A stretch of 64,000 nt of DNA, taken from assembly GCF_963921235.1 (NCBI RefSeq), contig NC_086097.1, positions 94,986,001-95,050,000 on the forward strand, in the 5' to 3' direction. The notes below the pieces were generated by a model. The model saw only the letters and a program-made list of their open reading frames with translations, did not search any database and had not been told where the DNA came from. Positions 1 to 64,000 of the stretch are shown here, one piece after another (positions within the stretch are counted from its first letter, which is position 1; each line of letters starts with the position of its first letter). This DNA is from Mobula hypostoma (lineage: Eukaryota). The position numbers and the translations under genes were made by a program.

Positions 1-185
1 GCTGACAAAAGAAGTGGCTGAGGCAGATATCATCACAACTTTCAAAACTCAGTTGGACAGATACAAGGATTGGAAATGTTCAGAAAGTTATGAGTCTAAT
101 GCTGGCTAGCTTGGGTGGCACATCTTGGTCAGCACGAACCATTTGGGCAAGAGAGCCTTTTTTCTTGTTGTATGGCTATGACTCA
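1..185 (+). mobile_element. CR1 LINE 3' end fragment (old)
   Basis: GTGGCTGAGGCAGAT...TTGGACAGATACA and the terminal TGTATGGCTATGACTC resemble the 3' ends of other CR1 copies in the window. Confidence 0.6.
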
Positions 186-327
186 TGGGGCGGTATCTTC
201 AATCACCACAGAGTCAATTCTCAGCTCATTCTTATGTTCCTAATCATCTCAACATCATCTGTACCACAGTACCCCAACGTTCAAACTATACGTACATCCA
301 ACCATGAAACTCACATGTGAATTTTAC

Positions 328-593
328 TTATTTAGAAATACAGTGCAGAACGGGCTGTTCTGGCCCAACAAGCTGCACCTGCCAGCAACCCACTGATTTG
401 ACTCTACCGCCACAGGACAATTTACAATGACCAATTAACCTACTAATCAGCATGTCTTTGGATTGTGAGAGGAAACTGGAGCATATGGAAGAAACCCACA
501 CATTCACGGGAAAGACATACAACTTTTTACAGATTTGAACACCAAACTTTGAAGTCTTGAGCTGCAATAGCATTGTACTAGCCACATTGCTCA
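328..593 (-). mobile_element. HE1/V-SINE-type SINE
   Basis: Core GGACAATTTACAATGACCAATTAACCTACT...GGAAACTGGAGCA...CACGGGAAAG recurs at 16165, 34850, 36335 and 60770; CR1-like tail. Confidence 0.7.
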
Positions 594-1073
594 AGTGTGG
601 ACAGCAATGAAGTAGACACTACTTGCAAGGACAAAATTGGGAAGTTCATCTGCAGTCTGGGCAGTGCAAATCTTTGAGTTGATGTCCCTCAACTCAGTAC
701 CAATATGCAAATACTGTACTATGAAGCTAACTGATGATAAGCCAGTTGGATGTCAGCAAAGTTCTACTGAACACAAATGCTACCATCCTAATGGATCCAG
801 GCTCCATGAAACCACAGCAGTCCACCTGTGCCAGTAGTTCAGCAACTTTCCTTATCTGGGGATCAGAGGGCCCAGTCTTTGGTTAATGGTCTTACCAAGG
901 ACTCTGTGATGTTACCGTGGTTTTAGTAATATTCTTTTTGCCAAGGCAGGTGATGCATTGCCTGCCCTTGGTAGTTTTTGTAATTGACACCAACTTGCTC
1001 TATAAAAGTAAATATTGTGCCATGTCTTTGGCTGATAGCTGAACAATTGGAAGAATATGTAGTGTAACTGGTA

Positions 1074-1822
1074 AATTCAAATTCAGATTCAGATTTATTT
1101 ATTACATGTCCATTGAAACAGGCAGTGTAATGTATTAATTTTGGTAACAGTGAACACATCTAAGGATATGCTGGGGGTAGCTAGCAACTGTTGCCACACA
1201 TTCCGGCACTACCATAGAATGCCCACAAAGCTCGGCAGATGACCAAGAACACAACAAGCAACATAACAACAACAACAGCAAAACAAGCTCTTTTCCTCCC
1301 CCCCATCCTCTCTCCCACCCAGTCACACACACACATTGACAGACCTCCAACTCCAGCAATGCTGCAGTGAAAAGTTTTCATGCATGACATCCGAATAGAT
1401 CATTTCATCACATCAGTGCATTGAGTTAGTACAAAGAAACTGCAATAACAAAATGCAGAATATAGTGTTACATTAACAGAGAAAGTGCAGAGCAGGCAGT
1501 CAGGTGAAAAGCCATGACAAAGTAGATTGTCAGGTCAAGAGTCCATCTTATTGCACAAGGGGACTGTTCAATAAACAACAAGAGAGAAGCTGTCCGTGAG
1601 CCTGGTACTACATGCTTTCAGCTTTTTATATCTTCTGCTCAATGGGAGTGAGGAGGAGAGAGAATATCTTGAATGGGTAGTCTTCAATTACTGTATTTAC
1701 TGAGGCAGTGAGAAGTGTAGACAGAGTCCATGGAGGGGAGGTAGGTTTATGTGACGTGCTGAGCTGTGCCCACAACCCTTTGCTGTTTCTTGCAGCCTCA
1801 GGCAGAGCAATTTTCATCCAGA
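1074..1822 (-). mobile_element. Degraded Rex1/Babar-type LINE 3' regions
   Basis: (ATTCAG)n tail plus TTTATT; segments similar to the 3' part of the young Rex1 copy at 45260-47614. Confidence 0.45.
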
Positions 1823-2199
1823 CAAGCTGGACAGTGTAGGACCAGGTATATGTAAATAAGTAGGTGTAGTACTAGGTGCGTTCATAGATCGATAAGAGAC
1901 TCTTGCCAGTTGAATGATGAGGGTGTAGTGCAAAGAGTAGTTCTTACAACTGGTGTCAGTGGGGAGAGTTGGAATGTGGAAATGTACATGTAGGTGTTGC
2001 ACGTGCTGCCGGAGCCACAGCATTTGCACATTTTTACCTTGCTGGACAAACTGTTGACAGCAGGAAATCAGCAGAAGGCAGGTACTAGTCTTGTGCAACA
2101 TGGGAAAGCCCGAGTGACTGAAAATAACAGTAAAAGCTGACAAGCTTCCTCTTATCTGGGTAGTGGGGTAGTGACCCATCTCTGCCAAAGGAGGTGTAA

Positions 2200-3767
2200 G
2201 ACAGTAAGATATAGGAACAGAAGTAGGCCATTCAGCCCATCAAGTCTGCTCCACCATTCAATCATGGGCTGATCCAATTCTTCCAGCTCTCCCCATGACC
2301 TTTGATGCCCTGGCTAATCAAGAACCTATCTATCTCTGCCTTAAATGCACCCAATGACTTAGCCTCCACAGCCACTTGTGGCAACAAATTCCATAGATCT
2401 ATCACCCCCTGACTAAAGTAATTTCTCCACATCTCTGTTCCAAATGGATGTCCTTCAATCCTGAAGCCGTGCCCTCTTGTCCTATACTCCCCTACCATGG
2501 GAAATAACTTTGCCATATCTAATCTGTTCAGGCCTTTTAACATTCAGAATGTTTCAATGAGATATCCCCTCATTCTCCTGAACTCCAGGTAATACAGCCC
2601 AAGACCTGCCAGACATTCCTCATACAGTAACCCTTTCATTCCTGGAATCATTCTTGTGAGTCTTCTCTGAACCCTCTCCAATGTCAGTATATCCTTTCTA
2701 AAATAAGGAACCCAAAACTGCACACAATACTCCAAGTGTGATCTCACGAGTGCCTTATAGAGCCTCAACATTACATCCCTGCTCTTATATACTATACCTC
2801 TAGAAATGAATGTCAACATTGCATTCGCCTTCTGCACCACAGACTCAACCTGGAGGTTAACCTTTAGGGTATCCTACACAAGGACTCCCAAGTCCCTTTG
2901 CATCTCTGCATTTTGAATTCTCGCCCCATCTACATAATAGTCTGCCTGTTTATTTCTTCCACCAAAGTGCATGACCACACACTTTCCAATATGGTATTTC
3001 ATTTGCCACTTCTTTGCCCATTTCCCTAAACTATCTAAGTCTCTCTGTAGACTCTGTTTCCTCAACACTACCCGCTGCTCCACCTACCTTTATATCATTG
3101 GCAAACTTAACCACAAATCCATTAATCCCATAGTCCAAATTATTGACATACATCATAAAAAGCAGCGGTCCCAAAACCAACCCTTGTGGAATTCCACTGG
3201 TAACCGGTAGCCAGCCAGAATAGAATCCCTTTATTCCCACTCTCTGTTTTCTGTCAACCAGCCTGTGCTTCACCCATACTAATAACCTCCCTGTAATTCC
3301 ATGGGCTCTTATCTTGCTAAGCAGCCTCATGTACGGCACCGTGTCAAAGGTCTTCTGAAATTCCAAGTACACCACATCTACTGCATCTCCTTTGTCTACC
3401 CTGCTTGTAATTTCCTCAAAAAATTGCAGTAGGTTTGTCAGACAGGATTTTCCTTTCAGGAAACCATGCTGGCTTTGGCCTATCTTGTCACGTGCCTCCA
3501 GGTGCTCCATAATCTCATCCCTAACAATTGATTCCAACAACTTCCCAACCATTGATGTCAGGCTAACAGGTCTATAGTTTCCTTTCTGCTGCCTCCCACC
3601 CTTCTTAAACAGCGGAGTAACATTTGCAATTTTCCAATCATTCGGTACAACGCCAGAATTTATTGATTCTTGAAAGATCATTGTTAATGCCTCCGCAATC
3701 TCTCCAGCTACTTCTTTCAGAACCCGAGGGCTCATTCCATCAGGTCCAGTAGACATATTCACCCTCG
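2200..3767 (-). mobile_element. CR1 LINE, 5'-truncated (RT and 3' tail)
   Basis: ORFs 3031-3762, 2874-3083, 2544-2840 and 2262-2543 encode CR1 RT motifs (GPDG, NYRPVSLTS, QHGF, GIPQGLVLGP, KFAND, HLEYCVQFW, RTRGH). Confidence 0.95.
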
Positions 3768-4185
3768 GATGCAGAGAGTGGTGGACACATCATGAGCGCA
3801 TCTCTCTCCACCATCAAGGCAACGTCAGGAGATGATATTTCTGAAAGGTGAAATCAACTATCCAGACCTTGCCCTCTTCTTGGTGATCCCATCAGGCAGG
3901 AGGTACAGGACCCACACCTCAAGGTTTAGCAACAGCTTCTTTCCCACTATCATCAGGATCTTGAACTGATCTGAAAATTCTACTCAGTCTTTATTTCCCT
4001 AAACATGCATTATTGCTGTTATTTGTACTTATTGCTGGCAAGTTAAGTATAATTTACTGTATGTTAATATGTTTATGCAATTTGTTTGACATGTTTGTAA
4101 TGTACTGTGCTACAGCTTCTGAAAGCTAATTTTCCTACCAGTTATACTCTAGGTATACGTGCCCATGACAATAGACTTGAACTGA
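3768..4185 (+). mobile_element. Degraded Rex1/Babar-type LINE 3' fragment
   Basis: CCCATCAGGCAGGAGGTACAGGA...AACAGCTTCTTTCCC (PSGRRY..NSFFP-like) followed by a GACAATA tail. Confidence 0.55.
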
Positions 4186-5989
4186 ATGACTGGAGTGGCA
4201 GGGATCTTTAATTATTTTGGCTGTTGTCCTGAGGCAATGGGATGTGCAGACAGAGTCGATAGAGAGGTGGCTGGTTTACATGGTGGGCTGGGCTACGTTT
4301 ACAGCTCTGCAATTTGTTGCGGTCTTGGGCAGAGCAGTTGCCATACTAGCCATGATACACCCAGACATCTGTGAAGTGTGGTGCACTGGATCGCCATGGG
4401 AAGTTGCATCTGTGAGGTTACAGGCAGCCTTTCCAGCAGGAAGCAGAGGCCCTTGCCCCAAATGAGGAGCCTGTCATGATATGAAGGCCCATCTCAGGGA
4501 AGATGTTGACTTTATGGGCGTGACAGTGGCACCACAGTGGTTCTTGAGTAGTGTTCACAGCACCTTTCAAAGTGCATTAAAGTTGTGCTCCAGTGCATTA
4601 AGGGGTATGTTGAAGAAGCTTCCTGAGGGAGTGCTGAAAGCTTCTTGGAACATAAGTATATCTTAAGTTTCCCACCTTGCTGCTCTCTCAGTGTTGCCTG
4701 CCAGCCCAGTTAGTGTCTGCACAAGGGTACGTTGACATGGTTCAAAGCTATATCCAGCATGGAGCCTCAAAGCTGCCTGCAGCCTGCCTGATCATATATC
4801 AGCCTTCTAGCAACTAAACTGAGGTACCTTGATGATAGGTAAGGGCACACCGACCACAGCCACCTAGAGTGAATAGTTATTTACTGTGGTTGATGTGAAA
4901 TTTGATTTTTCGTGTAGGCTCTCATATTCACATTAATGGTCAGGCTAGTACATTGCAATGATTTCCCAAACTATTTCCAGCCCTTGCTGTGCCACAGTAA
5001 GCATACCTGTTAAGAGCTTCAGGCTGGTGTTTAGAGACAAAGGTTGGCTTTACAGGATGCTGGACAACCACAATGCCAGCCTGCAGCCCCTCAAGCTGTA
5101 ATCAAAGTACTCAGCAAGCAATATGAGGATGACTGCATTGGAAGCAACAAGTGCACCATGATCCCCATGTCTGTCTGATTTAAATCAGCCCCAGAAGCTA
5201 TCCATGTCAGCTGGATGGGGAGAGCGACAGGGAGAAAGGCAAGGAGAGAAAGTGATTGAGAGATTGATTAAAGAGTTTGGCTGCAGGGTCCTACTGCCTG
5301 CCTGCTACAGATGTGAATTTTAGTGTAGGAATCACATTAGGAAGGGCCCTACTGTGTGCCATGCTCCTGTCCTCTGGAGGTATGCAAAGCAAGTAGATCA
5401 TGAGATTGATCAGTGTGTAGTGTTGATTTAATGCTAGGGATCCCCATGAAGACTTCAAAGATGGAGCTAATGTCATATGTCTAACATGCACCTGAGGTTC
5501 AAGTATTTAGCAGCAGGAAGAAATCACTAAACTCTACACACAGCTACTTGTCTTAAAGGGATTGTCAATTGCTGTTTAATTTCCAGTTGATTTCTCTGGA
5601 TTCTTGGCACCATGCATCTTGAAAAGGCTTCAATCCATACAAACCATGAGCTTATCCTGCCCACTATACTTTGGCAAGTGAGGAAGTGAGGGTCCCTTTG
5701 AATAGAGGGAGTCAGTCAATATTGGCAGCTACTGCAATATGCAGCAAATACTTCCAGCTCCAGGGTGGAGGGAGAATGACTTAGGTACATTTGTGCCCAC
5801 TGAGACGGTAACATCCTTCCACAGGGATCAATACTGGGATCTCTGCTGTTTGTGATATGTACAGTACATGCCAAGGTATCACAAAAAGGTTTGTCGCTAG
5901 CCAAAAAAAAATTACCCTACTGGGTCAAATTAAAATCCGCTTAACACCACTCATTACCAGCTGGCAGAGATAACTGGAGTGCCAAAATT

Positions 5990-6516
5990 TACAATTGCAC
6001 CCTTGATACATCAGCAAGATAAATTGCGAGAAGAATGGATATTAGGCAACATTCCAAAAACGAAAGCACAAAGTTAAGGATTCAGATGTTGAAGACCCTC
6101 AGTCATATGTTTTCCACTGTAACTGGTCGAAGTATGTGTGTCCATGGACAATTGTTAGAAAACAAGTCAGGGGAGCTGGCTAAGAAGCTGGATTATGAAG
6201 ATTTTAAAGCAACAGATGGTTGGCTGTCTCAATGGAAATGCAGGCACTACATTAAATTCAAGGAAGCACACAGTGAGAAAGGTAGCATTGATGCTATAAG
6301 TGTAGAAACATAGAAACCTACAAAACTTCCTGACTTGCTTCAAAAGTGTTGTGCAAACGATATCTACGATGCTGATGAAACAAGCCTTTTTTTATCATGC
6401 CACGTTGGACATCCAACATTATCAGGTTCAAAGAAAGCAATGGATTGCATAACTGTGCTGTGTTGTTCAAATATGTCAGGAGCTGATTGTCAGTTATTAG
6501 GAAAAGCTTGATGCCA
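5990..6516 (+). mobile_element. Tigger/pogo transposase remnant, 5' part (CENP-B HTH and first DDE motif)
   Basis: ORF 6035-6313 ELAKKLDYEDFKATDGWLSQWKCRH, then DIYDADETSLF and ITVLCCSNMSG; interrupted by the CR1 at 6511. Confidence 0.8.
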
Positions 6517-7446
6517 GGCAGGATGTTAGAATGCTCCTCTTGCAGGATGTAGGAAGTCAGGGAGCCCTCCGGTGTCCCTGACAACGACACCTGCAAGAAG
6601 TGCATCCAGCTGCAGCTCCTGACAAACCGCGTTAGGGAACTGGAGCAGGAGCTGGATGACCTGCGGATCATTCGGGAGAATAAGGAGATTATAGATAGTA
6701 GCTACAGGGAGGTAGTTACGCCAAAGGAGCAGAGGACAGGAAATTGGGTCACTGTCAGGCGAGGGAAGAGGAAAGGGCAGGCAGAGCAGGGTTCCCCTGT
6801 GGCCATTCACCTCAACAACAAGTATACCGCATTGGATACTGTTGGGGGGGATGACTTACCTGGGACAAGCTGCAGTAGCCGGATGTCTGGCACTGAGTCT
6901 GGCTCTGCAGTGCAGAAGGGAGGGGGGAGAAAGAGGAGAGCGGTAGTGATAGGGGACTCGATAGTTAGAGGTGCAGATAGAAGGTTCTGTGGTCGTGACA
7001 GAGAATCCAGGATGGTTTGTTACCTCCCAGGTGCCAGGGTCAAGAATGTCTCTGATCGATTGCATGACATTCTGAAGTGAGAGGGTGACCAGCCAGATGT
7101 CGTGGTGCACATCGGTACCAATGACATAGCAAGGAAGGGTGAAGAGGTCCTGGACAGTGAGTATAGAGAGCTTGGTAGGAAGTTGAAAAGCAGGACCTCA
7201 AGGGTGGTAGTCTCAGGATTGCTACCTGTGCTAGGTGCCAGTGAGGGTAGGAATAGGATGCTCTGGAGGAGGAACAAGTGGCTGAGGAACTGGTGTAGGG
7301 GGCAGGGTTTCAGATTTCAGGATCATTGGGACCTCTTCTGGGGCAGGTGGGACCTGTACAAGAGAGATGGGTTACACTTGAACCACAGGGGGACCAATAT
7401 CCTTTCAGGGAGGTTTGTTAGTGCTATTGGGGAGGCTTTAAACTAG
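6511..7446 (+). pseudogene. CR1 ORF1 (zinc finger/leucine zipper plus SGNH esterase), two premature stops
   Basis: ATG 6511 MPGRMLECSSC...TCKKC, LTNRVRELEQELDDL, VIGDSIVR, VHIGTND, DGLHLN; stops at 6550 and 7078; natural TAG at 7444-7446. Confidence 0.9.
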
Positions 7447-10378
7447 ATTTGCAGGGGGATGGGAACCAGAGTGCTAGAGCTGACAGTGTGGGTGGGGTGA
7501 AAATAAATGATATTGAAAGTTTAAGCAAATCCGCTGATAGAAAGGTTGTGAGTGGTGGTAAAAATCTTCTGAGGTGTATATATTTCATTGCTAGGAGTAT
7601 TGCAGGGAAGGCGGATGAGTTGAGGGCGTGGATTGACACGTGGAGTTATGATGTTGTAGCAATTAGTGAAACTTAGCTACAGGAGGGGCAGGACTGGCAG
7701 CTTAATATTCCAGGGTTCCGATGTTTCAGATGTGATCGAGGCAGAGGAATGAAAGGTGGGGGAGTAGCATTGCTTGTTAGGGAAAATATTACAGCAGTGC
7801 TCAGGCAGGACAGATTAGAGGGCTTGTCTACTGAGTCCTTATGGGTGGAGCTGAGAAACAGGAAAGGTATGGCCACATTAGTGGGATTGTATTACAGACC
7901 ACCCAATAGTCAACGAGACTTGGAAGAGCAAATCTGCAGAGAGATAGCAGGCAACTGCAGGAAACATAAAGTTGTGGTGGTAGGGGATTTTAATTTTCCA
8001 TACATTGATTGGGACTCCCATACTGTTAGGGGTCTAGATGGTTTAGAGTTTGTAAAATGTGTTCAGGAAAGTTTTCTAAATCAATATATAGAGGGACCAA
8101 CTAGAGGGGATGCAATATTGGATCTCCTGTTAGGTAACAAATTAGGGCAAGTGACAGAAGTCTGTGTAGGGGAGCACTTTGGTTCCAGGGATCATAACAC
8201 CATTAGTTTCAATTTGGTCATGGACAAGGATAGATCTGGTCCTAGGGTTGAGGTTCTGAACTGGAAGAAGGCCAAATTTGAAGAAATGAGAAAGGATCTA
8301 AAAAGCGTGGATTGGGACAGGTTGTTCTTTGGCAAAGATGTGATTGGTAGGTGGGAAGCCTTCAAAGGGTAAATTTTGAGAGTGCAGATTTTGTATGTTC
8401 CTGTCAGGATTAAAGGCAAATTGAATAGGAATAAGGAACCTTGGTTCTCAAGGGACATTGCAACTCTGATAAAGAAGAAGAGGGAGTTGTATGAAATGTA
8501 TAGGAAACAGGGGGTAAATCAGGTGCTTGAGGAGTATAAGAAGTGCAAGAAAATACTTAAGAAAGAAATCAGGAGGGCTAAAAGAAGACATGAGGTTGCC
8601 TTGGCAGTCAAAGTGAAGGATAATCCAAAGAGCTTTTACAAGTATATTAAGAGCACAAGGATTGTAAGGGATAAAATTGGTCCTCTTGAAGATCAGAGTG
8701 GTCGGCTTTGTGCGGAACCAAAGGAAATGGGGGAGATCTTAAATAGGTTTTTTGCGTCTGTATTTACTAAGGAAGCTGGCATGAAATCTATGGAATTGAG
8801 GGAATCAAGTAGTGAGACCATGGAAACTGTACAGATTGAAAAGGAGGAGGTGCTTGCTGTCTTGAGGAAAATTAAAGTGGATAAATCCCCGGGACCTGAT
8901 AGAGTGTTCCCTCGGACCTTGAAGGAGACTAGTGTTGAAATTGCGGGGGCCCTAGCAGAAATATTTAAAATGTCGCTGTCTACGGGTGAAGTACCGGAGG
9001 ATTGGAGAGTGGCTCATGTTGTTCCGTTGTTTAAAAAAGGATCGAAAAGTAATCCGGGAAATTATAGGCCGGTGAGTTTAACGTCAGTAGTAGATAAGTT
9101 ATTGGAGGGAGTACTAAGAGACAGAATCTACAAGCATTTGGATAGACAGGGGCATATTAGGGAGAGTCAACATGGCTTTGTGCGTGGTAGGTCATGTTTG
9201 ACCAATCTGTTGGAGTTTTTCGAGGAGGTTACCAGGAAAGTGGATGAAGGGAAGGCAGTGGATATTGTCTACATGGACTTCAGTAAGGCCTTTGACAAGG
9301 TCCCCGCATGGGAGCTTAGTTAGGAAAATTCAGTCGCTAGGTATACATGGAGAGGTGGTAAATTGGATTAGACATTGGCTCGATGGAAGAAGCCAGAGAG
9401 TGGTGGTAGAGAATTGCTTCTCTGAGTGGAGGCCTGTGACTAGTGGTGTGCCACAGGGATCAGTGCAGGGTCCATTGTTATTTGTCATCTATATCAATGA
9501 TCTGGATGATAATGTGGTAAATTGGATCAGCAAATTTGCTGATGATACAAAGATTGGAGGTGTAGTAGACAGTGAGGAAGGTTTTCAGAGCCTGCAGAGG
9601 GACTTGGACCAGCTGGAAAAATGGGCTGAAAAATGGCAGATGGAGTTTAATACTGCCAAGTGTGAGGTATTGCACGTTGGAAGGACAAACCAACGTAGAA
9701 CATACAGGGTTAATGGTAAGGCACTGAGGAGTGCAGTGGAACAGAGGGATCTGGGAATACAGATACAAAGTTCCCTAAAAGTGTCGTCACAGGTAGATAG
9801 GGTCGTAAAGAGAGCTTTTGGTACATTGGCCTTTATTAATCGAGGTATTGAGTATAAGAGCTGGAATGTTATGATGAGGTTGTATAAGGCATTGGTGAGG
9901 CCAGATTTGGAGTATTGTGTTCAGTTTTGGTCACCAAATTACAGGAAGGATATAAATAAGGTTGAAAGAGTGCAGAGAAGGTTTGCAAGGATGTTGCCGG
10001 AACTTGAGAAACTCAGTTGCAGAGAAAGGTTGAATAGGTTGGGACTTTATTCCCTGGAGCATAGAAGAATGAGGGGAGATTTGATAGAGATATATAAAAT
10101 TATGATGGGTATAGATAGAGTGAATGCAAGCAGGCTTTTTCCACTGAGGCAAGGGGAGAAAAAAACCAGAGGACATGGGTTAAGGGTGAGGGAGGGAAAA
10201 GTTTAAAGGGAACATTAGTGGGGGCTTCTTCACACAGAGAGTGGTGGGAGTATGGAATGAGCTGCCAGACGAGGTGGTAAATGCGGGTTCTTTTTTAACA
10301 TTTAAGAATAAATTGGACAGATACATGGATGGGAGGTGTATGGAGGGATATGGTCTGTGTGCAGGTCAGTAAGACTAG
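7437..10378 (+). pseudogene. CR1 ORF2 (APE endonuclease plus RT), in the -1 frame relative to ORF1
   Basis: LRCIYFIARSI, ISET, GDFNFP, TRGDAILDL, RDH, GPD, QHGF, GVPQGS, KFADD; stops at 7674 and 8370, frameshifts near 9305 and 10195. Confidence 0.93.
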
Positions 10379-10452
10379 GCAGAAAATGGTTCGGCACAGC
10401 CAAGAAGGGCCAGAGGGCCTGTTTCTGTGCTGTAGTTTCTATGGTTCTATGG

Positions 10453-10960
10453 TTAAGGGGCTAAGAATGGAGAGTTTACCAATCGAGTACTATGCTAATA
10501 AGAATGCATGGATGTCTTCTGAAATTTTTAAGAAATGACTGATGAGTTGGGAATCAAGCAAAATTCTTCTGCTTGTTGACAATATGTAGCACACCCTAAT
10601 GTAGAATGCTTGAGAGACTTCCAGCTGGATTTCCTGCCAATGGTTATGGGAATTTGGAAATTTATTGTTGGATTATGACATCACTACATTCATGAAGGCA
10701 ATAAAGGCAGATGATTATCCGCACTAGGTCTCTGCACTGATTTTATTCACTTACAGACAATTAAAAGAACACTCCAGCATACACTCGATGAATTCCTTCA
10801 TCCGTAACCATCACAAATTGAACACCCAATTTTACAGTACTGTGTTCCAATTTGCTCTGTATTTCATTTAAGTACATAATTTGTCACTCAGTTAAATGGA
10901 AGTTGGTCTTTTTTATACCTTATAACTATTTTCATGGAAATTGGGCCAAAATGTGCTGGT
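10453..10960 (+). mobile_element. Tigger/pogo transposase remnant, 3' part
   Basis: KGLRMESLPIEYYANKNAWMSSEIFKK...KILLLVDN continues the protein interrupted at 6516. Confidence 0.75.
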
Positions 10961-10984
10961 ACATAACATATACACTAAACGGCA

Positions 10985-11802
10985 GATGAAGATGTAGATT
11001 TGTGGATTAGTAAGTTTTCAAATGACACAGAGACTTGTGGAATTCCACGAGGACAGTGAAGAACATTGTCAAATACTTCAGCAGAATATAGATCTGCTAC
11101 AGATATAGGTGGAGAATGGGAGATGGAGTTTAATCCAACCAAGTGAGAGCATTGCCTTTTGAGAAGTCAAATATAAAGGGACGGTACATTGTTAATGGCA
11201 AGACACCTACAGCATTGATGTACAGAGGGATTTTGAGGTCCAAGTCCACATCATTTCTATTTACTGCTCAGGGCACTGGGCGTAGGAGCTATATATACAT
11301 TGGAGCTATATAAAACAGCTGCACTTGAAGTATGGTGTGCAACTATGGTTGCCCCATTTGATGAAGAATATGGTCACCCTGGAAAAGATACAGAAAAGGT
11401 TTACCAGGATTATGGAGTATAGGCTATAAGAAGAGGTTCGACTAATATGGGTTGTACTGTATTATCTGGAGTGCTGGAGGCTGAGGGAAGATCTTATAGA
11501 AGTTCAGAAAATTATGAGAGGCCTAGATAGGGTAGACAGTCAAACCCTTTTTTCCCAAGGGTACAGATGTCCAATTCTAGAAAACATGTATTAGAAATGA
11601 GAGGGGGAAAGGTAAAAGAAGATATGTGGGGCAAGTTATTTTAGAGAGCGCTAGATACCAGGAACAGGATGCTGGGGTAATAGTGGAAGCAGTATTATAG
11701 TGGTGTTTAAGAGGCATTTATATACTTAGTTTAATTTGCAACTGTGTTTGCTGCAGGCATCATGGGCCAATTCCGTACCGTATTGTTCTATGTTCCATGT
11801 TC
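10985..11802 (+). mobile_element. Old CR1 LINE 3' fragment
   Basis: Degenerate KFADD-to-tail sequence ending GTTCTATGTTCCATGTTC. Confidence 0.75.
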
Positions 11803-12211
11803 TTGATATCTTACACATTGTTTCCCATTGAGTTTCAGAACACTCTGGAATTGGTTCCGCCTCTCCTTCTCCTTCTTGCAATAGCTAGCCAAATCATGAG
11901 AAGGCTATTAAAACACCCCCATAACAAAGAGTTTGTGTAAAATGTCAGTTAAAACCCTTCTGCTCTGCCATGTTGCTCTCTGTGGACTTCTGAGCTTGAA
12001 ATAAAAAAGCACCAAATACTTATAGAATGGTAACAATGAACAGAAATCAACCAACGTGGAGCCTGGCTTATAAGTCTTCCTTTTAATTTGGTAGTGGGAG
12101 GTTCTTGCTACTGCTGAATGCATTTCCATCTGTGGAAGGTTTAGAGTGGTCAGTAGTTGGAACATCTGGCTCCAAGTTATTACAGCACTGCACAATAATT
12201 GCTCTGGAATA

Positions 12212-13176
<965 letters not shown>

Positions 13177-13179
13177 TAT

Positions 13180-14450
13180 ATACTTCCTCTGTGTGAACAA
13201 GTTGTTATTCAGGTCCCTTTTAAATTTTTCCAATCACACCTTAAACCTATGCCTTCTAGTTTTCGATTCTCCACTCCCTGGGAAAAAGACTATGTGCATT
13301 CACCTCACCTATGCCCATCAAAGCATTTTATACTCCTCTAGAAGGTCTCCTACGCTCTAAGGAATAAAGTCCCAGTCTGCTCAAACTCTCCCTATAACTC
13401 ATGCCCTCAAGTCCTGGCAACATCCTCGTAAATTTCCTTCGTACTCGTTCCAATTTAATGACAACATTCCTATAAAAGGGTGAACAAATCTGTACACAAT
13501 TGTCCAGGTGCAGTCTCACCAATATCGTGTACAACTGCAATGAAAGGGCCCAATACTTAGTGCCCCGGTTGCTGAAGACTAGTGTGCCAAATGCCATCTT
13601 GACCAACCTGTCTATCTGGGTCCTCCTATTTTACAATTCTCCTCAGGGGTCAACCATTCACTGAGTGAACCTTGTTGTCATATTTGTGCCCACTCTGCAT
13701 TCTTTTGGTGAGCATTAGCTGCACGAGTGCCAGTGCCTTCATTGGCATACTGGCTTGGGCAAGTCACTGCAATATGCATACATCAGATGGCATTTTGGCT
13801 ACCTGTGAAATGAAGCTAGATTTCCCCTACTTTTGGTGCACCAAGTGGACAATGTATTTTACTAATCTGGGTGTCAGCAAGAAATTTCTAAATCTGGGAA
13901 TGCTGTGAGTTAAGAACTTTTCCAAAGAGTGGGGCTTGCAAAGAAAATGGGCACAAAATCTTGTCATTAAGCAACTTATTGTATAGCACAGGTCAGGTCC
14001 TTCAGCCCATGATGTTGTGCTGAACATATTAAAACAGTAATTAAGTGCTTAACTAAACTAATCCCTTCTGCCCATACGATGTCCATATTATTCAATTCTC
14101 TTGACATTCATGTGCCTACCTAAGAACCTTTTAAATGCCTCTATCATATCTGTCTACACTACGAGGCCTGGCAGCAAATTCTAGGAATCCACAACTCTCT
14201 GTTAAAAAAAAGTGTCCTGTACATCTCCTTTGAATTTACTCCCTCTAACCTTATATATATATGCCCTCAATTATTAGGCATTTCAACCTTGTGAAAAAGA
14301 TACCACCTATCTACTCTGTTTATGCTTCTCATAATCTTATTAAATTTCTATCAGGTCCCCCCTCAGCCTCCATGGCTCCAGAGAAAACAAACCAATTTGT
14401 CCAACCATTCCTCATAACACATCCTTAATCCAGGCAACATTCTGCAAAAC
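13180..14450 (-). mobile_element. Two old CR1 3' fragments (~13180-13665 and ~13980-14450)
   Basis: ORF 13328-13606 LVRLHLDNCVQ..LERVRRKFTRMLPGL; CR1-like tail sequence. Confidence 0.75.
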
Positions 14451-15309
14451 TTGTATTAATTCACAAAAGCAGACATAGAAAGCATTTTATCAATATAATT
14501 TCAAAGCAAGGTATCTATTTTACTTTTTATTACTTTGCTGTCTGAGTTATAAATTACCTCAATTTCTCTGGCGACTGCCAAATTCATTCAGTTTGATTAA
14601 TGGAAATTTATTTGACCACACAGAATTCAAAATCACTATCAAAAATTTTGGGATATGGAATAAAGATTTATGTGAAAAAAAAGTAAATGAATAAATACAA
14701 AGTTACTTTCTTCAACTCGCATTTATTTGAAAATTTTATCTTTTTGTGAGAAGATAACGCAAAGCCTCATCTTTTCATGTAAAGAAGATGAGGCTTTGCC
14801 TTACGGACTGTCTTACAGAAACACAACCCTCCTATAAAGCACTCACCCTCTCACCATTTTACACTTCTCCTTCCTTGCTTCCATTTCTGCCTCACTTTCT
14901 CTGTTCCAGTTACCCTTCTCCTCTCTTTCCCTTACAAAAGCTCCAGTTGATGGGGCACCTTGCTTTTTCATGATTTCTGGCCTGACATTGACTCCAAGAG
15001 ATCAGTTTGCTCTAAAAACAAATTAAATTAAGGGACACCAGTACCCAAAGCATCAAGCGAAGGGAGGATGGAGTGTAAGAGTAAAGGTAAAGGTCCCAAA
15101 CTTTGTGTTAACAAAGTCCAAGGCTATTGATTTGTTGACTTCTCAACCAGCTCTTGGGGCACCACAACTGACAAGTACGAAGGTGGAACAAATTAGAGAT
15201 CTCTGATTAATACTACACAAAATCACTGGCTCAGGTTCAGGTTTAACATCTGGAAGTAGGTTCTTCACCCTCCCAACTAGAAGTATACAACCTAAAGTCT
15301 CATCTCAAA

Positions 15310-16098
15310 TAACGATGAGTCGGAGTACAAGAAAGAGGTAGAGAGCCTAGTAGCATGGTATCCTTACAACATTCCTTCCCTGAATGTCACTGACTTCAGG
15401 AAGCCAGTTACATGCCCCTATTATATTAATATTAATATTACTGAGGTAGAGAAGGTTTAGAGCTTTAACTTCCTAGCCATAAACATCATCATTAGCTTGT
15501 CCTGACCCAAACGCATAGATGTAACAGCCAAGAAAGCTTACCAGCACCTCTACATTCTTAGATTACTGAGGAAATTCAGTATGCTTCCATTAACTTTCAC
15601 CACTTTTTATGGGTGCATCACTGAAAGCATCAAGGCTTGGTATGGCAACTGCTCTGCTCTGGAATGCAAGAGAGTACAGAGAATTGTAGACAGAGCTAAG
15701 TACATCACAGAAACTAGCCTCCTTTCCATGGACTCTCTCAATAAGGAGCCAACATAATCAAAGACCCCTCTCACCCTGGAAGTTCTCTCTTCTCTTCTTT
15801 TCCATTTGTCAGGAGATACAAAAGTCTGAAAGCATGTACCATAGGCACAAGACTATTAAAAAGTTCCCTAATATGGTACAATGGACACTTGACTTCACAA
15901 TCTGCCTCATTGTGATCTTCCATCTAATTGTCAACCTGCACTGCACTTTCCCTGTGGCTGTTGTACCTCACTCTGCATTCTGTTATTGTTTTACCTTGTA
16001 CTACCTCAATGCACTGTTGTAATGAATTGATCTTTATGAATGGTATTCAAGATTAGTTTTTCCTTGGTACATGTGACAATAATAAACCAATTCCAATA
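15310..16098 (+). mobile_element. Old Rex1/Babar-type LINE (RT C-terminus and tail)
   Basis: GATGAGTCGGAGTACAAGAAAGAGGTAGAG (DESEY..EV), AAGAAAGCTTACCAGCACCTCTAC; tail GACAATAATAAACCAATTCC. Confidence 0.7.
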
Positions 16099-16164
16099 AG
16101 GCTGTTTATTGTCTTCTGACAGAATGGCCACTTTGGCAAGACCTGGAGGATGTAAAACCACATT

Positions 16165-17540
16165 GATTTATTTATTTATGGAGTGTGTGAGTAACAAACA
16201 GCACAGAATAGGCCCCTCTGGCTCTTTGAGGCATGCTACCCAACAAGCCCTAATTTAATCTAGCCTGTTCACGGGACAATTTACAATTATCAGTTAACCT
16301 ACCACCTTTGGGCTGTGGGAGGAAACTGGAGCACCTGGAGGTCACGGGGAAAACATGCAAACTCCTTACAGGCTTATTCAGAAAGTTAGAAGGCATGGGA
16401 TCCAGGGGAGTTTGGCCAGGTGGATTCAGAATTGGCTTGCCTGCAGAAGGCAGAGGGTGGTGGTGGAGGGAGTACATTCAGATTGGAGGATTGCGACTAG
16501 TGGTGTCCCACAAGGATCTGTTCTGGGACCTCTACTTTTCGTGATTTTTATTAACGACCTGGATGTGGGCGTAGAAGGGTGGGTTGGCAAGTTTGCAGAC
16601 GACACAGAGGTTGGTGGTGTTGTAGATAGTGTAGAGGATTGTCACAGATTGCAGAGAGATATTGATAGGATGCAGGAGTGGGCTGAGAAGTGGCAGATGG
16701 AGTTCAACCCGGAGAAGTGTGAGGTGGTACACTTTGGAAGGACAAAGTAAATGGCAGGATACTTGGTAGTGTGGAGGAGCAGAGGGATCTCGGGGTGCAT
16801 GTCCACAGATCCCTGAAAATTGCCTCACAGGTGGATAGGGTAGTTAAGAAAGCTTAAGGGGTGTTAGCTTTCATAAGTCGAGGGATAGAGTTTAAGAGTC
16901 GCGATGTAATGATGCAGCTCTATAAAATTCTGGTTAGGCCACACTTGGAGTACTGTGTCCAGTTCTGGTCACCTCACTATAGGAAGGATGTGGAAGCATT
17001 GGAAAGAGTACAGAGGAGATTTACCAGGATGCTGCCTGGTTTAGAAAGTATGCATTATGATCAGAGATTAAGGGAGCTAGGGGTTTACTCTTTGGAGAGA
17101 AGGAGGATGAGAGGAGACATGATAGAGGTGTACAAGATAATAAGAGGAATAGATAGAGTGGATAGCCAGCGCCTCTTCCCCAGGGCACTACTGCTCAATA
17201 CAAGAGGACATGGCTTTAAGGTAAGGAGTGGGAAGTTCAAGGGGGATATTAGAGGAAGGTTTTTTACTCAGAGAGTGGTTGGTGTGTGGAATGCACTGCC
17301 TGAGTCAGTGGTGGAAGCAGATACACTAGTGAAGTTTAAGAGACTACTAGACAGGTATATGGAGGAATTTAAGGTGGGGGCTTATATGGGAGGCAGGGTT
17401 TGAGGGTCGGCACAACATTGTGGGCCGAAGGGCCTGTACTGTGCTGTACTATTCTATGTTCTATGTTCTATTGGCTGGAATTGAACCTGGGTTGTCTGTA
17501 CTATAAAGCATTGTACTAACTATTATGCTACTGTGCTGCC
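16165..17540 (-). mobile_element. HE1/V-SINE-type SINE split by a CR1 insertion (16165-16370 and 17471-17540)
   Basis: SINE core breaks at ...CAAACTCCTTACA and resumes TTGGCTGGAATTGAACCTGGG (tRNA B-box-like, antisense) after the CR1 tail. Confidence 0.75.
16371..17470 (+). mobile_element. Young CR1 LINE, 5'-truncated
   Basis: ORFs 16355-16750 and 16861-17403 (GVPQGSVLGP, KFADD, HLEYCVQFW); (TTCTATG)n tail. Confidence 0.95.
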
Positions 17541-18307
17541 TAAACCTGGAGTCACCATCCTCCTAAGAGAGGAGATGACAGCAAGAGGAATAAGCATTCT
17601 CACTTTTCAGTCCACTCTTTTATTGCGGCTGTTGCTAATCATATCCATCATTCATTTTATCTCTGTTCACTTATGCCACAATGGAAGTTTATCTGATGAA
17701 TACAAAGATATTATTTCTTGCAAGATTAATCACTCTGTTATTTACTTATGCAGAAGCAAATACATTCTGACAAAGGGTGTTCAGGTTTGATTTTTACTTG
17801 TTTCTCTTTTCACAGATGCTGCTTGACTTGTTCAGAGTTTCTAGCATTTTCAGTTTGTATTCTCAACTTACCTAATTGTTGAATGAGTGAAAGATAGTGG
17901 AAAGGCGGGCAGCCAGATTAATAGAGAAACCAACCTAATCCTCACCCAAGTTCCTGCATGAGATCTCAATAAAAGCTGCAGGTCATCCTCAGGTTACGAC
18001 AAGGTTCCAATTTAGTGAACTGTTCATAACCCAAATAGTTGCAAGTTGGAAGTCTGGCTGTGATCTGAGTTCCTTCTGAGCAGAAGATGTCTGCAACTCC
18101 AAACCCAGCAGCAAATCCATTCTGCTAGTCTCCCAAACACTTAGTTGAATGTATGGTCTGTACATAAGTCAGGCATTCATAACCTATGCACATTACTTCT
18201 GGAATCACAAAAATTGCCAAGGGGAGTAACATTGTGATATCCTCTTAGGATAAGCCTTTTCGAGACAAGAATAGCGAATAGATTCTAGTACTAGCATTGA
18301 TGTACTA

Positions 18308-18897
18308 ACAACACACATAAAAGTTGCTGGTGAACGCAGCAGGCCAGGCAGCATCTCTAGGAAGAGGTGCAGTCGACGTTTCAGGCCGAGACCCTTTGTC
18401 AGGACTAACTGAAGGAAGAGTGAGTAAGGGATTTGAAAGTTGGAGGGGGAGGGGGAGATCCAAAATGATAGGAGAAGACAGGAGGGGGAGGGATATAGCC
18501 AAGAGCTGGACAGGTGATAGGCAAAAGGGATACGAGAGGATCATGGGACAGGAGGTCCGGGAAGAAAGACGGGGGGGGGGGACCCAGAGGATGGGCAAGG
18601 GGTATATTCAGAGGAACAGAGGGAGAAAAAGGAGAGTGAGAGAAAGAATGTGTGTATAAAAATAAGTAACAGATAGGGTACGAGGGGGAGGTGGGGCCTT
18701 AGCGGAAGTTAGAGAAGTCGATGTTCATGCCATCAGGTTGGAGGCTACCCAGATGGAATATAAGGTGTTGTTCCTCCAACCTGAGTGTGGCTTCATCTTT
18801 ACAGTAGAGGAGGCCGTGGAGAGACACGTCAGAATGGGAATGGGATGTGGAATTAAAATGTGTGGCCACTGGGAGATCCTGCTTTCTCTGGCGGACA
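18308..18897 (-). mobile_element. Penelope-like element 3' part (GIY-YIG C-terminus and terminus with hammerhead motif)
   Basis: Minus frame DLPVATHFNS...EATLRLEEQHLIFHLGSLQPDGMNIDF matches the copy at 38809; hammerhead-like motif at 18370-18406 (core variant CTGACAA). Confidence 0.88.
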
Positions 18898-19328
18898 GAG
18901 CTTCCCCACCATGGGTCGTATCTACAGGAGATGCTGTCTCAAGAAGACAGCATGTATCATCAAAGATCCCAACCAAACAGGCTATGCCATCTTCTCGCAG
19001 CTACCATCAGGCAGGAGGTAGAGAAGCCTTAAGTCTCACAACACCAGGTTCACGAATAGCTGTTTACCCTTCAACTATCCTGCTCTTGAACCAATCTGCA
19101 CCACCCTAATCAGTACCTCAGTATAGCAATACTATGATCACTTTGTACAACAATGGAGTATTTTTTTGTTGTGATTGCATTCTTTCTTATAAACAAAATG
19201 TATAATTTATGTTTATGTTTTCTTGTGAACTTACACTACACGCCAATAATTTTGCTGCAGCTATAATTTTCATTGCACCCATACGTACGTATCCTTGTGC
19301 AGATGATAGTGAACTCAATTCCGACTTT
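18898..19328 (+). mobile_element. Old Rex1/Babar-type 3' fragment
   Basis: ATCATCAAAGATCCC...CCATCAGGCAGGAGGTA...AATAGCTGTTTACCC (IIKDP..PSGRR..NS). Confidence 0.65.
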
Positions 19329-19645
19329 GGTTGGTGGTATGGAGTTGGGAACTGTGAGGTCTTTACTGCAATCAGTATCGCTTTCAGGTAAAAGATGGAA
19401 ATGTTGGTGCAGAATCTAATTTGCAGTCAGTGATGATTTACAGTACAAGTACAAGTGATATTCTGAGCCAATGTCTGTTGCACAGGGAATGGCCACAATG
19501 TACATCATGTCAGGCAATCCAGCGCAACTTACGCTGAGGTGGCCAGTCAAAAATCCAGAATGGCGTGGATTGGTCATTAATGTCCAGTCAGTCCATGCTG
19601 AAATATATAGACTCTTGTGGTTGAAATTGTAGATCTATGAAATTT

Positions 19646-19651
19646 TTTATT
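19646..19651 (-). promoter_or_regulatory. Candidate polyadenylation signal AATAAA of the minus-strand host gene
   Basis: TTTATT on the + strand, ~210 nt downstream of the stop at 19861. Confidence 0.4.
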
Positions 19652-19860
19652 CAATCCAGTATGGTTAATAAATGTTTAAAAATTTTCGATCAGACTTGCA
19701 GCATCTTGTGACCTATATTTTTTGTTATTAATTCAAACGATGCCATCTGGAGAGTATGAACAAGCTATATTTCAAATGAATTCCTTTCCTTTGTGCAAGC
19801 ATTATCTGTGGCTCACACCCATCCCACGCAGTAACGAAGCAGGCAGATTACATTCTTTTC

Positions 19861-19954
19861 CTAGCAGTGCAGACTGTGCCATGTATCCGGGAATAGCATG
19901 GTCAACTGCTCAAGCGCTGGGATTCCTGAGGGCAATGCAAACCTCCTCTGCAAG
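19861..19954 (-). CDS. Candidate terminal coding exon of an unidentified host gene: (R)LQRRFALPSGIPALEQLTMLFPDTWHSLHC*
   Basis: Non-repetitive sequence; acceptor CTGTCTCTTCATGTTTCTTAAG; phase matches exon 31869-31930 (CG|C = Arg); TAG stop then AATAAA. Confidence 0.6.
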
Positions 19955-20317
19955 CTTAAGAAACATGAAGAGACAGCAGAAGGCCTCACGCTAAGTTCTC
20001 ATCAATGCCCTTCACTGCAGCCCTTCGTTGACTCCATCTACAACCTCCCAGCTTCTGTCTCTATTTTCACACTTCCCTCCTCCATTTGTCTATCACCCCT
20101 CTTCAAGTCTAGTCAAGGACATTATTGTTTACAGAAAAGTGCACAAGTATGGTGAGGTATAGTACAGTGAAATATACTACACTCGCTTGCGTCAGCATCA
20201 CAAGCATGTGCTCCACCCTCCCCCCCACCTCTTCAGTTTTGATCTCCAGTTCTGATGAAAGGTCCTGAATTGAAATGATGTCTGTCCATTCCCCTCCAGA
20301 GATTTTGCCTCTAGCAG

Positions 20318-20394
20318 TTTGTTTCTCGCTCTCTCTCTCCTTTGTTTCTCGCTCTCTCTCTCCTTTGTTTCTCGCTCTCTCTCTCCTTTGTTTC
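20318..20394 (+). repeat. Perfect 23-bp tandem repeat (TTTGTTTCTCGCTCTCTCTCTCC) x3.3
   Basis: Read directly. Confidence 0.95.
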
Positions 20395-20889
20395 ACATAC
20401 AAACTAAAGCCAATGTAGGGTTAATTTGAACTTCCACCCTTTATGAATTTTGCAGACCATCATTTTGGAAAAGGAGCTTGACTAAGTTAGTTTACTGATG
20501 ATCTCCCATCTTGACTAATTCCAAAATTCTGAAATGGGTGTTCATCATGATGGGTTATCCCAGTTTTGATCAACTCATGATGGTTTTCACATTTCTACTA
20601 TAATTCTACTGAAAAACTCACACCCTATTATTCCAGCTGGTAATTGCCTCATCTGTGCACTGTCAAGAATAAAAGGGGCAGATTTAATTGCATCGTATGA
20701 ACATCATCAAATCTGAATAGACACAGCCAATCTCCAGATCCTTTCAACACCATTTAACTTCTCTTCAGCATTATCACTAACAAATCCAACTAAGTCTCTT
20801 CCTACCATCTTCCCTCAGGGCCTCTCAGAGAGAATCTCACCCATGGAATTCACCTCTCATTCATGTGATATTTCTAGCATACATGTGAG

Positions 20890-21027
20890 CATGCGTGTGC
20901 GTGTGTGTGTTTGTGTGAAGGGAGAAGACAGAGGGAGGGATGGAGAAGGAGAGAGAGGGAGGGATGGAGAAGGGAAGAAAGGGATGGAGAGAGAGAAAGG
21001 AAGGAAGGGATGGAGGAGGGCAGGGGG

Positions 21028-21080
<53 letters not shown>
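20890..21080 (+). repeat. (GT)n, purine-rich tract and (GA)n microsatellite
   Basis: Read directly; (GA)n at ~21032-21079. Confidence 0.95.
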
Positions 21081-21085
<5 letters not shown>

Positions 21086-21329
21086 TTTGGCCCACACTAC
21101 CATGCCATGTCTCAGAACAATCATAACAATCGTATTCCCCCACTTATTCTCAGCAGCTTGAGTCTGCCAAGTTTCCATTCTCAGTAAGCACACTCACATT
21201 TCCCCCGCTAGGAGGTTCTGTCATCTCCCATTAAATATGCTGCATTCACCACTCTCCTCACACCATCCTTTGTCCTTCTATTTTTTAAGCTGCAAATAGT
21301 CGAACTTACTTCCATCTCCAACTTTTTGC

Positions 21330-22200
21330 TTCAATAGTCTGTGTGATTGTAGTGGAGCACACCATCTCCCTCCAATGCCCCTCTTCTGCTGTGGAGTAAG
21401 CTAAGTGAAGTAGCTCTTGTTTGCCTGCCTTCTCATTAATCACATTTCAGCATAAGCATCTCCCAGAATAATCTTTCTTCTCGCTCCTGCACATTTTTCC
21501 AACTTAGTTCTTACCCCTTTCTTCTCTTTATCCACTATCTATCCATTACTATTCATCAGCAACGTCATGAATACAGGATACGTTTCTACGTGGATGCTGA
21601 CCACTTCATTCTTGACCATCATCAACCTCCCTTTCTCTCTTTGATGTCACTCATATCTCCAACATCAAATCATGGAAAAACTGAATGCATAAAATGCCCT
21701 ATCACTTTCACCAATTCTGTCCTCTCCCCTGTCACAAACTCCAGTCTCATTTCCACTCATTTGGCAACCACTCACTGGCTTAAACTGGTTCTTGGCTGGA
21801 CAAACATCCAACTGGCTACAGATGTAGACTATCACAAGGACTGCTACATCTTTACCACCATCTTGGCCATGTGAAGTTCTGCAGATCAGTGTCCTTGTCA
21901 CCTCCAACTTTGATGACCAGCCCCCTATTTTCTACCCACCGTAATCTTTAATTCACTGCCGTTTTCATCTTTGTTCTATATGTTTTCCTCTCAGTGATTA
22001 TCGCTGCCCTCAGTGATCCATACTGAAGCCCAGTCAGTTAATGCATTATATTTGAAATTCCCATGTTTGTCACTCTCTCCTCCTCTGTAGCCTACTAGCT
22101 ATACAACCCATCCTCAAAATTGTTGCTCCTCTCACCCTGTCTATTTGCGTACCACGCCCGTTGCCACGTCGTCCACTAACCCTTTCCACATAACCAACAA
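21330..22200 (+). mobile_element. Ancient L2-like LINE fragment
   Basis: Degenerate YADD-like stretch TTTCTACGTGGATGCTGAC, ATCAAATCATGG, CACTGGCT motifs; pyrimidine-rich strand bias. Confidence 0.45.
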
Positions 22201-22364
22201 CCTAGGTCCCATGCTTCAGAAATCTTTATTACATTTCCAGGAACATGGGGACAGGGGTCGGACAATCAGCTCCTGGAGTGTTCTCCATCATTCAGTTAGG
22301 TGGTGCAACCTTACTCGCAACAGTGGTGAGCAGAGCAAACCATTAAGAGCAATTTTAAGGCTCC

Positions 22365-22866
22365 TGGCTATAAAAAAGATGCACTGGCACTGGAGAGGGT
22401 CAACAGGAGCTTCACTAGATTGACCTGGGAGTGAAGTACTAGGTATGTGAGGAGCAGCTGCTATCTCTGGGCCTGTAGCCAAAGGAGTTCAGAAGGATGA
22501 GAGGAGGCCTCAATGAAACCTACTGGATATTGAAAGGCTTAGATTGAGTGGATGTAGTGAGGATGCTTCCAATAGCAGGCGAGTCTAGGACTGAAGGCAT
22601 AGCCTCAGAGTAAAGGGCTGTCCCTTTAAAACTGAGATGAGGAAGAATTTCTTCAGCCATAGGGTGGTATGTTGCCACACAGAGCTGCAGAGGCAAGTCT
22701 TTGGGTGTATATAAGGCAGAGATTGACAGGTTCTTGATTGGTCAGGGGGTGAAGAGTTACAGGAGAAGGCCTGAAAATGGTATTGAAAAAGGATTAGTCA
22801 TGATTGAATGGCAGAGTAGGCTTGATAGGCCAACTGGCCTAATTCTACCGCTATATCTTATGGTCC
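22365..22866 (+). mobile_element. CR1 3' fragment
   Basis: GGCACTGGAGAGGGTCAACAGGAG...GAGATGAGGAAGAATTTCTTCAGCC...TCTTATGGTC. Confidence 0.8.
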
Positions 22867-23999
22867 GCTGGTCTGACAGTTTCCATGATCCTACATCCTT
22901 ATAGCAGAAATGTCACAAGTTGTGTGAAAAAGTGAGGAATTTCCTTCCTGAATGAAATGAGTTGCTGGGAATACTCATGCCCTTGTCGGCTCTGTGTCCT
23001 GTTTGGGCATTAACAGAATTTTTAATTTTGACTTCAGATACCTGAAACACTACTTCCCTCCTGAATGGCCTGCTTCTGGTTTTAAATAGCATCCCATCGT
23101 TGGAGATTTCCCCACCCCCAGGAACAAGCATTTCCTACAAATCTTAACTGCATATCTTGACAAACTGAATTAAATCAATTGCTTATAATGCAGGAAATAT
23201 GAGAAGATCTTATAGGATCTCTCCTCATCGATTAATCCGTACACCGCTGATGAATCTGCAAGGTACTCCTTCCAAGACCAGGACGTCTTTTCCAAAATGT
23301 TGTACCCAGAACTGTATGCAAGAACAAAACATGTGGCCTAGAGTGAGCTTTATATAGCTGTAGCAAAATATTTTATTGCTTTCTATACACGAACCCTACA
23401 ATTGCTTTGGTCTGCATTACTCATGGCTTTTCACCACTTAAATAATACGCTGCTCACTCTGTTTAGATTCAAAATGGATGACCTCACAATCAGCTGAGGT
23501 GAAATCCATCTGTTACAGTTTTGCCAACTCACCTAATCAATCAATGTCACTTTATAATTTAACATTCCCCTCAACGCGATACCAGCAATTATCTGTTTCA
23601 CCAGCAAGCCTAGTGCAAGGCTCTCTGCTGTATTTTGTGTAATCCCACCCTTTATGTTTTTGCCAGTCAATAATTTGCCTTCAATTTCATGAGTTGCTTC
23701 CTATATGGAACTATATCAAATGTTTCCTGGAAGCCCACATCAACAATTTATGACTTAAGTTTGCTCCACAAAGCACTGAGCTGGATTCATTAAACATCAC
23801 CTACCCTCAGTAATTCCACATTGGCTTGCACTGCTCACCTTAAATTTCTCAAAGAGCTCAGCCAGTCTGTTTTTAATTATATTCGCCATTGGTTTTCCCA
23901 CAACAGCAGTTCTATAATATTTGGGTTTCCCTATCGCAATTTTCTCAACTGCTTTCCTTCAGGACACTCCTCAAAACCTTCTTGCCTTAGGAGTTGGTT

Positions 24000-26760
24000 A
24001 AACATAGAATATACAGCGCTGGTCAGGCCATTTGGCCCAAAGTCCTCCTCATGCATATCATCCCTATCCCTCCAGTCTCTTCATATTTATATCAAAAACC
24101 CTCTGAAAGTCTACCAAACTGGCTGCTTCCACTGGTAACCTTGGTAACTCATTCCTGGAACCTACTACTCTGTGTTAAAAACTTGCCACTCACAACCCCC
24201 TTAAACTCTCCCCCCCCCCCGCCCCCAGCCCACCAACCTTAAAAGCATGCTCTGGTGTTTGACATTCCCAACCTGGGGAAAAGACACTGGAGCAGAATTA
24301 AGCCATTCGGCCCATCAAGTCTGCTCCATCATGGCAGATTTATTATCCTTTTTAACACCATTCTACTGCTTTCTCCCTATAACCTTTGTTTCCCTGACTA
24401 ATCAAGAACCTATCAACCTTTGCTTTAAACTTTTCTAATGGCTTGGTCTTCACAGCTGTCTGTGGCAATGAATTCCATAGATTCACCACCCTCTGGCTAA
24501 AGAAATTCTTCCTCATGTCTATTCTAAATGGACATCCCTCTACTTTGAGGCTCTAGCCTTTGATTCTAGACTCACTCATTTTTGGCAAGCGGGCATATGC
24601 AGCCTCAGCCCAATCTCTATCCAGCTAACAGGAAGCACTTACCACTCATTTCCATATTATTACCTGAAGCCTAATTAAACCCAGCCCTCACACTGATCGG
24701 AAATGTAGAGAAGGCTTGACCCAAAAGCAGAGTAGCTGAGATGACTCAGCAGCAAGCAGTACTGTTAATAATTAACTGTAAAATAACAAGCCACGAGGGC
24801 TGCAGAAACAAGAGAGAACAGATCCTACAGTCACAGGTAACAAGTTAACTGAAGGCTAGGAGCAACTGGTTGAGGCTGGCTGGTTCAAATGAGTGAACAA
24901 AGATTGTGGATAAGAGCTAGGTTCAAATAGGCTTCAGGTGATGAGTGGCAAGTGACTCCTGTTAACTTGATAAAGGCTAGGAGGAACCTGTATGTGCAGG
25001 CCTGACAACTCCATCCAGGTGTTTCAATATTCAAAAGGTTTCAATGAGAGCCCCACCCCCCCCCATTCTTCTAAACTCCAGTGAGTACTGCCCAGAGCCT
25101 TAAACTCTTCTCATACATGAACCCTTTCATTCCCAGAATCATTTTTGTGAACCACCACTGGACCAACTCCAATGCCAGAACATCCTTTCTTAGATAAAGA
25201 GCCCAAAACTGTTCACAATATTCCAACTGCGGTTCACCAATACATTATAAAGCATCAGCATCACATCCCTACTCTTATATTCTAGTCCTTTCGAAATGAA
25301 TGGTAACATTGCAGTTGCCTTCCTTACCACCAACTCAACCTGCATATTAACTTTCAGGTAATCCTGCATGAGGATTTCTAAATCCCTTTTCACCTCTGAT
25401 TTTTACCTTTTCTCACCATTTAGAAAATAGTCTATGCTGTTATTCCTTCTACCAAAGTGCATGATCATACACTTCTCTAGATTATATTCCCTCTGCTACT
25501 TCTTTGCCCATTCTCCCAATCTGGCTAAGTCCTTCTCAACACTCCCTGCTTCCTCAACACTAACTATTCCTCCATTTAACTTTGTATCATCTGCAAACTT
25601 GGCCACTAAGTCTTCAATTCCATAATTAAACCTGTGGACCTACTATTTGAAAAGAAGTGGACACAATACCAATTGCTGTGGAACGCGGCCAACTAGAATG
25701 GGCTTCCTTTATTCTCACTCTGCCTCCTGCCAGTTAGCCAATCTTCTATCCTGCTAGTATCTTTCCTGTAATACCATGGGCTCTTATCTTGTTAAGCAGC
25801 ATCATCGGTGGCACTTTGTCAAAGATCTTCTGAAAATCCAAGTAAACAACATCTATTGACTCTCCTTTGTCTACCCTGCCTGTTATTTCCTCAAAGAATC
25901 CCAACATATATGTCAGGCAAGATGTTCCTTTAAGGAAACCATGCTGATTTTGACCTACTTTATCAGGTCTCTCCAAGTACCCTGAAACATCATCCTCGAT
26001 AATGGACTCCAACATCTTCCTAACCACTGACATTGGGCTAATGAGGCTATAATTTCCTTCCTTCTGCCTCCCTCCCTTCTGAACTGCAATTTTGCCCTAT
26101 TATCTGCTTGTCCATCCTCATAGTCTTACCACACAATGCATTGACTTTTATACCAACTGCCCCATCCTCAGCCCCTTCACTCAAGTTCTCATTCCCCTGC
26201 CAAATTAGTTTAAACCTTTCCCAACAGCTCTAGCAAACCTGCCGGCAAGGATATTGGCCCCCCTTGGGTTCAGATGTAATTTGTTCTTTCTGTACAGATC
26301 ATACCTTCCCCAGAAGAGATCCCAATGATCCAGAAATCTGAAACCTTTCCCCCTACCACTCCCTCAGGCATTCATTCATCTGTATTATCATCCTATTCCT
26401 GCCTTGAGTAGCATGTAGGATGGGTGTAATCCAAGGACTATTAACTTGGAGGTCCTTCTCTTCAGCCTCTTTGCTAACTCCCTACACTCACTGCGCAGGA
26501 TCTCTTCCCCCTTTCTACCTATGTCATTAGCTTGAAAGTGCCCCACAACCTCTGGCTGCTCACCCTCCTTCTTGAGAATCTTCTGCAGCAACTCTGGGTC
26601 ATCCTGGATCCTAGCACCTGTGAGGCAACACACCATCCTGGTATCTCTTTCACAGCCACAGAATCTTTTGTCCATCCCCCTAACTATCGAGTCTCCTAAC
26701 ACTATTGCTCTGCGTAATGTTACCCTTCCCTGCTGAGCCTCAGAGGCAGTCACAGCTCTC
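24000..26760 (-). mobile_element. CR1 cluster: 3' tails plus an internally deleted copy retaining ORF1 esterase and RT
   Basis: ORF 26388-26765 IVLGDSIVRG; 25746-26033 QHGFLKG; 25190-25393; the APE domain is missing between ~26080 and ~26100. Confidence 0.85.
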
Positions 26761-26984
26761 ACCAAACCCTGGCCACTCTAACACTGTCCATTCCAACATG
26801 GCCCCTCCACTTACACCTCGCTTCTTTTTGTCAGCTGCTGCCAAGTCCCTAAGAGACCATTATGACAGCAACCCACTGAAAAGTTCCGAAAGTCCCCAAG
26901 GTCTTTTTCGTACTGCCTCACCAACAGACAACTTTTCGTGATGACTGCAGCTCAACAAAGGCACATCTTTTGCTAGTCTCTAGT

Positions 26985-28985
26985 ACTCTGGGATCTTGCT
27001 TGTTGCTAGTGAGGATACAAAAATCTTTGTTAAATCCCCAGCAATCTCCTCACTTATTTCTTTACATATTCTGGGACATATGCCATCATACCTTATTTAC
27101 CTTGATATTTCTCAGAAAACCCAGCACAAGTTCCCTCCTTTATCCTTGAGTGGATTTACCCTCTCCAGAGTTATCCTTTTTCTTAACTTGAGATTCTTCT
27201 TGATCTTGTTCACCAAGGACATTTCCAGGCCCCTTTTGGCCTTTGTAATTCCCAACTTGGGCACTTTGTTGCTATCTCTGTATCCTATGAGAGCCCATTC
27301 TGATTTTAGCTTCCTTTTCCTTCCTGACTAAATTTAGGATTTCTTGTGTCTTCCAAGATTCCCTATCTTACCATCCCCATCCTTACTGCTTACTAGAATA
27401 TTCTGAGTCTGGCCCTAACCATCTGATCTTTAAACAATTACCACATGTTAGATGTAGATTTGTCTGACAACAGCTACTCCCAATCAATGCTCCTCAGCTC
27501 ATGTCCCGTCCTGTTGTAATTTGCCCTCCCCAGTTTAGTACTTTCTTTCAAGATAAAATTTTATCCTTACTCATCACTATCTTAAAACATAATGAGTCTG
27601 TTATCACTATTCCCAAAATATTCACCCATTTTCAGGTCTGTCACATGGGCATGCCTGGGCTCATTTCCCAAAAGTGAAGAAAGTTAATGGCATGTTGGCC
27701 TTCATAACATGGAGAGTTGAGGATAGGAGCAAAGAGGTCCTTCTGCAGTTGTACAGGGCCCTGGTGAGACCACATCTGGAGTATTGTGTACAGTTTTGGT
27801 CTCCAAATTTGAGGAAGGACATTCTAGCTATTGAGGGAGTGCAGTGTAGGTTCATGAGGTTAATTCCCGGGATGGCAGGACTGTCATATGTTGAAAGACT
27901 GGAGCGACTGGGCTTGTATACACTGGAATTTAGAAGGATGAGAGGGGATCTGATTGAAACATGTAAGATTATTAAGGGATTGGACAGGCTAGAGGCAGGA
28001 AACATGTTCCCGATGTAGGGGGAGTCCAGAACCAGAGGCCACAGTTTAAGAATAAGGGGTAGACAATTTAGAACGGAGTTGAGGAAAAACTTTTTCACAC
28101 AGAGGGTTGTGGTTCTGTGGAATGCTCTGCCTCAGAAGGCAGTGGAGGCCAATTCTCTGGATTCTTTCAAGAAAGAGTTAGATAGAGCTCTTAACGATAG
28201 CGGAGTGAAGGGATATGGGGAGAAGGCAGGAAAAGGGTACTGATTGTGGATGATCAGCCATGATCACAGTGAATGGTGGTGCTGGCTCGACAGGCTGAAT
28301 GGCCTACTCCTGCACCTATTGTCTATTGTCTAAAAGCATGCTTTTCCTCTCGTTGGTTCTCCAAATACTGTTTTAAGAATCCCTCTTGGATAGCCTGAAG
28401 AAATACCACCCCATCTGAGCCTTTGCCATGAAGGAAGTTCCAATTAATACTGAGTAAGCTAAGGTCCCTCACTATGGCTACCCTGTTGTTTCTGTACGTT
28501 TCCATTATCTATCAACATACTTGTTCCTCCATGACTCAGTATCTATGGGGGGAGAGGGGAATGGCTATAGTATAATTTATAGTCTAAATTCATAAGCTTA
28601 ATTGCACCTTTCTGTTCTGATTTCAGAACTGCACACAAATTGCCTCTGTGGATAAATCCTCCCTGCATACTGCTGTCATATTCTTCCTTATCAATAGTGC
28701 AGCCCCTCCATTTCTTTTAACCCCTGTATATCACGTCTAAAATAACAAAGCCAAAATGTTGAGCTGCCAGTCCTGCCTCTCACACAACCAGGTCTCTGTA
28801 ATGGCAACATTATAATTCCATGAACTAATCCGGGCTCCAAGTTCATCCTCCTAGTATTGAAATAAATGCATTTTAGCCCATCAGTCCCACCAGGTTCATT
28901 AGCCTGCACCTTGCTGTCCTTATATGTCATACTACTTTTCCTGCACTCAACCCTACCACCTGCTGCACTGTTGCTATGTTTCCCC
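26985..28985 (-). mobile_element. Old CR1 (APE region) interrupted by a young CR1
   Basis: DGLKCIYFNTR (ORF 28691-29140) and RVAIVRDL..INW (28323-28505). Confidence 0.7.
27675..28331 (+). mobile_element. Young CR1 3' fragment
   Basis: ORF 27674-28018 LVRPHLEYCVQFWSP; (TATTGTC)n tail. Confidence 0.93.
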
Positions 28986-29004
28986 AGCATGGGGGCGGGG
29001 GGGG

Positions 29005-29295
29005 GCGGTCTAAAACTAGAGGACACAGGTTTAAGATGTAAAGGGAGAGATTCAAAGGAAACTTGAGGGGCAACTTTTTCACATAGAGAATGTGGGTATG
29101 TAGAACAAGCTGCCAGATAAAGTGGTGGAGGCGGGTCCAATTACTATGTTTCAAAGACATTTAGATAGGTTCATGAACAGGAAAGGTTTAAAGCTATAAG
29201 GGCCAAACACAGGGACCTTGACAGGGCTCAGATAGGGACCTTGTTGACATGGACACCTTGGGCAAAGGGCCTGTTTCTGTGCTGTACAATTCTTT
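29005..29295 (+). mobile_element. CR1 3' tail
   Basis: AAAACTAGAGGACACAGG...GGGCCTGTTTCTGTGCTGTA. Confidence 0.75.
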
Positions 29296-29697
29296 TTCTC
29301 AGCTAATACAGGACATACTAAGCTACCATCTAGACTGGATACACATCTCCAACCACACTTTCCTCCCCCACCTTGCTCCATCTGCCTCTCATCTTTTTCT
29401 CTCCGTCTTCCTCCACCTATCATTCTCCTACTCTAACCCCCTCCTCTCCCCTCCCAACATCTTCAACCCCAGTCAACCAATCCGCTCGAAATCCTGTCTC
29501 ACCATTTCCTTTCGCCTCTTCCATCACTCCTATTGACTCTCAGTCCTGATGCAGGGTTTCAGCCCGAACTGTTGGCAATTTTCTCTCACTTCTAAAAGCT
29601 GCTGCTCAGCCCTTGAGTTCCTCCAGCAGACTGTTTGATCTGGATACTTGATTACTTTGTTTAACACGCTGACTTTACCAACTATCTCACACAGAGT

Positions 29698-29735
29698 CAG
29701 TCCTGACGAAGGGTCTCGGCCTGAAACGTCGACTG
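29698..29735 (+). ncRNA. Minimal type I hammerhead ribozyme motif (Penelope terminus)
   Basis: CAGTC-CTGACGA-AGGGTCTCGGCCT-GAAA-CG-TC^GACTG: stem I CAGTC/GACTG, intact core, palindromic ACGT stem III, GUC cleavage triplet. Confidence 0.8.
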
Positions 29736-29793
29736 CGCCTCTTCCTATAGATGCTGCTTGGCCTGCTGCGTTCACCAGCAACTTTGATGTATG
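29698..29793 (+). mobile_element. 96-bp Penelope-terminus insertion with 11-bp TSD
   Basis: TCACACAGAGT at 29687-29697 and 29794-29804. Confidence 0.85.
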
Positions 29794-29919
29794 TCACACA
29801 GAGTTACATTTTTACAAAAAATATTTTGGGATTTGTGATGTAATGATCAGACTTGCTACTCTGATCTCCTTGTTCAATATGTTTGCTTTTCTTCAGTTCA
29901 GATTGCTGGAGGGGTTCTA

Positions 29920-31504
29920 CAGTGGTGCTAGGAAGTCTGTGAACCCCATTTAAGTTTTCTATTTCTGCATAAATATGACCTAACATGTGACCTGAACTTC
30001 ACGCAGGTCCTAAAACTAGATAAAGAGAACCCAATTAAATAAATAGCACAAAAAACATCGTACTACTTCATTTATTCATTGAGAAAAACGATCCAATATT
30101 AAATGTATCTTTTGGAAAAGTATGTGAACCTCTGGGTAGTGCCTTCTACAAAAGCTATTTGGAGTCAGGAGTTCCAATCAATGAGATGAGATTGAAGGTG
30201 TGGTTTGTAGAGGTGTGACACACAAAGTGAGGTTACTGCCAGAGCCTGCTCTTCTCAAGAAAGGTCTGTTTATGTGCACCATGCCTTGATCAAAACAACT
30301 TTCAGAAGACCTTAGAAGAAGAATCGTAGAGATGCACGAAGCTGGAAAAGGTTACAAAATCATTTCTAAAGAGCTGAGTGTTCATCAGTCCACAGTAAGA
30401 GAAATTGTCTACAAATGGAGGAAACTCAGTATTATTGTTACTCTCCCTACGTGTGGGCTTCCTGCAAGGTTCACACCAAGAGCACAATGTGCATTGCTAA
30501 AGGAGGTGAAAAAGAACCCAAAAGAACAAAAGGCCTGCAGAAATCTCAAGAACTTGCTAAAATCTATGTTCATCTGTCCCCTTAAGAAAAACACTGGACA
30601 ACAATGGTGTTCATGGAAGGACACCACAGAGGAAACCACTGCTCCCCAAAAAAAAATATTGCTGTACGCCTCACATTTACAAAAGGCCACCTGGATGTTC
30701 GACAACACTTCTGGGACAATGTTCTGTGACCAGATGAGACAGAAGTTGGCAGAAATGCACATTGCTATATTTGGAGAAAAAAGGGCACTGCACACCAACA
30801 CCAAAACCTCATCCCAACTGTGAAGCAAGGCGGAGGGAGCATCATGTTTTGGGGCTGCTTTGCTGCCTCAGGGCCTGGACGGCTTGGTATCATTGAGAGA
30901 ACAATGAATTCAAAATTGTATCAAGACATTTTACGGGAGAATATCAGGGTAGCAGTCTGTCACCTGTAGCTTAATAGAAGTTGGATAATGCAACAAGACA
31001 ATGACCTGAAAGGCAAGAGAAAATCAACAACAAAATGATTTAAAAAGAAGAGATTTTTTGGAATGGCTGAATCAAAGTCCTGATCTTAATTCTATAGAAA
31101 TGCTGTAAAAGGACCTAAAGCAAGCAGTTCATGCAAAGAAGCCCACCAACATCCCAGAGTTGAAGCAGTTTTGTAAGGAGGAATGGCCTAAAATTCCTCT
31201 AAGCTGATGTGCAGGACTAATCAATAGTTACCGGAAACATTTGGTTGAAGTTATTGCTCTACAAGGGGCTCACACCAGTTACTGAAAGCAAAGATTCACA
31301 TACTTCTTCTAAGAAATACATATAATACTGGATCATTTCCCTCAACAAATAAATGAACAAGTATAATGTTTTTGTGTTATTTATTTAATTGAGTTTGCTT
31401 TATCTAGTTTTAGGACTTAGGTGAAGATATGATCACATGTTAGGTCATATTTATGCAGAAATAGAGGAAATTCTACAGGGTTCACAAACTTTCAAGCACC
31501 ACTG
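29920..31504 (+). mobile_element. Full-length defective Tc1 IR/DR transposon
   Basis: TA|CAGTGGTGCT...AGCACCACTG|TA; ~210-bp TIRs; decayed transposase from ATG 30281 (LSEDLRRRIVEMHEAGKGYKIISK, GGGSIMFWGCF, MQQDND). Confidence 0.95.
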
Positions 31505-31868
31505 TAAATTTATAGGGCAGTAATGTGGTGCCAAATATCTCCCCTTAGATATTGCCAAAGCGGAAATCAGGAGAGGTCAGAACAGTGTCAGAATGATGGC
31601 TTGAATTTTAAAATCTGATTTGTTGACAACGAAAATTCCTTTCAACCCTTTGGAACCTTAATTACAGATGTCTGTACATCAGGAGCCGTAACAGTCAATT
31701 AAGAAACTGAACAATGGACTTCTTTGTTCAAATCCAACTCTTGTCCAAGGTTCCTTTCAGACACTTCCAGACGTGGTGATCAAAGAACAGATTATCCAGA
31801 CCAGTGACAGATTTGGGCACAGATAAACATCGCTATGCCAACCTGTTCCAGCTGGCCAAATGACATAC

Positions 31869-31930
31869 CGGTCGTTGTCTTTCAGAAGGTTGGCTCCATT
31901 TCTATACTTATACAAAGGCCAGGAGCCAAT
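31869..31930 (-). CDS. Candidate penultimate coding exon IGSWPLYKYRNGANLLKDND(R)
   Basis: Acceptor TATTTTTCCTGTTAG, donor CG|GTATGT, open 62-nt frame, phase joins 19954. Confidence 0.65.
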
Positions 31931-34849
31931 CTAACAGGAAAAATACTTAAAGCCCTGAGTTTACCTCCAGCTACAATCATTTAACAATGAATTGTAAATG
32001 TGGTTCTCACTGTTGCGTGAGCTAGAAACGATCCATATGGCCTGGTAGGTAAATTAACCATTTATTGGAAGCTAGGAAGCAAACAATAACTGCCTGTACT
32101 GAGTTACAACTTTTAGCTGAAGTGCAATAAGTTATACTTCAATGAAAGGTAATCTCTGGCATCAACAATGGCTTAGTAGGAGACTCTTGTTCATTATCAC
32201 CAAGTCTAACTGCTGGATCTCCCTATTCAACATGGCTGTGGGGATACTTTCACCTTCCTGGCCTGTAGTGGTTAAAGGAGGTGACAATCCACCAACTTTT
32301 CCAGGACAGTTAGAGTTGTCTTTGTCAGTGACATCTTAATGACTGGAAACGTGTAAAACTGATAGTTATGGGTTGATTTATTTAAATACACTTATAGCTG
32401 CTTTCTTTGGTTTTATTCTCTGTTAATTGAAGCCATCCAAAATTTGATATCTATGTTCTAAATCACAATAAGTCATCTATTTTTCTCATGTTTGATCACC
32501 AACACAGCCTCACAGCTGAAAAATGCCTCAATTTTAATATCCTCGTGTTCCTTAAGTAGAAATATCTGTACCCTCCCAACTGGAACACGGCTAAGTACAG
32601 CATGACAGGCATTTTGTTCATGATGTCTGTGCTTAACACAGTGTCGACTTAAACCAGATCACTTCTGACTGTTCATGACCACATCCTGCCATTCCCTGCA
32701 CGTTCATGTGTCTATCTAGACACCTCTTAATCACCTCTATCCCACTATCATAACTCCTTCCAGAAGTTCTGAAGTATTTTGTATGCCCAAATTTAACACT
32801 AGTTGCCATGCCTTCGGCTGCCAATATCCTAAGTTTCGGAAATTCATTACTTAATCAACCCACCATTCGATTTCTCTTTGGAGGGGCTCTTTAAAGTTTA
32901 CAGGCCAGTGAATCTTATATCAATATTAAGAAAACATTGGAAAAAAAATCTAAGGGACAGGAACTATCTTCACTTTATTAGGTAGAGTAACCATGCCTTT
33001 CTGAGGGGAAGTCCTATCCTTTAGATATGATCGAGCTTTTTTGAGGAAGTAAGAAAGGGGAGATACGTGCTGACTACCTGAACTTTAGTAAAGTCTTTGA
33101 CAGGGTCCTGTATGATATTGGTCCAGAAGGTTAGAGCTTATGGGATCCACAGTAGGTTGGCAAACTGTATCCAAAATTGGGTTGGTAATAGGAGGCAGTA
33201 ATAGGGTTGGTAAATGGTGGTGGAGAGATGCATTTTTTGACTGAAAGTTTAAGACCAGTGATGTAGATTCCTCCCAGTTCTCCTCTAAATTTCCTTTTAA
33301 CCAAAGTCCTCTTGTTTTAGACATCACCAAGATGGGAAAAAGATTCTTACTTTCTATCCTATCCATAATTTTGGATACTTCTTTCAGGCCATTCCTCAGC
33401 CTCCTTTTCCAGGCTATCTTCTTTCTTTAATTACCTGCTACCTTTTGTGAGTGGATGCAGCAGAACAGCAGAAATTTAATCCGGTCCATATGCGTGAGGG
33501 TTCACTTCGTCCTATTTGATCTTAAAACTTCTTCAACTGGCAAGTAATAATTTTACCAGATCAGTTATGGTAGAAAACACACTACACTGAAACCATAACT
33601 TCACAGCCCACTGAAGTTGCTGCTCAACTCCATCAAACCAAACAGAAACAAACCTAATTTAACACACGTACTAACTATGTGTGGCTCAGGTCCTCAGATT
33701 AGGATGTGGACAATCTGCCACAGTCACATCACAATCTACCTTGTTACGATCTTGCACCTTATTGTTTACCTGTCCTGTAACTAACACTTATTCTGCACTC
33801 AGTTATTGTTTTACCTTGTACTACCTCAATGTAATGAATTAATCTGTATGAATAGCTTGCAAGACAAGTTTTTCACTGTATCTTGATACATGAGACAATA
33901 ATAAAGCAATTCCAACTCTGATTCTCTGCAGTTTACCTTAACTTACTCTGCCCCACTCCTTAAGAACCTATTGTCTAAACCACTTTATACATTGGGAGCG
34001 GATAGACGCTCACAAACTATCCACCCAGCTCCTCTGTCACCCATCACCTACTCCTTTTGAGCAGGAATCTGCGGTTCCCACACTGGTATCCACACCCATC
34101 TCAGAACTCACAGAATCAGAGTGGAAGCAAGTCATGCTTGAACATTAGGGACTGCCCGCCCAAGAAGAACAGCACTTGGGGTCAGACACTGTCACTCCAG
34201 TGAAGGGTGTGGAGAAGGGTCATAAGTCCATTGCCTTCAAGTCTTGTGCTGTACAGTCTTAAAGGCAAGGTCTGGGAGCTATGGAAATGCAGCCCACAGC
34301 AGCTTCTCTTCCACCGCGGGTTCACAGATCTTTGAAATGCAATAAAAACTGCAGATGCTGTGAGTCTGAAGTTAAAATAAAAAATGCTGTGGATACTCAG
34401 AAGGTTACCTTTACAGTCCTGATGAAAAGCTCTTCAACATGAAACATTAACCTCTGCCGTTTTCTCTACAGATGCTGCTTGACCTACTGAGCATTGCCAG
34501 AACTTTTTCTGCTTCTATTGCATATAGCAAAGTGAGCTAACAAAGCCTTTTAAAAAGTACAAGCAAGAAACTGGGTCTAAAAACGGAATGTTGGAAACTC
34601 CTGCTGGGATTCATGTTTGGAGAAGAATAACAGAAAAGAAGAAGAGTTAAGTTAAACAAATAGAAGCTTGGCTAGACCAGATTTAGAATAGCGAAGACAA
34701 CTGTAACTTCAAGGTTACAAAGGCATTAGAAAGATACAATAATAGAGACAAAGGAGTAAAGCCAGAACGGAGTCTAGAACTATCAGCATAGATTGAAACA
34801 ATTAAGAGTGATGCCATCAACAGATGAATTTCTCATATTGTCTTACAAT

Positions 34850-35140
34850 AATCAAGGCTATTCAGCCTTCTGAGTCAATGCTGACTCTCAAGGCAATCCC
34901 ACAAGTCTCATTCTCCCATTTATTTCCCTGTAATTAATTATCTCTTACACACACACACACACACACTCCATCCCCAATTCTCCTGTCACCCAACTACACC
35001 AGAATTTATTGCATTAATCTAGCAGTCACGTTTTGAATGTTGGGGAAACCAGAGTGCCTACAGTCACAGGGAGAACCTGCAATTCTGCACAGCCAGTACA
35101 GGAAATCAGGATTAAACTCAGGTCACTAGAGCCGCGCAGC
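34850..35140 (-). mobile_element. HE1/V-SINE-type SINE (degraded)
   Basis: GGGGAAACCAGAGTGCC...CACAGGGAGAACCTGCAA...GGATTAAACTCAGGTC core. Confidence 0.6.
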
Positions 35141-36334
35141 AAAGGAAAATAAGTCCATTTGTATGGGAGTCTAAACGAATATACAATAAATCTAAAACAG
35201 AAATAAAACAAAACATTTTAATCCAAAGAATGGCTGGAATGGGAAACCTGTTCTCACAAGAAGAGGCCAAGACACAAATGTATATAAGGCCAGGCAGGAA
35301 ATGAAGAAAAGGAGCAGAGAGTTTGGTCGATTGAGCTTGGTGAGCAGTGTTGATAGTGATTTTTATACCAGTCATCATTTAGGTGAAATGGGTGCTGGCT
35401 TAGTAAAATAGCTTGGTTGCTCATTAAAGAACTCAGATGAATATCACTTCATTCAATTTCTGAGAGTTAACCGGCGGCAAACACCACAATCTTTATTCGA
35501 ATCTACTGAACCCAAGCCAGCACAGATGTTAGTGTAGTACACATTACTCCTTTCCAATGGAAAGTATTTCTGGTGTTCAAACTAAAAACGTAATTATGAG
35601 TATTTAATATCATAACTAATGTTCTCATCCAAAGCAACTATGGTGACTAAATAATGAACATAGTGAAGTAATTTGATATGATTAATTTTAGAAAAAATAA
35701 GTTATGTCATTACAAAGCGATAAATCGATTTCCCCTGAATCATTCCTTTACTTCTCCCTCCACCCCATCTCCCCACCCCCTTCCCACTCAACTCCCAGCT
35801 TTGATACGTTTCCATCTGGCCGGCCAGCAGCACCTTGCCTTCCACTGCTCTATCTGGCCAGAACAGCTGCCTCATTTATTCCACTGATAATCCCCACACT
35901 TCTAATGTTATCTTCTTTAGTATATCCGAACAATTTCCACTCCCCCAACAACTCTGCTCTAACCCCATTACACTGTTAATACAAAGCTCAAGGATGCAGA
36001 AGGAAAAACCACGGTTAAAATAGCCCATTATCATTCTGAGCTGGACCAAGTATATGAAGTAATTTGACCACACTGTCAGTGTAGGGAGAGGAATGCCAGG
36101 GGTGGAGATGGAGGCCTCTGCTCATTGCTTCTTTGTTCTCATTTCAACATATAGACTCTTTCTTCATGGTATCATTGGATCTAAGATATCTTCTGCAACC
36201 TCAGAGAACTTCTCCTGATTTTTGTTTGCAAGCCAAGACAATGATTACTTGAGGGCTTTTCCACAGAGGGGAACAGACTAAGATATTAACCTAAGCTTAG
36301 TCAACTTTGATCCGCTTGTACTTTCCAAATTAGT

Positions 36335-36615
36335 GCAGCACTATTACAGCTTGGGGCATTCCAGAGTAGAGAGTTCAATTCCAATGCTGTCTGTACATTC
36401 TCCCTGTGAGCACACGTGTATCCTCCGGTTTCCTCTGACAGTCCAAAGACATACTGGTTAGTAGGTTAACTGGCCATTGGAAATTGTCCCGTGATTAGGC
36501 TAGGATTAAATAGTTGGGTTGCTGGGCGAAGCGGCTTGTTGGGCCAGAAGGGCCTGTTCGTGCTGTACCTCTAAATACATAAATAGATAGATAGATAAAT
36601 CAATCAATCAATCAG
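36335..36615 (+). mobile_element. HE1/V-SINE-type SINE
   Basis: GAGTTCAATTCC B-box-like head; CTCCGGTTTCCTC..CCAAAGAC..GGTTAACTGGCCATTG core; GGGCCAGAAGGGCCTGT CR1-type tail; tetranucleotide repeat end. Confidence 0.8.
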
Positions 36616-36768
36616 TAAGTATTCAGAGACGGAAGTTAGGCTATAGACCAAAGATGCACACTCCATTCTCCAGGCTGGATGGCATCAGCTAACTCCAAAC
36701 AGAAAGGGGGACAAATTTAGGATCTCTACAGTTTATGATTCAGGGCAATTAAACAATGCCTTTACATC

Positions 36769-36966
36769 ACAAACAAGAGAAACTCTGCAGATGCTGGAAA
36801 TCCGAGCAACACACATACAAAATGCTGGAGGAACTCAGCAGGCCAAGCAGCACCTATGGAAAAAAAGTACAATCGATGGAAAGATCTTGGTCTGAAACAT
36901 CAACTGTACTTTTTTCCAGAGATGCTGCCTGGCCTGCTGAGTTCCTCTAGCATTTTGTCTAAGTTG
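36769..36966. mobile_element. Foldback of two inverted Penelope termini with 15-bp TSD
   Basis: ~70-bp inverted arms; CAATGCCTTTACATC at 36754-36768 and 36967-36981. Confidence 0.85.
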
Positions 36967-38808
36967 CAATGCCTTTACATCTCAAGGCTTGCAATTTATT
37001 TCGAACTGTAGATACATAAACTAGTTAATGGATGAACTTGTGTGGCTCTTGTTATATTACAAGCTTGTCCACTAAAATCAAATCACAAAGGACATTTTAA
37101 ACATTTGCATATGATTGCTGCAGCTCTCCCCTTGACTACAAAGGAAGGGGGCATAGTTTACATTCTTTGTTGTGCTGGGTGAAAAGTCATTATGATCTTA
37201 CATGCTGTATTTAGTGGGCTAGTTCATTATGGTTTCTGAATGGGCTGCCTGTACCTAATCCAATTAAGACTTTTGGAGGTCTGGAAATAAAACAAGTATT
37301 GAAGGTGCCGACATGGGCCGTGGCCATCAATTATGCAGGCCCACATGTCAATTATTTCCTTTTGGCAACTGGATTCATTTGCTACAAATAATGAGCTGTG
37401 ATTTGGAATTCCATTCCCCAAGGTTACTAAGTAATCTAAACTCTGGTTCATGGAGATTCAATTTTTATTCTCAGCCACATACCTCCAAATGGTGGAACCT
37501 AGACAGACCACATGTACTTTGTGCTTTGCTGGTTTTCTTGTCTCAGACATAGTTCAGTAGGCAGCACTCTTTCTGCTGAATACAGACAAGAACACAACAG
37601 GGAGGGCATCATCAGCCAGGCAATGGTAGAGCAAGCCCCAATGAAAAGTAGAAATGATGATATAGGTTCACTTCTGTAACAGACTATATGGCGTGTTGCT
37701 TCTCTGGTGCCATAGTACATGAAGTCACTCAGAGGACAAAGAACTTTTGGCAATTAAAAGAAGAACAGCTGGAGGTCATGGGCTTTGGGTTCCAATGACA
37801 CAGGAAGGAAAGAGATTGCGGTAGGTCCTGAGATCAGTATTTCAGGAACCAAGAATGAAACCAGGGCGGCAATCTCGGTATTATCCATAGGGCCACCTGC
37901 TGACTTAAACTAAATACAGTTTGTGAGTGGCAAGTGCAAGTTGCCACATGGGTTGTTAATAACAGAGACCGAGATGAACATGGGGAAATTACAAGGTGGG
38001 AAGAGGGGCAGCCAAACATTATTAAAAAATTATAGTCTTGGAGAGAGAAGATTCATCAGAGGGTTGAAAGAAAGACTCTACTCCTCAATGATTGGGAAAT
38101 CCTAACAGACATTAATCAGGGTAAAGTCACTGCTACTCGGAAATGGATGGGTTAATCTATGATAGTGAGCACAGATTTGTTTGATTGTATCTGATGACTT
38201 GCAATCACATTTGACTAATGATTCTGAGCATATAACAGAGACAAGCGCTTGAGGGTTACCAGGATGGTGTGCAGAAAGTCTTTCAAAAGATATTTGATAA
38301 ACCAGTTATTAAATGTCAGCAAATTACAGTTACTTATAGGTGAAACTACTCCCAGAAGCAATGAAGGTCTGGTGACATATTTCTAAATCACAATGGTGTG
38401 TAACTTGAGAAAGAGGCTACAGACAGTGGTATTCCTTTGGGCCTGTTGCCTTTGTAGGTGGTAAAGATAACAAGCTGGATAGTCCTCTTAAACCGGCCTA
38501 GGTGAGTTACTGCTGTAGATCATAGTTGTAGTTTTGTTGATGACTTTGTTGCAAAGTTTGCAAATGATACGAAGATAGTTGGAAGGGCAGGTAGTTTTCA
38601 GAAAGTAGAGAGGCTATAGGAGGACAGATAAATTAGGAGAAAGGGGAAAGAAATGGCAGATGGAATACAGTGTCGGGAAGTGTATGGTCATGGACTTCGG
38701 TAGAAGAAATAAAAGGGTAGACTATTTTCTAAATGGAGAGAAAATCCAAAAATCTGAGGTGCAAAGGGACTTGGGAAGCCTTGTGCAGGATTCCCTCAAC
38801 GTTAATTT

Positions 38809-40137
38809 CATGATCTCTTTGCCTCTATCTCTGGAGACAGCCTATCTACTGATGTCTATTATAAACCCATTGATTCTCACAGCTATTTGGACTATACCTC
38901 TTCCCACCCCGTTACTTGTAAAAATTGCCACCCCATTTTGTCAATTCTCCTGCCTCCGCTGCATCTACTCTCGGCTTTTCATTCCGGAACAGCTGAATAC
39001 CCTTCTTCAAAGAAAGGGGCTTCCCTTCCTCCACCATCAATGCTGCCCTCAACCGCATCTCTTTCATTTTGACATGTCTGCCTTCACCCCATCCTCCTGC
39101 CACTCCCCCAGGGATAGGGTTCCTCTTGTCCTCACCTACCCCCACCAGCCTCTGCGTTCAGCCCGTAATTTTCCGTAACTTCAGCCATCTCCAATGGGAT
39201 CCCATCACCAAGCACATCTCCCACCCACCCCATTTCCTGCTTTCTGCAGGGATCGCTCCCTACTCAGCTCCCTTGTCCATTCGTTCCTCCCCACTGATCT
39301 CCCTCCTGGCACTTATCTTTGCAGGCATAACAAGTGCTACACCTGTCTCTACACTTCCTCCCTCACTACCATTCAGGGCCCCATACAGTCCTTCCATGTG
39401 AGATGACACTTCACCTGTGAGTCTGTTGGGGTCATCGACTGTATCAGATGCTCCCGGTGTGGCCTCCTGTGTATCGGTGAGACCTGACATAGATTGGGAA
39501 ACCGCTTCTCCAAGCACCTATGCTCTGAACATCAGAAAAAGTGGGATCTCCCAATGGCCGCCGATTTTAATTCCACTTCCCTTTTCTATTCTGACATGTC
39601 AGTCCATGGCCTCCTCTACTGTTGTGATGAAGCCACACTCAGGTTGGAGGAGCAACACCTTATATTCCATCTGGGCAGCCACAAACCTGATGGCATGAAC
39701 ATTGACTCCTCTAACTTCTGGTACTACCCCCACCCCAATCACAATTCCTAATTCCCATTTCCCTCTCTCACCTTATCTCCTTACTTGCCTATTACCTCCC
39801 CCTGGTGCTCCTCCCCCTTTTCTTTCTTCAATGGCCTTCTGTCCTCTCCTGTCAGGTTCCTCCTTCTCCAGCCCTGTATCTCTTTTACCAACTTCCCAGC
39901 TCTTTAATTCTTCCCTCCAACCCTCCCCACCTCCCAGTTTTACCTATCACCTCCCCTCCCCCCCGCTTCTAACTCTGACTCCTCATCTGTTTTCCTCCAG
40001 TCCTGATGAAGGGTCTCGGCCCGAAACGTTGACTGTTTACTCTTTTCCAAAGATGCTGCCTGGCCTGCTGAGTTCCTCCAGCATTTTGTGTGTGTTGCTT
40101 GGATTTCCAGCATCTGCAGGTTTTTTTCTTGCTTGAG
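38809..40137 (+). mobile_element. Penelope-like retroelement, 5'-truncated (RT thumb, GIY-YIG, terminus)
   Basis: STDVYYKPIDSHSYLDYTSSHP; CRHNKCYTC; FTCESVGVIDCIRCSRCGLLCIGET; LEEQHLIFHLGSHKPDGMNID; GTTAATTT duplicated at 38801 and 40138. Confidence 0.92.
39998..40035 (+). ncRNA. Hammerhead ribozyme motif in the Penelope terminus
   Basis: CAGTC-CTGATGA-A-GGG TCTCGG CCC-GAAA-CG-TT^GACTG. Confidence 0.78.
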
Positions 40138-40829
40138 GTTAATTTGCAGTTTGAGTCTATGGTGAGGAAGGTAAATGTGATGCTACCATTTGTTTCAATG
40201 TAGAATACAAGGACTAGAATATACAAGCAAGGATGTAATGTTGAGATTTTGTAAGTTGGTGAGACCTCACTTGGAATATTATGAGCAGTTTTGGGCCCCT
40301 TTTCTTAGAAAGGATGTGCTGACATTGGAGAGGGTTCAAAGGAGGTTCACAAAAATTATTCCAGGATTGAATGGCTTGCTACATGAAGAGCATTTGATGG
40401 CTCTGGCTCTGTATTCACTATAATTCAGGAAAATGAGCAGTGTCCAAATTGAAACCTATCAAATTTTGAAAGGCCTTGTTGGAGTGCATTTGGAGGGGAT
40501 GTTTCCTATGGTGGGAGAGTCTAGGACCAGAGGATACAGCCTCAGAATAAAGGGGTGTCCTTTTAGAATGGAGGTGAGGAGGAATTTCTTTAGCTAGAGA
40601 GTGGTGAATCTGTGGAATTCGTTGCCACAGGCTGCTTTGGAGAACAAGTGTCTATGTATATTTAGGGCAGAGGTTGATAGATTTTTGGTTGGTCAGGGCG
40701 TGAAGGGATATAAAAGCTGTCATCTGGGAGGACATAGTCAGAGTGGTGATCTTAAGACTTTAGCTCTTCAAGGCTTCAATGAAGAAAGGCTTCACTCAAA
40801 GAAAGCAAAGGAAAGAAAAGGAAGTCAGT

Positions 40830-41035
40830 CCTGCCTGTGGCCATCAAACTTTACAATTCCTCCCTTGGAGGGTCAGACACCCTGAGCCAATAGGCTGATT
40901 CTGGACTTTCCTGGCATAATTTACATATTACTATTTAATTATTTATGGTTTAATTACTATTTAATTAGATATGGTGCAACTGTAACGAAAACCAATTTCC
41001 CCTGGGATCAATAAAGTATGACTATGACTATGACT
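40830..41035 (+). mobile_element. Rex1/Babar-type 3' end
   Basis: CCTGCCTGTGGCCATCAAACT (LPVAIKL) ... CAATAAAG(TATGAC)n. Confidence 0.7.
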
Positions 41036-41039
41036 GTGA

Positions 41040-44000
41040 AAAGCCCATTATTTTCGTTCCCTTCTTTATATCTGCTCAGAGATGTGGGAAAGCAGAGATA
41101 CCCTGTGTCCCTGATGACTACAACAGCAAGAAGTAATTCCAGCTGCAGCTCCTAACAAACCATGTTAAGGAGCTGGAGCTGGAACTGGATGAACTCTGGA
41201 TCATTCGGAAGGTTGAGGGGGTGATACATAGGACATACAGAGAGGTTGTTACACCCAAGATGCAGGACACAGGAAACTAGGTAACAGTCAGGAAGGGGAA
41301 AGAGGTTAAGGAGCCAGTGCAGAGTACTCCTGTGACTGCTGCTACTATTACTACTACGTCGACTCAGGCCTAGGGGGCCGGCGTTGGGCACGATGACGGA
41401 CTCTCCACTTCTCCCTCTCTCTCATCAGTGTGTTCAGTTCATCTACATTAACCACGCTGCTGTCTTCTAGGAGCGTGTTGACCATAGTCTTAGGAGGGCG
41501 CCCAGGGTTCATCCTCCCGTGCTTGGGCTCTCATATGATGACTAGGCTGGCAGGTAGCTCGGGGTGGCGTAGAAAGTGCCCCGCTAGTTGCAGTCTTCTC
41601 GTCTCGATTTTAGTGGTGAGCATCGGTAGGTCGTCATAGGGCTCGACGTTCGTCATGTGCTGTTGCCAACTCGCGTCAAGAGCCATCCGGAGCATTCGTG
41701 TACAGCAACCATCTAGAGACTTTCGCATCGTCTTGGTGAGTGTCCACGTCTCGCATCCGTATGTGAGAATGGACTCTATGACTGCTATGAAGATCCTCTT
41801 TTTAAGCCCTCTGATCAGGTTTGACTTCCAGATTTCCTTCATGTTGTTTCTTAGCCCTTCACGCCAGTGCCTTCTGTATTTTTATGTCCTTCTCCGGACT
41901 CATCATTCTTGACCCGAGGTACTTGAAGTCAAAGACTTTCTTAATAGTATCATTCTTTACGGTCTTGAGAGTACCTTCGTCGCAGTTAAACGCCATGTAC
42001 TCTGTCTTTTTAGCATTTAGGTGAAGTCCAACTTTATTGCACTCAGTTTCCACTTTTGTCAGTAGCTGCTGTGCTTCCTCCATCTGGTCAGAGAGCAGAA
42101 CTATGTTATCTGCATAATCGGGATCTGTGAGTATAACTGGTCTGAGCCTTTTGGTTCGTCCTGGTTTTATGGTAAAACCGAACTCCTTTGGCCATCCCTC
42201 TCAACAACAGGTATGTCACTTTAGATACTCACGGTGGGGTGGATGACCTAACCAGAGGAAAGTTGTAGTGGGTGAGTCTTTGGCACTGAGTCTGCCTCTG
42301 TAACTCAGAAGGGGAAGTGGAGGAGAAGAGGCACACTGTGGCGATAGGAGATTCATAGTTAGGGGAATGAACAGGAGGTTCTGTGAGCGAGAATGAGATT
42401 CCCGAATGATAGGTTGCCTCTCGGGTGCCAGAATCGGGATATCTCGGATCGAGTCCTCAGCATTCTTAAGTGGGAGGGTGAACAGCCAGAAGTCATGGTC
42501 CATGTCGGTACCAGTGACATGGGTAGGATGAGTGACGAGGTTCTGCATAGGGAGTTCAGGGAATTAAGGTGCTAAGTTAAAGGGCAGAACCTCCAGGGTT
42601 GTGATCTCAGGATCTCTACCTGTGCCACGTGCTACTAAGGCCAGAACTAGGAAGATTATACAGTTTAATATGTGGCTCGGAGGGAGGGCATAAGGTTTTT
42701 GGATCCTTGGGCTCCCTTTCAGGGAAGGTGGAACCTATACAGAAGGGAAAGCTTGCACCCGAATTGGAGGGAGACTAATATCCTAGCGGGAAGGTTTGTT
42801 AATGCTGCACAGTGGGGTTTAAACTAAAGTTGCAGGGGGATGGGAACCAGACTGCCAGAACAGTTAGTGGAGAGGTTGTGGAGGCAGATGTTGGTAAGAC
42901 CTCAGACAAAGTCAGGAATCAAAAGGTGAGTGTGGTACGACTAGTGTCCTGAACTGCATATATTTCAATGCAGCAAGTATCATAGGAAAGGCAGATAATA
43001 GTGCTGACGATGACGTAGCTGCTTTGCAAACAGAGGCAATGTGTAGTGAGGAGAGGCTGTTGACAGGGCAAAATTGCAGTCAACAGGATGACTTGCAATG
43101 TAAAGGCAGACAAGATCGAAAAGGGTGAATACAGGGTGTTGTATCTGAAACCGCGCAGTACACGGAATAAGGTAGATGGACTTGCAGCACAGTCGCAGAT
43201 TGGCAGGTATGATGTTGTAGGCATCACTGAATCATGGCTAAAACAAGATCTTAATGTCCAGGGATACAAATTGTATCAAAAGGGCAGGCAGGAAGGCAGA
43301 GGGGCTTTGCTCTGTTGGTTTAAAAAAAATAAAATCTTTAGAAAGAGGTGACATAGGGTCAGAAGGTGTTGAATCGTTGTGGATAGAGCTAAGGAACTAC
43401 AAGGGTAAAAAGACCCTGATGGGAATTGTATACAGACCCCAAACAGTAGTAAGGATGTGGCCTACAAATTACAATGGGAAATAGAAAATACATGCCAAAA
43501 GGGCAATGTTACGATAGTCACAGGGGACTTCAATATGCAGGTAGATTGGGAAAATCTGGTTGGTGCTGGATTACAGAGGGGGAGTTTCTGGACTGCCTAT
43601 GAGATGGTTTTTTACAGCAGCTCATGGTTGAGCCCACTAGAGGATCAGCTATTCTGGATTGGGTGTTGAACCAGAATTCATTAGAGAGAAAAAAGATAAA
43701 AGAACCCTTTGGGGCAAGTGATCATAATATGATCAAATTCACCCTAAAATGTGAGGAGAAAGTCAGATGTATCAGTATTACAGTGGAGTAAAGGGAATTA
43801 CAGAGGAGTTGGCCAGAATTGATTGGAAAAGAACACTGGCAATGATGACAGCAGAGCAGCAATGGCTGAAATTTCTGGAAGTAATTTGGAAAGCACGGGA
43901 TATATACATCCCAAAGAGGAAGAAGTATTCTAAAGGAAAGATGACACAACCATGGCTAACAAGAGAAGTCAAAGCCATTATAAGAGCCAAAGGAGGGTAT

Positions 44001-44180
44001 ATAATAGAACAAAAAATTAGAGGAAAGTTAGAGGATTGGAAAGCATTTAAAAACCAACAGAAGGCAACTAAAAAAGTCATTAAGAAGGTAAAGATGGAAT
44101 ACGAAAGTAAGCTAGCCGATAATAGTAAGGAGGATACCAGAAGTTTTTTCAGATACATAACTTGTAAAAGAGAGGCTTTA
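41040..44180 (+). mobile_element. CR1 5' half (ORF1 and APE), chimeric, with an RTE insertion
   Basis: QLQLLTNHVKELELELDEL; VMVHVGTSD; YDVVGITESW; TGDFN; PWLTREVK. Confidence 0.88.
41335..42181 (-). mobile_element. RTE-clade LINE, 5'-truncated, CpG-rich
   Basis: DYADN, GLHLNAKKTEYM, FKYLGS, ESILTYGCETWTLT, RRLQLAGH; (GTA)n tail; ACTCCTG/TTG duplicated at 41326 and 42182. Confidence 0.9.
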
Positions 44181-45259
44181 CTGAGGCAGTGATAAATGTA
44201 GACAGAGTCCATGGAGACAAGGCTTACTTCTGTGATATGCTGAGCTGTGTTTCACAACTCTGCAGTTTCCTGCGGTCATGGAGCACAGTATCTGAATTAG
44301 ATGCCTTCTATGGTGCATTGATAAAAATTGGTGAGAGTCAAAGGGACATATAAAATTTCTTCAGTCTCCTGAGGTATGTCCTCCAATTCTTGATTCCCTA
44401 ACCCTGCGAACAAAGACTGTGTTAATTGACCCTATTATGACTTCATGATTTTATATACCTCTCTCTCTCCCACACTTCTAACCTGTTTAAACTCCCTCCA
44501 TAGCTCAAGCCCTGGAGTCCTGGAAACATCCTTATAAATCTCTTCACTCTTTCCAGCTTAATGGCATCTTTCTTACAGCAGGGGGCTCAAAACTGAACAA
44601 TTTTTTTTAGAAAGCAATATTACAGTCACTGTGAGCCAATGGCGGAAGGAATGAATACGAAGGATGGCAAATGGGATGCTAATCAAGTGGATCGTTTTGT
44701 TCTTTTGAGCTTATTGAGTATTCTTAGAGCTGTACTCATCCAAGCAATTGGAGAGTGTTCCATCACACTCCTGACTTGTATATGGTGAAAAGGTCTGGCT
44801 TGTGTGAGGGTGAGTCACTAACCACAAGAACCCAGTCCCTAACCCACTCCTGTAACCACAGAATTCACGCAGCTGGTCAAGTTGAGTTTCCAAAGGGAAG
44901 ATTTCCTGAGGAGCTGGCATTAGGACCAGTACTGCTTTTGGTAATTGTAAGTGTTCTGGATTTGGATGTGTAGGACACACACTAGTTGAAAGTCTGCATA
45001 TGAGATGAAGTTCAAAAATGCAGGGAAAAGCAACAAATTTCAGAGGACATCAGGCAGTCTGGTGAAATGGACAGACATAAGTAAGATGAAGTTTAAGGTT
45101 GAGAAGTATGAAGGAATTAAATTGAATGGGAAGAGGTGCTGTATAATTTTTACAAGGGATGTAAGAAACACAAAACATAAGGGGGATGTTCACAAGTCTC
45201 TTCTGATGAATAACATGTTTTACAGGGATGATACTACCCTGACTGTGGTATCCAGAAGC

Positions 45260-47614
45260 AGATTCAAAGATTCAAAAAAACTTTATTGTCATTCTAACCA
45301 TACATCAGCTCTGCAGGGCAGAATGAGACAGCATTTCTCAGGGGCAGTGCAATCATAGCATAACAGATGCAACACTAACTAATAAACATAACAATAAATA
45401 GTAAAACACAACAGCCACATGTCAGTTAAAATCAGTTATAAGTGTCCAGTGCAAGTTAAAAGTGTCCAAAGCAGAGTCAGCTAGAGCAGCTATTTAGCAG
45501 TCTGACTGCCTGTGGGAGGAAGCTGTTTAGTAGCCTTGTGGTTTTAGTTTTGATGCTCCTGTAACGTTTGCCTGATGGCAGAAGAACAAACAGTTCATGG
45601 AGAGGGTGTGAGGGGTCTTTAATGATGTACCGTGTCTTCTGGAGGCATCGACTCTGAAAGAGGTCTTGGACAGAAGGTAGGGAGACCCCAATAACCTTCT
45701 CTGCTCCCCTAACCACCCTCTGCAAGGCTTTTTTGATGACAGCACTGCAGCTGGAGTACCAGGTTGTGATGCAAAAGGTCAGCACACTCTCGACCACGCT
45801 TCTGTAGAATGTAGTTAAGATGTTAGTGGGGCATGATGCTTGTTTAAGCTTCCTCAGAAAGTGCAATCTCTGCTGGGCCCGTTTCACAATCCCAGTGGTG
45901 TTCCTGGACCAGGTGAGATTGTCCGAGATCTGTACCCCAAGGAACTTGATGTTTTCCACTCTCTCCACTGTGGAGCCGCTGATGCTGAGGGGTGTGTGCT
46001 CAGGCGGAGACCGTCTGAAATCGACGATCATCTCCTTGGTTTTGGTGACATTAAGCATCAAGTTGTTATCCCTGCACCAGCTCTCTAGGTGTTTGACCTC
46101 CTCTCTGTACATTGTTTCATCAGTATTGCTGATGAGCCCCCACCACTGTGGTATCATCTGCAAATTTAATGATCAGGTTCTCCTTGAATCTGGCTGCACA
46201 GTCATGTGTTAGCAGTGTACACAGCAATGCGCTAAGTACACAGCCTTGTGGGGATCCAGTGCCCAGTGTGATGAAGTCAGAGATGTTCCTGCCAACACGG
46301 ACTGACTGTGGTCTCTCTGACAAGAAATCCAGAATCCAGCGACACATGGCAGTGCTAAGGCCAAGCAGTGACAGTTTCTCCACTATGGGATGATGGGATG
46401 ATGGTATTGAACGCTGAACTGAAATCAATGTACAGGATTCTGGCATAAGTGTCTTTGTTGTCCAAGTGAGAGAGAACTGTGTGCAGTGTAGTGGATATTG
46501 CCTCCTCTGTACAGCGATTTGGAGGATAAGCAAACTGTAGAGGATCCAGCGATGAGGGGAGGCTGGCTGTGATATGAGGCTTGACAAGCCATTCAAAACA
46601 TTTCATCACTATGGGGGTCAGGGCAACGGGTCGGTAATCATTCAGACAAGCTACAACTGATTTCTTTGCTACAGGGATGATTGTGGAGGTTTTGAAGCAT
46701 CTGGGGACAAAAGCTTGACTAAGAGAGATGTTGAAAATGTCTGTCAGGACATCTGCTAATACATCAGCACATTCCTTGAGCACACGTCCAGGGATGTTGT
46801 CGAGACCTCCCGCTTTTCGTGGGTTGACCCTGGCAAGGGTCCTCCGTGTTTGCTCTGGATCAATGATTGAAGCCGGCTGGTCAGATAGTGAAAAGGGACT
46901 GGCTCTCCCCCTTGCTGTAGTGTTTGATGCTTCGAAGTGGGCAAAGAAATTGTTCGGCCTGTCTGGAAGAGAGACGTCGCTGTCATCAGTTTTCTGCCTG
47001 ATCTTGTAGTCTGTCAGAGCTTTAATTCCCTGCCACATCCGTCTGGTGTCACCTGTGTCACAGAAGTGTCCATATATTTTGCCCGTGTAGGCCCTTATCG
47101 CTTTCCTGATCCCGAGTGAAAGCGCAGACCTGGCTGAGCGAAGCGCTCTCCTGTCCCCCGATCTGTAGGCTGTGTCACGGGCCTTCAGTAGTGAACGCAC
47201 CGCTGTTGTCATCCACGGCTTTTCATAACCATGTGCGGTGAAGGTTTTCATCACAGTGACATCCTCCGTGCATTTGGCTATGTAGCTGATTACTGCCTCC
47301 GCATACTCCTCAATGTCTGTATGGTCATCATAGGAGGCTGCTGTTTTGAATATGTCCCAGTCTGTGTGCAAAAAACAGTCTTGTAGTGCTGAGGCTGCTC
47401 CTTTTGGCCAGACCCTTATCTCTCTTTTCTCTGCTCTCACACGTTTAAGCAGTGGTTTATTTGCTGGTGTTAATATGACAGATATGTGGTCAGAGTGGCC
47501 AAGATGGGGGTGGGGGGCTGCTTTGTATGCCTGTGGTGTGTTGGTATAAACCAAGTCCAGTGTGTTGTCTCCCCTAGTTTTGAAATCCACATATTGCCAG
47601 AATTCGGGGAACAC
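45260..47614 (-). mobile_element. Young Rex1/Babar LINE (APE C-terminus, RT, tail)
   Basis: ORFs 46355-47614, 46120-46596 and 45477-46163: [60 protein letters not shown] then (GAATCTTT)n tail; two frameshifts. Confidence 0.95.
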
Positions 47615-47679
47615 AGGTCAGAGGTCCTGAGCTCAAAATAAGGGACCAGCCATTCATAACTGAAGTAAGAAGAAATCTT

Positions 47680-48730
47680 CAGAACACTGCATCCTCAGTC
47701 TAACTCAGTTGTACTTATAGTCCAACACACCTGTATCCTCAGTTCAGCACAACCATAACCACAGTCTCTCACCTGTATTATCATTCTAATCCATCAGTAT
47801 CCTAGTTTAAAACAGCCGTAACCACATAATCATCAGCCTAATGCACCTGTATCCGAGTTTAAAACAGCCGTAACCACAGTCCCACACATTATCAGCAGCC
47901 TAAAGGCTGATTTGTACTTGTGTGTACCAGCTTACGCCGTAGCCTACGCAAATGGGCTACGCCATTGTCAGCATTTATACTTGTGTGTTGGTGTGTCTGC
48001 GTCACTCTGCAATTCACCGCCAAAACGCGAGTTGGTGGTGGGGTTTCTATGCCACTGCGTTGAAACTCAACACGAAGAAACTCAAACTTCAAACAATGGC
48101 GACTGAAACTGAAGGAGGGTGAATTTTCTGTGCTTGTCCGGCCACTGAGAGACATAGACGAGGAAATGCATTTCAAATATTTTCAGATGTCGGCAGGTAG
48201 ATTTGACGATTTGGTTCATCGTCTCCAACCATTTATTTCGCATCAGTGTACACAGAGTATACTCAGAGACTGGCAATCACCATTCGAGTTTTAGCTTCAG
48301 GTGGAAGTCAACAGGCTGTAGCAGCTAGCTACAAACTGGCGTCAAGCACAGGGTCCTCCATAATTTCAGAGGTCTGTAAAGCTTTATGGAAAGCATTGCA
48401 GCCAGAGTTCCTTCCCTGCCCTTCAGTCACCCAATGGGAAGCTACTGCAGCGTAGGAGGAAATGCGATGTTACCAAACAGACCAATCACAGTTGTTGCGG
48501 TCTGCGTCGCCACAACATGTAGTTACATTTTTGGGGAGGAGCGCGTCAGGCTACGGTGTAGGGTACGCGGCTATGCCATACTTACGGCGTTGATTTGATG
48601 CAAAAGTATAAATTGGCCTTAACGCACCTGTATTAACACAATTGTAACCACAACCAACATTTGCAATATCGGTCCAACACACCTGCATCCTCAGTCCAAG
48701 GCAACTGCATCCTCAGTTGCAGGTACCTGT
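47680..48730 (+). repeat. Degenerate ~50-60 bp minisatellite, split by a Harbinger insertion
   Basis: Recurring CACCTGTATCC..AAAACAGCCGTAACCACA..ATCAGCCTAA units. Confidence 0.65.
47904..48619 (+). mobile_element. Internally deleted PIF/Harbinger transposon
   Basis: TAA TSD (47901, 48620); TIRs AGGCTGATTTGTACTT / AAGTATAAATTGGCCT; transposase remnant [38 protein letters not shown]. Confidence 0.9.
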
Positions 48731-48790
48731 AGCTCCAAAAACCTTACTCAGTCTAATACTTGTGGGATATGTATGCTTGACCCCCTAGAA

Positions 48791-48869
48791 CACAGGTTCC
48801 CAAACTTTTAATGCCATGGACCAATACCATTAAGCAAGAGCTCTGTGGATCCCTGGTTAGGAACCCCTG
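48791..48869. mobile_element. 79-bp hAT (Charlie-like) MITE
   Basis: Termini CACAGGTTCCCAA / TTAGGAACCCCTG; 8-bp TSD CCCTAGAA/CCCTATAA. Confidence 0.75.
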
Positions 48870-49194
48870 CCCTATAAGATTGTTTCAAAGTGACACCAAG
48901 TATATATTTGCCTCAACATAATTTTGGTAAATGCTCTATGCTAATGAATAGTTGGCCTGAGAAAGCCCCACTGCCACAAGTGTGTAAGAGCAGTGCCCTC
49001 TAAAATGCACATATCCAAAATTGAGCATCTGTCTTCTGGCTCTTAATGAACAAAAATAACCCCAAACCCTTCCATTTGGTTCAGATGATCACTGTAGTCC
49101 CTCTTTTGCTGGCAGTGATTAAATTACCCATAAAGGAGCACATCAGCTCAACCCATGAGGATTGGTAACAATATCTGTTCCTTGTTGATCACTA

Positions 49195-49785
49195 ATCGGG
49201 TGTTACTCATGTCTGTGTGCTTAGCCCACTGTTCAACTTCCCATATGCACATTTCGGTGTGGCTAAGCACAGCTCCAATGTTATCTACATATTTGCCAAT
49301 GACACTGCTTTGTTGGATCACAGATAGATGAGTCAGTTTACCAGAGTGATATAGGTCACTTGGTTGAGTGACGTGGCAACAGCAACCTCTCTCTCGATAT
49401 CAGCAAAACTAAAGAGCTGATTGCTGACTTCAGAAAGGGGAAGTAGGGCAAACATCCACCAGTCTACATTTGGAAACAGTGGTCGAGAGAGGTGGCAGCT
49501 TTAAATTCCTGGTTGTTAACATACTGGATGACCTATACTGGATCAAGGACATAGATGCAATCACAAGGAATGTGTCTTTACTTTCTTAAGAGGTTAGAAA
49601 GGGTCAGCTTATCGTTGAACACTCTAATAAACTTCTACGATGTACTGTTGAAAGCATCTTCACTAGCTGCCTCATGGTCTAGTATGACATTTCAAATACA
49701 CAGAAATGTAAGAAACAGCAGAGAGCACGGACTCAGCCCAATGCATCACAGGCATGTTCCTCCCCACCATCAGAAGTATCTACCA
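49195..49785 (+). mobile_element. Old Rex1/Babar RT fragment
   Basis: ATTTGCCAATGACAC (FAND), AAAACTAAAGAGCTGATTGCTGACTTCAG (KTKELIADF), TTTAAATTCCTGG. Confidence 0.7.
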
Positions 49786-49789
49786 ATAG

Positions 49790-50987
49790 TATCTGAGGAG
49801 GGTAGGGCAGTGGATGTTGTCTACATAGATTTTAGTAAGGTGTTTGACAAAGTCCCTCATGGGAGGCTAATCCAGAAGATTGAGCTGCAGGGGGTCCACA
49901 GTAAATTGGCTGTTTGGATTTAGAACTGGCTTGCACATAGAAATCAGAGGGTAGTGGTTGAAGGATTTATTCGAGCTGGAGGTCTGTAATTAGTGATGTT
50001 CCAAAGGGATTTGTGCTGGGACCTCTGCTGTTTGTAATGTACACAGTATAAATGCCCTGAATGGAAAATGTAGATGGGTGGGTTAGTAAGTCTGTAGATG
50101 ATACCAAGATTGGTGGAGCTGTGGATAGTGTAGAAGACTGACAAAGAATACAGCACAATATAGATCAGTTATAGATATGGGCAGAGAAATGGCAGATGGA
50201 ATTTAACCCAGATAATTGTGAGGTGCTGCACCTACATAGGGCAAATGCAAAGAGACAGTACACTGTTAAGGGCAAGATCCTTAACAGTGTTGCCGAGCAG
50301 AGAGATCTTGGGATCCATGTTCATAGCTCCTTGAAAGTGGCTACAAAGGTCCACAGTAGTTAAGAAGGGTTATAGAATACTTGCTTTTATTAGTCGAGGC
50401 ATTGAGTTCAAGAGTCAAGAGGTTATGTTGCAACTTTATAAAACTCTGGTGAGGCCACATCAGGAGTATTGCATACAATTCTTGTTGCCCCACTATAGGA
50501 AGGATGTTGAGACTTTGGAGAGGGTGCAGAAGAGGTTTACCAGGATACTGCCTGGTTGAGAGGGCATGTGCTATCATTGGAGGCTGGATAAACTTGGGTT
50601 GTTTTCTCTGGAGCGGTGGAGGCTGACAGGAGATCTGATTATGAGAGGCAGAGATAGAGTGGACATAGAGTATCTGTTTCCCAGGGTTGAAGTGTTTAAT
50701 ACTAGAGGGCATGCAATGAAGATGAGAGGGGGAAGGTTCAAGGGGGATGTACGGGGTAAGTCGTGGATGTCTGGAATACACTGCCTGGTATGGAGGCAGA
50801 GGCAAATACATTAGAGGCTTTTGAGAGATGTTTGCATATACACATGGATGTAAGGAGGATGAAGAGATAGAGACATGCTGTAGGTAAGAGGGATTAGTGT
50901 TTGGGTGTTTTTGATTTGCTTTTCAGCTGGTTCGGCACAACATTGTGAGGCGACTGGCCTGTTCCTGTGCTGTACTCTTCTATGTTC
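49790..50987 (+). mobile_element. CR1 RT-to-tail fragment
   Basis: EEGRAVDVVYIDFSKVFDKVPHGRL ... NTRGHAMK; tail TTCTATGTTC. Confidence 0.9.
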
Positions 50988-51011
50988 CGGAGACGCTGTC
51001 TCAAGACGGCA

Positions 51012-54000
51012 ACATACGGTATAGGAGCAGAACTAGGCACTTGGCCCATCGAGTAGCTGCTTCGCCATTTCATCATTTCCCTCTCAGTCCCATTCTTCTA
51101 CCTTCTCCTCAAGAATCTATGAACTTCTGCCTTAAATATACCCAATCACTTAGCCTCTACAGCTGCCGGTGGCAATGAATTCCACAGATTCACCACTCTC
51201 TGGCTAAAGAAATTCCTCCTCATCTCCATTCTAAATGCATTTCCTTCTATTCTGAGGTTTTGTCCTCTGGTCTTAGGCTCCCCCCACCATAGGAAAAGTC
51301 CTCTGTACATCCACCCTATTGAGGCCTTTCAACAGTCAATAGGTTTTCATGAGATCCCCCTCATTCTTCTGAATTCCAGTGACTACAGGCCCAGAACTAT
51401 CAAAGATTCCTTATATGATAAGCCTTTCAATCCCAGAATCATGTTCGTGAACCTCCTTTGAACCCTCTTCAATGTCAGCGTACCCTTTTTGAGATAAGGG
51501 CTCCAAAACTGCTCATAAAGCCTCAATATTATATCCTTGCTTTTATATTGAAATGAACGCTAACATTGCATTTGTCTTCCTCACCACCAAGTCAACCTGC
51601 AAATTAACCTTTAGGGAATCCTGCACAAGGACTCCCAATTTCCTTTGCACCTCAGATTTTTGAATTTTTGCTCCATTTAGAAAATAGTTTATGCTTTTAT
51701 TTTTTCTATCAAAATGCATGGCCACGCATTTCCTCATGCTGTATTCCATCTGCCATTTCTTTGCCCATTCTCCTAATCTAAGTCCTTCTGCAGCCTCTCT
51801 GCTTCATCAACACTATCTGCCCCTCCACCTATCTTCAAATCGTCCACAAACTTAGCCACAAAACCATCAGTTACATCATCCAATTAATGCATATAATGTA
51901 AAAAGAAACGGTCCCAACACAGACCTCTCCGAAACACCACTAGTTACCTGCAGCCAAGCAGAAGAGGTTTCCTTTATTCTCACTCTTGACAATCAACCAC
52001 TGTTTTATCTATGCTAGTATCTTTCCTGTAATACCATGGGCTCTTAACTTGTTAAGCAGCCTCATGTGTGGCACCTTGTCAAAGCAGGCCTTCTGAAAAT
52101 CCAAGCACAAAACATCTACTGATTCCCCTTCGTCTATCCTGCTTGTTATTTCTTCAAAGAATTCCATCTGATTTGCCAGACAAGATTTTCCCTCAGGAAA
52201 TCATGCTGACTTTGGCCTATTTTATCATGTGGCTCCAAGGACCCTGAAACCACATCCTTAACAATTGATGCCAAAACCTTCCCAATCACTGAGGTCAGAC
52301 TAACTGGCCTATAATTTTCTTTCTTCTGCTGTTCTCCCTTCTTGAAGAGTGGAGTGACATTTGCAATTTTCCAGTTCTCCAGAACTATGCCAGATTCCAT
52401 TGATTCTTGAAAGATCATTGCTAATGCCTCCACGATCTCTTCAGATATCTCTTTCAGAACCCTGGGGTGTAAACCATTTGGTCCAGGTGACTTATCTACC
52501 TTCAGGCCTTTCATTTTCCCAAGGACTTCCTCACTAGTAATGGCAACTTTACTCACTTCTATCCTCGACACTCTTGAACTTCCGACATACTGCTAGTGTC
52601 TTTCACAGTGAAGACTGATGCAAAATATTTATTCAGATCATACACCACTTCCTTATCCCCCTTTACTACCTCTCCAGCATCATTTTCCAGTGGCCTGATA
52701 TCTACTCACATCTCTCTTTTACACTTGATATATACTGAAGAAACTTTTGGTATCCTCTTCAATATTATTGACCAGCTTACCTTCGTATTCTATCTTTTCC
52801 TTCATTATTACTTTTTTAGTTGCCTTATGTTGTTTTTTAAAAGCTCTTCATTCCTCTAACTTCCCACTAAGTTTTGCTCTATTTATACGCTCTCACCGGC
52901 TTTTATCCTCCATGACCTGGATTAACACATTGATGTCGTGTGGAGGCTTGTGCGCTTCAAGGTCCCCAACAGGCAGTGCCAATTCAGGGCCGCCCATGTT
53001 GGAACGGCTGTGGATGAGATGCCAGACGAAGATTGACCCAACCTTGGCTCCCGAACGGATAGACTCGTGTCTCCCACTCCTGGGTCACACTTCAATTAGA
53101 AGTGTGAATGGCTTAGGAAACAACAACAACTGGTTTTTATGTTGGCTTTGACTTTTTTTGTCAGCCACAGTTGCATCATCCTGCCTTGAGAATACTTCTT
53201 TTCCTTGGGGTGTATCTATCCTGTGCCTTTTGAACCGCTTCCAGAAACTCCAGCCATTGCTGCTCTGCCATCATCACTGCTACTATATCCTTCCAATAAA
53301 TTTTGCTCCTTTCTCATGCCTCTGTAATTCCCTTTACTCCACTGTAATATAGATACATCTGATTTTAGCAGCTTGTTCTCAAACTGCAGGGTGAATTGTT
53401 TCACATTATGATCACTGTCTCCGATAGGTTCCTTTACCTCAGTTCCGGGTCATTGCACAACACCCAATCCAGAACAGCTGATCCCCTAGAGGGTTTAACC
53501 ATGAGCTGCTCTAAAAAGCCATCTCGTAGGCATTCCACAAATCCTTCCCCCCTCCCTCCACGCTCCACCCTGGCAACCAGAACCAAAATGATTTTCCCAA
53601 TTTACCTGCATATTGAAATCCCCTGTGCCCATTGTAACATTGCCCTTTTGACAGGCATTTTCTATCTCCTGTTGTAACTTGTAGAACACATCTTTGCCAC
53701 TGTTACGAAGTCTCATCAGGGCCTTTTTACCCTTGCAGTTTCTTAGCTCTACCCACAACAATTCTACACCTTCCAATCCTCTGTCATCTCTTTTTTATGA
53801 TTTGATTTAATTTTTTTTTACTACCAGAGCCACCCTACCTGCCTGTCCTTTTGATACAATGTGAATCCTTGGACGTAAACTCTCAGCCCACAACATCAAA
53901 CATGCCAATCTGTACTGTGCTACAAGTTTATTTACCTTATGCGTGCATTCAAATATAATGTCTTCAGTCATCACCCTTTCGATTTTGCCCCCTTTTTCAC

Positions 54001-54628
54001 ACATTGCAACTCATCTTTTTGACTGCAATTTTACCCTACCATCAGCCTCTCCTTGCTAGCAATCTTACAATACACTGCCTCTGCTTGTAAACCAACTACC
54101 CCATCCTCAGCTCTATCACCGCACTTCCCATCCCCCACCAAATTACAAACGTAGTTTAAACCCTCCTGAACAGCTCCAGCAAACCTGTCCACAAGGATAT
54201 TGGTCCCACTCAGATTCAGGTGTAACCTATCCCTTTTTTACAGGTTACACCTTCCCCAGAAGAGATCCTAAAATCTGAACCCCTGCCCCCTGCACCAGTT
54301 CCTCAGCCACACGTTCATCTGCCAAGTCATCCTATTCTTACCCTCAATGGCACTCGGCACAGGCAGCGATCCAGAGATTACTACCCTGGCAGTCCTGCTT
54401 TTCAGCTTTCTACCTAGATCCCTAAAATCTCTCTTCAGGACCTCCTCACCTTTCCTACCTATGCCACTGGTGCCAATATGTACCAAGACTTCTGGCTGCT
54501 CCTCCTCCTCCTTTAGAATGTCATGGACCCGATCCAAGACATCCCTGATTCTGGCGCCTAGGAGGCAACATGTCACCAGTGTGTCTCTATCATGTCCACA
54601 AAATCTAACCTCTGTTCCTCTAACTATG
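51012..54628 (-). mobile_element. Long decayed CR1 (partial ORF1, APE, RT, tail)
   Basis: ORFs 54268-54576 (VLVHIGT), 53495-53776 (GDFN), 52146-52571 (KSPGP, NYRPVSLTS), 51543-51749. Confidence 0.93.
52907..53128 (+). mobile_element. Non-autonomous bipartite RTE-type retroposon (5'UTR-like head and (CAA)n tail)
   Basis: TGTCGTGTGGAGGCTTG..CAGGGCCGCCCA..CCAGACGAAGA resembles recalled RTE/BovB 5' motifs; TSD ACCGGCTTTTAT/ACTGGTTTTTAT. Confidence 0.7.
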
Positions 54629-54629
54629 C

Positions 54630-54985
54630 ATCATCTATCAGCAAAGATCCCCACCATCCAGACCACATCTTCTTGAAGTTACCATCTAACAGAAGGTACT
54701 GAAACCCAAAGTCCCACAACAGCAGGTTCAAAAAGAGCTACTTCCCTTCAACTACCAAATTCATGAACCAGCCAGCAAAACATTATGAACACTTTGCACT
54801 AAAACAGACTTCTTTCTTTTTCTGTTCTAATGTGCTTTTATGTTTAAAAAACTGTGCATAATTTATGTTTTTCTTGTGGATACTGCTTATACGATGCTCT
54901 GTACTTGTAATGTTGCAAGTTTTTCATTGCACCCGTGCACACGTATACTTGTGCATATGACAATAAACTCGACTTTGACTTCAAC
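54630..54985 (+). mobile_element. Rex1/Babar-type 3' fragment
   Basis: ATCAGCAAAGATCCCCACCATCC ... GACAATAAACTCGACTTTGAC. Confidence 0.7.
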
Positions 54986-55788
54986 TTTTCCAGCTCTGGA
55001 ATGGCCTTGAGAATCTGATTAAGCTCCAATTCACATTCCCCAGAGCACTGCCCAAGTCCAGCCCAGTCTGCAGTTTACACAGCAGCCAAACTTTCTTTTT
55101 GTTACTTTGCTGCCTCACTTCGGAGAAGGTGAAGGCCATTCCCTCCCACCAGGAGAATGAAGAAAGGAAAGAGCTTGCATGCACTCGGGTGAATTGGCAA
55201 ACAACTCTTTCCCACAGGCCCCTGCAGAGGAAGTGCTTTCTTTCACAATGGAGTCAGCTTGCCTTCAAGGAACTGATCACAGCAAAGGAATGTCATCCAC
55301 GAAATGCATTCTGTCCTTTATGGTTAATTACCCGTTGGGAATGTCATATTGTAAATATAGGTAAATTTATCTATTATTGTCACATTTACCAAGATATAGA
55401 GAAAAACTTTTCCTTTGTATGGCATCCATAGAGATCACTTATTCTAACAGTTCATCCAGGTAGTACAAGGGAAAACAACACAGGAATCCAGAATAAAGTG
55501 TTACAGTTACAGAGAAAGTGCAATGCAGGCAAACCTTAAGGCCAAGGCCATTGTGAGGTTCAGACTATCTTATCATACTAGGTTTTGTTCAATAGTCCTG
55601 TAACAGTGGCAGAAAAGCCTTGAGCCTGCTGGTACATGAGTTCAGGCTTTTGCATCCTCCACACGATGGGGGGCAGGGGGAAGAAGAGAGAATGTCTGTG
55701 GGGGAAGGCATCTTTGATTAAGCTGGCTGCTTTGCTAAGGTAGCAGAAATGTGGTTCTAAACAACATAAGCTGAAATTCCACCCTCAC

Positions 55789-55938
55789 GTGACAAGTCAA
55801 GTTCTATTTTCTCTTTAACCAACTCTGTAACAAGAATGAATCCAAACAAGTCAATAACCTCTGACTCTACACAAGTCTCTATCCCACACAACATGGTTGG
55901 CATATGATTTGGGCCATTTATGTCAGCCTTGCCACATC
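55789..55938 (-). CDS. Possible upstream 150-nt symmetric exon (G)CGKADINGPNHMPTMLCGIETCVESEVIDLFGFILVTELVKEKIELDLS
   Basis: Strong acceptor TTTTTCTGTTTGTTCTCAG, donor C|GTGAGG, single open frame; not phase-adjacent to 31930. Confidence 0.35.
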
Positions 55939-56727
55939 CTGAGAACAAACAGAAAAATTAGAAGATTATCATCAACAAAACAATATGATGCGAAGTTGTT
56001 GCTGGGTAGCTGTGATTAGTGAGCCACAGCTGAGAAAACTCTTGAGTCTCGAAATTTAGTCCGGCATCTTATTTTAGGGAACAAAAGGAGGGAAAGTTTC
56101 ACTTTGGTTCTTCTATATTTCCCTGTTTTTTGTAACTGTTTTCTGCAATTAAGCCTGATGTATGCAGTATAAAATCAGACAGAACCAAAGTCGACACTGA
56201 ACAGAGAGTGGGTCATTTCAGGAGAGGAGACACAATAAAAGAATACCGAAGACAGCTTCAAATAAAACCATTGTTTGGAATAAGCAGCTACTAAGGAAAT
56301 ACGCATAATTCAAATGTACAGCTGAATGTTGGTAAGGCCACATTTGGAATACTACATACCGTTCTAATCACCATGCTCTCTGAAAGATGTCATTAAACTT
56401 GGGAGGGCACAAAAAAAGATTTACAGATGTTATCAGGACTGAAGTGCTTGAGTTATAAGGAGAGTCTAGATAGACTGATACTGCTTTCCCTGGAGGCTGA
56501 GGGATGAACTCAATAAGTCGTATAACATCATAAGGGGCACAGGTAAGGTGAATAGTCAGTCTTTCCAAAACGTTTGGGAAGTCAGAGGACTTAGGTGTAA
56601 GATGAGAGGGAAAGGTTTGAAAAGAACTTTGGGCAAGTCTTTCACACATGTGACAGTGTGTTAATGGACCAAGTTGCCAGAAGAAATATTTAAGGAAGGA
56701 ACAATTACAACCTTTAAAAGACACTCA

Positions 56728-57716
56728 GGCTACATCTACACTACGCTGGATAATTTTGAAAACGCCGGTTTTGAGTAAAAATGATAGGCGTCCACACTAA
56801 GCGTTTTTCAAAATATCTCTGTCCACATTAGATGGATATTTGGACGAATCCCCTCCTACTGGGCATGCGCAGGACACACAGAAAACAAGCGAAGAGGAAA
56901 CGGTATACTTGGTGCATGTTTGTCCAGTTACAGAGTAGAAAAACTTTAAAGGAATTGCTCTTGGCTCTCGCGCAGGAGGACTTAAAACTAAAAAAAACAA
57001 ATACTGGAGCGTATGGAGGCAACCGACAGGGAGTTCACGGACAGTATGACCCAGCTGACGACAAACGTTGAAAAACTGATAACTCTGTTGCATTAATAAA
57101 GCACCTTGTTAAATGTATAAAACTTGTCTGCATCAGTGTTATCTTGTATTTCCATACAATGTTACATTAGGCTGTTACAGATCTATTGTCAGAGAAGTAC
57201 TTGCATAAATAGGTAAAGCACCTTCATACAAGCAAGGACAGAAAACAGGGCGAAGTGAGTATACTTATTTATTCAGTAAGCTATGGGTCAAAGTATTTGG
57301 TGAGTACATTTCTACCTCTTCTGGCTTCAGTCTCGTTGCCATCTGTTCTGAAATTGTTAGGTTCTGCAAAGCGCAGAATCAAATATCGCTGTGATGATTG
57401 TATGCTCTAGTATCAATTGTTTGGCGACAATAAAGTAGTAATAATAATAATAAGAAGAATAATCAGAAGAAAACAATGAAATGCCGCGCTGTCGCCATTT
57501 GTTCCGGCACGTCATGACAGTGGTTTTAAAAAGCTCTGGTTACCCCGTACACACTGCAACGGATATTAGGCGTTTTCAGATTTATTCACTCTGGAGACCG
57601 TTTCTGAAAATCTCCATTTTCCAGGGCTGAAAACGCTGTTTCAGTGTGGACGGAAGGTCAAAATGAAGAGAAAAAGCTTTGTTTTCAAAATTATCCGGCG
57701 TAGTGTGGATGTAGCC
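56728..57716 (+). mobile_element. Non-autonomous PIF/Harbinger element
   Basis: 36-bp TIR GGCTACATC(T/C)ACACTACGC(T/C)GGATAATTTTGAAAAC; 3-bp TCA TSD; subterminal TCCACAC repeats. Confidence 0.9.
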
Positions 57717-57775
57717 TCAGACAAGTAATGGATAGGAGAGGCTTAGATATTGGTAATACACAGGCAATTGGGAGC

Positions 57776-57945
57776 AAACATGAGGAAATCTGCAGATGCT
57801 GGAATTTCAAGCAACTCACACAAAAAATGCTGGTGAACGCAGCAGGCCGGGCAGCATCTATAGGAAGAGGTACAGTCGACGTTTTGGGCCGAGACCCTTC
57901 GTCAGGACCTATAGATGCTGTTTGGCCATTTTTTGCTGTGTTGCT
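57776..57945 (-). mobile_element. Penelope terminus with partial foldback and 13-bp TSD
   Basis: Hammerhead-like motif at 57873-57908 (GAAA changed to AAAA); GGCAA(T/C)TGGGAGC at 57763 and 57946. Confidence 0.8.
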
Positions 57946-59171
57946 GGCAACTGGGAGCGGCTCAGTTAGGCAACTTGGTTACAATGGGCATTATGGGCTG
58001 AGGCATCGGTTTCCATGCATTATAGCTCTATTACTCTATCACTCTAAAATTGTGACAGAACTGCACATCAGAGCTTGAGACCATGTCCGTACATTGAATA
58101 ATTTTTGCATTTCAATGGAATTTTGTATCCAGACACAAAGTGAAGCAGCCATGCATGCATGGAACACTGAATCACTTCAGTAAAACCACTGATCAGACAA
58201 CAGGAAACCTAGTTATTTTACACTGCCATTACTTAACAAAGCTTTGGGAACATGACTGCTAATCAGTTGCCAGATGATCCTTAAAAATCCACACTTATTT
58301 TTTCTTTTAAAGACCATGAGCCAGACATTTGCCTTATCAGTGGCACAAAATAGACAATATGGATCATTTGCCGACTATATGCAAGCAATGACATTAACTT
58401 TTAGGTGCTGTGTGTCGTAAGGCAGCCAATCCATGATCACCTGGATTTGCATGTTGGCCTTCACAAGTCAGGGCAATGAGTATAAAACTTTGGAAATCAT
58501 TGTGTGTTTGTACAAGATGCTGGTGAGCTGCATTTGGAGTATTGTGTTTAGTTTTGGTCACCCTGCTATCAGAAGGATGTTGTTGAACTGGAAAGAGTGC
58601 AGAAAATTCTCGATGAAGGGTGTTGGCTTGAAACATTGACTGTTTATGCCTCTCCACAGATGTCGCCTGACCTGCTGAATTCCTTCAGCACCTTGTGTGC
58701 GTTACACAGGACAGATTTACAAGGATGTTGAGGGACTATGTTACAAGGAGCTATAACTTTATTCCTTTGAGTGGGGGAAACTGAGAGGTGATCAAATGTT
58801 GGTAAATGGGACTAGCCTAGATGGGGCATCTAGTTGGCATGGACCAGTCGATCCTAAGGACCTGTTTCAAGCTAAAAAAAAATCTGACCTGTTTTGCAAC
58901 ATTGTCCAAAGAATATCCTCCCCTTGCAAATCCTTTCTCATCTGTGATCATGCAATTCACAAGCTACAACACATTTCACCAGATTCTCTCAATAACTTCC
59001 AGTCCTATGGACTCTTTAACATAGCAAAACAGCTTTAAGTGTTTCAGAATTAAATGCAATATATCAAATTCAGCTGTAAACCACAACAATCTGGCCATTT
59101 TAGGACTTAGTGATAGCTGGACTACTATTAATACCCAAACCACTCTTATATTTTGCTTGCTTTCATAAGTT

Positions 59172-59729
59172 ACATAGAAACATAGAAAATAGGTGTAGGA
59201 GGAGGCCATTCGGCCCTTTGAGCCTGCACCGCCATTCAGTATGATCATGGCTGATCATCCAACTCAGAACCCTGTACCAGCCTTCCCCCCATACCCCCGA
59301 TCCCTTTAGCCACAAGGGCCATATCTAACTCCCTCTTAAATATAGCCAATGAAATGGCCTCAACTGTTTCCTGTGGCAGAGAATTCCACAGATTCACTAC
59401 TCTCTGTGTGAAGAAGTTTTTCCTAATCTTGGTCCTAAAAGGCTTCCCCTTTATCCTCAAACTGTGACCCCTCATTTTGGACTTCCCCAACATCGGGAAC
59501 AATCTTCCTGCCTCTAGCCTGTCAAATCCCTTTAGGATTTTATATGTTTCAATAAGATCCCCACAATCTTCTAAATTCCAACGAGTATAAGCCTAGTCGA
59601 TCCAGTCTTTCATCATATGAAAGTCCTGCCATCCCAGGAATCAATCTGGTGAACCTTCTTTGTACTCCCCCTATGGCAAGGATGCTTTGCTCAGATTAGG
59701 GGACCAAAACTGCACGCAATACTCCAGGT
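59172..59729 (-). mobile_element. Young CR1 3' fragment
   Basis: ORF 59245-59502 MRGHSLRI..FFTQRVVNLWNSLP; (TTTCTATG)n tail. Confidence 0.93.
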
Positions 59730-60769
59730 TACACATTGGTATAACACATCTTTCAGTGAACCTGGTGAGTTTGAAGGGAGTGGGCAATATACAAGCATTC
59801 TAGGCCCTGGCTACAACTTCAAACCCATCCACGTTCCTGACTTCCAGTGTTCTGGACCCAGCCGTGGCTCCAGTCGCCACATATCTAGCCCACTGTCTGG
59901 ATCTGGACCTGGATGCACCTTCAATCCCTGGCCTGACTACAAAAACTTGTTTGCACTCAGGATCTCAGCTCACATCCCAAACTAGTGAGTGAGCTGGATA
60001 CAGTACCATCAGAATTTCTGAACAATTGATGGTGGTTTCTTGCAGTTTTACTACACCAAGATAATTGCCTGATAGATGTAGCTTTTAAGTACTGTTTAAA
60101 TGATATAAAGAGGTCTTAGAAGGAAATTCCAGGGATTAGGTTCTTGGCATACTGTATGAAGGCTCAGTTGCCAACAATTAAGTAATTCAGTCCAGGAATG
60201 AGCAGGAAGCCTGAAGTTGAGAAACGTATACATCTCATGCAAGTTGTAATCTGGACAGGATTACAGAGAGAGGAGAAGCAACAGTGTGAAGGAGTTGAAA
60301 ACAAGGTTAAGGAAGATGTTATCAAACCTGAAGAACAGGAAAACTTGGGAATAATGGTTCTGAAGCAAGGAAGGATACACTGGACCAATCAAGACTAGAA
60401 GCAAAAAAAGTATGGTGAGCGTTTCAGCTGCAAGTGAGCAGAGGTAAGAAAGTACCTAACAACAATCAGAAGACAGAAGAGGCAGTCCTGCTAATGGCAT
60501 AGATTTGTGGTCTGTTTGTTAGAGGAGCAACAAACAATTCCAGCAAGCGCAAGCTTTGGTGTCTCCAGCAAGGGTACAGATTCAGATAGCTTTCCAGCAA
60601 GAGGGATGGAATTGGAATCAAGGGGATAGAAGTTGTCGTGTGAACCAAAGACAAAGGCTCGACTGTAGAATTTCTACTAAATGTACTCCTGGAGTTAGGC
60701 AATAAGTAAGTAGATACCTTGGCCAAAATATTCCACGCCAACTATCAAAAAATCCTTAAAACTAATCCT

Positions 60770-60985
60770 ATTTTATTATCCCCGCATACCTATTGGCTCC
60801 CCAAGGATCAACCACATTAATGGCAATTTACAGTGGCCAATTATCCTAGCAATCCTTTGGGATGAATGAGAAAACTGAAGCATCCAGGGAAACCCATAGG
60901 GTCACAGGGAAAATGTGCAAACTCTACTCAGACAGCACTAGAGGCCAGGATTGAACCCGGGTCACAGGAGTTGAGAGGCAGTAGT
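60770..60985 (-). mobile_element. HE1/V-SINE-type SINE (degraded)
   Basis: GGCAATTTACAGTGGCCAATTA..GTCACAGGGAAAATGTGCAAACT..GGATTGAACCCGGGTC. Confidence 0.7.
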
Positions 60986-62597
60986 GTCACAAGTGGTCAA
61001 TGGCTGAAGGTTGGATAGGCTGGACAAGACAAGACATGTCATGACCTCATAGGACGTTATTAGTGACTCTGATCAGGGATGTTTAAAGAACGTGGCAGAA
61101 ATGGAAAACTGCTGCAAGTAGAACACAAGGACTTCATGCACTAACCTGGGAAACCACATCATATTCAAAGTGCTCAGAGAAGAAAAGGTGTTTAGAGATG
61201 GTTCGTAATTTTAGGGATAGACATGTTAATCACTACAGCTGGCAGATGATCATTGGTGCACCACATTAATTCTTATTTTGGCTCCTTTATCAGTGCATGC
61301 CTTAACTTCACCATCTCTAGAGGAGATGTTCACCCAGACTTTGTTAGCCATAGGTCTTTATACAGATACTATCTCTGCATTTTTTTACCTCGCATACATC
61401 TCCTCAGGTATAGCAACCAAGATTGACAAATTATGGATGAGGTCTGACCAGTGGCAGTCTATGCAATCGCAGTCACTTTTTCTTATTGTAAATCTCAGTG
61501 GAAATGTCGTTTCTGAACTGAGCAAGTTACGGATCCAAGATCAACTCTAAAGAATTGAGTACATAACCCAGGCTTAATTTTATTAATTTCTGGGGTGAGG
61601 GTAATGTTGGCAAGACCAGCATTCATTCCCCATCCTTAATACCCTTAGGACCATGTGTGTCAAGAGGCCACTGCTGTGATGATGGCCAATCTGGGTAAAG
61701 AGGTAGATTCTCACTGTAAACAACAAAATGAAACAGAAGGGTTTGTAGTTTCATGGCCATCATTCCTGGTGTTAAGATTGACATCTGCATTGGAAATGCT
61801 TTATTCTCCTGAGATCCTGGACTAAAGGCCCTGTCTGGTATTTGTCTGAAATACCAGGCAAAGAACAAAGAAGATTCCATATCTTCAAGATTCAAGATTC
61901 CATATGTTGAATGAAAAGAAGAGCACAGGAGCTGCCCCTAATGTTCTACTCCACACTTATCCTACTACCAGGATAGCAAACCTGATGTAGAAACAAAAAA
62001 ACTATAAATACAGTATTTCGCCTTTATATTGCTAAACTGTAGGAGAAGCCGCCATCTACCAGCTCATTGTAATGAGCTTTAACACATAATAAAAACAGAA
62101 AATCTGGAAAAAGCAACAGGTGCTGCCTTTGACCTGAAATATTAAACTGCTTCTATCTCCACAGATTTGGCCTGACCTGCTGATTGTTTCCAGTGTATTC
62201 TATTCCAGATTTTCATTTTGATGTACATAGCTTATTTAAATAAGCCTTGATGGTATGTGGTGCTCAAGTTGACAAGGGTTGTGGGTGGATAACTACACAG
62301 CTTGGTCCTATCAAAGAGGAGTATTAGAATTTGTCTGATCCTCACAAGTTTTTGCAAGCCTACTTATTTATTTCTTTGTGAGCCTAGCCCTAGGTTTCAC
62401 AGCTTCAGAGTTGAAGGGCTTCACTGTGGGAATGAGACAGAATGGTCAGCAGTTTCTTTTGTTTGGGGGTGGTAGGAGAGGAGGTAAAATCACTTATTCA
62501 CTGTGGCTATTGGAAGGCAGCCTGGTAGGAATGAACTCTGCGAATGAAATATCAAATGGAGCTTCTGACTACAGCTCTCACAGTGTGCATGATGGTA

Positions 62598-63590
62598 AAG
62601 TTGGCCCTCCTTATCCGCGGGTTCCGCATGCGCGGATTCAACCAACCGCGGATTGGAAAAACCCGGAAGTTCTCTCTCCAGCACTCATTGTTTGAGTATT
62701 TTTTCTTATCATTATTTCCTAAACAATACAGTAGAGCAACTATTTACATAGCATTTACATTGTATTAGATTATTAGATTAGATTAGATTATGAGGACACG
62801 CAGTCCTCTTTTATTGTCATTTAGTAATGCATGCATTAAGAAATGACACAATATTCCTCCAGTGTGATATCACAGAAACACAGGACAGACCAAGACTGAA
62901 AAACTAACAAAAAAAACGTAATTATAACATATAGTTACAACAGTGCAACAATACCATAACTTGATGGAGAACAGGCCATGGTCACAGTAAAAAAGTTCAA
63001 ACTCTCTCGAAAGTCCCACGTCTCATGCAGGCGAGAGAAGGAAGAAAACACTCTCTGCCATGCCTGACCACAGTCCGACTCTGAGTCGTCCGAAAACTTT
63101 GAGCCTCCGATCAACCCTCTGACACCGAGTACCAAGCACCATCTCTGCCGAACGCTTCGACCCCAGCCTCGGTCGCCAGCAGCAGGCAAAGCCGGGGATT
63201 TTGGAGCCTTCCCTCCAGAGATTCTCGATCGCACAGTAGCAGCGGCAGCGAACGGGCATTTCAGAAGTTTTCTCCAGATGTTCCTCTGCTTCTCACGTCT
63301 ATCTCCATCAAATCAGAATTGTGCATGGTACCCTACTTACAAATATGATATCATTTCACCGGAGAGCTGCGCGTGCTGCATTGCGCCACCATCTTCTCCT
63401 CCCACCTCCTTCTCCTCCATTATATTAGGTATTATAAGTAATCTAGAGATGATTTAAAGTACACGGGAGGATGTGCGTAGGTTATATGCAAATACTACGC
63501 CATTTTATATAATGGACTTGAGCATCTGCGTTTTTTAGTATCCGCAGGGGGTCCCGGAACCAATCCCCTGCAGATAGGGAGGGCCGACTG
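62598..63590. mobile_element. MER2-like Tigger MITE (~333 bp without its nested insertion)
   Basis: TA TSDs; termini AAGTTGGCCCTCCTTATC / GATAGGGAGGGCCGACTG; internal sequence resembles my recollection of the MER2 consensus in antisense. Confidence 0.85.
62769..63417 (-). mobile_element. Non-coding ~650-bp retroposon with LINE-type 3' end and 11-bp TSD
   Basis: Minus strand starts GAGGAGAAGGAGGTGGGAGGAGAAGATGGTGGCG and ends GACAATAAAA-GAGGAC tgcgt GTCCTC-(TAATC)n; TSD CATT(G/A)TATTAG. Confidence 0.8.
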
Positions 63591-64000
63591 TACAAGCTAA
63601 AGGTCCCAGCCAACACACTTCCACCCAAGAGGTTCATGCAGTGGTTTAGAAACCTCAGAGCTTAGGAAATGGCCTAAGCCTCAGATAAAAGATTTCCATA
63701 TTAACCTACAATAGAAGAAGGTGGCAATCAGCCTATTGAGTCTATACCAACTCATGGAGAAATCCCATTTCTTCACTAGTTTTCCCAATAACCAATTCTC
63801 TCTACATTCCCATTCCTTAATTTATGGGTGGACAGAATGCTGCAGGATTTCTGTGGACACCTTTGGCTTATTCAAGGATTAATTTGCCCATGTTTTGATG
63901 CCATCTTATCCATTGAGGATCCAAATACTTTCCACCAGGTAGTCATCTTTCAAAAAACATTACCCCTTTCTGTAGTGGGTATTCTGCAGACTCCTTCACT

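What the first reader, a model, noticed from the sequence alone, without database searches (positions are those of the whole stretch)
7430..7760. Candidate -1 programmed ribosomal frameshift (U_UUA_AAC) fusing CR1 ORF1 to an AUG-less ORF2
Seen: ORF1 ends GCT TTA AAC TAG, so the heptamer T_TTA_AAC (7437-7443) is correctly phased immediately before the stop. ORF2 lies exactly in the -1 frame (TTT AAA CTA GAT TTG CAG GGG...) and reads through a ~40-codon linker into the APE N-terminal motifs. Its first in-frame ATG is at 7749, after those motifs; the nearby ATG at 7459 is out of frame. Established: U_UUA_AAC is the coronavirus X_XXY_YYZ slippery site, and retroviruses make Gag-Pol by -1 frameshifting, whereas L1 ORF2 is thought to use reinitiation. 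Inference: these CR1s make an ORF1-ORF2 transframe protein. I could not fold a convincing pseudoknot; a G-rich motif GCAGGGGGATGGGAAC ~7 nt downstream may be the stimulator. Similar junctions may exist in other vertebrate CR1s, so novelty needs a literature check.
Basis: partly seen in the sequence, partly recalled or inferred. Interest (0 to 1): 0.85.

Follow-up and report, generated by a model that had tools for sequence, protein, structure and literature searches.

The report
Conserved frameshift signal in CR1 LINEs
The first gene of this CR1 jumping element ends in a classic ribosome-slipping sequence that is kept letter for letter in sharks, turtle-like elements and birds, so CR1 elements probably make their copying enzyme by a one-base backward slip of the ribosome.

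Summary
ORF1 (esterase type, 6511-7446) ends GCT TTA AAC TAG. T_TTA_AAC (7437-7443) is in ORF1 phase and ORF2 (endonuclease/RT) is in the -1 frame. ORF2's first AUG (7749) lies inside the endonuclease domain. This copy is dead, with three in-frame stops, but its family is young.

The new result is comparative:
- All 4 diverged CR1 families in this elasmobranch-like genome keep NNT TTA AAC + stop.
- 16 of 17 amniote-type CR1 loci, found without using the motif, also keep the heptamer.
- In 19 of 22 copies, a 10-nt spacer leads to two G-runs (G5-6, then G3-5).
- 157 ORF1 proteins from sharks, rays, frogs, turtles, sturgeon, an eel and birds end in Leu-Asn.
- TTA is only 10% of ORF1 leucine codons.
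- The peptide over the G-runs varies.
- No significant downstream Watson-Crick fold exists.

Best reading (about 0.68): a conserved -1 programmed frameshift gives an ORF1-ORF2 fusion. Its stimulator is unusual, either protein-bound or a G-quadruplex.

Main rival: termination-coupled restart, because some bird and turtle-type lineages have an in-frame AUG beside the stop.

My ten paper searches found no description of this; the 1997-2003 CR1 papers were not readable. An earlier scan note (e1-7350016) reported a similar LINE junction on other DNA.

The parts
6511..7446 (+). CR1 ORF1: zinc-finger-like N-terminus, coiled coil and SGNH/GDSL esterase domain. This copy carries premature stops at 6550-6552 and 7078-7080.
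   Evidence: Translation. Pfam Lipase_GDSL_2 on a sister copy. ORF1 homologues in sharks, rays, frogs, turtles and birds. Full-length sister copies begin to align at 6511.
7437..7443 (+). Slippery heptamer T_TTA_AAC, in ORF1 phase.
   Evidence: Kept in 29 of 29 near-identical copies, in all 4 diverged families of this genome, and in 16 of 17 amniote-type loci whose ORF1 end is in view.
7444..7446 (+). ORF1 stop codon TAG, directly after the heptamer.
   Evidence: A 0-frame stop (TAG, TAA or TGA) follows the heptamer in 19 of 22 copies tabulated; the other 3 are decayed copies.
7444..7453 (+). 10-nt spacer between the heptamer and the first G-run. Its sequence is poorly conserved but its length is fixed.
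   Evidence: The spacer is 10 nt in 19 of 22 copies and 9, 11 or 17 nt in the rest.
7454..7463 (+). Bipartite G-run element GGGGG-AT-GGG, the candidate frameshift stimulator.
   Evidence: G-run 1 (5-6 G in most copies, 4 in a few decayed ones) begins 10-12 nt after the heptamer end, and G-run 2 (3-5 G) at 17-19 nt, in 15 of 17 sequences across shark, bird and turtle-type lineages. The encoded peptide differs between lineages: QGDGN, KGEGD, LGVRV, SGGRV.
7435..7474 (+). Island of nucleotide conservation shared by the diverged CR1 families: heptamer, stop, G-runs and AACCAGAGTG.
   Evidence: Columns identical in all 4 families, per 15 columns: 3 just upstream, 11 and 14 across the island, then 7, 4, 2. 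Contigs of other families in four public runs align only from about 7437 to 7478 (loose ends).
7422..7676 (+). Start of ORF2 in the -1 frame: overlap with ORF1, linker and the first endonuclease motifs. In this copy it ends at a premature TAG (7674-7676).
   Evidence: Sister copies read on for at least 588 codons into Exo_endo_phos and RVT_1. Nearly all public contigs read G at 7675.
7677..10206 (+). Rest of ORF2 (endonuclease and reverse transcriptase), broken into several frames in this copy.
   Evidence: ORF list. Pfam on a sister copy.
42818..42839 (+). Junction of a second CR1 family (C; ORF1 39% identical): GGT TTA AAC TAA, spacer, GGGGG.
   Evidence: Ten genome copies of this family.
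26193..26214 (-). Junction of a third CR1 family (B; ORF1 52% identical).
   Evidence: Ten genome copies of this family.
54154..54160 (-). Heptamer of a fourth CR1 family (A; ORF1 64% identical). In this copy the stop is mutated to TAC and there is an insertion in the spacer.
   Evidence: Thirty genome loci of this family, including this window copy, most reading GGT TTA AAC TAA.

Best explanation
The ORF1/ORF2 junction of CR1-type LINEs is a conserved -1 programmed ribosomal frameshift site.

Proposed mechanism (all steps inferred, none shown):
- Ribosomes translating ORF1 reach U_UUA_AAC with UUA in the P site and AAC in the A site.
- A fraction of them slip back one base, so the tRNAs re-pair on UUU and AAA.
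- Those ribosomes read CUA instead of the stop and continue into ORF2. The product is an ORF1p-linker-endonuclease-RT fusion.
- The remaining ribosomes terminate at the adjacent stop and make free ORF1p. This gives a Gag/Gag-Pol-like ratio.

The stimulator is most likely the pair of G-runs, which starts exactly 10 nt after the heptamer. It has no Watson-Crick partner. It would therefore act as a bound obstacle (a G-run-binding host protein or the element's own protein, as PCBP/nsp1beta does on the PRRSV C-rich motif) or as a G-quadruplex.

Shown directly: the sequence layout and its conservation.
For: 1. Layout in the window. The heptamer is in phase, the stop is adjacent, and ORF2 is in the -1 frame. 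The -1 frame is closed 5 codons upstream of the heptamer.

2. No usable AUG in this family. The first Met is residue 105, while Exo_endo_phos starts at residue 49.

3. Conservation within this genome. Four CR1 families with ORF1 identity of 64, 52 and 39% to the window copy all read NNT TTA AAC TAR, then 10 nt, then GGGGGATGGG.

4. Conservation in loci found without the motif. The metagenome scan used the peptide pattern CCLPGA... in the esterase domain.
- Of its 45 loci, 17 hold the ORF1 end, and 16 of those 17 have TTTAAAC there.
- These loci fall into 12 clusters at 80% nucleotide identity.
- Named hits identify this ORF1 type as avian CR1 and turtle CR1.

5. The constraint is on nucleotides, not residues.
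- The codon before TTA ends in T in 22 of 22 copies although it encodes A, G, C, S or T.
- Elsewhere in ORF1, TTA is 10% of Leu codons, AAC is 41% of Asn codons, GGT is 19% and GCT is 22%.

6. Protein level.
- ORF1 proteins ending in LN: 70 of 102, 79 of 115 and 8 of 26. Most of the rest are truncated or fused gene models.
- L and N are invariant in a 20-sequence alignment at 27-59% identity, alongside the catalytic motifs.
- The residue before LN takes at least 12 identities, but it lacks a U-ending codon (K, Q, E, M, W) in only 2 of 157 cases. At the next position upstream the figure is 35 of 70.
- More distant esterase-type proteins do not end in LN, so the fold does not require it.

7. The G-runs are fixed in position. 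The spacer is 10 nt in 19 of 22 copies. The peptide they encode differs between lineages.

8. U_UUA_AAC is listed among the shiftiest heptamers for mammalian ribosomes (PMC5009743, passage read).

9. No letters are left out or put in at the junction in contigs of four public runs (table 4). Slippage at the RNA or DNA level is therefore not indicated.
Against: - There is no direct evidence of a transframe product: no proteomics, ribosome profiling or reporter data.
- There is no significant downstream structure. Ten folds gave z-scores from -1.24 to +1.21 (one of the ten, L069, was cut at the wrong place).
- ViennaRNA places a two-layer G-quadruplex in only 6 of 17 sequences, and not in this family.
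- A 10-nt spacer is longer than the usual 5-9 nt (typical range recalled).
- Several lineages have an AUG in the ORF2 frame within 5 codons of the heptamer: L082, L083, L089, L098, L108, and UAAUG in L112. Families A and B have AUGs in the linker. These lineages could start ORF2 by re-initiation.
- The invariant stop right after the heptamer is not required by a simple frameshift model.
- Copies within a family share descent, so the number of truly independent lineages is smaller than the number of loci.
Confidence: 0.68

Rival explanations
1. Termination-coupled expression of ORF2. Ribosomes terminate at the ORF1 stop and the 40S subunit is held near it, perhaps by the G-rich element. It then re-initiates in the -1 frame at a nearby AUG (some bird and turtle-type lineages) or at a non-AUG codon (sharks). 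ORF1p and ORF2p would be separate proteins, as proposed for SART1 and human L1.
For: - The stop is always directly at the junction (19 of 22 copies).
- In-frame AUGs lie 3-5 codons after the heptamer in L082, L083, L089, L098 and L108. L112 has UAAUG, the SART1 arrangement (SART1 as described in PMC3708506).
- Near-cognate codons sit just after the stop in the shark families: TTG in Ref and C, ATT in A and B.
- L1 ORF2 translation is reported to be AUG-independent (PMC5009743).
Against: - It gives no reason for the letter-for-letter conservation of N_NNT_TTA_AAC at synonymous sites in 16 lineages.
- The AUG is absent in all 4 shark families and in L084/L085/L095, L086/L099/L116, L090 and L106. 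Where present, its position varies.
- The known tethering motifs of re-initiation systems lie upstream of the stop (recalled), whereas the conserved element here lies downstream.
Confidence: 0.2
2. The island is conserved for a reason other than ORF2 translation. It could be a cis-acting RNA or DNA signal (packaging, ORF1p or RT binding, an internal regulatory element), together with a functional Leu-Asn C-terminus of ORF1p. ORF2 would then be reached by some unrelated route.
For: - The G-runs are conserved as nucleotides rather than as peptide.
- They form no obvious frameshift-type structure.
- Leu-Asn is invariant at the protein level.
Against: - A protein-level need for Leu-Asn explains neither the use of the rare TTA codon nor the T at the third position of a variable preceding codon.
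- The element sits exactly where the frame must change.
- It matches the best eukaryotic slippery heptamer in the correct phase.
- More distant esterase-type proteins do without the LN end.
Confidence: 0.08
3. Chance: an A/T-rich heptamer happens to lie at the end of ORF1 in one decayed copy.
For: TTTAAAC occurs 8 times on the + strand and 14 times on the - strand of the window. This copy is itself a pseudogene.
Against: - The same heptamer, phase, stop and G-runs recur in 4 families here and in 12 amniote-type clusters.
- The window pattern has 3 matches against 0.37 expected.
Confidence: 0.01

Closest known systems
Gag-Pol -1 frameshifting of retroviruses and the coronavirus ORF1a/1b site (U_UUA_AAC in IBV; PMC5009743, passages read)
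   Same: A canonical X_XXY_YYZ heptamer (the same one as IBV) in the phase of the upstream gene. The polymerase gene lies in the -1 frame. The expected products are an abundant upstream protein and a rarer fusion.
   Different: The host element is a non-LTR LINE with an esterase-type ORF1, not a Gag. No pseudoknot or stable hairpin is found. The 0-frame stop touches the heptamer. The conserved downstream element is two G-runs after a 10-nt spacer.
PRRSV nsp2 -2/-1 frameshift site stimulated by PCBP/nsp1beta (PMC4937337, abstract and passages read)
   Same: No obvious downstream structure. The stimulator is a short linear motif with two homopolymer patches. Its wild-type spacer is 10 nt, with a narrow optimum of 9-11 nt.
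   Different: The patches there are C-rich and bound by poly(C)-binding protein plus a viral protein. Here they are G-rich and no binding protein is known. The slippery sequence also differs (G_GUU_UUU).
Dictyostelium TRE5-A and TRE3-A LINEs (PMC5911963, figure-legend passage read)
   Same: [quoted passage not shown]
   Different: A different LINE clade and host. I saw no description of a heptamer or stimulator there, and did not compare sequences.
SART1 (Bombyx) UAAUG termination-reinitiation and human L1 unconventional ORF2 translation (as summarised in PMC3708506 and PMC5009743, passages read)
   Same: A bicistronic LINE RNA. ORF2 expression depends on what happens at or near the ORF1 stop. 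For SART1, a downstream RNA element matters. One turtle-type locus (L112) even has UAAUG.
   Different: Those systems give separate ORF1 and ORF2 proteins and have no conserved slippery heptamer. The shark CR1 families have no AUG near the stop.
Luteovirus/dianthovirus frameshift sites in which the 0-frame stop directly follows the heptamer (recalled, from no call)
   Same: The stop codon lies immediately 3' of the shift site.
   Different: Those sites use downstream structures and long-range pairing. This was not examined here.
   Same: A slippery-type heptamer beside the ORF1 stop of a LINE whose ORF2 lacks a usable AUG, conserved between diverged copies.
   Different: A different heptamer and genome. 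It is an unchecked AI note that I did not re-examine.

Membership tests
Programmed -1 ribosomal frameshift site (canonical eukaryotic type) | An X_XXY_YYZ heptamer in the phase of the upstream ORF, inside the ORF1/ORF2 overlap | tested here: met
   T_TTA_AAC at 7437-7443 in ORF1 phase. The -1 frame opens at 7422.
Programmed -1 ribosomal frameshift site (canonical eukaryotic type) | The downstream ORF is in the -1 frame and has no initiation codon of its own before essential domains | tested here: inconclusive
   ORF2 is in the -1 frame wherever it could be followed into the endonuclease domain. There is no AUG before the endonuclease domain in this family or family C. In-frame AUGs are present in families A and B and in the amniote-type lineages.
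Programmed -1 ribosomal frameshift site (canonical eukaryotic type) | The heptamer is conserved across relatives, including at synonymous positions | tested here: met
   The pattern is NNT TTA AAC in 22 of 22 tabulated copies from 16 lineages. The TTA background is 10% of Leu codons. 16 of 17 loci found independently of the motif have the heptamer.
Programmed -1 ribosomal frameshift site (canonical eukaryotic type) | A stable stem-loop or pseudoknot starting 5-9 nt after the heptamer | tested here: not met
   RNAfold z-scores from -1.24 to +1.21 in 10 sequences. I ran no pseudoknot program. The conserved element is two G-runs after a 10-nt spacer.
Programmed -1 ribosomal frameshift site (canonical eukaryotic type) | A transframe protein is demonstrated | not testable with these tools
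   No proteomic or ribosome-profiling data were available. The gene model P0012 reads like the fusion but is only a prediction.
Protein- or G-quadruplex-stimulated frameshift sites (PRRSV-like class) | [quoted passage not shown] | tested here: met
   The G5-6/G3-5 pair follows a 10-nt spacer in 19 of 22 copies and no structure is found. In PRRSV the C-rich motif lies 11 nt downstream and the wild-type spacer is 10 nt.
Protein- or G-quadruplex-stimulated frameshift sites (PRRSV-like class) | A trans-acting factor or quadruplex shown to bind or form, and to be required | not testable with these tools
   ViennaRNA places a two-layer quadruplex in 6 of 17 sequences only. No binding data exist.
Termination-reinitiation junctions (SART1 UAAUG type) | The stop and an ORF2-frame AUG overlap or lie within a few nucleotides | tested here: not met
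   Absent in this family and the 3 other shark families. Present in only 6 amniote-type loci (L082, L083, L089, L098, L108, L112) of the 15 with sequence downstream of the stop.
CR1-clade LINE (esterase-type ORF1 plus APE/RT ORF2) | ORF1 has an SGNH esterase domain, ORF2 has APE and RT domains, and the relatives are named CR1-type | tested here: met
   Pfam Lipase_GDSL_2, Exo_endo_phos and RVT_1. ORF1 homologues in elasmobranchs, turtles and birds. I did no RT phylogeny, so the assignment to CR1 rather than an L2-like branch rests on these similarities.

The most novel reading that the evidence does not exclude
All vertebrate CR1 LINEs with an esterase-type ORF1 express their endonuclease/reverse transcriptase as an ORF1-ORF2 fusion. 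They do so through a -1 frameshift signal that is hundreds of millions of years old. The stimulator is not an RNA helix. It is a position-locked pair of G-runs that acts through a bound protein (a host G-run binder or ORF1p itself, which would couple ORF2 synthesis to ORF1p in cis) or through a G-quadruplex. This would be the first widespread frameshift site of the PRRSV-like, factor-dependent kind in a cellular element, and a direct answer to how a major LINE clade translates ORF2.
Probability: 0.3. Interest if true: 0.92.

Novelty: new member of a known kind. Interest (0 to 1): 0.8.

Why it matters
How the second ORF of bicistronic LINEs is translated is a long-standing open question. PMC3708506 states that the mechanism is 'not clear'. 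[quoted passage not shown] A canonical slippery heptamer kept at synonymous sites from sharks to birds makes the question directly testable with a fragment of about 100 nt.

If the frameshift reading is right:
- CR1 would make a Gag-Pol-like fusion. This would set the ORF1p:ORF2p ratio and would physically tie the enzyme to the ORF1p assembly.
- It would add a very abundant cellular class to the known frameshift sites.
- The G-run element would be a new example of a non-helical stimulator.
- Annotators could use NNT-TTA-AAC-stop to define ORF boundaries in CR1 copies.

Tried and rejected
- **Downstream hairpin or pseudoknot.** RNAfold on 10 junctions gave no z-score below -1.24. One input, L069:140-229, started inside the G-run by mistake. 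By eye, bird lineages show a short stem (CCAGGC...GCCUGG or GGCUUG...CAAGCU) 25-50 nt downstream. Its two versions use the same 5' arm in different registers, so I do not count it as covariation. I ran no alifold or covariance model.
- **G-quadruplex.** ViennaRNA with quadruplexes enabled predicts one in 6 of 17 sequences. A third G-run at +45 to +52 is present in only about half. This is not settled.
- **Scans of other collections.** Scanning genome contigs and viral contigs for more ORF1 loci gave one short fragment and nothing, respectively.
- **PDB.** The zebrafish ZfL2-1 esterase (4c1b) matches, but the alignment stops before its C-terminus. I could not see whether that retrotransposition-competent element ends in LN.
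- **Public runs.** All four runs laid are contigs and three are only guessed to be RNA. A contig of the one run on record as an RNA library spans 7288-7458, but this does not show transcription. No statement on expression is made.
- **Clustering.** The rows for the four shark loci are unreliable. GTTTAAAC is a palindrome and my script could pick the wrong strand. Only the amniote-type rows, which the tool had already oriented, are used.
- **Timed-out script.** (fuzzy regex) timed out and was replaced by MAFFT.
- **Apparent lack of intact ORF1.** ORF1 seemed open in 0 of 30 young copies. This turned out to be 5' truncation in 21 of 30, not a shared defect.
- **Papers not held.** Haas 1997, Kajikawa 1997 and Kapitonov & Jurka 2003 are not held.


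Full report
**What is in the window.**
- The stretch 6511 to about 10206 (+) is one copy of a CR1-type LINE. ORF1 (6511-7446) starts MPGRMLECSSCRM and carries an SGNH/GDSL esterase domain.
- ORF1 ends GCT TTA AAC TAG. TTTAAAC lies at 7437-7443, phased T_TTA_AAC.
- The -1 frame has a stop at 7419-7421, opens at 7422 and reads TTT AAA CTA GAT TTG CAG GGG onward into the endonuclease motifs.
- That frame has no ATG before 7749. The ATG at 7459 is in the ORF1 frame.
- In a sister copy whose ORF2 is open for at least 588 codons, Pfam places Exo_endo_phos from residue 49 and the first Met is residue 105. An AUG start would therefore lose the front of the endonuclease domain.
It has stops at 6550 and 7078 in ORF1, TAG at 7674 in ORF2, and later frame breaks.

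**The family.**
- The window lies in a 3.48-Gb assembly. A 401-base query across the junction found more than 3,000 first-look candidates, and the 39 other places scored were 98% identical.
- All 29 other loci fetched keep the junction, but at 98% identity this says little.
- 21 of the 30 loci (the window copy included) are 5'-truncated inside ORF1, as is usual for LINEs. The full-length ones begin to align with the window copy at 6511.
- ORF1 homologues with names come mostly from sharks, rays and skates, so the genome is elasmobranch-like.

**Diverged families in the same genome.**
- The window holds three more CR1 junctions, from families whose ORF1 is 64%, 52% and 39% identical to this one. 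All three show GGTTTAAACTA plus a G-rich motif.
- I fetched 29 further genome loci of family A and 10 copies each of families B and C.
- The majority junction in every family is NNT TTA AAC TAR, then a 10-nt spacer counted from the heptamer end, then GGGGGATGGGAAC, with ORF2 in the -1 frame.
- Counting columns identical in all four families in steps of 15 gives 3 just before the heptamer, 11 and 14 across heptamer, stop and G-runs, then 7, 4, 2. The junction is thus an island of nucleotide conservation between two poorly conserved stretches.
- The pattern TTTAAACTAR-N7-GGGGG (up to 2 mismatches) has 3 matches in the window against 0.37 expected.

**Other vertebrates, protein level.**
- ORF1 homologues were collected with three searches. 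Those ending in Leu-Asn number 70 of 102, 79 of 115 and 8 of 26. Most of the rest are truncated, fused or decayed gene models.
- Named sources include sawshark, stingrays, skate, zebra shark, a frog, turtles, sturgeon, a deep-sea eel and many birds.
- In a 20-sequence alignment at 27-59% identity to the first sequence, the final L and N are invariant, like the catalytic GDS and DGLH positions.
- The residue before them is variable: G, A, S, T, D, Y, C, H, I, V, F and rarely E. It is one of the five residues without a U-ending codon (K, Q, E, M, W) in only 2 of 157 proteins. One position further upstream the figure is 35 of 70.
- More distant esterase-type proteins (P0230-P0243) run on past this point and do not end in LN. 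The esterase fold therefore does not need it.

**Other vertebrates, DNA level.**
- To see nucleotides without biasing towards the motif, I scanned metagenome contigs with the ORF1 alignment. The tool used a peptide pattern in the esterase domain (CCLPGA...) and returned 45 loci.
- These are host-derived CR1 copies. Their ORF1 type matches named avian and turtle proteins.
- The ORF1 end is inside 17 loci, and 16 of those have TTTAAAC there. The exception, L092, is a decayed copy whose cluster-mate L108 has it.
- These loci form 12 clusters at 80% identity over the last 200 nt of ORF1. Many pairs are only 40-60% identical.
- I tabulated 22 copies: 8 shark copies and 14 amniote-type loci.
  - The codon before TTA ends in T in 22 of 22, although it is GCT, GGT, TGT, TCT or ACT.
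  - The next 0-frame codon is a stop in 19 of 22.
  - The spacer to the first run of at least 4 G is 10 nt in 19 of 22.
  - No copy has an AUG in the -1 frame within the overlap upstream.
- In the same ORF1s, TTA is 10% of Leu codons, AAC 41% of Asn codons, GGT 19% and GCT 22%. The codon choice at the junction is therefore not the background.

**The G-runs are conserved as RNA, not as peptide.**
- In the -1 frame they encode QGDGN in sharks, KGEGD or KGGGG in bird-type lineages, and LGVRV or SGGRV in two turtle-type loci.
- The runs themselves stay put. The first (5-6 G in most copies) begins 10-12 nt after the heptamer end, and the second (3-5 G) at 17-19 nt, in 15 of 17 sequences.

**What the downstream element is not.**
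- MFE folds of 10 junctions are no more stable than dinucleotide shuffles, with z from -1.24 to +1.21 (one input was mis-cut). In the bird-type folds the G-runs are mostly left unpaired.
- With quadruplexes allowed, ViennaRNA places a two-layer quadruplex in 6 of 17 sequences. This family and family C are not among them.
- The nearest known analogue is the PRRSV site. There the RNA after the slippery sequence has no obvious structure, a conserved motif with two C-patches lies 11 nt downstream (wild-type spacer 10 nt, optimum 9-11), and it works by binding PCBP plus nsp1beta (PMC4937337, passages).
- The Atkins review also notes a minority class of distant, 'linear' stimulators tied to trans-acting factors (PMC5009743, passage).

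**Mechanism.**
- I conclude that the junction is most likely a -1 programmed frameshift site. This rests on a canonical heptamer in phase, kept at synonymous sites in 16 lineages, a constant -1 offset and a position-locked downstream element.
- The product would be an ORF1p-ORF2p fusion beside free ORF1p.
- The layout and its conservation are shown. Slippage, the fusion and the role of the G-runs are inferred.

**The main rival is termination-coupled re-initiation.**
- In its favour, the stop always touches the heptamer. Six amniote-type loci have an ORF2-frame AUG 3-5 codons after the heptamer, including a UAAUG in L112. Families A and B have AUGs further down the linker.
- Against it, these AUGs come and go between lineages and are absent from all shark families, while the heptamer never changes. 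Re-initiation also gives no reason to fix the third base of three successive codons.
- The two routes could coexist in some lineages.

**Public runs.** Contigs of four public runs show no inserted or deleted letters at the junction. This argues against slippage at the DNA or RNA level, but being contigs they say nothing on expression.

**Literature.** None turned up a description of frameshifting in CR1.
- The searches were: CR1 + non-LTR + ribosomal frameshift + ORF2; frameshift + ORF1 + ORF2 + LINE + slippery + retrotransposon; UUUAAAC + retrotransposon; CR1 + ORF1 + ORF2 + overlap + frameshift + esterase; TTTAAAC + ORF2 + LINE + ORF1; non-LTR retrotransposon + frameshifting + ORF1 + ORF2 + overlap; CR1 + retroposon + ORF1 + ORF2 + amniotes; ZfL2-1 + ORF1 + ORF2; CR1 + slippery (20 of 49 listed); and a six-term heptamer/slippery/non-LTR search.
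- By term search within papers, the held first 300,000 of 449,034 characters of the 2016 recoding review mention non-LTR elements only for HeT-A, TART and L1.
- The 2026 survey of CR1-group elements has no occurrence of frameshift, overlap, slippery, stop codon or reinitiation. The same holds for frameshift and overlap in Suh et al. 2014 and in the ZfL2-1 esterase paper.
- PMC5911963 states that the Dictyostelium TRE5-A and TRE3-A LINEs need a -1 frameshift for ORF2.
- The primary CR1 descriptions (Haas 1997, Kajikawa 1997, Kapitonov & Jurka 2003) are not held, so an early remark on the junction cannot be excluded. [quoted passage not shown]

**Verdict.** It is a new member of a known kind (-1 frameshifting for polymerase expression in retroelements) with an atypical stimulator. 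Interest is high, because it offers a direct test of how the most widespread vertebrate LINE clade translates ORF2.

Noticed in passing
window 6023-6510: ORF fragments directly upstream of the CR1 5' end (6511) look like a Tigger/pogo-type transposase (…DGWLSQWKCRHYIKF…, …DADETSLF…). The CR1 copy seems to lie in or beside a DNA transposon. The motif is recognised from memory.
   Followed up: no
window 12265-12949: Tc1/mariner-like transposase ORF pieces in two frames (…[12 protein letters not shown]…, …LQQDNDPKHTSK…).
   Followed up: no
P0019: A protein labelled 'SGNH/GDSL hydrolase family protein [Pseudomonas aeruginosa]' on a 4.2-kb contig is 66% identical to this shark-type CR1 ORF1 and ends …REGLN. 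It is probably vertebrate contamination in a bacterial assembly. Several NCBI gene models named after host genes (ribosomal protein S24 of Pristis, TMEM204 of Mobula, cadherin-18 of Aix) also contain CR1 ORF1 sequence.
   Followed up: partly
P0012: A stingray gene model reads …ASREG-FKLNLQGAG… and on to …YLNARS…ITETWL. This is exactly the kind of ORF1-to-ORF2 read-across that a -1 shift would give. It is presumably modelled from a copy with an indel or with a corrected frame, so it is not evidence of a natural product.
   Followed up: partly
window 6550-6552, 7078-7080, 7674-7676: All three premature stops of this copy sit where sister copies or relatives have Trp (TGG to TAG or TGA). At 7675 nearly all public contigs read G.
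   Followed up: partly
window 7459-7500 and the same place in families A, B and C: An ATG in a good context (GGGGGATGG), in the ORF1 frame and 12 nt after the ORF1 stop, is kept in all four shark families because it lies between the two G-runs. In this family it opens a short ORF of 13 codons. In bird-type lineages the nearby ATG, when present, is in the ORF2 frame instead.
   Followed up: partly
junctions of families A, B and C (GGTTTAAAC): GTTTAAAC is its own reverse complement, so motif searches hit both strands one base apart. This spoiled the strand choice for the shark rows in one of my scripts.
   Followed up: yes

Follow-up and report, generated by a model that had tools for sequence, protein, structure and literature searches.

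A devil ray MITE that appears to be a sister of the human MER2 family, very probably linked to mammals by horizontal transfer

Described relatives and earlier claims of transfer

Human MER2 is among the first six human MER families and is classed as a non-autonomous DNA transposon of Mariner/Tc1 type (PMC5753468). According to PMC1914374 and its supplement the family has a length of 345 bp, is represented by 8,377 fragments with a median divergence of 18.5%, and was active around the mammalian radiation. In the related pogo/Tigger elements the terminal inverted repeats (TIRs) range from 8 to 33 bp (PMC9219625).

Horizontal transfers of Tigger elements between Eutheria and Chondrichthyes were already claimed in Diaby et al. 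2022 study, which includes the sharks Carcharodon and Scyliorhinus (PMC9219625). These transfers and the ray element described here agree in superfamily and in the two host groups involved; however, the transfers were established on elements that code for transposase, with at least 70% identity required, while the ray element is a non-coding MITE. In the supplement of that paper the ray TIR was found in none of the five chondrichthyan rows, where myliobatiforms have no row, and the name MER2 has no occurrence; with no matching TIR in these rows an autonomous partner was not found. The class of event is therefore known and has been claimed for other Tigger families, and the surprise is limited.

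Two more systems are close. The Mariner-1_Tbel and Mariner1_BT families represent transfers between mammals and insects, with more than 95% identity, dated to about 100–69 Mya (PMC3517439), and resemble the ray case in the very high identity between a mammalian family and one of a distant animal, but they belong to Mariner and not to pogo/Tigger, involve insects and not a ray, and are autonomous. MER6 belongs to the same class of human MITEs, and parts of it trace to a turtle Mariner and a fish V-SINE (PMC6887750); it matches its parent only in ends of 56–104 bp with 18–32% divergence, while the ray element matches its foreign counterpart over most of its length and more closely. No MER2 relative in cartilaginous fish is described in the accessible text of PMC5753468, PMC7386202, PMC3525145, PMC9004415, and PMC7325037, and a literature search, with subscription papers and repeat databases mostly outside its scope, returned no report of the ray MITE in sharks or rays or of its letters.

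Anatomy, genomic setting and age of the ray element

The DNA analysed (hereafter the window) comprises 64,000 nucleotides of Mobula hypostoma (contig NC_086097.1, positions 94,986,001 to 95,050,000). The element spans 62598–63590 and measures 333 bp once its two arms (171 and 162 bp) are rejoined (Table 1). The original prediction of a TA-flanked MITE of about 333 bp was thus confirmed with TA at both ends and 24-bp TIRs; the segment it proposed to remove, 62769–63428, is exactly the nested insertion plus one copy of its 6-bp duplication, and a long stretch which it quoted is present, but only after the nested insertion is taken out.

Table 1. Features of the ray MITE and of the element nested in it (positions in the window)
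Feature	Position	Strand	Remarks
Left TA target-site duplication	62596..62597	.	
Left TIR, 24 bp, first base mutated	62598..62621	+	19/24 vs right TIR
MITE left arm, 171 bp, 8 CpG	62598..62768	.	18 foreign repeat copies match in translation
Ray-type internal block	62655..62699	.	unlike foreign family; present in Hypanus sabinus copy
Core block	62700..62765	.	20/22 residues equal the foreign-copy majority, one reading frame
6-bp target-site duplication of nested element (TATTAG)	left 62763..62768, right 63423..63428	.	
Nested non-coding element, 654 bp, short 5-bp-unit tandem tail at 3' end	62769..63422	-	
MITE right arm, 162 bp, 7 CpG	63429..63590	.	6/15 sampled 31-mers in non-ray organisms C, D, G
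Right TIR, 24 bp	63567..63590	-	starts CAGT on minus strand, as many Tigger-type ends (PMC9219625 Table S1)
Right TA target-site duplication	63591..63592	.	

Three features of a pogo/Tigger-type MITE are found together at this locus: a TA duplication, TIRs of about 20–25 bp with a CAG start, and a short non-coding body, where the longest open frame in the arms has 56 codons. Taken by itself, the TIR match carries modest weight, since 14 of the 632,570 TA..TA end pairs in the window agree at at least 19 of 24 positions, the other 13 representing four other inverted-repeat pairs elsewhere in the window; the repeat finder (seed 9) did not report the MITE TIRs. When the window was compared with itself, no second copy of either the MITE or the nested element was found. 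The locus is best read as a MITE of pogo/Tigger type that is dead and non-autonomous and belongs to a ray-specific family; this reading, taken jointly with the independent derivation considered below, is held to be rather probable. Elsewhere in the window a short inverted-repeat pair at ~24620–24970, with a spacing of about 350 bp and ends in TA, is alike at 19 of 24 positions and is possibly another MITE.

The nested element is read, from its anatomy, as a non-autonomous non-LTR retroelement, and Pfam assigned neither of the two open frames that overlie it to a family. Its tandem tail resembles its own target site (both ATTAG), as if microhomology had been used in priming.

The setting is rich in LINE fragments with reverse transcriptase, endonuclease, and esterase domains, among which CR1-type domains were recognized by Pfam, and it also holds a Tc1 element. 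For one piece of a LINE ORF1, 16 relatives were found, and the three that bear names come from Hypanus sabinus and Mobula birostris, in keeping with a ray host. A near full-length CR1-type LINE (esterase ORF1, endonuclease, reverse transcriptase; ~6550–10270) is interrupted by a few stops and frame shifts; a long LINE fragment on the minus strand (~45480–47620) with reverse transcriptase and PF09004 domains is presumably of Rex1/Babar type; and the TA-flanked Tc1 element (29920–31504) has long inverted termini together with an HTH domain of Sleeping Beauty type (PF25787). An element of about 1 kb at ~56727–57717 has inverted ends of ~40 bp (92% alike) and a 3-bp duplication TCA, and we take it to be of PIF/Harbinger type and non-autonomous; a very high-copy piece at ~57780–57910 was assigned to it.

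Searches for other kinds of relationship were negative. Rfam gave no hit at gathering score over the 64-kb window, with one chance hit (E 0.31) near the MITE; exact-motif scans gave 0, 3, and 0 hits in viral contigs, the three matching over 18–19 nt only and thus being chance, 0 and 0 in metagenome contigs, and 0 and 0 in prokaryote genomes; BLASTN against plasmids and phages showed no match.

The MITE arms contain 15 CpG with O/E 0.98, against a median of 0.23 for 192 window tiles of 333 bp, only one of which reaches the MITE value, so the statement that many CpGs are preserved holds; the nested element has O/E 0.77 with one duplication copy counted in. The conclusion drawn from it, that of a young and recent insertion, was rejected on account of TIR decay and nesting. 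The two TIRs differ at 5 of 24 positions, 3 of them by CpG decay, which affected 3 of 6 TIR CpG sites when the CG state is inferred from the opposite TIR; at non-CpG TIR sites 2 of 36 differ (95% interval 0.7–19%), and a retroelement was inserted later. The shark mutation rate is very low, 7e-10 per site per generation, and among the lowest measured in vertebrates (PMC10587355), so CpG retention and good preservation need not mean recent insertion. The ray copy may accordingly be old and yet well kept owing to slow mutation in rays, and the ray and mammalian invasions would then be perhaps of similar age.

Similarity to a foreign repeat family

The 56-codon frame of the left arm had three protein matches among 13 candidates, namely, one Hypanus sabinus isoform and two spurious ORFs. 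The isoform agrees in its tail at 24 of 30 residues, over a stretch that takes in the 45-bp ray-type block, while the two spurious ORFs match on both sides of this block and differ in the block itself. With one of these ORFs as a query, 20 candidates included 18 ORFs of this kind, every one of which aligns to the ray element; the closeness of their majority to the ray core block (Table 1) compares with a median of 16.5 of 22 residues for single copies, and 4 of the 18 run across the empty insertion site of the nested element. In the terminal block several foreign differences are changes from Arg to His, Cys, or Trp, which are of CpG-decay type, and the ray copy retains the CpG state; these changes lead us to regard the foreign family as old, present in many copies, and heavily methylated.

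A search of cluster representatives returned seven matches, the Hypanus protein and six of foreign type, with the ray-type block only in Hypanus. That the family occurs in both the devil ray and Hypanus would place its activity close to the divergence of the two ray families or earlier. The Hypanus record (P0017) is a VAMP4-locus isoform model that runs into a copy of the ray MITE family, that is, a predicted exonised copy, which may be an annotation artefact.

The right arm was followed at the level of exact words, with 15 sampled and mutually overlapping 31-mers (63423–63593) compared with sequencing-run contigs. Among the runs listed, 21 runs from 11 studies and 9 organisms carry part of the right-arm words. 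The best holder was run X1 with 9 of 15 words, and the best runs of organisms C, D, and G had 6 of 15 each. These four runs (X1, X19, X18, and X10) were then compared with 19.5 kb of ray DNA from around, but not within, the MITE. In X1 195,253 contigs match the 19.5 kb, and three unique flank pieces are matched with no differences, so X1 stems from the host itself or from a very close relative. By contrast, X19 (organism C; 2,549 Mb of contigs), X18 (organism D; 2,582 Mb), and X10 (organism G; 632 Mb) have only 4, 11, and 2 short contigs, respectively, on the ray DNA, with matches of at most 45 nt where listed, and at 80% likeness neither CR1 nor Rex1 of the ray kind is seen in organisms C and D. 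None of organisms C, D, and G is thus a ray, and their runs are free of ray DNA. The runs of organisms B, E, F, H, and I together with four runs that have no organism assigned hold 0.33–0.47 of the words; they stand outside the ray/non-ray comparison and are given no evidential weight.

Chance would be expected to supply ~1e-9 of a match per 31-mer in 2.5 Gb. Under a model with a foreign family of 10,000 copies, each 15–20% diverged from its own consensus, 6 of 15 words fits a distance of ~5–10% between the ray copy and the foreign consensus, while at 15% distance 5–9% of words are expected and the probability of at least 6 of 15 is 5e-5 to 1e-3; the figure of 6 of 15 is biased upward, as it comes from the best holders of many runs with overlapping words, and human DNA in the runs could supply words. 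The right-arm words and the core-block match extend far beyond the TIRs. Restriction of the similarity to the TIRs, which had been named as the outcome that would speak against transfer, was thus rejected, and the foreign likeness reaches well into internal DNA.

Such likeness can be set against the alternative that the family was passed down vertically since the ancestor of jawed vertebrates, with rays evolving slowly and the ends of the element strongly constrained. The split of rays and mammals is older than 300 My, and the identity is high in internal non-coding DNA, beyond the TIRs on which such constraint would act. The low shark mutation rate cited above is in favour of slow decay, and some SINE domains are conserved across vertebrates without transfer (PMC6887750), but the mammalian line alone would have accumulated heavy neutral change at ~2.2e-9 per site per year (quoted in PMC6887750), the activity of MER2 is placed around the mammalian radiation (PMC1914374), and the foreign genomes contain almost none of the vertically inherited LINEs of the ray. 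This explanation is accordingly regarded as very improbable. The likeness to the foreign repeat appears far too high for descent from the last shared ancestor of rays and mammals, and transfer between distant animals is the most likely reading; the divergence comparison behind it rests on ~5–10% from the word-sharing model, on the absence of ray LINEs from organisms C, D, and G, and on holders that are sequencing-run contigs.

Contamination of the ray assembly by mammalian DNA, or a chimeric join, was likewise considered and rejected, with hardly any probability left to it. The single MITE copy in the window is in its favour; however, TA duplications lie in ray flank, the nested element has its own duplication, the ray copy keeps CpGs that foreign copies have lost, and the 45-bp block absent from foreign copies recurs in a second ray record, that of Hypanus sabinus. 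Moreover, the host-like run X1 is the best word holder, and the foreign holders are free of ray LINEs. The original prediction of horizontal transfer is thus supported in part: foreign similarity far beyond the TIRs and disfavoured contamination speak for it, recent insertion is not supported, the identity of the foreign family with mammalian MER2 is a probable reading, and movement of the MITE itself is the less likely one, since the difference in one internal block fits separate derivation from a shared parent.

The foreign family appears to be human MER2 and mammalian. Its identification as MER2 is putative, and so is the almost base-for-base match of the ray sequence to the MER2 consensus, for which the word sharing and the translated foreign copies give indirect support outside the 45-bp block; organisms C and D, with ~2.5 Gb of contigs and no ray-like LINEs, are in keeping with a mammalian source. 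Frames beside the repeat were also taken to be Alu-like in P0026 and P0035, L1 3'UTR-like in P0018, and MaLR- and MER58-like in P0019; no Pfam hit in the 18 foreign ORFs passed the cut-off, so that Pfam lent no support to an Alu, L1, or MaLR reading of the flanks, and a literature search for the Alu peptide returned nothing. The size and copy decay reported for MER2 fit those of the foreign copies (PMC1914374).

It may also be that the transfer is real and the foreign family belongs to another lineage than mammalian MER2, the MER2 likeness being looser than supposed. The contigs of organism G amount to only 632 Mb, and the MER2 letters were in no paper found by literature search; against it are the presumed Alu-, L1- and MaLR/MER58-like frames, the heavy CpG decay, decay level, and size that fit human MER2, and the large genomes of organisms C and D without ray-like CR1 and Rex1. 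This is considered improbable. As a separate observation, run X10 of organism G could come either from an animal with a small genome or from mammalian data that are incomplete.

Taking the foreign family as MER2, the ray element is like MER2/MER2B in length (333 and 345 bp), TA duplication, short TIRs, and non-coding character, and both of its ends closely match the MER2-like foreign family. It is unlike them in its ray host, another 45-bp block, largely kept CpGs, a length shorter by ~12 bp, and the nested retroelement. The length thus agrees with the ~345 bp of MER2, while the same internal structure is not found throughout, since the ray-type block differs; for this reason the ray element is a sister family rather than a strict member. 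In all, it is a real, ray-native sister of a family that is very probably human MER2.

Origin of the ray family and its meaning

Transfer in some form very probably links the ray element to mammals. For its course, the rather more specific explanation that the ray and placental-mammal MITEs derived independently from a shared, horizontally acquired pogo/Tigger parent is held to be probable, with appreciable doubt. One autonomous element, or two near-identical sisters, would have entered rays and placental mammals horizontally, the two entries being probably separate and the source perhaps an invertebrate or an aquatic reservoir. Each host would then have made its own internal-deletion derivative, the mammalian one being presumably MER2, and the two derivatives would share their ends (~57 bp and ~230 bp) and differ in the 45-bp block. 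At the present locus a transposase encoded elsewhere would have bound the TIRs and pasted the MITE into a TA site, as may be supposed from the pogo/Tigger family (PMC9219625). Common ends with one differing block fit separate internal deletions from the same or a near-identical parent.

Near-equal lengths and the same long end are more than independent deletions require, and together with the collinearity across the empty insertion site they speak for the transfer of a ready-made MITE with a helper, or for one fairly direct step between mammal and ray, with later replacement of the 45-bp block in one lineage. However, the clean replacement of the block is an extra event, and for a direct step it should be considered that transfers in which mammals or birds take part are rare, with 24 among at least 975 in the survey reported in PMC7070016. 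This course of events is judged unlikely, although less so than a foreign family other than MER2, and independent derivation from a shared parent is preferred.

A wider scenario can be put forward only tentatively. Human MER2 and the ray family could both have arisen, as sisters, by deletion from a single pogo/Tigger transposon whose horizontal spread around the time of the mammalian radiation took in placental mammals, myliobatiform rays, and arthropods, and full-length copies of this parent might still be recognisable in the slow ray genomes.

The rarity of mammals in the surveyed transfers gives the case its interest. Systematic transfer surveys generally use coding parts, so a match between two MITEs is easily missed. 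Although Tigger transfers between Eutheria and Chondrichthyes as such were already claimed (PMC9219625), a ray MITE sister of a MER2-like family would be a new case. A near-identical ray sister would give MER2, with its more than 8,000 human fragments, an outside link and a place to seek the parent transposase. Full-length ray parents, if they exist, would identify the transposase behind MER2 and offer a point in time common to the ray and mammal clocks, and if the two invasions were simultaneous, the divergence of ray copies against that of mammalian copies (human median 18.5%) would directly compare the long-term neutral rates of the two lineages.
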